Below the pieces are notes generated by a model, which ran no database searches, was not told the DNA's origin, and was given only the letters and a program-made list of their open reading frames with translations. From Girardia tigrina (taxonomy: Eukaryota), in assembly GCA_001938485.1 (NCBI GenBank), contig MQRK01227725.1:1-49334 (forward strand): 49,334 nt of DNA, written 5' to 3'. The translations under genes and the position numbers were made by a program. This document shows positions 1 through 49,334 of the stretch, in pieces; within the stretch, counting starts at the first letter, position 1, and the number at the start of each line of letters is the position of its first letter.

Positions 1-478
1 TTTATAATTTTTGATGAAGTAAAACAAATATTTATAATTTTAATTCCAAGTTTTGTTAGACTAAATATTATTTTATTTGAAGTTAATAATTTTACTAAAA
101 GAATTATTTAAAAATTTCCCATATAAAATTTTATCAAAAGTGTTCACATGTATTTTTTCGGAACCCTAACAAAAGGTTCTTAGTTAGTTTTCTAAGAAGG
201 TTCTCAAAATTTTCAAATGGTTCTCTGAAAAATTGTTCCTGCTCTCTAAATATTTATTTTCGTTCTTAAAAATGTTTAAAAGTGTTTTAAAAGTTGTGTT
301 TAAAAATGTTCTAGTTTTACTTCAGATAACTCTTATATTTATAACAGCAATTTTTAATAATTGTGTGTATAACTTCATCATGGCCGCTTCTGATTGGCCA
401 TCACCGATAATTTTTGATTTTAACTGGCTAGAATTGGCTGTTGTCATGCAGTGTGTCCAAATATAGACATGACTGCTT

Positions 479-1460
479 TGTCACGATGCTCTGTCTCCGG
501 TGATTCAGGATTAATCATCGCGTAATGTTATTTTTGCTTTTTTGGGATGAATCACGTAAATTCTTAATTAATTCTTTAAATTTTGCAAGGGTTATATCTT
601 CTCTCAGGAAGGTGCAATTCATTTGCGGGTTTCGCTCGTAGATTCTAATCGCGGAGATCTTTCAGGAGAGGGTCGGGTGACCGTCTACGCTTACTGGGAA
701 GCTCGGTAAGAGCCTTTGTTGCTTTTCGGACTTATTATTAATTAATTTTTTTATATTTCGGGCTTTATAACTTCTCTCAAGATAATACGACCTTCTGATG
801 GGTTATTGCCACGGATGCTTCTCGTGATATTCTATCTGCGGAGGGGCGGATGTACGATTTCTTTTATCGGGTGAGTTTTTATTCAGCTTTGTCTGGTTTT
901 ATGTCGTGTTTCACCTTCTACGATATTCGCAATGTTCTGTCAGACTACGGGGTATCGGCAATGATTTCACGGAGAATTCGAGAAACTCAAGAGTACTTCA
1001 GTTGGCGTCTATCAGGATTTGTAATGTTGTGAATTTTTAAATATTAAATCTCATGGTATTTCTTTTCTTCTGTTTGTTTTGTTGTTGTAATGTCTTAACG
1101 CAGGTAGCTGTCAATGTATTAAAGTCCGCCAGGTAAGCTGATGAATCTATAAATATATAGTTCCGTCAGCCAACCATTGGCTGACATACTAACTCTTGAA
1201 TGCCCGAAAGGATGGTTGATGTGGTGTGGTGCCTGTGTGGCGTGCGGAGACGATCACTTAATTTATAAGTGCGGGGTGAGGCCGCTAGCGAAAGAACTCC
1301 TGTGGAAATCAGGGTCGGGATAGAGGACGCCTTCGGGCTGATATGGCCGGCGAATTTATTTCAGTTTATAAATGAGTTTCCGATTGCAACATTACTTTCT
1401 ATTTTTTATTTTCTGTATGCGTGGTATTGGGTTTTATTTTGATGTTTTGTGAACACTGTA
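479..1460. mobile_element. LTR-like repeat copy C (TGTCACGA start), related to the elements at 4736 and 9873; right end undefined
   Basis: Begins TGTCACGA like copies A and B. 490-1050 aligns with 6375-6780 and 11645-12040, with the same GT-AG exon layout. No TSD found. Confidence 0.5.
490..1040 (+). pseudogene. Spliced mini-gene of unknown function in copy C, with a tandemly duplicated exon
   Basis: Exons 590-705 (GYIFSQEGAIHLRVSLVDSNRGDLSGEGRV..) and 762-870 (LYNFSQDNTTF*WVIATDASRDILSAEGRMYDFFYR). Donors GTAAAT 556, GTAAG 706, GTGAG 871. Contains stops and degenerate acceptors. Confidence 0.5.
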
Positions 1461-1662
1461 TATATGTGATGGGAATTTTACTAGAACACAATATTACCAT
1501 ATTTTACGTCGCAACATATTTAATTCCTGAGGAATCATAACTCTGTAACTCAATTACTAAGTCAATACTAAATTCTGAGCGATAATAGTAGAGTTAATCT
1601 TATTGTAATGATTATTAATTTTATTACAAAGTTTTATCAATCCAATTTGAAATTCCGTTATT

Positions 1663-3583
1663 TATTTTTGACAAATGGAATAAATATTAATTAATTACTT
1701 CATTTGTCCAAAACCTTCCCCGATAATATCATAAAATCATTGAAGACACTTTCCGATTATCTGAAATCAAAAAGTAAGCACGTATTTTAACAATTTGATT
1801 CTTCGTATTTTTGTAAGAAATAGGACAGAGAATAGCAACCATCTGAAAAAGGGAGACTAATATGACCACCTCAAATATTCATAGATAGTCATAGCATATT
1901 TCGAGAATTGAATGTAAATTATTGAAATTGCACAATTTCTTGGCACTAAAAGAACTACTTGCCATTTGATTGTTTACAAGTTTCAAACCATTGGTGAAGT
2001 TAATGCTAATAGACGTGGTTAATAGATGTCTCAAAAACTTTCTGAACATCAAAAATTGGCTAATATCCGAAAATCACCGAAGAAGACGTTTTCTGATTAT
2101 CAAAAGTTGGTATGATGAAGATTGTAAGCTATATTTAAATGCAGCTGCAAGATTTGTACAAACAGATGTTTCTATTTCAGTCTCTACCTCAACTTATAGC
2201 TCGAATCTTGGAGATTTTTCACTATCCTCTAAAAACTATTCAACTAATTCCCGAACGACAAAATAATATTTCCACGTTGGAAATTCGTAAAGACTATGAT
2301 TTGATGTTTAGAGCACCTCCTGCAACTTATTCAGAAGAACAAATTATTATCATTGATGAAGTTGGTTTTAATGTTTCATTAAGAGTATGCCGTAGACGGT
2401 AATTGCAGTTATTCCTGCGATTTGTTATATAAATATTTCAATTTGTTGTACAATACTTCTTAATGGAATTATTCATTTTAAATCAAAAAATCGAGCTTTT
2501 AATGGTTATCGATTTTTTAACTTATCGATTTTATCAACGAATTAAAGAATAATCTGCGATCAATTTGCATTTTAAGTGCAGTTTTTGTAATGAATAATAT
2601 AAATCCATAAAATGACATCAATGCAAGAAGCAATTAATGAAAATTTATATCGTGTTCTATACTTGCCTCCCTATCCTGCATTTCTAAGTCCCACTGAAAA
2701 TATATTCAATAAATGGAAAGATATTACAAAAAGGTCAAATCTAATAAATGAGTGTGGTGTTTCTTTGTTTCCATGTATATAATTAGGTATATATCTTGAA
2801 ATCTATCATCACACTAATGGAACAAATCAAATATACCAATTTTATCATGATTCGATAATAATCACAACCAACATTTTTATTTAGCTAAATTTCATTCTCA
2901 ATATTTTTGTAATCCTCCAAAATAATTAGACAATTTAAAATATATTTGTCTCCTATTTTTTTATGTACAAATTTGATAAAAATTAAACTGTATATAATTC
3001 CGGTGTGAAATGTTTGCTTAAAAAAGAAACTGTAAATTTTTTTATTGTCATAAGTAGTTTAATTTTTATTATATTTTGTTTCGGAAACCGTGCCTCAACT
3101 ATTTTTGTTTTAATTAACATAAAAATATACTAGAATCATTGTCGAAAATTAAGAAAATTAATCAACAGGTTCTAAAAAAAATATATGAACAATACAAATA
3201 TATTTGTTTAAATATTCGAATATTTTTGAGTGATTTTATTGAAATAATAAAGTTTAGAATCACTTTTCATTGCCTTATTAAATTTTCTAAAACGAATCTA
3301 TTTTATTGATGTTGGACGATAATGAACTGCCCGGGATCGGAGCTCACAAAATATATATTCATAAAAATGAATACAACTTATAATACTCATTTGACAGAAC
3401 GAGTACAAAAATGAGGCTGACCTTTTATCGGCTATCAATAATGGCGCAAATATGGTCTCGTAAATGGACTGTGAAGACTATTTTCGGTACATGTGGTCTT
3501 GCATTCGTAGGTGCAAAAAAAAGGATATGCTCACTTAAATAAAAACATTTTTATTCTATTTTTACTTTCATTTGTCAAAAATG
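1663..3583 (+). mobile_element. Degenerate Tc1/IS630-like (DD34E, DDE_3) DNA transposon, interrupted or composed of two related copies
   Basis: Fragments IIIDEVGFNVSLR (~2345), YLPPYPAFLSPTENIFNKWK (~2660) and a C-terminal NEADLLSAINNGA..DCEDYFRYM (~3410). Imperfect TIR TTTTTGACAAATG at 1665 and CATTTGTCAAAAATG ending 3583, followed by TA. Confidence 0.6.
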
Positions 3584-6209
3584 TAAGATACAATGGCAAA
3601 AATGAATGACGCAATGTCAAATTGGATTGAGGAACCCCATAAATTTGATTTAAACGATTGGTAAACATTCATATCGGAACGAAAAATTGCTCTCGCCAGG
3701 GCACCAATTATTGATTGTTTAAAAATTAATGGATAAATGAAGTTGATATTTCGATGAATCCGAATGCTATTAACCAACCCCACCATAAATATCGTAATGG
3801 ACATCGATACCAATAAAAGGAATTTAAAATTCATTTTCCGGTTGAGAAATAATTAAAATTATAACGATCAAATACAGAATCTATATTCATCTTCAGATCC
3901 AAAATATGGAAACTCGAACATTTGAATGACAGTTCCAGAATTTTTATTAACTGACTTGCCTGTAGCTTGCGCTTATATATGATTAAATATGATTAAAAAA
4001 AGAAATTAAATAAATTAAAAGAAATATAAAAAAAGAAAATTAGAATTAAATAGTTTGAATTTAAAATAAAACTGAGATAAAACTCAATTAATTAATTGGA
4101 GTCATGTGACTTGTTTCTTTGTTTTCATTTTTATTGTTTTCCTACAACAGATTAAAGTCTAGTGGGTGTGTAAGAGAGAGATCGCAATTGGGAATAAAAT
4201 GGCTCACTCTGATTGGTCGTTGGTAATCCAATCAGAGTAAGTCGGGACAGGGAGAGATTTTCAAATGACTAAATTCACTTTTCTCTAGATTGACGAAATT
4301 TCAAAAAAAATTCACAATTATGTATAAAAAATTCGGTTTTTTATCGAAAGATGAGATTATGTCGATTTATTTTGTTTATAACTTTTTTAACTCGAATTTA
4401 AAAATTGCTATTTGATAAAGAAACTGAATTTATTACAAAATCTTTAAATGCTCAAGTGTTATTTGATTTGAATCATTTATTTTTTTGTCAAGATTCTGAT
4501 TATAACACAATTTTGAATTTTAAAATGGTGGCAATTAAAACTTTTCAAGTGTCAGTTTCCTTGTTCTTTGATTTAAAGACGATATTTTCTTTTTGACTCA
4601 TAAATTTTGTGACAAGAAAATCTTTTAAATAAAAAAAAACTGATTCGAATTGTTGTTGTTAATATACTTTCAATGACATAATATATTACACATAATCAAA
4701 TAAAAATATTTAAATATAAATAAGTATTATATAACTGTCACGACCCATTCGAGTGATAACATTTTCGACAGCTCAAGAGCCCCCAGTGTTTGTTAAGGGT
4801 CAACCACGACCCGATATGTATTATCTTCAATTTATTATATTTAAGGAATCGGACGCACCTTCCTCGCCTGCCATTTACCGAGTAGTGACAGGTCTGGAAT
4901 GCCTTCAGGTTCAGTTTAGTTGGGAAATGGCTATGGGCCACCCAACTAGCTGATCGTTGCTCGGGGATGATTTTGCAATGTTTATTATTTTTCATCTTTG
5001 TTACACAGTGTGTACCTCCCTGTGCAGGTGTTGCTCATACTCATATAACTTGGTACATTGGCATATAACTATTGGATTTGTATTATGCTCACTAAGATCA
5101 ATATGTCCACTTCGCTCTAAATCTCTAAATGTAATCAGATATATCGATAAAATATATTGTTATAAGATTATTATATTTAAGAAATATTTACATTTATTAT
5201 TATCACTGGCAGAACGTTATAAAATTATTTATCAATAAATAGAATATCGCCTTATTTAACATTTTTATAGTAGTTGGCATTAGCATACGTATTTGACACT
5301 TAAGTAGAACTTGTTAAAAAATCGTCTAAATTTACTATTTACACTGAGCTTGTTGAATAAAACGTTAATTCAGTCATTAAGAAATGAAATCATTCAGAAT
5401 TTGTATTAGAGTTGAAATCCATATGTTTGAATAAACACCATGATTTCTCTTCGAGAAATGTTGATTAATTCAGTGTCTAGAACACGCGCGCTGCCTCATT
5501 AATCATTGACAACTGTCGCATAGTTGGTTGGTCATTACTCCTAATCTCTTCTGACAATCAATCAGGAAATTCACTCTCATTTATCAAACATGCAACAGAT
5601 CTTGTCTTTAAACTCATTCGAATTTGGACAACCGCCCTATCGCTCGATGATGGAATATTTAATTTCTTAGACCAGAACATTTCTCGGTTTTCCTTGGCGA
5701 CGGTCTCTACTCTTATTCTGAGGTAATGTTTGGATGTGCTTTACCACGAGAGGACGGGACTAAAATTAATTAATAACTAAGAAAATAACTAATAACTAAA
5801 TTAAATCAATCCAAATATTCAATTTAACTATTATGTTAATTTAATATAAATCGATGATTAAAGAATAGAGTTAGTAAAATAAACAAATAAATAAACTTAT
5901 AAGTAAATAAGTATATTAAGAATAACGCGCTTTACATAAAAGAGAACTTACATTTGGATTTATTTCTGGATTCGGCTGATGTTGGTTCCGGAGGAAAGTT
6001 GTAATATCGGTATCGTCAACTGTAGTTGTACTGAATTTGTTCGCGCTCAACTGATCAACTTTATCTCGGTGTTAAAACTTCTGAATATCGCTAAGACACT
6101 TCAAATGTTATGGCGAAAATTGTTGGATATAAAATTGTCGTTGTCGCCTAGATTAATTGTTGATTTTATTATGTCGTTTGTGTGGCCTTTTGGACTAAAA
6201 TAACTGCTG

Positions 6210-6293
6210 TATTTATAGCAGTGTTTTTCTCTCTCTCTTAATGAACGTAGTGCGTATTTGAATGATGTTGATACCTTGGAAAACCCTGATTGG
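6210..6293 (-). promoter_or_regulatory. CCAAT box plus TATA box inside LTR-like copy A
   Basis: Minus-strand CCAAT (6289-6293) lies ~72 nt upstream of TATAAATA (6210-6217). The same pair recurs in copy B. Confidence 0.5.
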
Positions 6294-6379
6294 TTCTTAC
6301 CAGTGTTTCCCGTTTTCAATTCGTTTGGACATATGGTGCGTCTATGTAGTCCTGATTGTAGTAATCAACAACGATCGTG

Positions 6380-6720
6380 CTGACTCACGATTATTTATAG
6401 TGAATAATCATGCGATGTTTATTTTAGGACTAATGAGTGATTCACAGTAAGTTCTTAATTAATTTCTTTTATTTCAATTAACTTTTCATTTTCAAGGCTT
6501 TATATCTTTTTGCCGGATGACCCAATCTTGGACTGGATCACAGTTATGGATGGCTGACGACAGGGGTTTACCGGAGAGATCCGGTTGGTCGATTTCGTCC
6601 ATCAGGTTAGTTCTGGCGTAACCTTTTGTGTTTCAACTTATCAATATATTTTCAGAATACTGGGAACGACACTTCCGCTCTACTCGGCTTCGTGAAAATA
6701 TAACAAGTTACTGTTGATGT
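6380..6720 (+). pseudogene. Spliced mini-gene in copy A
   Basis: Exon ..SRLFIVNNHAMFILGLMSDS, intron 6447-6496 (GTAAGT..AAG), 109-nt exon 6497-6605 (LYIFLPDDPILDWITVMDG*RQGFTGEIRLVDFVHQ), donor GTTAG. Confidence 0.5.
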
Positions 6721-7311
6721 GGGCCAGAATCTGGATCGTAAACTACGACTTTTGTTTATGCGATTTAAATATATGTATCGTGGAGTAATCGTGCTTTTTC
6801 TTCTACATTTCTCAAAATATTATGGGATATAAATGTTGTGTAAATATTTAACGGATCTCTGACAACAACATAACCTTCTCACAAATAAACATTATTTTTT
6901 TGTGAAAAAAATTACAAATAACTGAAAGTTGAAAAAAACAATTATGATATGAAAAGATCGCATATTCATCGTAAAAAGATTTAAATCATAATGCTAAACT
7001 ATTAAACCTTTTGACCAAATGTTGCATTAAAAGTATCATAAAGTATTTGGTGGTTAATAATATGTAGTAACAATATTTTTTTTACAAATGGAGTGTTTTT
7101 CTTTATAAAAACAATATGTCTATACTTTTTAATTATCAGAATAATTATTTTCCTGGTTATATTCAATATATATATGTGTGTGTGTGAAATTGGTGTGTTT
7201 ATTACAAGGAAAATAATTAGATATACATTTTTTGGCTTCCTGTGTCACCGAGAATATTATCCCCTCATTTTAGGTTAGTAATTAGGTTAGTTTTTAGGTT
7301 TTATATTGTAA

Positions 7312-7688
7312 TTCAGCATGATAACACAAGACCGCATACAAGTTTGACAACTCGCCAGAAACTCTTATCATTGGTTAGGAGGCTTTGCCGCACCCACCGT
7401 ATTCTCCAGACTTGGCCCCATCGGTTTTTCACTTATTTAGATCACTGCAGAATTCATTAAACAGAAAAACATTCGCCAGTGATGATGACATCAAATCGTT
7501 TCTAGACGGCTTTTTTGCTGACAAAGGCAAAGGTTTTTATGAATCAGGAATAATGAAGCTACCGGAAAGGTGGAAGAAAGTGATTGAAAATAATGGACAG
7601 TATATCGTGTAAAAATATTTGTGCATCCATGTCATTTTTGATAATAAATATTTTAAAAAAAAATGCAATGACTTTTTGGCAAACCCAA
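7312..7688 (+). mobile_element. mariner (DD34D) 3' fragment with right TIR, mellifera-like
   Basis: QHDNTRPH..HPPYSPDLAPS(V)FHLFRSLQ..GIMKLPERWKKVIENNGQY. TIR ...TGCAATGACTTTTTGGCAAACCCAA followed by TA. The third catalytic D is mutated and the 5' part is missing. Confidence 0.9.
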
Positions 7689-7751
7689 TAGTTTATCTGT
7701 GATGTGGTACATTTAACAGACAACTTACATTCGATATGATAACATTGCTTA

Positions 7752-9239
7752 TACTGAGCGTCAAATCTTTTAAAACAGTTAGTATTATGCAGATAAACAT
7801 ATAATGTAAAAACATTTGTAACATTTTATAAATTGTTGTCTTTAATTATTTTATATTTATTTCGAAAACATTTAATATANNNNNNNNNNNNNNNNNNNNN
7901 NNNNNNNNNNNNNNNNNNNNNNNNNNNNNNNNNNNNNNNNNNNNNNNNNNNNNNNNNNNNNNNNNNNNNNNNNNNNNNNNNNNNNNNNNNNNNNNNNNNN
8001 NNNNNNNNNNNNNNNNNNNNNNNNNNNNTTTTTGTTAGAATATGAGATCAGAAGTTGAACGATCATTAGCAATTAAATGGAAAGCTGAAGGTCGTAGTTA
8101 TGCAGAAATCGCTGAATTATTGTCGATTACAAGAAATGAAGCCATCAATTTATGTTTTTACAAGTTGAAAACTATCAAAAGAAAATCGGGTCCACCAAAG
8201 AAATTAAAAGGTTATCATCAGTTGCTTATAAAAAGTTTCATGAAAAGAAGACAAAGGTAAATGCACCAAAAATTATTAAAGAATGTAATTTAGACGTCTC
8301 GCTCCGTACAGTACAATGACATTTAAAATGCCAGGGACTAAAATATAAAAGATCAAAGTCAAAAATAAATCTCAGTAAAAGTCATAAGGAAAAACGTTTA
8401 GAAATAATAACTGAGTGGATTACAAAAAAACAAAAATGGGAAACAACAATATTTAGTGACGAAAAGCGATTTTCGTTAGACGGTCCTGATGACTGGAGAT
8501 CTTATATGTATGATTCAAATTTGACTACCCGAATTAAAAGACAATGTCATGGTGGTGGTGTCATGGTCTGGTTGATGACCATGCCAAATAGTCTCATGGC
8601 ATTCAAAGTATTAGAAGGCATCTTTAATTCTAAAAAATATATAGAATTGCTTAAAGAAATGATAATTCCGATAATGAAACTTAATTATGGAAGTGACTTC
8701 TGCTTTCAAGAAGANNNNNNNNNNNNNNNNNNNNNNNNNNNNNNNNNNNNNNNNNNNNNNNNNNNCAATATTTCAGTACTTGATTGGCCGGCGAAAAGTC
8801 CCGATTTGAACATCGTTGAAGACTGTTGGAAAACAATATCAGATTTGGTGTATGATGGAAAACAGTTTAATAAGAAAGATGAATTAATCAAAAAAATAAA
8901 GGAAGACTTAAATACCAAAAGCAAAGACAAAGTGAAAAATCTATATCAGTCAATAAAACCCCGTTTGTGCAAGGTATTGAAAGTTAGAGGAAATTTGTAC
9001 AATTAAAGGTTTGTTGAAGAAAATATATTAATGTTTTAAAAGATTTGTCGTTTTTAATTTGAACCATTTTCAATATTTTTAAGTAAATAAATATTAAGGA
9101 CGTCAAACTGTATTTTAATATTCACTATCGGCGAAAGTATGTATTACTTGCATAGTGCCACTATTTTTATTTATATATAATACAAATCAAAAGAGATAGA
9201 CAAAAAGATTTACTGTTTTAAAAGATTTGACGCTCAGTA
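7752..9239 (+). mobile_element. Full-length Tc1/Tc3-like DNA transposon
   Basis: Perfect 28-bp TIRs TACTGAGCGTCAAATCTTTTAAAACAGT (7752-7779 / 9212-9239) with TA TSDs. Confidence 0.92.
8042..9006 (+). pseudogene. Tc3-like DD34E transposase, disrupted
   Basis: N-terminal HTH, IFSDEKRFSLDGPD, GGGVMVW, WPAKSPDLNIVE. Frameshift near 8235, in-frame stop near 8317, assembly gap over the second D. Confidence 0.9.
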
Positions 9240-9872
9240 TATCAAAACTTTGATTAAATAAAGTCAACACTATTCTTAGTTTAAAAATATTATTATTCAT
9301 GGTTTTTTAATTACTCGCACCTGGTTTTTATATTTGGGTCACATGCATGAATTAATTTTAAACATATTAATAAATTATGTTCAACAGTTTATTATCTCAA
9401 TATAAAGGTGATTTGATTTTACTAAACACAATAACGATGTCTATATAAATAATATAACAATTATTATAATACTTTCATATATTGTTTCCTTTCAATAAAA
9501 ATATCTATATAATAAATATTTAATTTAATAAATATAATTTTATATAATTAATTTCAGCAAGACATAAACGGTATTTGATCGGTTTTAAAAGACTCTTATC
9601 AAGAAGAATGTCGTAATTTTTTAATTTGCAAATAATACGTTTGTTTCGTAATTTGAAACATCGCACAAATATGAGAAAATTTATTAATATTATTGATTAA
9701 ATAATAAACAAGTTGAACTCAAATTAAATAAATAAAGGTACAAAGAAATATTTGACATTTGCTACAAGATTTTTAATTTTTAAGTATGATTCTTTTGGAA
9801 TCTTATCTCTGTAATTCGATTACGAAATCAATACCAAACTCTGTCAACGATAACAATAAAATTACTATTATT

Positions 9873-12110
9873 TGTCACGACCCCTTCGAGTAGTAACATT
9901 CTTGAATGCTCATGAGCCCCAGTAGTTATTAAGGGTTAACCACAACCCGATATATCTCGTATTTAATTTTACATGTTTGTTTTTAAGGTGGTCGGACGCA
10001 TCTCCCTCGTCTGACATCGAACTAGTAGTGCGAGGTTTTGAGTGTCATCGGGTTCAACTCAGTTGAGAAAGGCTATGCGCCCCCCAACTAGCTCAGCGCC
10101 GTTCGGGGCTGATTTAGATATTATGAACCGATTATTTATGTGTGATTTGTGTGTTCTCTCGGTGCGTGCCTCTCTGATGCTTGTCTAAATTGTTATACTC
10201 TGTTCTGGTGATTTTCTCAAAGTAATTCTGAAAGAGAAACATTATCATAATTATTATTTATAAATGTCACTCTGCCTGTTGCGTGTCTCGCTTATGCTGG
10301 TAAAACTGGCGACATTGTCATTCTGTTACTAGACAGCATTGTATTTCGGTGTAGCACCTTTAAATTCAGGTTCCTGTTATAATCAACAACAGTTCTAAAA
10401 GATTATAGTTTATTAATTTAATATCTATAAATTTATCATTCTTCAGGAATTCAATTTAGCATTTATCATAAATTATTACCATTCATTTAACCTACTATAC
10501 ATACAAGACGGTCAGTCAGCATTTACTCATTTAATTCATCGAGATATATTTATTAATTATTGTATTTTAATTACTTATTTAATACTTATACGACAAATAC
10601 TCGTTATTGATTAACTCATTACTGAACATGTTATTTGTCATCTAATTCTACAGAAATTATCGCAACATATGCCCATCGCTCATGACTACTTTATCGCCTC
10701 CCTGTAATCACATTTTCTCTTATTTACAATTTTCGATTATCAGCACTCTGATTAGTTGGGTAAATTTAGTAACAATAATTCAACTAATTTCAATTTATTT
10801 ATTAGCACAGGGGATTTCTCATTATCGATCTGAAAGAATTGAACGGAATTCACGTTATTCTGATGAAGCTGTAGCAGTAATTGTAGCACAGGAAATTCAG
10901 TGTCATAGCCGTGAATAGTTAAATATCGCTTCGTATTTACTCTGGGAATTCTCACGCAAATTTTTATTATCACTCTCACTGTTATATAACTGTCAATAAC
11001 TGTATTTGCGACGTCATGATTGTTCTCTCTACTGTTTGCCTAGAGAAACTGCATGGTAGCGAAGACTACGACAACGATTGGGAAGATACCTACTCCTTAA
11101 CGTTAAAAACTATGAAATTATAAATTTAAATTAATTATTAAATGAAGATATACGAAGAACAAAAATGGTTATGGAATACATATATTCAAATTATAAAAAA
11201 CGTCGAAAATTTACATTATAAAATAAGTTCCTTGACTGCAATGAAAACTGGATCCGGAGGAATATATATCGCTGGTCACTCGAAATTTTGCAATTTATTC
11301 AAAATGGATAGATGTCCCTCGGTAATATCGTTCAATTTGGTTGTGGTGATCCTACTCGTGAATTTCAGTTTGGATCGTTGATTGCAAAGTTTGTTCCGAA
11401 TTGCTTTTGAAAATTTGTTCAAATTTTGTCGTCATTTGGTACGTTCTGTAAATTTGTTCTATTTTGTTACTGTTCTGAATTTTGTTGTTGTGAATTTTGT
11501 TTCTAAAATTACTCTGGATAACAAGTATATTTATAGCAGTATGTCTCTAACTACTGCCTGTTGGTGTACTGCGATTCGTCGCTTGTGGGCTCTAGCCACT
11601 GCTATTGGCTATTGCTATCTAATTCTGTAATTTTCAATCGTGTGACAGCGACCACGTCACCGGTTATTCATGATGAATAATCATGAGTAATCATTCTGGA
11701 GTTTTATCGTTTAATCCTCGTAAGGGTTTTAATTAACTTTTATTATTTTAATTAGTTTTTCTCGATTTTTCAGGGTGAATATCTTTGCTTAGGAGGATTA
11801 CTTTTCAAAACAGATCGCACTCATGGATTCTTCTCAGAGGGAGCTATCTGGAGAGGGTCGGCTGTTCAATTTTATTCATCCGGTGAGTTTTGATGCGACT
11901 TTGTGTATTTTACTCATTTATGTGGTGTTTTAGCTTCTACGAGGTATTAATGTTCCGCTGGGTCGTGAGATCTGAAACGGTTCAGGCGACACCGATCGGG
12001 GCTCAACTCAGTTGACTAACTTGTCATAAGTTTCAAATATATGTATTTTATACTGTCGTTGTTTCTTTTCTTTTATGTACAGTGAAGCGTTATTAATGTA
12101 TATCTGATCG
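9873..12110. mobile_element. ~2.2-kb solo-LTR-like element, copy B; right end not resolved
   Basis: Starts TGTCACGACCC like copy A. Same order of modules: left coding module, TATA 11528-11535, CCAAT 11604-11608, spliced module with 109-nt exon 11774-11882. Confidence 0.6.
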
Positions 12111-12688
12111 CAAAATTGGGATTATTACCATTATTATTATTTTTATTAGTAGTATTATTGTTATCCTTGTTTTTAATACAAAATTTATTGATAAAATGTG
12201 TAGGATGAAATCTTAGAAACGTTGCAAACAATCTGTTTGGTGGAGGGCTTAATGTAAAAACTTTTTTCAAAGATTTTCATCTGAAATCTGTAGAGCCGTA
12301 TTCCACCTTCACAGTGAAGCCCTGATGTTATGTTCAAACAGAACTTTTGAAATGATATATAATTTTGAATCGATATATAATAAAAAATTAAAATTTTTAC
12401 GCAATTTATTCGGAACTAATGGTTTTACGAATTCGATTTTACGATAACGTAGATAATTCTATTAATAATAAATCAGACTACAAGTTAACTACATCATAAT
12501 TTGATTCAGATAATGGTATTAAAACAAAAATAGATTAATGGAAAATAAAATAAAAAATTGTGTTAATTAAAATTTATACTGTCGTTGTTTCTTTTCGTTT
12601 ATGTACAGTGAAGCGTTATTAATGTATATCTGATCGCAAAATAGTAGTATTGGGATTATTACCATTATTATTATTTTTATTAGTAGTC
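12047..12688. repeat. Local ~110-bp direct duplication (12047-12155 and 12574-12688)
   Basis: TTTATACTGTCGTTGTTTCTTTTC...GATCGCAAAAT..TGGGATTATTACCATTATTATT is present twice, nearly identical. Confidence 0.8.
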
Positions 12689-12824
12689 TTGTTCAATATC
12701 AAGGAAACGCGAATATAAAAGATAGGAACAATGTATCTAAATCATACGATGAAAGCAAGGCCGTCGGTTCACACTTTATTCTTACCAATAAGATATTATC
12801 CAGATCATCATTTAAAAGGAATTC

Positions 12825-13016
12825 ATTCATTTAAGTAGCTGTTCATATTTTTATTCATGTATTTTCTGAAAGGTCTTTGCATGCCGTGTTCATGTGTTGG
12901 ATGACCACATTTCGAAGAATCGTTTGTGACCAGTAAGAATATAAATAAATATTAAGATATGAAATTTAAAACTTCCAAAGTCACCTAACTCTACGAATAA
13001 TTTAGTGTTATCGAGA
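12825..13016. repeat. Rearranged fragments of the OTU-carrying element
   Basis: 12825-12942 is the reverse complement of 14926-15044. 12960-13016 is a direct copy of ~14567-14624. Confidence 0.8.
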
Positions 13017-13708
13017 AGGAATTTTCAACCAAGTCAGGCTGTCTAGGTCGAATGTCTGCGATATGTCTTGGACACAAAATCCGTTGCAATTTCATTTAAA
13101 CCTAACTTAAATGTTCAAAACGATTCATATAATCATATTAAAATATTTTAATTTTTTGTTTATTTTTATTGTAATTTTAAATTATAATTTAAACAAAGCC
13201 TGAAATTAAGTGATCGTACGTAATAGTACGTCGATAAATAAATGACTTCAATTTGAAATTTTAAATTAGTCAACTGACGATGCCAAAACTTTCAAAACAT
13301 GTACTGAGAAATAAATATTGAAACAAATGGCATTTTACGTGTTATTTAATCGATTACCATTAGAATGAGGATTCAAAATAAATAAATTTTACTTCATTAA
13401 TTTGTTGGGGTCATATTTGTATAAAGTTGATTTTTTATGTAAAGTTATTTTTTCTTGATTAGTTCATTTTATTTAATTTATTGTTTTGATTTTTGGAGTA
13501 AATAAATGTTATTTTATGATAAATAAAAGCTTGTATATATTTTATATAATACGATATTATTATATATGAATGTATATATTATTTATTTTCTTTGAAATAA
13601 TAACATATAAATTTTAGATATTATGTATGTATAAAGGTGGCGCATAAAATATTATTTTAAAAAAGATAACGCATGAATTGATGTGAGCAATTGATGACGA
13701 CTTAATCA

Positions 13709-13834
13709 TTAATCATTACTTCAGTTTCGAAAACCAACAAAATAAAACCGAAGTCCTATTTTATTATTCCATGCAACAATATGTAAGCATAAGCCTGCTT
13801 TAAGCACTATATTTTTTTCAAAGTAAACTTGTCG
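13709..13834 (-). rRNA. 18S rRNA gene fragment (pseudogenic, 3' side of V4)
   Basis: Reverse complement reads AAGTTTACTTTGAAAAAAATATAGTGCTTAAAGCAGGC..GCATGGAATAATAAAATAGGACTTCGGTTTTATTTTGTTGGTTTTCGAAACTGAAGTAATGATTAA, a conserved eukaryotic SSU segment. Confidence 0.9.
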
Positions 13835-14240
13835 TTTATCAATCTTTCTGTCAGCGGAGAACAGATGTTACATAGATCTTTATTAGAAATTTGTAGCGCG
13901 TCTCTATTCGCTTCAATCACGCATATCTTATTTCGATTTGTATTTAAACACAATTAAGAATTTTACTTTATCTACAGAAATTTCGAAACCAAACTTGGAT
14001 TTTTAATATTAATTCGACTCAGAGGAATAGACCAAAATGATTCTAAAAACAATTTAAATTTGAAAATTGATAGTCAAATTCTCGCCTCGAAGTTCAATTT
14101 ACATTATCCTATTTTTGAAAAAAGAAAATTTTGAGATTTAATTATACCTGGCAGTTCAATTTATATTATCCTATTTTAGTGAAAAGAAAATTTTTGAGGT
14201 GTCCAGAGATAATCCTAGTAAGATTAAATTTGTTTCCGAG

Positions 14241-15438
14241 TCGGTGTGGCGTAAAATTTCCCTCCATCCACGAAATATTTAAAAAAATTCCCTCCAGCAA
14301 CATAATTTTATGCATAAAATTTCCCCCACTTGTTATATCTCTATTTTAAAGTAGATTTACTGTGCATAACATTTCACTAACACTTAAAAATTTTGCAATT
14401 TTATTTAAATTGCGATAAAATAAACTGAGTTTTTTTAAATCCTTTCAAGAAGACATGGTAACAAATTTTTTGACAGCAAAATTTTAAGAAAAAAATAATT
14501 TAAACTATTAGAACGCTAAATTTATTAATAACCTTTGAACTTGGACAACAAAAATCAAGCCGTGAATGAAATTTAAAACTTCCAAAGTCACCTACCTCTA
14601 CGAATAATTTAGTGTTATCGAGAAAATGTATTCATATTTAACTTTAGAACCATAAAAAATGGGCAAAATATCCAAATTTAACCTACTCGATTATATGATC
14701 TACATTCCATATAAATAAAATGTAAAAATAAATAAAATAGAAAAACGTAAAAATATTGAGAGGTTTTGGAATGATGTCTTTTTCAAATATTATATTCTTG
14801 TCTTTATTTTAAAAGTCATTCTTTGTACTGCGGTTTGACACGAGAATATTAGAAATAAAAACATACTTGAGATTGAAGGAACAAGGTGGAGACGTTATTT
14901 GGCAAGAACATAAAGTCCATTTCGGATATTCTTACTGGTCATAAACGATTCTTCGAAATGTGGTCATCCAACACATGAACACGACATGCAAAGACCTTTC
15001 AGAAAAATACATGAATAAAAATATGAACAGCTACTTAAATGAATCAAGTATGTGGATTGATGTGGTATGGGCTACAGATGCATAAATTTTAGCAACGGCA
15101 TCTATTTTGAAAACAGATATTTTAGTCCACTCCGCATATGGTTGTGATGGTAAAAAGGGGCTGCGGTATCCTGCATCGTTTTCTCTTGATAAGGCGTCAG
15201 AATTTATCATCTTGTAGGCGCACAGTGACGAACATTTTGATCCCGTTCTTACTAGTACATAGAAAAAGTGTTAGAATTTTATGTGCATCGCTGTTTGTCG
15301 ATTATAGTTTTATATTCTGAATATAAAATTTGAAAATGTAATTGTATAGTGAGCAGAACGTTTCATAAAAAAATCGTGACAGGGGAGAAAAATTTTCAAA
15401 AAATTTCGTGGGTGGAGAGAATTTTTATTTCACACCGG
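14241..15438 (+). mobile_element. Non-autonomous TIR element (MULE-like) with ~75-bp imperfect TIRs
   Basis: Left CGGTGTGGCGTAAAATTTCCCTCCATCCACGAAAT.. matches the reverse complement of the right end CGGTGTGAAATAAAAATTCTCTCCACCCACGAAAT... No TSD seen. Confidence 0.65.
14865..15262 (+). pseudogene. OTU-like cysteine protease (deubiquitinase) domain remnant
   Basis: KSISDILTG..LRNVVIQHM..YLNESSM..VWATDA*ILATASILKTDILV..IIL*AHSDEHFDPV fits the OTU W-x-T-D-x-E-I and H-F-D motifs. Contains stops and frameshifts. Confidence 0.65.
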
Positions 15439-15719
15439 CATAACTTATTTCCTTTTTGTTTTCGAGAAGAATTGGTTTGGGTTATTACTGATTAGATTTA
15501 TTATTTTATAACTTCATTAAATTAATAATAAATATAATATTTAAATTTCTATCGCAAATTGTTATCCCTATTTATACTAAATTGATAATTTATATTATCT
15601 GTAATTAAGAAAACTGTAGATCTCCTGAACGGCGTTCCTTTGAGGTCTGTATAAGTAAATAACATTAAGGCCAACATTGCTTATTCATATTTTTGGTGTA
15701 AATTTATATTTATATTATT

Positions 15720-15721
<2 letters not shown>

Positions 15722-15750
<29 letters not shown>

Positions 15751-15800
15751 NNNNNNNNNNNNNNNNNNNNNNNNNNNNNNNNNNNNNNNNNNNNNNNNNN

Positions 15801-15855
<55 letters not shown>
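15722..15855. repeat. (TA)n microsatellite spanning an assembly gap
   Basis: Direct reading. Other (TA)n runs occur at ~18785, ~31229 and ~31747. Confidence 0.95.
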
Positions 15856-15858
<3 letters not shown>

Positions 15859-16320
15859 AATACATATTTATTAAAATTTCGTCTCACATTGCTGCTAATT
15901 TTTAAGTGGAATATAGATAGAGAATTTTGTCAATTCAAAGAATTTGAAACTATTTTAATTCTATTAACTTAGGTTTGATTTCTTTCTTTTAATTCATTTT
16001 AATAAATGTAAAATCATTTTGATGAATATTTTTGTTTAAAAATATAAAAAATTGAATGTTATTTAACCTAATTACAATTATAATTATATGAAAAATTATT
16101 TGAAAATATAAATGAGCGGATTAATTATTAATTAGGAAAATAGTTGAAAAAAATATTAAAAATCCATTCCGTGGACATGGTCCACCAACTGATGCAGAAA
16201 ACGACTTTAAAATTTGTTTTAAAGTTGTTTTACAATAAAGATATAATTTGAGTTAAATGAATATTCACATCACAAATACTTCTCACGCGTATAATATTTA
16301 AAAAACATAAAACAATTTAG

Positions 16321-16661
16321 ACATTGGAGGTGATCAAACGCAGACAAAAATATTAAAAAGCCATTTCCTGGACATGGTTCACCAACTGATGCAGAAAACG
16401 ACTCTGCAGCAGTGCGACCAGTCACAATTAAATGAGGCGGGCAGCAAGTTGATGGAGATGATCAATAGATCATCTCCCACATATTATGGGAACATCAGAT
16501 ATATAATATCTGATGTTCTAAAGAAGTTGCGCGCTATATTTGAAGAAAACGTGGCTTGCAGTGTGAACGATGTTGCTGCACGGCTAGATGAAGTAGTCAA
16601 GTCCGTCGTGACAGAGATCGCGAACCAGACTTTATTGAATGCAGCCATGGCTGATGACTCG
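16321..16661 (+). CDS. Candidate internal coding exon, unknown helical protein
   Basis: TTAG acceptor at 16320, open frame of 113 codons (IGGDQTQ..NAAMADDS), GTAATA donor at 16662, GC content well above the flanks. Confidence 0.45.
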
Positions 16662-18129
16662 GTAATATTATCAATTTTTTTGAATTATTATTTTCATTTT
16701 AATTCTTTAAAATGTTTCTTTAATTATATTTTACAGTTCTATGCACATATCTTAAAATTGACTGACGATTATGAAAGAAACTACATTTTTTACATATTTA
16801 TTAATATTCTGTTTTAAATTTTATATATGCTATGCCGAATTCTTTAACTATATGATAAATTTTCATTTTAATATGACAATTTCTGTATTAAATGTGAAAG
16901 ATTATCAATTTAATATGAAAAAATATCAATAAAATATGAAAAAATATCATAAATATTTTAATAAATCATTAACAAAACTTTCAATGAAAAATATTATTGC
17001 GTACCAAGAGGAAATAATACTTATAAATTTTTTATTTGGTAAAATGACATACTTATTATTCTAAAAAAACACACTGTAAAAAGTCAATAAATAAAAATGT
17101 TTAATTGGACGAAACATGGCATTGCATAAAAAATTTGGATAAAAACGGAAATTATTTAGATAATTAATTCACCTAGCTGTCAAATCTCTTCTTCATCTCT
17201 GTAGAGATCTCTTCATCCAATTTCTTTCCTTAAATCCAAGCTTGTTGATTCAGGATCTTTGCCAAAATGACATATACTGCTAAAAAACCAATAGGATCGA
17301 ATATCCGAGCTATTATACTCTATAGCTTCCCTATAGAACTTGTATTTTCATCAATAAATAAATTTTGAATTTCAACACTTCCTTTGATCTCTTTAAAAAA
17401 TTTTAGGTAACCACTTCATTTCTAAAGTACATATCAACTGTTCATCACCGTATCTAAACGATACTACTACAATTCCTTCTACTTCAAGAATTCCCACCAG
17501 GGTCCTTTCTGAATTGATCACTATTCCCTCGCTTTATATTAAATTGCCCAGTAATTTTTTTCCTGTCTTTATCATGTTGTTTAGACAAGTTCCCATTGTC
17601 CTCACCGCTGCACCAGACAGTCCTTTCGTTTGTCCTTTTCGTTCGTCTTTTTCATTTTAATTACTGCAAAACGATGAAGATAAAACGTGACATTCTCTTC
17701 CTTTTCCTTATCAATTTTCTTAATATATTCTTTTTCATGATATTTATTTATAACATTTGTATACAACTTATTTAACACTTGATCTTTATTAAGTCATCCC
17801 TAACGATCTCAATCGTTTTTCCGAAGTTATTCTGGATCCAAGCCAAAAGTTTTTAACGTTCATTCCAAGGTGTAACTACTTCATATAATATTATACGGCT
17901 TTACTATAATACGGCTTTTTTAGTTATTTGATCCATTTGGCTCCCGAATCTTTCCTCCAATGAACCATGAAAAACTAGATAGTAAAGGCAAATTAGAATC
18001 TCCTCTACCTCGTTTTTATGTGTCTCGCTTGCTTGTTTTGTCACAAATTGTCACTTATTATTTTTAACTATTAAAATTTGAAGTTATAAATTTATTATCT
18101 GTTTTATTTTATTTTATTGTTTCGTTCAG

Positions 18130-18519
18130 GCTGAATTTAAAAGAAAATCTCGACAAATTTATGCACTACATGAATATAAATTAGAAAAATTGTTAGGTTA
18201 CAAGGTGATAATAGTTTAAATTTATATATTTCTTTTAAATAAACATTAAGGGCAAGTCTGCGGAACAAAAGGAAAAAGGACCTTTTGAGACAGCAAATAG
18301 AGACAGACAAAAAATTGTAAGTTTGAAAGGCATATGAATATATTGAGATAATATATTCAAAATTCAGAAAAAGTGACCGGTATGTCTCAGAAATGAAACC
18401 GATGTGGCGCTGTAATGCGGACATTTGTTTTGTGCGATTTGTGTGAAAGATCTTGGAGATATTTGCCAAATTTGTAGAAAAAAAATTTGAAATAATGAGA
18501 TCAATAAAACAATTATAAA
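18130..18519 (+). pseudogene. RING-finger (C3HC4) protein 3' exons, copy 1
   Basis: Three GT-AG exons. Last exon K*PVCLRNETDVAL*CGHLFCAICVKDLGDICQICR has stops. Lies in the ~550-bp duplicated unit 18039-18588. Confidence 0.75.
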
Positions 18520-18778
18520 ATTTCTTTGTTCTGTTTTTGTAAATTTGTAAATTGTATTTATTGAAGTTATTTTTTATTGATTCAAATTCCGTGTTGATTT
18601 AGCAGTCGGTCAATTAAATCGACTGCAAGCACCTATCAGCTAAGGTACTGTTCCGACAGAACCATCACTTAATACTTTTAACTTATAAAATTTGAAGTTA
18701 TAAATTTATTATATGTATATTATTATGAAGTACCAGTGTGTGGATTCGAAAATGAATCATGGTCCTTCGGCAATAGCG

Positions 18779-18814
<36 letters not shown>

Positions 18815-19005
18815 CTCACTATTAATGATAATTTCTTAATGTTAAATTATTTCACAATTATTATTAGATTGCCTATTTTTTCCAATGTTACGTTCCAAAA
18901 TTATGAACCCCCCATGTCACAAATTGTCACTTATTATTTTTAACTATTAAAATTTGAAGTTATAAATTTATTATCTGTTTTATTTTATTTTACTGTTTCT
19001 TTCAG

Positions 19006-19397
19006 ACTGAATTTAAGAAAAAATCTAAGGAAATTTATATACTACATGAAAATAAGTTAGAAAAATTGTTAGGTTACAAGGTGATAATTGTTTAAATTTA
19101 TATATTTCTTTTGTGTAAACATTAAGGGCAAGTCTTCGGAGAAAAAGGAAAAGGGAATTTTGAAAACAGTAAATATCGTCGGAAAAAAACCAGTTGTAAG
19201 TTTTAAAGGCATAGGAATATATTAAGATAATATATTCAAAATTCAGAAAAAAGTGTCCGGTATGCCTCGGAAATGAAATCGATGTGGCGCTGCAATGCGG
19301 ACATTTTTTTTGTTCGCAATGTGTGGAAGGACTTGGAACACGCTGCCCAATTTGTAGAGATGAATTGAAAATAATTAGATCAATAAAACATTTATAA
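19006..19397 (+). pseudogene. RING-finger (C3HC4) protein 3' exons, copy 2
   Basis: Exons 19006-19080, 19127-19195 and 19247-19397. Intact RING CPVCLGNEIDVALQCGHFFCSQCVEGLGTRCPICR. The middle exon has a 1-nt insertion relative to copy 1. Unit 18915-19465. Confidence 0.8.
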
Positions 19398-22300
19398 ACT
19401 TTCTTTGTTTTGTTTTTAATTTGTAAATTGTATTTATTAAAGTTATTTTTTATTGATTCAAATTCAGGCTTCTAAATGCAATTTTTGAAATCAATTAGAA
19501 TTTTAAATTCGTGATAGATTCGCTGCAGGAATCAACAATCCTGAAGTTTAACAGAAGTTGTTGCGAGAGAAGGATTTTACATATCAAAAAGCCCGCAATA
19601 TCATACAAAAATATGATTTATATAATTCAAAGAATATTCCACCTATTTGAGACAAATACAAAAGTGACACCAGAACTGAATAATTCTCAAAATACATTCT
19701 GATTTTAAAACCGTTATTGATTTATTTTAAATTTTACTATTAAAAACAAATCGAAAAACGGTTTTTTTGAAAATATCTGCAAATTTGGTTGAATTATTTT
19801 AATTTGATGTCAAAACGATTCCAAAAGTGCAAATCGAAAGATTGCTTTTTTAAACCCTTTGTTAATCTGTCAGCTCATTTTACACAGTTGAACAATTAGA
19901 ACATACTGGTTAGAGTTAATTACTGCGAATTTATAATATTATAATAAAAATCACAATTTTTTTGTTTCAAATTTCCAAAAACACATTACAAAAATGAAAA
20001 TATTTTTCAATATAATTCTACAGATATAGTGACCAAAGTTATACTTAACACCCAGAGAGACGAAAACTTGGTAAGAGAGGAAGAGGAAGAGCCGACAACA
20101 ATCCAATCGAACCATCAGTTTCTGGACGGAACTGTGAGTATGCCGGGACACAGAACGAACAATACGCTGGAGAAACACACAGAGACTACCGATTACCCGA
20201 TATATATATATAAGTATTTACATTATAAAATTTAAAATTTAAGGTCACACGAGGGTCCATAATTTAATCACGCATCGTATGCCTTGCGTATTCACGCATC
20301 ATAGTGCTACACATTTTCATTTTTTATATTTTATACGTATTTTTGTGTTTTATTCATATAACTAGCCACGCTTTGCGCGCGAGTTTCTTTTATATATTAA
20401 CTCATAATTTAGAAGTTGTAATTACTCAAATTAAAATTATTTTAGCATATTTAATCAATATTTCGAGGAGATTAGAAGAACTTTAGCAGCCTCATAGTGT
20501 GTCCTGATTTCTTGACGAAAATTTACCATAAATTTTATAATCTTTCCGGAGAAGGATTAAATTCATTTCCCGTACAGTTAATGTCGAGTTTTATAATTTT
20601 AGAAGAACTAATATTGAGTTCTATAAATTGGGAAGAATAAATACCCAGTTCTATAATTTGGAAAGGATTTTTGATTGCATACTGGTTAGAGTGAATTTAT
20701 AATATTATAATAAAAATTCATATTGAAATTTCATATTTTAAATCTTAATTATTAGTATACTAAATTAATAATCTTTATTATCTATAATTAAAACTTGGAT
20801 CTACTGGACGGTTACTCCTTTGAGATCGTAATTGTAGTAACATTAAGGTTAAAATCGTGTAGTAAGAATTATTGTACATTGTTATATATCAAAATACATA
20901 TTTTGAATCAATTGTCTTGCATTGTCAATTATTAATTATTGAGTGTTAATTTTTAATTATTGATTATCAATCATTGATTATTGGTTGTTAATTATTATTT
21001 ATTGTTTGTTGATTATTAATTGTTGAAGAATCAAATTAATAAAAAACCTTTTGACGTTGTTAATTAACTAAATTGAAAATTAATTTAAATAGTTCCGATT
21101 GGAAGTCTTGTAAATTCCTAACTTAATTGATTTCTGAGATTTCAACTTCGGCTCATTTCTCTTTATTAAGTAACATTATAGAGATTGCATAAATAAACTT
21201 ACCCCATCTCCAACTTAACAGAACCATTAAATTACAGAATATTTATAAAATATATTTATTTAAAATACAGAATATTTACACAAATGTTTAGATTCTTGTA
21301 GATTTGCTTTGCTTTTTGAAAGGCCATTTCAATAAATCAAAAAAATATGATTAAATCGAACTGCATATTTTATTTTTTTAGTATGGTAATGCAAATAGAA
21401 TTATTATTTGAAAATAAAAACTGATTTTTTGAATTACGTCTTTTGTTTTCCTTATTTATTATTTCAAAGAAGTTCATATAAAAAATTCAAATTTTACTTT
21501 TCTAATTATTAAGAACACTAATGCAACTTTCAATATTTTTATTAGTATTAAAAGTTCGATTATCCTCAGGACAATCTTTAGTCAAAGCTTTCATATATTT
21601 TCATCCTTCTAATTAATTAATAACTTTAATTCTATTATCTGAGTAAATGAAAATTACAAAGTCCCTTAAATATTTACTACAAATTTTATTTGTTAAAAAT
21701 TAAAATGAATAATAATTATTTGAAAAATATTTCAATGTAATTATTAGAAATAAATTTAAACATTACATATTTTCAGATAAGAATTAAAATATCAATCAGC
21801 CATCTGGATAGGAGAGACACAATTCGAAATCAACACATAACATCCAAACAAAAAACATCAAAAATTCCTTACACTGATTATCAGGACTATGTTTAGTCCC
21901 TTATTTAAAATTTAGTACTTGTTTTAAATATTTTTAAAATTTTCATCAGAATTCTTGATTCTCCAGAAAATTTTTAATTTATCCTCGATTTCTTGAGAAG
22001 TTCAAAAGGTCGGTAAATTGACATTTCTGTCCACAACCGATTTGCAAACACCCAATCAATGAGAAAGTGCGCTCACTCAGTCGTGGACGCACAAATATAC
22101 AAAACAGAACAGTACGGGTAGGTTTAGGCGAAGTCTTTTATTTACTGAAAGATTCCATTACGCTGTCCATAGTCAATTCAAGTGAGTAATATTTCTACCA
22201 CAAAGCAATGAAGTACAAAGTAATGGACGTAACATGGATAAAAAACCAGACAGTATAGATGAGTCCCAGGAGGAAATGGAAAACTTTTATCTATTTGTTC

Positions 22301-22893
22301 TAAACGAGCTGCTTCAGACTTTTTAGGGGATTATTGATTAGAATTTACTAAAATGGATAATAATCTGCTGTTCTCAAAGATTTTGTTGTATTCAGTCGAA
22401 TACAAAGACCAGCGCTACGAATGGATTATTTGAGATGATTATTAAGAAATTCCACCTCAGTTATATTGAACTATACAAAATGCAACTTTCAAAATAGAAA
22501 TAAATATGAAGAGGTTGATAGCTATAACGAGTTAGTTCTAAAGCTTCTTATTTCTGAAAATTTTCTGATAGATTGATTAATTCTGCATTATATATTTTTA
22601 CTTCTATATAACACCTGTAGATGAAAATAAGTAACTGTTAATGATTCAAAATGAAATCAAATAGAAGATAATTGGATTGAAAGGATTACATCTATAAAAT
22701 ATTTTGAAATTACGAAATAACGGAAGACTTTTAAATAAAAAATTATTATTTGCAACTAAAAGATCTGAAATATTAAATATAGTTAACCGTAAGATACGAA
22801 TATTGTGTTTAGCGAATAACATTATTTTCATACCTTTTTAGACAAAAATAGGATTAACTATTACTTGTACATTTTTAATCTCAAAAATATTAT

Positions 22894-23749
22894 TGTTCCG
22901 CCCGACCCTCAGGTCGCCCCGAGAATTGGACGGAGGTAGCAGGGTTGCGCAGGGAAATTCTGTGGATGAATTGCTAGGCCCAGATAAATTGATTGATTGC
23001 CAAATTGAAAAGATCATGTGAAATCGAATCTGTAATTGATCTCAAAACGATGTTAAGAATGAATTTAACTTTCCTTTGATTACAACATTCGTGAGGAGTA
23101 TCGTTTCGAAATAACAGTTGCTCGATAATAAATTCTGTCATAATGGAGAAATAATGTGATTTCAGAAATATGTGAAGAAAATCTCTGTGTGAAGAACATC
23201 CAGAGCCGTTTTAATTATTAAAATAAGCGAAAAATATTTCGGTAAATCGGAGATATATGTTGTAATTTACAGGAGAGTTTTCTGGGAGCCATTTTATATA
23301 TCGATATGTCAAACGGGGCAGCGGACAAATATCAATGGCATAATAATAATTTCGAATGGCTAAATTATGGATTGAGCTAAATTGAAATAACGGATTGAAA
23401 TCAGAATTGAGCTAAGTTATCATTGATTTCAGTGAATGATCGATCAGTGAGCAGTCAAAATAAATCAAAAACATGAAATTAATATCGAAATCCATTAATT
23501 AATCAATTTATTTTTCCAGAAATTTAACAGATGTTAATTTAATTTTAATGCGACCAAACAAATTTTCAAGATCACTCTACAAATAACAAAATTGTTTTCT
23601 CAAAAAACCAATGCTTCACAAAAATATAAATGTTTTTCAAAATAAATCTAAAAAAACTCATCCTTCTTTCCAAATTCTCTTTTGATAATATAAATAATGA
23701 TAATAATTTAATGTAAAATATAATAATTCAAATGTTCGAATCCCGAACA
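22894..23749. mobile_element. Solo LTR (856 bp), probably BEL/Pao or Gypsy
   Basis: TGTTC...GAACA termini and perfect 5-bp TSD ATTAT (22889-22893 / 23750-23754). Confidence 0.75.
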
Positions 23750-24782
23750 ATTATTATCATTTTCTTTAGCTATATCAATATATTAAGTTATAATTATAAA
23801 CTGATATATATTATACCCTGATCTTCTTACCCCACCCTATCTGATAAACTGTGGAAGGTAGTCGATTTGGGTCGAGAAAAAACTCTATTGACAGTGTATT
23901 TTAAATTTTAAAATGACCCTGGACACTTGTTATACTATAATTTAAGTTTTGTGAGTATTAGGGAACCCTATGTTTTGCTGTGATATGTACAAAAATGTTC
24001 CTGTGAATAAATAGTTTAAATATTAAATCGGCTAAAGAAAATTAAATATTTATCTAATGTGAATAAATAAAAGAAAGATGATTCAAAGGGGTTCCAGGAC
24101 TTAGCAGAACAGTAAAAAAAATTATAATTATGAGTAGTATAAACCTACATCCTTAACGAATATTATTATGTCATCCGAGACGAACAATTCGATAGCTGAA
24201 ACGACAAACGAAGAAGAAAGGGCTCAACTTTGCACCAAATATTTTTCATATGAAATTGAATACAATCTAGTGGCTCACCGAATCGCTAAAGAAAAAATAC
24301 TAAACATGGATAAGAGAACTTTAATCTTTATGTCATTAACGAGTTAGCTTTATAGAAACTATTCCACAACCGTAAAAATTGAAAAGAACTATGTGTTGCT
24401 TGTTCGAGATTGAACTTCATCGGTGTGAGTTTCAAACATTATTTGTTTTAATCCTGAAAACAAAACATCTTTGTTCACTCGAAGTATTCAATGTCTATTT
24501 TTATAGTGTCAATAATTTTGTTTTGTTCCTTAAATTTTCATAAAATGACATTTTTATTATTTTTCTTCCAATATGCTAATTTGTATCATCTTTACTCAAT
24601 TCAAATTGACGAAACTAAATTAATGTTGGTCTTCGTAATCCATTCAGTTCTCTGACAATAAAAGTTCAAAACGTTCTGAGATTACAATTAAACTACGTTA
24701 AAATCTGCACATTAATTATTTTAATTAAATTCTTTTACAATTAGACTACAATCCCTTTTTTATTTAACTTAAAACTAATAAT

Positions 24783-25266
24783 TATATTTAAGACTTTCTG
24801 AAGACTGATCTAGCTTTGAAAAATTAAAATGTAATCTAGCCTTGGTTAACAAGGCTTGTTTCGTTTCGTACTATCAAAATTAAATTTCAGTCGTTAGAAA
24901 AATTTCATCAAAATATCTATGGCATTGTTAGTATGTTTATTCGTTTATTTATTAGTGCTGCACTTTAATCGCAATTAAAGCAGCGATTAGAGTAAAAAAA
25001 TTAATCACGACTAATCTTTTTAATTACTATTAAAATTTTTGTATGACAATCCGAAATGGTCACAACACACAAAACAGTGACGTCACATCTGAACTCTTTA
25101 ATAAAATTGCTTAAATCAAAAAACAATTTAATATTAATATAATTTACCATTGATTCAACGTATATTAAGAAATACTTACCTGTTCAAATAGTATGATAAA
25201 GAAAATGTTTAATAATACTATTTAATAGTCTAACCGTAGATCGGTCGTCAGAAAGTCTTAAATATA
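24783..25266. repeat. 30-bp inverted repeats bounding ~480 bp (MITE-like)
   Basis: TATATTTAAGACTTTCTGAAGACTGATCTA (24783-24812) versus its reverse complement at 25237-25266, 2 mismatches. Confidence 0.55.
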
Positions 25267-28069
25267 GCTGTAGTTCGGATCACTCCGCTCTTCGATCGGG
25301 CTCCGGACCACATATTTGTGCCGGGATTTGGCAGCAGCAGATGAAGTCGACCCTTCAATCGGACGTTCGACGGTGTTTAAGTGCTCTGCATTTCAACTGG
25401 TGATTGAGTCTGGTCGATCGACTTAGGGTATCATATTTGATAAACCCGCCAGCACCGATATTAGATCATCGGAACTGAGGACCATATGAGGATCATTAGA
25501 TGTCGAAAGAGCTTTAATAGTTCCTCCCGCTCGACCACAAGAAGATAAAAGTTCAATAAAAGATCAATATATTACTACAATCAATCGATAATATGGAATC
25601 CGGCAATCTGTTCGATTGTTCATCAGTGAGAAGTCTTGTGAGTGTCAGTATTAGAGGTGAGAATAAAATCGAAACTGGATTCGTATCAGAACAAACGATG
25701 AAATCAAAATTGTTTATTTTTTAACTAAGTCGGCATTTTTAGTTTTTACATTCATAAATTCTTTTTTTTGAAAAGTTGTTGTCGTTCATATTATTTAAAC
25801 AAATAACAAATTGTTGTAATTTTTGATTTATGTACATTTCGATTTCATTAACTAGAATTTTCGAGATCCAAAGCACCACACAGTCAAATGTTACTAGTTA
25901 TTATTTTAAACTAAACTCCAATAAAATCAGTAAACTGGTTTACACAATTTCCTTCAAAAAAGAATTGATAGCTTTCATGGAAAATGTGAAATGGAACATT
26001 AGTTGAATACTCCTCAAATACTTTACACAAAACTATAATATACATAACTTTTTTGTGTCACCGTACGATTTAAAATTTTCAATTTCGATTTTATCGATAT
26101 TTTCTTTGAAGATAAATTTGAATTGATTTCTGAAATCTGGTCCTCGGCTTTGAAAAATATGTTAAATTATATTTTAAAATTCAATTTCTTTTCTCGTATT
26201 CATTATTTTATTGAAAAATCACTCGATGGATTTTTTTCGTCTTGAGGCGTCATTTCAATACTACAAATTTTGTCATTAATGAATTCTAAATTATTCATTT
26301 TTGCTTTTTCGATAGATATTTTAAGTAAATCATCAATTACCTTAAATTTTTTTAGAGAAAACAAGTGTACATTGTAGTGTCCTACTTATCATCATCAGAA
26401 TAAATTAGTGGAATAAATTAGTTTAAATACGCGTAATATGTCTGTTACGTCAATTATTCATATGAATAAAATAATAAATTATGTAATTTTTCTTATTACT
26501 TTGTTTTTTTTGGTTTGGCTTTATGAGTGTATTATCTAATGTTAATAAGCATATTTATTCAATTTTATCTATTTTATTTTTATTGTCTTTTGTATCTATT
26601 GTGTTCTTTTATTTATTTTATTTTATTGTTATATTTTTATGTATGTTTATTGTATATATGAATACCATGAATTATTATTTGTATTACTTACCTGATATTA
26701 GTCCATAGATAATTAATTTCCATGCTTAAATATAAATTCAAATATTAAGAATTGAAATAAATCAATTCACAAATAATCAACAATGATAATTAAAGAAAAG
26801 TTACATTAAACGAAATTGTAAATCCGAATCACGAATACAAGTAACAAACGCAATTACAAGTTTTCTTCTTTTTCAATTCGAAAATAAATAAAAAAAGGAA
26901 AATCCTTATAGTCGACAAACAACTGTAATTGTCCTGACGATTTAAATGTAAGAAAAAAATGAATTTTCTATCATTAAAAAAAACCCGAACAACAATTATC
27001 AATATAAAGAACCAGACTAATTAGAGACTATTTTACTACTTCCATCTGAAGCTAATATTTAAAAGACACTATCCTGAGTTTTTCCAAGACGAACTTTAAA
27101 GTAATTAACATTTATCTGGTTGTTTTTACTACTTCCTTTGAATTACTTATTTCATTGTTTACGTGATTGTCATTTTTGTTAATATTTAATTGTTAACTTC
27201 TTTTTAATATTTCCGATGATAGTTTAATTATTTAATAAAAGTTTTACATAATTATATTTTGAGTTATTTTTTATTGTTCATTATTCTGATACATCTCAAT
27301 GAAGAGTGTATATAGTTACGTGTAGTTGAGTTGATGAACATTATTTCCTTCATTAAGTTAATTCCACAATATACATGACTTATTGTCACTTGATTATCAT
27401 TGTTTAAAATTTTTTATTTATTTATAAAAAAGTTAAATTTAGAGGAAAGAAAAGTGAACCTTAAATTTGTGATTTATAAAATTAATTTAACAAAATTAAT
27501 TAATAATGTAAAATTCGTAAAGAAAATTTTATCAAAATAAGTAAGTTAAATAATTAAACTATTTTATGTATATAATTACTTATATTACACATGGTTGTTA
27601 ATCTAAATAAAATGGTTCCTCCAGAATAACGACGAATAATAAAATAAACAAGTAATGTTGAATTTGTTTAAATATTCAAAAATGTGGTGAGGCATTTGAA
27701 TTGGAAAAATTGTGAAGCAAATTTATTTTGAGAAGAAATTACTTGTTTTATTTTTCTTTTGTAATGAATAGCGAAATCGAAACTGTACATGATTTTGCCG
27801 TTCCGAAGACTGATAACAATATCAAAATATATAAAATCAATATATTTATTTTTTATAAGTCAAAAGGGCCTAGGGTACTCCCGAAAAAGTTAAACAAAAA
27901 TATGACTCATGCGTGGTTAAAGCCATACATCTTTAAAAGAAACTATATAATCAATAGTGAAGTGTACATATTTTCAGTTGTTTAATTTAATAATATTGCA
28001 CGGAATTTTTCAATTTCGAAGTTTGAACCATTATTTATTTTTTAATGCATAAACTCTTAAATTAATTGT

Positions 28070-28400
28070 GGCTCTTGAACAAAATGGTAAATGTCAATTG
28101 ATTCTTCTTGTATTTGCTGTTGCAGAATCAGAAAACACAGACAGCTGGAAGTTTTACTGAAGAATTCGAAGAATAGGTCTAGAGATGAAGCAGCAATGAT
28201 CAAATTTTTGACTGATGTACATACATATGTAGAATCTGCTTTTTATACCGCCATGAGTGGATTATCAATTATCAATAATGAATTTTATTTAGTCTATATT
28301 TAATGTGATCCAAAAACTTGAGCTAATTCAAAATTATACATTCTAAGATATTTTCGCAACACTACTAAGCAAGCGGAATCGATGAATAAAGCAGATCTCT
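28070..28400 (+). pseudogene. MULE/MuDR transposase remnant
   Basis: ALEQNGKCQLILLVFAVAESENTDSWKF and TTKQAESMNKA resemble the MULE motifs AFAVVESEN.DSW and T.N.AES.N. Confidence 0.6.
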
Positions 28401-29696
28401 AAAGTAGTTTGTTACAAAAGATATTACAAATCTAATTATATCTATTAATAACTACAATATGAAAATCTTCAACAGAATACGATCTGAGTAGTTTAATCAT
28501 TTTTATTTACCAAGTGAGTTAAAAGTTACTAGTTAAAAACACTTATAGTTAATTATATTTTGACTGTTTTTAGTTATTATTCAAATGAAAAGAACGTTTT
28601 CTGAAGAAAGAAGGTTGCTTGCGAGTAATAAAAATTAAAAAAGAAAAGATTTTGTGTAAGGACAAGGAAAATTAATGGTTAATTATGATGGATAATATTT
28701 ATTAGTTTTGTTTGTTGTTTTTTGTTAAATTGAATTTAATATTGTAAATTATTAGTTTTTTGTTTGATCGAATGAAATAAATTATTTTGGCGCGAAACTT
28801 GTTGATTTTGTTTTGAATAAGTCGCCATTGAAATTATAATAGACATTTTCAATTTTTATCTGAAAATAACGTTTCTAATGGATTCTTATGATGATGAGAT
28901 CGAATGTTTTATGTGTTCCGATTTGTTCACGGAATTCGAACCATATTTTTAATGTTTACAAAGCCAGCAGTGAAATCGATAATTATAAATTGAATGTGTT
29001 GGAGTTGGAAAGACGAATTGTGCTCTGTGGGACGAGTTTGTCGAGTATGAGACAAAAAATTACCGAATTATTTGAGCTGAATACCGAATAGGATGAGCCT
29101 ATCAAACCGAAACAGAAAATCAAAAGTAATTTAAAATTAAATTATTCCCCCCGACTTCAGCGTGCCGCAGCCACGCTGCGCAAGCTCTCTTATCAAAGGT
29201 TATTGACTGCAAATGGTTTTCAAAACATGCTTCAGTAAATTAAAAATAAATGTGTCACTATAAAAGATGGAAGAGTATAATAAATATTGTGAAACGATAA
29301 TCAAAGATAATATCATATATTCCATGTGGGTTATATGGAAACAGAAATACAACAAACAAAATTAGCGAGAAAAAACGAACATATGCAGAAAAATGAAGAA
29401 CTTATAATAAAGAAAAAAACTAGAAATTGAAATATACCTTATTGCCAATCTTTCCAAGAACTATGATATGACGAGTGATGATAAAAATTTATCTAATTCT
29501 TTTCCGGATGATTTGGAAAATATTGTTTTAAATTTTAAAACAGTCGTTAATTTGGATAAAATAATGAAGAATAACCAAATAGCATATAAAATTTTTATTG
29601 GTAAATTAATAAGGAAATTAAAGTTATTTTTCGATGAAGATAAGCTTATATTAGTTTTTTTAAATGAAACAAGTTAATAAAAAGTCTAGTGACAAT

Positions 29697-30192
29697 TTAA
29701 GCGCAATTTCCTTATGTTATTCCGTGCCCAAATATTAAAACGTTTATATCAGTATTTGACTATGATTAATTTTTTGTGACCGAACNNNNNNNNNNNNNNN
29801 NNNNNNNNNNNNNNNNNNNNNNNNNNNNNNNNNNNAACGAAAGGATATTTTTGAAAACTTTCTTCGGCAATATTGTTCTAAATTATTGCAGGAATCGATA
29901 GGTAAATGTTTCAAGTCGCTAAGTGGTCTGGTTGCCGAGATATAGGCCAAAAACAGCATTTTTTCGAGGTTTTTTGGCTTTTCCGGGAAATCCAGGAAGG
30001 AATTCCGGGAATTATTTTGGCCCACAATCATCCTCCGAACTTGCTTAACATATTTGCTTTTGGAACTAGTCCTCGATATTGCTTCGTTGAGGAGGAGATA
30101 CGACTTAAAGCTGCGGACACACATCCATCCATCCATCCACACAGAAATAACCAATTAATAATCGCAATTGTCAGTATGGAAATTGCGCTAAT
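29697..30192 (+). mobile_element. HINE/DINE-1-like Helentron-associated repeat; a second 3' end follows the gap at 30597-30713
   Basis: 11-bp subterminal inverted repeat GCGCAATTTCC (29701-29711) / GGAAATTGCGC (30178-30188), (CATC)n microsatellite, terminal hairpin CGCAATT..AATTGCG. Confidence 0.6.
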
Positions 30193-31225
30193 AAGTATTT
30201 GTTCGGGAATTTGAGAAGTTAAATGATTTAACAAAGCTTTTCCGTCATTTACACCACCCAGCAAGCATAGGATTTTTATAAAAGTTGGGAATAGTCAAAC
30301 TCGACTATTTCCCGTTATGCGTAAATAAATCCCATGCATACGCCGACTGAGCAAGTTCAGGAGGAGATTGTTGAGGACAAACACCACTGAGCCGAAAGAT
30401 ATTCAAGACGAAACATTTTAATTCTTAAAATAAATGTTGTTAATAAATATTATATAAAATTCTTACTTTGTTGTAATTTCATTTCAAAAATAATTGAATA
30501 ATATTTAAACAAATATTATTTTCATCAATATTATTATTAATATCATNNNNNNNNNNNNNNNNNNNNNNNNNNNNNNNNNNNNNNNNNNNNNNNNNNATAT
30601 TGCTTCGTTGAGGAGGAGATACGACTTAAAGCTGCGGACACACATCCATCCATCCATCCACACAGAAATAACCAATTAATAATCGCAATTGTCAGTATGG
30701 AAATTACGCTAAAAAATTACCGAGTTCGTGATTTCGGTTATTACACATGTGAGGAATATGGGATGTATAATTGTTTTTTTGTAGTGTTTGCATGTTTAAA
30801 TGTTGTGTGTTGATATGGGACTGTGACTCTCCTAATCAGATGGATGATCAATATTTTAATTCTTATAATCTGAAACTAAATTTTTTTAAATTTAGATTTA
30901 ATATTCAAATTTTTAATTTTTATTAATGAAACTTTTAAATAATTTTATTGATTTTATTTTTGTAAATTTTTAAATAATTAAAATCAAATTAATGTTCAAA
31001 AATGACTATAGAAATATTTTATTTAAGCCAATAAAATTTAAATTAAATATTTTTTAATAAAATAATTTTCTCAAATATAGTTCAGATTATAATGATAGAT
31101 TGAAAATTGAATGATGGATTATAGTGAAAGCAATACTATTGATCATCATAAAGATGATAAGAAATGTGAATGTAATAAATGTTCTGTCAAATGTGTGAGT
31201 TCCCTTAACAACACAAATTCGGCAT

Positions 31226-31264
<39 letters not shown>

Positions 31265-31394
31265 TCTAAAACTTCTGAAAATTTTTTAAATAAAATTTTT
31301 TGTCTAATATGATTTAAAAACTATTTTTTGTTCTGTCACTTGGAAAGAGTTTTAGTTTATCAACTAATGAATTAAAATCTTTAAAATATCAAAT

Positions 31395-31550
31395 CCTGGC
31401 CTGCGGGGCCAAACTGCAGAATGGTTTCAATCTGGTGCTTGTGAGCGTACCAAATGTGGTAGAATAAAACCTCTGTCATGCGAGCTTATTTCAAAATGGG
31501 TTAATATTGCTTGAGATACTCTTTCAAAAGAACTGATTATAAAAAAATTA
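31395..31550 (+). pseudogene. pogo-family transposase C-terminal fragment
   Basis: LRGQTAEWFQSGACERTKCGRIKPLSCELISKWVNIA*DTLSKELIIK is typical of the region after DDE_1. Confidence 0.55.
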
Positions 31551-32079
31551 TTTATGTTTCTTAGATCAAGGAATGAACTTGCTCAAATTTAGAACAAAAT
31601 ATTTTGCTTGTGTAAATCATCAAGTTCTTAATGGTGAGAACTGTTCGGGATCTAAAATTTAATGAATAAATTTGATTTTCTAAAATTCTTTTTTGATTTA
31701 AAAAATTTTTTAATAATCCTCCATGTCCTTGTTTTTCCAACTTGTTATATATATATATATATATATATACACCAAGGTCCCGCTTTGTGTCTCTATTCGG
31801 TTCCGAAAGTTGAGACGCTAAATGAGTTTCGACGCATAACAAAAGTGTGGTTATATTGATCAGAAAGACTATTACAATATATCTATCTAAATAAAAATCA
31901 AAATAAAACAAATGTTTATCAAGAGTACGAAAATTAGGCTCTTAATCCATTAAAACTAATTAATAAGGAAAAATTTTTTAAAAAGTAAATTTTGATTTTG
32001 AAAGAAGTTTTGATAATTATATTTATAATGCATACTTATTTTTTACTGATTTTATATAAGTGGTTTGTACTGAATTGTC

Positions 32080-32602
32080 TTGTTTTTGCATAAATTTCTT
32101 TATATCAATTTATGTTACCCAGAACTGATCAGTTTACCCTCGAACTTCTTTCGTGATTAGGGTCATCTTGATTAAATATCTGCAGAGCTTGATCAATTAA
32201 TTGAAAAGCTTGAGCTAAACATTTCGTCGTTAACGTTTGTTCTACGGCAATATCTTCGATTTTTTCCTCAGAATCACTACTGGGTGCTGTCTGAAATTCA
32301 TTGTGCGAATCCAATAGTTCTTCTATATCTTCGACCTCCATTCCTTCAACTTGCAATGCGGATGCTAAGTCAACTATCTCTTTAATTGCAGTTATCCTAT
32401 CATTATTCGTGTCATTTTCCAATGGGCTATGTACGCATTCCGGTCATAATTTACGCCAACAACCGTTCATGCTTTTGTTGGACACTTAATTCCAAGATCC
32501 TGCAATATATTTAATCCAATCTAATATAGTGAAGTTTTTCCAGAACGTTTTCATTGTAATATTATCAATTACTTCCGTGACTGTGAAAAGTTCCCTGAAA
32601 TT
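32080..32602 (-). pseudogene. Tigger/TIGD1-like transposase C-terminal remnant
   Basis: FWKNFTILDWIKYIAGSWN*VSNKSMNGCWRKL*PECV..EIVDLASAL..EDIEELLDSH..DDPNHERSSRV. Confidence 0.8.
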
Positions 32603-32766
32603 TTATATGGCAAAAAATAAAAAAATCAATCGACGCGTATAGACGCATGGCGGAGCTTTGGTGTATATAGGTTTCTATTAACGAGGTTTTATATTAATGG
32701 TTTTCTATATACGAATGGATTTTTGATATTAATAAATGGACACCACAGTATATTCATTAATTTTTC

Positions 32767-34000
32767 GGGTATAGTTCCGTACGGGCCCCTGCAATAATAA
32801 AAGTATGACAATATATAAAAAATTATCAGGATTCCAGGAAAAATAATTTAAAATTTTTTAAAAATTTATTTGAATTTTTTAAGCAACGTAACCTGAATGA
32901 AAAATATTTATATTGGTTGCATAATCACTTCCTTCTCCGACTTATTTTATTTATATTTTTAAATTAAACTTGTTTTTTTCGTTTCATTTTTGAAAACTAT
33001 TTTTTATTGATTCTTATTTTTGCATAAAAAATTAACTGAAAATAATTAAAAAAAAGAAAATCCAAAAAAATTATTCAATTTAAAAAATATACTGTATATT
33101 ACCGCGTATAATGCGAAAAAATTATACCACTTGTCCTCATGAAAACATAGGGTCGCATTATACGTGAGTAATAAATTCTGAGTAAGTTATCTAAATCATA
33201 TATTATTAATGAGTAATGATTACTACAAATGATTATCGAATATTAATACAAAGAAATCTAAATATTACCTTGTTTATCTGCTATCTTATTTCTAACGTGT
33301 CAAACCACCATGATAATTATAGAAAATAATCTTTGAAAATAAAATAGTTTTTACCTTTTAATTTAAACATGAGTCAGAAAAGAAAGCGTATGTCGTATGA
33401 AGTTTGATTCAAGTTACGTGTAGTCAAGTTTGCAGAAGAACGTAATAACTGTGCTGCAGGAATGAAGAACAGGAAGACGTGGATGATGATGATGATGGAT
33501 ATATAGGTGATGATTTGGCAACAGATGAATTTTTGGCCGAAATGTTCGGAGAGTGACGATGAAGAATTTAATTAATAATTGATTTGTTTTATCGATGATT
33601 TATTTTTTTATGTTAAGATTATTTTTACGGTTTGAAGGTTTGAAAGGACTTAAAAAATATAGTGATCACATTATACTTGGAAGCTAGGTTTCTGCGGGAT
33701 ATCCTTGTCAAAATTATAGGGGTCGCATTATATGTGGGATCGCATTATACGCGGTAATATACGGTAAATATTTCATATATAAAATATATTAAACCTTTAT
33801 TAAACATTTATTTCATTCGGAAATCGGGGTATAAATATTTCATAAAATAAGTCAGTGAAGCCAGTGATTACGTATTCAATACATATGTTTTCCATTGAGA
33901 TTTTGTGATTTTTTTAAAATTATTTTTCCTGGAATTCTGATATTTTTTTTATCTATTGGCATACTTGTATTTTTACAGGGGCCCGTACGGAACTGTACCC
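32767..34000. mobile_element. MULE-like foldback element with ~190-bp imperfect TIRs
   Basis: GGGTATAGTTCCGTACGGGCCCCTG.. versus ..CAGGGGCCCGTACGGAACTGTACCC. Inverted similarity continues to TAATCACT..GACTTATTTTAT. No clean TSD. Confidence 0.7.
33092..33764 (+). mobile_element. Internally deleted pogo-family (POGK-like) element nested in the foldback element
   Basis: 25-bp TIR C(C/T)GTATATTACCGCGTATAATGCGA with TA TSDs. ATG at 33369 gives MSQKRKRMSYEV*FKLRVVKFAEERNNCAAG (Brinker-type DNA-binding domain) fused to an acidic tail. Confidence 0.85.
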
Positions 34001-35589
34001 TTTGGATGTTGTTTCGAACAATTATATGACCTCTTGAGCTCATTTTACGCTGAAACTGAAATTAATCAATAAAATATGCTAAGTTTTGCGTCTTGTCTTA
34101 ATGTGTATTTTTACAGTTCGGTTTTTTACTAGAGCTCTTTTTCAGTCTATTTTTTAAAAGATGCCTTTTTTCTATTTTTTTACAGATATTTCCATCCAGG
34201 AATCTCTCCAAATGTCTCTGCGACATTTCTAATCGATCAACGGGAGTAATTAAAGCATAAAACTCTAAAGTCTCACAGAATTTCATCGATGATCACAAAT
34301 TAGTGAGTCGCAATGACGCTAATTTGAGTGATTGCAGCCAGTGTCATCGATGAAGACCGATTTTACATTCCCCAAATCCAAAAGTAATAAAATGTGACAC
34401 AAACGGAGATCGATTCTTTTCGGTGTAAACAAATAAATATATAAACAATTCTCACAATTTTCATCTTTTTATTTCAAAAATCATTTATTTCCAAATGGGC
34501 GATCAAATAAAATATCCAGCGCTCGTAATCGATGAAAAAAGTACTTAATCGATCGTAAACGAGCGTATTTATTCATTTTTTAATAATGTTGCATTAAACA
34601 GTAAAATTTAAGAAATAATATCACATTTATAAATATTATATAACTTAATATGAAATACTAAAAAATCAGTCAAAACAGTAACTAACCAATCTGGAAATGT
34701 CTGTTGATTTTCATGATTTAAACAAATATTTTATTTCATAATATTTGTATTCTGTATAAATATTAATTAAATGATATTCTTATTAGATTTAAATAAAATC
34801 AAAAGTTTATAAATTAAGTTTATAAATTCTTAAAAATTAGAAAATACAATTTTTTAAATAATTTAGATTTGCGAAATTGGAAAAACAAAAATAATAAAAA
34901 ATATTCGTGAAAGAATTAACGCGGAATTAGAATATCGCAACTTTTGAATGTGATTACATGTTATTTTCTATGGATTTTTTAAAAATTTACTGAGTTTTAA
35001 ATTCATCATTTAGAAATATTTTAAGGTTAAATTGTAAAATTAAATTTATTTATAATTAGATAATTTCAGTTCCTGATATTTTCAAATATTTTATAATCAC
35101 ATTTATAGAGAAAAACACATTTTTGTTAATTAATCGGAGGCATTAATGTTAAATGTTGTATAATTTTAAATGTGGTATAATATTTTTAATTTTGATATTG
35201 ACTTTTGTGTTTTTGAAATAATAAATATCTTTTTTCGGACAGAGCAGTATTGTTGTAATTAAAAATTATATATGCATATATTCAAAAATCAATACTGTGA
35301 GATACTCTGTTAAATAATTAAATTAAATAGTATAAATATCACATTAATAATCATTATATTCTAAAAAAAATTGGATTTTTATATTAATCTGGCAAAAGAT
35401 CGAATAATAATTTCAAGACAGGATTTTTTTCAATACGTTTTTCAGATACTCTAATTTCCCGCTTCTCATTCGATTATTTAAACACTGGACTTTAAATATG
35501 CTGTTTCACTCCCTTTAGGCACAAATGCCCACTCTGTCTTTGTATTGGAAAATTCTGCTCTCTCCTGTTAGCCACAGCCCTACGCAGTC

Positions 35590-35800
35590 TAAGTCATTAA
35601 ATCGAGTGAACTGCCCATTCTTCACCATTTGCGTACCTTTTCTGTGCCAACGAGACTCTCTTTAGTTTGCCTCCACAGGAGATCGTTCAGGGCTCGATAA
35701 TCCAGTACCAGTCTCACTTTTACATTTGTCGCTTACATTACTGCCATGAACGGTAGAATCACCACCAGTTGATCTTCCACTCCATTTATTCTTGATCACT
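35590..35800 (-). pseudogene. Gypsy reverse transcriptase fragment
   Basis: ILPFMAVM*ATNVKVRLVLDYRALND..EKVRKW. Confidence 0.65.
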
Positions 35801-36289
35801 TCGTCTTAGTAATGTGTGACTGACATGTATATTAGAGTCTCGCGGAGCATCTCCATGTTGGATGACGAAACAATTGACGATTATGTGTCCCAGGGGAACA
35901 GGTTAGAATCCAAATTTGATGGCTTATCAAATGCAACATTTTCGGATGAGAAGCTATTCGAGTTGCCACTGGACCTGGAACAAGTGGGGACCAACCTCTG
36001 GGCGAAATGATTGAGTGTAGCAGCAGATATATAGGAATCAAAGGGCGTCTGTTGGACGCACTATGTCTGTGATCCTCTATGGAAAGATTGTGTACTCGGA
36101 GAGGACGATGAGAAACTGCAAGACGCTATCAAGGATATTCGATGAAGTGGGTGATGTGCTATCAGTTTCTGAATGTGTGTCGCATCACGAGATAATGTCG
36201 AGGCAGAAATAGTCAAGGGAGTTCGTAGGTGCTAGCTCTCTCCCTTGAAAAAATAATTATTGGTATTAATGGTCAGTTGGTACTCGTAA

Positions 36290-37135
36290 TACTAAACTCA
36301 GGATGTTCGAAAACTGTAGTGAGAATGGATTAGTGCTTTTCAACGATAATTCATTTGGTGGGAAAATGATAGGGTTTTCGGATGGAAGAAACGTCATGGT
36401 AAATTCTGGAGAAAGGCGGTTAACGATAAACTGGAAGTAATTTAGAGTCGAATGCTCATTTATGGAAAATATTTCAGATTGCATAAGAGTGTTGATCAGT
36501 AAGGATGTCATTGAGAGGTTAGGGGAAGGGAGTATCCACGGTGGTTTCTTTGAGTTTGGAAATATGAGTAAGGATGAAGATAGTAGTCTCGTGTGCGCAG
36601 GGTCTGAGGTCCCCTTATTTGTATAAGAAAACAAAACTTCGAAATCGATTTCAAGGATAACTGAGTTATAAAGTAGGAAAGGAAAAACGGAGCCCTCGGT
36701 TTTCTACTAAATCGGCGGTCTGTTTTTAGAGACGATAGATCGATGAGTGCGGCTACTTAGATAGTACTTAGTACCAACTTAGATATTAGAGATATGGAAG
36801 AACAAAAGATATTAATTCGATTATGACGAGAGGAAAATGGATATGTCAAAAGGATCGATTCCTATATTTGGAATAATAAAGGCAAATAAGAATAAAATAA
36901 GAGTAGTTTTCGAATTTAGGAATTTGAATTAATACGTGGACAATAATACAGGCTCGGCCAACCATTCTTCGGATAAAAAATTTACGGCTCATGTAGCAGT
37001 GGTTTCAAATTTACATGCTCCACTTATGAGAGGAGTACATGAAAGTACATGTTCACGAGGATTTGTGGCGCTATCAGTTATATAAAATTAGTAAGAAGTA
37101 CGCTTTGACCAGAATGGCGTTAGGATTAAATATTG
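36290..37135 (+). pseudogene. Gypsy pol (protease-RT) remnant
   Basis: VLISKDVIERLG (protease end), IPIFGIIKANKNKIRVVFEFRNLN, YMKVHVHEDLWRYQ..YALTRMALGLNI. Many stops. Confidence 0.7.
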
Positions 37136-39947
37136 AATCTTCGGACATAACAGAAATCAGGATTATTCTTGAACTGGTATCTCTTTTATCAATTTTTTTG
37201 AGAAAAATTACGTTTAGTTGACCGGAAATAGTAAAATTAAAGATTATTTTTTTATTAAAATTCGGATTATTTTTAACATAGAAATAGTTTTAATAATAAT
37301 ATTAAAAATTTAAAATATGGAATTTTTATTTTGATATTACCTGTTTTTATTGAATTAATCAGTTATAATCTAATTTTATTAGTTGATTCAAAATTCACTT
37401 TTAAAGTTACCTTTTTTGATTATATTTTGTCTTGAATAACAAAATATTTCAGATTGTATAAGAGTGTTGATCAGTAAGGATGTCATTGAGAGGTTAGTGG
37501 AAAACTTAGAGAAGTTGCTGATTTCAGAGTAATCACAATAACGTGGTTGTCATTAGTTGTTGATCTCTGAGTCCTGACAACCCTATGGAAAATTCATCTT
37601 CTTGTTATCGGTTTTTATAGGAGACTGCGTTCCGGTCGACTGTCTTCAGGATTGATCTCATCGAATCAAGTAAAACAAAAAGGTCATTGATTCAATTAAT
37701 ATGACGGCGTCTGGAATTAAATTTTAAATTTATGGGCAATTCAGTCCATTTAAACAACAATAAAATTTTTATTTGGGTAATTACGCCCATTTTGAATTTT
37801 ATAATTTAATTTTTTAATTTAAAATAAATAAGATTTTTGAATATTTTTTTATTAACTATTTTTTATACAATGTTACGGGTATAAATACCTCAAATCTTTA
37901 AAATATGGACAGACGTAAAAATTAAACAAATTTCATTTTAAAAATTTATATCGAAAAATTTACGAATTGTATTTTGGAATCCTCCATAGTTATTTATACA
38001 TTGTACTATTCCGAAAGAATTCTGTGATTCAATTGAATAAAGTTTTAAATCACATTTCCTTTGAGTATTTTTACTATTATTAATATTTGGAAACTAATCT
38101 CCGGCGAGATTCATTTTAATTGAAACCTCAAGAGAGTGTTAATCAATTTGATAAACTCAATACAAAGTTGGAAGAACCTTTTGAAAGGGAGTCAGACCAT
38201 TACAATTCGAAAGTGTGTTTTATAGTAATTAAAGATAACTTTATTTCGAATACCCAACAAATATAATAAAACATTTTTACTCCTATAAGTCACTTTAATA
38301 AATATTGTACAACAAATATTTATTTGAAACAATAGGGTCCCGAAAACTCTGAAATAACAAGAGCAGTATCCAAAAAATATTCCTCTGTGGTTCTCCGAAC
38401 AGTCTCATCTTCTGATGCATTCAACTAACGACTTTCTGAAAAAAAATCTCAAAGAACAGAAATATAAAGTAAAATCCGAGTGTTCCCACTAAAGTTGAAC
38501 ATTATTTAAATACATTTTATAATATTTGCGTAATAAAAAACTTACGTTCATAGACGAAATGCTTTAAAGTTTTGTTAGCAGCTGTTCCAGTATCTTTGAC
38601 ACCCCAATCTCCGAAAATCCATTCGAAAAATGCAGAAGGTTCGGTTTTGATAGAGACTGTGTCATTCAAATTGGAAGTAACATCACCGACCACTTGTTGG
38701 ATTGTCGATGTAACATCTGGAAGAGATGTGATTTTCATTTTGACTCAAATTAATGTTACGAATAAAAGAATAAGGTAGGACATCTTTAACGAATTAAAGT
38801 TATGCAATATGAATGAGGTAATTATGGACATTCTACAGAAAATATATAAGGAATACAATTGGATTTCAAAACATATAACCTTTTTTATGGAGCTTCGGAG
38901 CACATCATAAATGTTTGAATATTTTTCAACTCAAGAGTGACTTCGATAGAGAAGATTTTATTAAAAATTACTCCGATAACTTGATACCTTTTCAACGTAA
39001 ATCAAAGGTTATAATTCGTTTTTTAACCATGTAAGTGTTGGGATATTGGTGTACTAAAAATTTAACGGTTTATGAAAACTGAAATTAAAACAAGAAATTT
39101 ATTTTGATAAGTTTTATTGATAAATACAGTTTTTACAAATGATATTTTACAGGGCTTAACTTATNCAAAATTTATATTTTAGGTAAAAGGGAGAAAAATC
39201 TTTTTCTACCCCTTTAAGTTTGAAGTATATAAAAATATATCGTTAATAAAATATATAAATTATATTTCGCACTTTTTATGATTTAGTCGATTCACTCCAA
39301 TAAATAAATTCGAATTCCTTCTCTTTTTCGTTCACAATAGACGTCGTCCTTTTATAGGTTTTCGTAGTGATTCTAATTATCTCTGCGTGAGATAATTAAT
39401 GCGAATTCCTTAAAACGCTAAATTTTTTCCGATGACCTTTAGAACTCTTAATTAAGAGATAATTAAGACTATCTTTCTATGTTTCTTGTTCTCTTCTTAT
39501 TTTGTGTCGTCTGTTTAAAATCTTTTTTTTTTTATATAGTAGCTTTCTTACTCTAAATCTTTTTTATTTATTTATAAAATAAATTGTTTCTTTAAATCAG
39601 ATAAATAATTTTTAATTTAATTTCATCTATTTACTATTATTGTTCGTTTTAATTTATTTATTTATATATATTTTATATTTATTTTAGATAAAAAGTAAAT
39701 ATTACTATTTAACTTTAAGAATTTAAACAAATTATTAAAATAATATATTAAATTAAAAATATACCTCAATATACCTCAACATAAGGATGATTTGTAAATT
39801 ATGATTGTTGTTGATTTAATTCGTGTAACTTTGGTATGATGTTCGGATGTGTTTATGACTCTATCAGTTTATATATTAATTGTATTTTTATTTAATGTAT
39901 ATTTTATAATAAATGTGTGCTGTTTAAATATTTCAAATTAATTTGTA

Positions 39948-41840
39948 ATTCCACGGTTGGAATTAGTAGCCGCTTGTTTGGGAGTAAAATTGATGAAAAA
40001 GGTTAAGCAAATATCGAAAAAAAAATATAGAAAAGAATAAAATATTTTACTGATTTGATAGTGAAGATGTGTTATATTGGATAACACAACAAAGTAGATT
40101 ATTCAAAACATTTTTAGTCAATCGAGTAAGTAAAATTCAAGAATCTACGACATCAAAACAATGGAAATATGTTCCTAGTGCTCTGAATCCAGCAGATTAT
40201 TTATCCCGAGGAGTAACAGCAGATGTAAAAGCAAAAATTGACAAGTGGTTAATTTAGGATTAGGTCCAGGATTCTTGACAAAAGATAAACAAACTTGGCC
40301 AATTTGGAAGCACAAAACGGAAAAACCGAAATGTGAAGAAATAAGAATCAAGACAATTCTAACTTTTACTTCAAATTTAACAGCACGGAAGATGCATCGA
40401 CTTGCTTAGATGTTAAAACATTTTCTAATTGGAAAGAATTGGTCACAGCAAGAGCCTGGATACTTCGATTCATAAATAACTGCAGAAAAGAAAATTATAC
40501 TCGAAAATTCAATGATTTAGACGTGGATTAGATTCTGGAAGCTGAAAAGAGTATAATATGGGAGGATCAACAGACAATATTTAAAGAGGAATTCTATATA
40601 CCGTATTTTCGCGCATATAACTCTCATCATTTTTTCATATCCAGGGACATTTAGAGTATGTAAAAACACATTTTATCAGCTGTTTATCATCCTGAAATGT
40701 TAGTTGTTATCATGTAAATTATTTTTAGGATACACCGCCTATTTTTATACCCTGCGAGTAGCGTGGGGCGTAGATAAAATCACACATGACCTACGGGTTA
40801 TATGCGCGAAAATACGGTAATTAAAAATAAGCAACAGATATCAAATCACTCTAAATTAAAATCAATGAATCCCATGATTGATAAAGACAGAATTCTTCGG
40901 AGTAGTAGTAGACTAACGGAATGGGACTTTATATCCTGGGACAAGAAATATCCTATCATCCTCAAGGGTTTCAGTCATGTCACAAGATTAATAACTGAAA
41001 ATTGTCCTCTCAGTTTAAAGCATGTCGGAGGCACCGAACATATACTAACTGAGTTAAATAATTTTTACTGGATAATTGGAGCATGACAAGCAATCATGAG
41101 TGTTAAAAATAATTGTTTAAAATGTAAACGTTTTAAGGCTAAAGGACTGGGCCAAATAATGGCACCTCTGCCGAAATTCAAAGTAAGTGGGCCAGAAAGA
41201 CCTTTTATGATAATTACAGTTGATTATGCTGGATCTTTTTTAACAGTTCACAGAAGGGGGCATCACAAAGAAAAAAGATATATGTGCTTACACACATATG
41301 GTCAAACAAAAGCCATTCATTTAAAAATGGCAGCGGATTTAGGAATTGAAAGTTTCCTACGAATATTTAAAAGATTTATATCTCGACGAGGTATTCCGAA
41401 CACAATTCTATCATATCGGGGAACAAATTTTGTGGGAGCAACTAATGAAGTAAATGTTTTCGAAATTGACACATTCAAAATGAAAAAAGAAATTGAAGGA
41501 CTAAAAATAAGATGAATATTGCAACTACCAGGAACTCCTCACTTTGGTGGTATGCACGAAATAATGATTAAAGCGGCGAAGAAAGCTTTGAAACTAATTT
41601 ATGGATATGCAAGTCTCTCGGATAATGAGCTACAGACGGCGTTCATTTAAGTGGAAGGAATACTGAATTAAAGACCTCTATGTGGAATAAGTAATGATCC
41701 AATTGATGATGAAGTACTTACACCGAATCATTTTTTATTGATGGGCATCAAAAATAATCATATTAACTTTCAGGACAACATTGTCAGTCAAAGATTACGA
41801 CGAAGATGGAAATTAATGCAAGAATTGATAGAACATTGTT
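39948..41840 (+). mobile_element. BEL/Pao LTR retrotransposon pol remnant (RNase H-integrase)
   Basis: IPRLELVAA, NRVSKIQ..WKYVPSALNPADYLSRG, zinc-finger CLKC, QIMAPLP..VDYAG, RFISRRGIP..GTNFVGA, LTPNHFL. Frameshifts and stops. Confidence 0.92.
40601..40817. mobile_element. 217-bp pogo-family MITE inserted in the BEL/Pao pol
   Basis: Perfect 21-bp TIR CCGTATTTTCGCGCATATAAC with TA TSDs. Removing it restores ..FKEEFYI-IKNKQQISNHSKL.. Confidence 0.92.
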
Positions 41841-43581
41841 GTACATTCCTCAGAACCCCGCACGCGACGACAGCACCGAGAAAACGGCCCCACCGCCGAT
41901 TGTTGTGATGAAAATTCGGTCATTGGGAAATACTAGATTAATCGGTTTAATTTGGGTTTGAGTTAAAGATACTTAAATTTTTATCGTTAATAAATTGATG
42001 AACTCAGACATACACTGGTAACTGCAGCAGAGACGTCGACGATGCAGGGGCGTTTCTCAAGCCGGATGAGGTGTCAAATGCGATCCTCAATGATAGATCT
42101 GTTAATTTGAATTTATTGATAAAAATCAACAAAATTTTTGAAAGTAATAATTATAATGTGACCTCTTCATTGCGTATCATTTTGTTGTTTATCACATAAA
42201 TTTTTATTTTAATAATAATGAAAATGCCAACTGTATCTCGTATGAATCTGTCAGATTCGATCCCCATCATATTCCTATCTTTACATCTCTCTCAAAAGCA
42301 CTCCGCTCCGCTCCCACAACATCACATTTTCATCAGTATCACTCGTCTAGGGGGACAGGGACTCCGACAATGGCCGTCATAATCATAACCAAATTAATGA
42401 CATCATAAAGCCCTTTACGAATGACAGCAACTATCAAAAATAGAGACAAGAATAATTTTTGAAGTTAGGGGTAAAGTATTGATTCAGAAGGAATCAATAT
42501 TAAGGAATCAAAATATTAAGAAGGAATCTCTTATTAAAAATAAATATTATCTTATTAAAAATAATCTTTGTCTTTTGATTTGAATTTAAATTAGTTTATA
42601 AATTTATCAGTAATTCTAATTTAAATAAAATAATAAAATCTTTTGTTGAATTTAATTTTGGAGAGTTGTATAGAAAAGAAATCTACTCAGCTCTAAAGAC
42701 TCACCATTTGTGCATACTTGCACAGTTTACACATAAAAAATCTATGGAATAGAAAGCTACCACACGGACCCATGACCCAAAAAAGTAGGGACCAATGAAC
42801 TGTTAGACACGATTTGTGAAATATTTGAATTGTACATAGGTGTTATCCTTTCATTTAAAACCATAAATAATTTAATAATTAATAATAATATTTGAATAAT
42901 CTTTACACAATTGTCTTTCTGGAATTGTCATGCGCGCTATTATCTAATTAACCGAAAACGACATACGTGAAACAGTTTCATAATACGAAATAAAACTAAG
43001 TGGTGCAAGAGCGAAAATTGATGATACGTTATATACTGGATATAATTTTAAATTTGCGCCGGACCGGATCCAACTTCGAATTTTATGTCCCACCCCTTAT
43101 ATAAATTGTTAATGAGTAATGTATTATCAATATTTTTATTCAAGATTTGTTAGTAGGATTTGAAAACAGCAATATGTAAATATTTATGGACAACCGTTTT
43201 TTGCTCAAATTAATTTCTTATTTGATATTATATTATTAACATTAACAATAATATAAATATCAATATTAATAACGCAACGAAATATCCAATCTACTTTTTT
43301 TAATAATAATTTTGTTTAAACGAATCGAAAGCGAATTTATAAAACTTCATTAAGGTAAAAAGTGATACATTGCCGATTGGTAATTTTAATAATAAAAACA
43401 TTTCAAATATATTAAGAACATTTAGACAAGTTTCGTTTGAATTTTTATTACAATCACATTTAGAGTTATTATGACTCTCAGAAAGTCTTTCATCGTTTGT
43501 CATCGTTCTAATTGGTTTTCTTATTTCATTTTTTTATCATGATTATTCGAAAAAAAATTTTTATAGTCATTTTTTAAAATA

Positions 43582-44876
43582 CAGGGTGATCATAAAGTAA
43601 CTACCGGGTTTTAAACTGCAATAACTTTTATTGGCAAAACATTATGAAAAAAGGTTTTAAATAACCAAAAAGCATTTATTAAAATTAATAATATTCAACA
43701 GAATAACCATCGACATCAATACAATGTTTGAGGTGTCCATGAAAAGACTTAATGGCATTTTGGTACATTTCACCATCTATTTTTGTATCTTCTTGACAAA
43801 TAAAATCTTTAAGTAGCTGAATTGTTTCTGGTTTTCTCTTATACATTTCATTCTTCAAATGCCCTCACACAAAAATTGAGTGGTGTCAGATCAGGTGACC
43901 TAGCTGGTCATACATATGGACCACATCGTCCCAGCCAACGTTGTCGAAATGCTTCATCCAGAAATTGTCGCACAATCTGTGAATAATGGGCAGGTGCTCC
44001 ATCTTGCTGGAACACAGCTTTCCGTTTGCATGTTCTTGATAACGATGACATAATGCAACCTTTTAACATATCACGGTAAAGCGCCGCTGTTATGTTTCCT
44101 TCAAAACAAAATGGCCCATAAACACGAGTTGAAGACAACCCTATTCAAACATTAACTTTTTCACTAGCCTGTGATCTCGGATATGTTTCAGTTGGTGTTT
44201 CAATGCCCCAAATGCGACAGTTATGTCTGTTTGCAATGTCGTTAAGATTGAACTTTGACTCATCAGAGAATATCAGGTTACTGAGAAAATTTTCATCTGC
44301 ATCTAACGATTGAATTAACGTTTCCCACATAACACGTCTAAGAGCGCAATCTTCTTCATACAAAAGTTGCGTGGTTTGAATTCTGTAGAGAGACATTTTA
44401 AAGTCGTTTCGTAATACTTTTTGAACAGATCCATAAAAGCAATTCAGAGTTGACAACGCTTTTCTGGCTTTTGCTTAAAATGTTCTGCTATCTCATTTTT
44501 CTTTTCATCATCAATTAGTGGTCTTCCAGATTTTGGGGCATTTAGAACGCTTCATGTTTCTTCAAACTTTTTGAAGATGCTTCTAATACTTTTTTCGGTT
44601 GGAATATTTTTCCATTTAAATTGTTGAAGTTCTCTTCTTACTAAAGTCACCGACTCACGCTTCGCAAATAAAATAACAGTTTTTACACGCTGATTAACAT
44701 CCATTTTGAAACTTACGCTTATAGCAATAACAACATTTAATACATTTAAAGAAAATGTACTTTTAATTAAATTTTAAAGAATAAGCTTCAAGATGCCTTT
44801 ATAATTAAAAAGAAATACAATATAATTCAAAAGTTATTGCAGTTTAAAACCCGGTAGTTACTTTATGATCTCCCTT
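43582..44876 (-). mobile_element. Full-length rosa (DD41D) Tc1/mariner transposon
   Basis: ~48-bp TIRs CAGGGTGATCATAAAGTAACTACCGGGTTTTAAACTGCAATAACTTTT with TA TSDs. Confidence 0.92.
43685..44704 (-). pseudogene. DD41D transposase, disrupted
   Basis: FSDESKF..NRHNCRIW, FQQDGAPAH, *PARSPDLTPLN. Exactly 41 residues separate the second D from the third position (now N). Several stops and frameshifts. Confidence 0.9.
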
Positions 44877-47312
44877 TATTTAACTTCTAAAAAATATTAA
44901 TTTAAATAATAATTTTTACCATTTCTCAATAAATCCCAAAATAATAAAAATGACATCAAATTATTAAAAATTTATTTAATTTAAATTTTACTAGAAATAT
45001 TAAACTTAATTTTAATTGTTAAATTAAAAATATGATCTTATAAAATGATTATTTTAATTATGTTCGAATAGCCAATCACTTTAAATTTAAATAAAAGAAA
45101 TACCAATTTCCATCTAGGTGGGAGAATCGCCATTCTATATTCAACATACAGTATCAATACATTTACACATTCAAACAATTTAAAATATTCCTCACAAAAT
45201 ACATTCCAGAATCGTCCATATTGATAAATTGTTCTCTATTGATTAATATTTTTCTTTAAAATCAGAACAAAAAATTAAATTTATTCTAAATACAATTTCA
45301 TCAAAAGAAATAACAGTGTCACACACTTCAATCCGCAAAGTTGTTTTTTACCACAATAAAATTACGGCAGAGTTGAACATGCCGAACCAAGAAAATCAAG
45401 TATGTTTTTTAATTCCTCGTGAAAAAAATATAACAAAATAAATTATTAACAATAATATGAATACGAACATTTTTAATGATATTAATACAAGCACAATCAA
45501 ATATTCAATCAAATCTTAATAATTATAATTTTGTTTAAACGAATCGGAAAAGTATTTCTAAGACGTTATAATGTATCAATTATCGCGCCACAGAAAGAGT
45601 GAATAAACGTCAATGAATCATCCTATTTTAAATATCGAAATAGACGATTTGTTAGAGAATGTCGAGCATCATTTGAGTGAGCTATTAACGTTGTCGACCA
45701 CATCCTTTACTGACGCAATAAATATTCACTAAATAAAGCCGAACAAAGATTAACACTGAAAGAAAAACCGTTGAGTAAATTCGAAAGAGAAATCCTGTTT
45801 AATGAAGCAGAAGTGATTAATAATTACTAATTGAGTAATTAATTAATTAATTTGAATTCGTTTTTCTCTCTGTCTCTCTCTCCAAATAGAAACTTGCTTC
45901 ATCTGGTAATAAAACCGATTCCGCTGCGCTTTTTATCGAATGTTTGCGACAACTCGAGCTTCAGTCGGTGTTCCCGAGTTTGCCGCGGTGTTTGCGAGCA
46001 GTAAGATCGAGTTTCTCCATCGATAATTCTCTCTTTTATCTGTCTTTTATGTGTGCTTTAGTTGGCGAATTATTTCCGAGAAAATGGAGAATGTTAATTT
46101 TTTGTTTTAATTTCTGTCGGGAATACTTTTGAATTGCGCTCCAACTATAAAAAATATCGATTTTATTATTATTATTATTCTTTTCAAATTATGAGGAGTT
46201 TGTTCATTTTTATTTCGTTGGTCGAGATTTAATTTAATTTACATTATAAAAAAATTTAAAATTTTAATTAAATATTAAATAATATTATTAATAAAAAAAT
46301 TTTTTATAAAAACAACCACGTTTTTCAAGCATTACCAATGCACTAAAAAGAGGAAAATAATTTTTTTTCTAGACATGTGCGAAATTTTATACCNNNNNNN
46401 NNNNNNNNNNNNNNNNNNNNNNNNNNNNNNNNNNNNNNNNNNNAATTATTTTCCTCTTTTTAGTGCATTGGTAATGCTTGAAAAACGTGTTTGTTTTTAT
46501 AAAAAAATTTTTATTAATAATATTATTTAACTATTTTTAGTTATCATTTAGGAATTCAAATCGTTCGATTGATTTCGAATAACAGAAATGATAATAAAAG
46601 CAAAATAAAACTTTTTAAACCTAATTTTAATATTTCTACACTTAATTATCACTTGATTTTCACAATATTTGTTCAATTTATTAATTTTTTCAATACATCA
46701 TTAACACGGATTATTTTCCCGTATAAGACATAAGCTGTTTAATTATAGCATATGCGGTTTATGTAGAGTCGTAAATGTTTTATAATATTGTATTGTCATC
46801 GGAAGCAAGCCTGTATAAAAAACTTCAGCTCAATTGGATGACTGAAAGTGGTCAAAAAATCAATCGCAAGATTTGTTCCAGACAGACAAACAGACAAGAA
46901 ACCAAGTTAAGAAAAACGTGGTAAAAAACCATTGATTATTTCAATATATACATATGTGTGTATAAAATGTAAAAAAAATAATTGAAAAAAAATTTTTGAA
47001 AATATTTCAATCTTCAAAATAAAATTATTTGGTAATTTGAAAGAGTTTTAACTTCATTCATGAAAATAAACGAAAAGATTGCTATTTAATACAGTGCATA
47101 AACTTTTTTTTTTGCAAAAAAAAATTAGAAAAAATTATTTTCAAATTTTTTTATCAAATTGTATTGTCATCGGAAGCAAGCCTGTATAAAAAACTTCAGC
47201 TCAATTGGATGACTGAAAGTGGTCGAAAAATCAATCGCAAGATTTGTTCCAGACAGACAAGAAACCAAGTTAAGAAAAACGTGGTAAAAAACCATTGATT
47301 ATTTCAATATAT

Positions 47313-48604
47313 GGATCTTGTTAAAAATATGCCCCTAGGGGCATATTTTTAGTTGTGTAATTTTAGGGGCGTACTTTTTAGTTGTGTAATTGTAGGGGCG
47401 TACGTTTTAGTTGTGTAATTTTAGGGGCGTACTTTTTAGTTGTGAAAAAAGGTCATTACCTCGCCGCAACTGTCACACTTCATTGATAATTTCAAAATAC
47501 CCTAACCCATTATAAATACCTCTTATTTATTTTAATGTTCATAAATATTTTTTGGATCATGTCACTTAGTACCTATGAAACAATCATAAGAAGACTAATG
47601 AATGCTGATTTACAAGACACGATAGCATATTTAAAACAAAGGATATTTTGAAATTATCAATGAAGTGTGATAGTTGCGGCGAGGTAATGACCTGGACAGC
47701 TAAGCAAAGTGTTATAGACCAATATGTCTGGAAATGCCAAAATAAGAGGTGTTCAAATTACAAAACAACTTTGTCAATTAGAACTAATTCTTTGTTGGGC
47801 ATTTCCAGAATCAGTCTTCAAACATGGATAGATTTGCTCTACATATGGAGTAATGAAGAATCAATTGTTGCGATTCAACGGTCTTTGACTGTATCAACGC
47901 CCACTCTTATTAAAATATTCAAAACCATAAGAAAATGCTTTTTTGAACATTTTGAAGCTAATCCTGTAAGACTGCACGGCGGAAATGTAATCTGTCAAAT
48001 CGATGAAAGTCTTTTTGCTACAAACAAAAATATCATCGTGGCTGAATTGCTAACCATCAGGAATTGGTATTTAGTATCGTTGATACATCTTTTACTCCGG
48101 CGAGAGATATAATGCGAGTGGTTCCAAACAAATCTGCGGCTATATTGAAACCCATTATCTGTGAAATATTATTGTCGGGTACAACTATTCACAGTGATGA
48201 ATGGAGAGCATATTCCAATTTAAATGCTCTAGGATATGATCATGGTACAGTTAATCATTCGATTAATTTTGTAGATCCTAGAACCGGGATTCACACACAA
48301 AATGTTGAATCTTATTGGAATAAAAACAAAAAACGGTGCAAGAAAATGAAAGGAGTTAAAAAAGAATTTTTGCAGGATTACCTTAATGAGTTTATGTGGC
48401 GAGACAACATTTCTGGAGATTCTTTTGAAAAATTACTATAATGATGAATAAATTTCATAGTTTTGTATTGTGTTTTTATTGTATTTATTACACGGGGGCA
48501 TATTTTTTAGTTGTGTAATTTTAGGGGCATACTTTTTAGTTGTGTAATTTTAGGGGCGTACTTTTTAGTTGTGTAATTTTAGGGGCATACTTTTAACATG
48601 ATCC
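47313..48604 (+). mobile_element. Merlin (IS1595/ISXO2-like) DNA transposon
   Basis: 25-bp TIR GGATC(T/A)TGTTAAAA(A/G)TATGCCCCTA, perfect 8-bp TSD CAATATAT (47305-47312 / 48605-48612), 29-bp subterminal tandem repeats. Confidence 0.95.
47559..48441 (+). pseudogene. Merlin/ISXO2-like DDE transposase, frameshifted
   Basis: CxxC..WxC zinc finger, QIDESLF, YKQKYHRG, TIHSDEWRAY, VNHS..FVDP.TGIHTQNVESYW, YLNEFMWR. Two frameshifts (~47640, ~48015). Confidence 0.92.
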
Positions 48605-49259
48605 CAATATATACATATGTGTGTGTATAAAATGTAAAAAAAAATTGAAAAAAAATTTTTGAAAATATTTCAATCTTCAAAATAAAATTAATTGGTAATT
48701 TGAAAGAGTTTTAACTTCATTCATGAAAATAAACGAAAAGATTGCTATTTAATACAGTGTATAAATTTGTAGATAATCGTAAGTGTTTTTTTGCAAAAAA
48801 AATTAGAAAAAATTATTTTTTTTCAATTTTTTTTATAATATTGTATTGTCATCGGAAGCAAGCCTGTATAAAAAACTTCAGCTCAATTGGATGACTGAAA
48901 GTGGTCGAAAAATCAATCGCAAGATTTGTTCTAGACAGACAAACAGACAAGAAAGCAAGCTAATAAAAACGTGGTAAAATTGAATTCATGTATATATACT
49001 ACAAAATAAATTTATATAAAAGGTGTAGTGGCAATTTTGTACAAATAATGAAATCATTTGAAAAATCACAATTTAAATTATCATATTTTTAAATTCAGAA
49101 AAATAGTAATGAAATCTTATTTGCCAAGAATAAAAATTCACAAGAAATATCGAAATCAATCGGACAAAAATTTTTTAGTCACAATGCATTTGAGAATTAT
49201 AAACAAAAAACTATTTTTAAATTTATAAACAAAAACACGCCATTTGTAAAATTTATTTT

Positions 49260-49306
49260 TTATGACAATTAATTTCGACGGTATAACCGTCATCGTCAGG
49301 TCTCAA
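49260..49306 (-). ncRNA. Minimal type I hammerhead ribozyme (Penelope-like element type)
   Basis: Minus strand reads TTGAGAC-CTGACGA-T-GACGG-TTATA-CCGTC-GAAA-TTAA-TT-GTCATAA: intact core, perfect 5-bp stem II, palindromic stem III, closing stem I. Confidence 0.75.
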
Positions 49307-49334
49307 GAAAGAAATGAATTATAAATCTGCTTAT

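Follow-up and report, generated by a model that had tools for sequence, protein, structure and literature searches.

The three long repeats in the window, by which is meant the whole stretch of 49,334 nt of Girardia tigrina DNA that was analysed (contig MQRK01227725.1), are solo LTRs of a Ty3/gypsy retrotransposon. The outer ~700 nt of the LTR, its putative U3, carries on the antisense strand an exon-intron unit that on balance seems to specify a short, spliced, polyadenylated non-coding RNA, made from a divergent promoter and serving as a regulator of the element. The original prediction of long solo LTRs with a conserved intron-containing unit is borne out by TSDs, primer sites (PBS), purine tracts (PPT), gag-pol interiors and exact intron removal in contigs of probable RNA; the claim that the unit is a selected protein-coding accessory gene fared otherwise and is taken up below.

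Identity and orientation of the repeats

The LTR has the ends TGTCACGACC…GACCGCAACA and a 4-bp TSD, which matches at three or more of four positions in 22 of the 24 copies with both ends and exactly in 13. TG…CA ends and a short TSD with no interior, by which a solo LTR is recognised, are found in 22/24 complete copies, and exactly in copy B. Genome searches indicated a high copy number (993, 1902 and 2656 first-look candidates), and neither the backward-read profile nor the junction controls gave such a signal (junction control 0). No internal direct repeats or TIRs were found in four copies inspected, and on no single contig examined in this fragmented assembly do both LTR ends surround one interior.

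The positions of the features are given in Table 1. TGTCACGA is indeed present at 479, 4736 and 9873, but 479 is not an element start as had been supposed: there it is internal to copy A, homologues continue through it, homology reaches window position 171 and the true end of the homologues lies ~1.4 kb further out. The proposed end TGACA with a near-perfect 5-bp TSD must likewise give way to …GACCGCAACA and 4 bp, the longer TSD having appeared because the end was placed 6 nt early; the TGACA at 1182 lies within an unrelated repeat, past the end of homology at 1119. The TSD of copy C matches at one of four positions at the 12115 end and at three of four at a duplicated outer end (12573-12641).

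Table 1. Features of the three LTR copies in the window
Feature	Position	Strand	Remarks
Solo LTR, copy B, complete, 2135 bp	4736-6870	minus	orientation via PBS/PPT of relatives; sense 5' end 6870, 3' end (…GGTCGTGACA) 4736
TSD, copy B	4732-4735, 6871-6874		exact, TAAC/TAAC
Solo LTR, copy C, 2243 bp	9873-12115	minus	
Truncated LTR, copy A	171-1119	minus	retains only U3 part and promoter region; lacks both true ends
Conserved U5-side part, ~245 nt	4736-4981 (B), 9873-10121 (C)	minus	common to all subfamilies
Putative sense promoter, TATAAATA box, copy B	6210-6217	minus	plus strand reads TATTTATA; conserved in pol-linked LTRs
TATAAATA box homologues	11528 (C), 336 (A)		
Sense-strand intron, copy B leader part, 192 nt	5760-5951	minus	GTAAG…TTTTAG; joined across in X5 and X6 contigs
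Probable second sense-strand intron, copy B, 45 nt	6020-6064	minus	skipped in X3, X5 and X6
Antisense exon 1, copy B	6240-6446	plus	start approximate, putative
Antisense intron 1, copy B, 50 nt	6447-6496	plus	GT-AG; exactly absent in two X3 contigs
Antisense 109-nt exon, copy B	6497-6605	plus	
Antisense intron 2, copy B, 50 nt	6606-6655	plus	GT-AG; predicted from sequence and homologous sites; unseen in RNA
Predicted antisense poly(A) signal, copy B	6768-6773	plus	AATATA, then GT/T-rich tract; ~85-95 nt inside LTR edge
Antisense intron 1, copy C, 54 nt	11720-11773	plus	GT-AG
Antisense 109-nt exon, copy C	11774-11882	plus	
Next predicted intron, copy C	11883-11933	plus	
Predicted antisense poly(A) signal, copy C	12036-12041	plus	
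First copy of tandem exon, copy A, 117 nt	589-705	plus	after shortened intron 556-588, acceptor decayed
Second exon, copy A, 109 nt	762-870	plus	after intron 706-761, acceptor decayed

The sense strand of the LTR is the minus strand of the window, the reverse of the orientation first proposed, as judged from the PBS, PPT and gag-pol interiors of relatives. On this strand an 18-nt primer site for tRNA-Pro comes after the TGTCACG end. CGTGACA, 2-4 nt and TGGGGGCTC were found together at 168 genomic places (control 0), 48 of the 50 primer-junction stretches fetched (some places twice) match the end profile of this LTR, and the 3' end of the host tRNA-Pro(TGG) was matched at 17-18 of 18 nt in 26/30; a further, internal TGGGGGCTC copy of the primer-site core lies ~40 nt from the U5-side end, in the conserved ~245-nt part. 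The other LTR end is preceded by a common, short purine tract …CCGGAGGAA in 9/20 stretches downstream of the post-integrase ORF, and eight of the nine LTRs reached in this way show the spliced unit on the opposite strand. Since orientation is set by primer site, purine tract and interiors, the unit is antisense in U3, flanked on one side by the sense TATA box and on the other by a poly(A)-like signal that faces outward.

Assigned by domain content and order and by published descriptions, the parent elements are best taken as Burro-type giant, envelope-carrying Ty3/gypsy elements. One contig (C200761) carries, in order, Ty3_capsid, Retrotrans_gag, zf-CCHC, a ubiquitin-like region, Monjiviricetes_fusion, RVP, dUTPase and RVT_1, and on another (L269) RT_RNaseH and Integrase_H2C2 lie behind a complete unit-bearing LTR, the pol order PR-RT-RH-IN being assembled from PR-dUTPase-RT on the former and RH-IN on the latter. 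The env domain between gag and pol is strongly matched (PF24664, E 9e-51 and 2.6e-82); the dUTPase between PR and RT (E 4e-4) and the ubiquitin-like region before env (E 1e-4 to 7e-4) fall below the cut-off, and a Bcl-xL match reaches only E 0.2, though at the expected place before env. A scan of interior pieces, which form a partial interior with N gaps and short frames, detected no MATH, BIR or ankyrin domain, and none of seven genomic BIR matches is tied to this LTR. The window's subfamilies match the PBS-linked LTRs at only ~69-73%, and a search for the interior of these exact subfamilies found none.

Architecture and probable splicing of the antisense unit

The three 109-nt segments of the original prediction are present with the translations quoted, each with GT on its 3' side and an AT-rich, intron-like stretch of 50-56 nt on its 5' side. 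The decayed acceptor attributed to the third-listed copy (C) is in fact that (CGG) preceding 762, with AG before 6497 and 11774; the copy letters may have been ordered differently. Copy A contains the intron and exon twice in tandem, which had been missed, and among 124 copies the unit is single in 75, double in 48 and triple in one. Amongst 129 distinct units the exon is 109 nt long in 49 and 117 nt in 29, and the intron is 52-54 nt in 80, and these lengths are kept across 22 lineages, the exon aligning nearly gap-free at ~48% between-lineage difference. A non-coding RNA does not account for so strict a conservation of length. Composition alternates between the GC-rich exon (47%) and the AT-rich intron (19%), and distant lineages keep an ordered, one-strand set of donors, acceptors, terminal exon and poly(A)-like signal with its downstream tract, although the invariance of the donors and exon-start motif is partly built in, since both served as anchors for collecting units. 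At the predicted poly(A) place AATATA, AATAAA or AATACA stands in 64/82 cases, and the canonical AATAAA in six of eight aligned pol-linked LTRs. In these pol-linked LTRs the second unit has been shortened through deletions. No conserved fold was found in the unit.

Exact removal of antisense intron 1 was observed in what is probably an RNA run. The joints 6445>6497 and 6429>6499 in X3 correspond to removal of the intron of copy B, the support consisting of two low-depth, unstranded contigs of guessed RNA from a related copy in one sample, which is labelled as another organism, with the strand taken from GT-AG only. A genome search found no intron-less genomic copy. No spliced joint over copy C occurs among the joints listed, and a joint over the first intron of copy A is off by one base. 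As to the sense strand, the 45-nt candidate intron has an AG acceptor and, in copy B, a non-canonical donor, and its skipping may alternatively reflect a genomic deletion in relatives.

Proposed explanation

It is envisaged that the promoter region around the TATA box would fire in both directions. The sense transcript would cross R/U5, reach the tRNA-Pro primer site and enter the interior, while the antisense transcript (~450 nt in copy B, 600 nt with a doubled unit) would be spliced at two to three short introns and is predicted to stop at the poly(A) signal before the LTR edge, and so would remain within the LTR. Because the unit is antisense, its introns would not be removed from genomic RNA and would survive reverse transcription; sense-strand introns likewise persist in the LTR, however, and antisense orientation is therefore not the sole route to their survival. 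Every genomic RNA has a U3 tail to which the antisense RNA would be complementary, and the most likely role of the antisense RNA would be control of LTR output, by splicing-coupled transcription at the promoter and by base-pairing with U3. We infer the antisense start site, the use of the poly(A) signal, the U3/R/U5 borders and the regulatory effect.

A bolder proposition, which we put forward tentatively and with some doubt, is that an antisense RNA gene of several exons, maintained by selection and equipped with a promoter, introns and a poly(A) site of its own, lies wholly within the Burro-type U3, and that it has been conserved and amplified in tandem in more than 20 lineages. Each solo LTR would then amount to a complete gene, and the genome would consequently contain thousands of scattered loci producing an RNA that is complementary to the 3' tail of the element and that would set element activity or feed host silencing.

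Alternative explanations

The unit is probably not a protein gene, and we infer the same across all lineages. It appears unlikely that it is a small antisense protein gene in U3, either evolving fast in certain lineages or left over from a captured exon that was formerly coding, even though the exon is nearly gap-free with lengths of 109 (1+108) and 117 (a multiple of 3), variation in the L-S-G-E-G codons is wobble-like and an in-register ATG precedes the intron in 23/46 copies, including all 11 of one lineage. The frame originally proposed also has the lowest dN/dS of six (0.94 against 1.08-1.35) and the fewest lineage-shared stops (9/22 against 15/22 and 15/22), figures touched by the finding of many copies with that same frame as query. 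Between lineages, however, the unit has a dN/dS of 0.93, where the shuffled null lies at 1.05 ± 0.16 (p=0.24), a value near 1 being what the original prediction had itself named as refuting, and the third-position excess has p=0.20, whereas true element ORFs, one at similar divergence, gave 0.20 and 0.25 by the same method (0.14-0.35 in 35-codon windows). A stop stands one codon before the intron in 16/46 copies, across whole lineages, and the frame across the first junction falls in all three registers (16, 20 and 20 of 56). The deletions in the second unit of pol-linked LTRs also speak against a protein, no Pfam or PDB match was found, nor any credible homologue among 1.84 billion proteins, and the shared 'RLFxxNNH', which had been read as residues, is a DNA palindrome, GATTATTCA-N3-TGAATAATC, which in exon 1 of copy B is accompanied by a TGA(A/C/T)TCA motif before the donor. 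With the unit antisense, its stops shared and its register lost, the analogy with the coding genes nef and sag is not supported.

That palindrome and the repeated TGATTCA motifs of exon 1 would also suit a tandemly duplicated U3 enhancer module with antisense splicing as a by-product, which we regard as rather unlikely. U3 enhancers are often tandemly duplicated; here unit number varies from one to three, GC-rich exon and AT-rich intron alternate, TGA(A/C/T)TCA, which we take to be AP-1-like, TAATTA and motifs which we take to be GATA-like and GC-box-like recur at fixed spacing with a period of 163-171 nt, and conserved positions, wobble bases among them, are grouped in short motifs. An enhancer does not, however, account for a full ordered one-strand set of splice and poly(A)-like signals in distant lineages, or for exact removal of the intron in the guessed-RNA contigs. 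Deltaretroviruses make spliced antisense RNAs from the 3' LTR (PMC10186651) and plant Retand elements have antisense ORFs near it (PMC11963269), in the portions of these accounts available, and the exons might by analogy form a 5' leader to an HBZ-like antisense mRNA running into an interior ORF; this is very improbable, as a long sense ORF fills the interior beside the 3' LTR, overlapping antisense frames reach only 134-162 aa and a poly(A)-like signal precedes the LTR edge. The repeats do share 4-bp TSDs and TGT…ACA ends with non-autonomous Ginger-like DNA transposons. Such ends and TSDs, together with introns, are Ginger-like features, but no TIRs were found in the four copies inspected and the repeat borders on a primer site, a purine tract and gag-pol interiors, and this identity, to which we give almost no credence, is refuted by the PBS and PPT junctions.

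Significance

Burro elements, to our knowledge unsurpassed in size among LTR retroelements, dominate the genomes of planarians. In the parts of the literature examined their LTRs are not described, and orientation, tRNA-Pro primer, 4-bp TSD and leader introns are fixed here; the aligned copies further reveal that deep lineages have all retained an exon-intron unit in antisense orientation within U3. The retroviral antisense RNAs known to us leave the LTR. One confined to it would survive solo-LTR formation and would tie solo LTRs, in a direct and testable way, to self-regulation of the element and to PIWI silencing, since BURRO1 is a SMEDWI-2 target (PMC8532177). A caution also follows, that a gap-free, fixed-length, spliced repeat exon need not be protein-coding.

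Comparison with known systems

The retroviral genes nef and MMTV sag lie in U3 and are sense, intron-free and protein-coding; the planarian unit shares their location, but is antisense, contains introns and is without codon-level selection. Amongst retrotransposons the affinity is with Burro/GYPSM1 of dugesiid planarians. In the available part of their description these have, as do the parent elements here, a Gag with CCHC knuckles preceded by accessory ORFs, a fusion env of mononegavirus-like type that separates gag from protease, a very long interior and many copies (PMC6431247). A dUTPase lying between protease and RT, a ubiquitin-like region and a weak likeness to Bcl-2 also belong to the Burro pattern (PMC6431247), and the corresponding matches here fall below the cut-off. 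The MATH and BIR domains described for Burro did not turn up in the interior pieces scanned here, and these and ankyrin domains vary between the Burro elements of different species; LTR structure, primer, TSD and an antisense unit are not mentioned in that part of the description (PMC6431247). Plant Retand elements also combine a long Ty3/gypsy element with an antisense accessory unit, but theirs, as far as the account extends, consists of long ORFs that code for protein and lie outside the LTR, in the stretch from pol to the 3' LTR (PMC11963269). HTLV-1 Hbz and HIV-1 Ast/ASP are likewise transcribed antisense from a bidirectional LTR promoter, and Hbz is spliced; they reach the interior and encode proteins, whereas the planarian unit shows no selected ORF (PMC10186651, in part). 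The AS1 and AS2 RNAs of BLV, as covered in the same portion of that source, are LTR-driven, spliced, polyadenylated antisense RNAs of 400-600 nt judged non-coding and regulatory, polyadenylation and regulation being predictions in the present case; BLV is a vertebrate retrovirus, and its two RNAs begin within the U5 region of the 3' LTR (PMC10186651). The exons, introns and predicted end of the planarian unit, by contrast, all lie inside U3, in tandem in some lineages, so that each solo LTR carries the whole unit.

LTR copies in the window

The window, one contig of 49 kb, comes from a eukaryotic assembly that is AT-rich and fragmented (1.43 Gb), and a first look returned 993, 1902 and 2656 candidate relatives for the three window copies, so that each represents a large family. 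The threefold TGTCACGA motif and the three 109-nt segments with their translations are all as originally described. Position 479, which had been taken for the start of an element, is internal, since relatives align across it back to position 171, and the true end in copy A's relatives lies ~1.4 kb further out. The far end, previously read as TGACA, is in fact …GACCGCAACA, and the target site duplication (TSD) is of 4 bp rather than 5, with TAAC on either side of copy B. The decayed acceptor that had been assigned to copy C is the one before 762 in copy A, a copy in which the intron-exon unit is present twice, as had been overlooked.

Both ends are present in 24 rows from the set of 124 fetched copies with the unit, and the 4-bp TSD was exact in 13 of these, matched at 3/4 positions in nine and at 1/4 in two (window copy C and the relative L206). 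Two-ended copies range from 1.3 - 3.3 kb, mostly ~2.0 - 2.3 kb, their flanks are not in common except in duplicates, and neither internal direct repeats nor TIRs were found in the four copies tested. The outer part of copy C is itself duplicated, and the flank of the duplicate gives a better TSD fit (3/4) than the first end. The TSDs tend towards A/T at the middle two positions, and family LTRs are often adjacent or nested, or lie within (TA)n tracts (L067, L117, L175, L049 and L002).

Features located in the window
Feature	Position	Strand	Remarks
LTR copy A	171-1119	- (sense)
LTR copy B	4736-6870	- (sense)
LTR copy C	9873-12115	- (sense)
Duplicate of outer ~70 nt of copy C	12573-12641		99% identical
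TATAAATA box (copy B)	6210-6217	-	homologues in A and C
Leader intron, GT-AG, 192 nt	5760-5951	- (sense)	joined across in contigs of X5 and X6, runs guessed to be RNA
Skipped segment, 45 nt	6020-6064	- (sense)	skipped in contigs of X3, X5 and X6
Internal primer-site core (copy B)	4777-4785	-
Internal primer-site core (copy C)	9914-9922	-	one G shorter
Tc1/mariner-like transposase remnant	8040-9006		PF01498 and PF13358 under cut-off
ISXO2-like transposase	47609-48441		PF12762, E 3.6e-23
Integrase-like fragment	41087-41515		no Pfam match; presumably BEL/Pao-like
Repeat	7306-7690		cover very deep in runs guessed to be RNA

Orientation and parent element

In the orientation of the original prediction, the …CCGCAACA end should be followed by a primer site and TGTCACG preceded by a purine tract; neither was found, the matches being mostly other repeats, because the orientation assumed was wrong. 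A gag adjoining an LTR in two genomic stretches (L113 and L114) was rejected as the family interior, as it belongs to a different, small gypsy element that is internally deleted and has ~130-bp LTRs of its own; just upstream lies a solo LTR of the family (L113:1654-3997, TSD ATGG/GTGG). Two relatives, L117 and L206, both without a TSD, have a common sequence before TGTCACG which reads in reverse as GTCGTGACA, 2 - 4 nt and TGGGGGCTCAGCCGGGAT. This junction occurs 168 times in the genome, as against 0 for a control, and the LTR end profile was matched by 48 of 50 fetched junction stretches. Primer sites match tRNA-Pro at 17 - 18 of 18 nt in 26 of 30 cases, and the host genome contains tRNA-Pro(TGG) genes whose end is complementary to the site. 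A second primer-site core (TGGGGGCTC) occurs within the LTR itself, at ~40 nt from the 3' end, in other subfamilies as well as in copies B and C, and may be an aid to tRNA primer binding.

Some 6.5 kb of short ORFs separate the primer site from gag, and the first accessory ORF is under purifying selection (dN/dS 0.25, 37 copies, pS 0.55). Ahead of gag, six or more short sense ORFs of 140 - 165 aa follow one another (L267:2693-8668, L275, L260 and L264); they are charged and coiled-coil-like by eye, and a Pfam scan gave no match for them. The order on contig C200761, where the frames are broken, is Ty3 capsid/gag, CCHC, ubiquitin-like, Monjiviricetes-type fusion glycoprotein, protease, dUTPase and RT, with a weak likeness to Bcl-xL (E 0.2) directly before env. 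This order agrees with that described for the Burro elements of planarians (PMC6431247). The host itself is probably a planarian of the dugesiid group. No MATH or BIR domain was found in the interior pieces scanned, and none of seven BIR matches in the genome was tied to a family LTR. One stretch, L269, combines a complete unit-bearing LTR with primer site, RNase H and integrase. A post-integrase sense ORF of ~1,300 - 1,400 codons with hydrophobic stretches (L305-L323) takes up the interior beyond the integrase and stops ~250 nt short of the 3' LTR; the genome has 150 or more matches to it, Pfam gave none above cut-off, and its dN/dS is 0.20 (22 copies, first 197 codons). Downstream of it, the other LTR end is present in nine of 20 stretches, preceded by a common …CCGGAGGAA, and eight of the nine carry the unit on the opposite strand. 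The window subfamilies match the primer-linked LTRs at ~69 - 73% identity, and thus their link to this interior is at the family level only.

The antisense unit and its probable splicing

On the sense side, the joints across the leader intron and the 45-nt segment support both the orientation of the LTR and the guess that the runs are RNA. Leader introns are spliced in these contigs but retained in DNA, implying that spliced mRNA forms a pool apart from the genomic RNA, which stays unspliced. In the outer ~660 nt of the LTR, the presumed U3, the unit stands on the strand opposite to sense, in the order exon 1, intron, 109- or 117-nt exon, last intron, terminal exon and poly(A)-like signal. The 109/117-nt exon occurs once in 75, twice in 48 and thrice in one of the 124 copies. 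Among 129 distinct units its length is exactly 109 or 117 nt in 78 and different in 19, the donor not being found in 32, and the intron is of 52 - 54 nt in 80. AATATA, AATAAA or AATACA with a GT/T-rich tract stands ~85 nt from the LTR edge in 64 of 82 copies, and is mostly AATAAA in pol-linked LTRs.

Evidence of splicing comes from unstranded contigs of one sample (X3), labelled as another organism and guessed to be RNA, in which two joints, 6445>6497 (one letter between, depth 4.6) and 6429>6499 (19 letters between, depth 19.3), each equal exact removal of 6447-6496. A further joint, across the first intron of copy A, is one base off, and copy C has none among the joints listed. Unspliced contigs occur alongside spliced ones, and in run X13 the LTRs are without cover. 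No copy lacking the intron was detected in the genome with a probe for the junction, whose two matches were unrelated (control, two).

Coding potential and rival readings

The unit had been read as a selected, spliced protein gene. Between lineages, dN/dS is 0.93 for the 78 exons (22 lineages) of exactly 109 or 117 nt, the 51 units whose exon length differed or was not established being set aside, against 1.05 +/- 0.16 for a column-shuffled null (p=0.24) and 0.20 and 0.25 for the element's ORFs; 35-codon control windows gave 0.14 - 0.35 by the same pairwise method. Third-position excess was not significant with 37 exons (p=0.13), and gave p=0.20 with 78. A stop stands one codon ahead of the intron in 16 of 46 copies, an in-register ATG is present in 23, and eight are open for 20 codons. 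The TGA(A/C/T)TCA motif lies 0, 1 or 2 nt from the donor in 16, 20 and 20 of 56 units, so the frame is not kept across the junction. A small or relic protein is therefore unlikely, even though the exon length is gap-free and the originally proposed frame has the lowest dN/dS and fewest lineage-shared stops (in nine of 22 lineages, and in 15 for either of the other frames), a result biased because that frame was the query for many copies. The frame has 36 residues. Neither Pfam nor PDB gave a match, and among 1.84 billion proteins a profile search picked out five, with no credible homologue among the four inspected, of which three were rejected as repeat proteins with short matched stretches. 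The fourth, P0004, a predicted 137-aa protein of a Logan contig, has two copies of a motif resembling the exon's LSGEG core and probably arises by reading through a doubled unit that belongs to a different sample.

The shared 'RLFxxNNH' is GATTATTCA-N3-TGAATAATC, a palindrome in DNA. No conserved RNA fold was found in the 109/117-nt exon (-0.41 kcal/mol) or in exon 1 (0 pairs), and the palindrome is thus without support as an RNA hairpin. That the unit is an enhancer module, with splicing incidental, appears about as unlikely as the protein reading. It is highly improbable that it is the leader of an HBZ-like mRNA, as a long sense ORF occupies the adjoining interior. We lean, with some reserve, towards a divergent LTR promoter with U3 as a self-contained antisense non-coding transcription unit that regulates the element. 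The promoter would fire in both directions, and the antisense RNA, complementary to the U3 tail of genomic RNA, would regulate the element; the unit's introns, being antisense, would pass through reverse transcription and so survive it. The fixed exon and intron lengths are left without explanation by such a non-coding antisense transcript.

Comparison with known systems

No account of introns, or of an antisense exon-intron unit, in a Burro LTR came up in a literature search whose scope did not include the first Burro publication with its supplements, where the LTRs may be described; this is no proof that the unit is unpublished. PMC8532177 places BURRO1 under PIWI control, and antisense ORFs are described for plant Ty3/gypsy interiors in PMC11963269. 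LTRs are already known as bidirectional promoters, and the AS1/AS2 transcripts of BLV are spliced non-coding antisense RNAs (PMC10186651).
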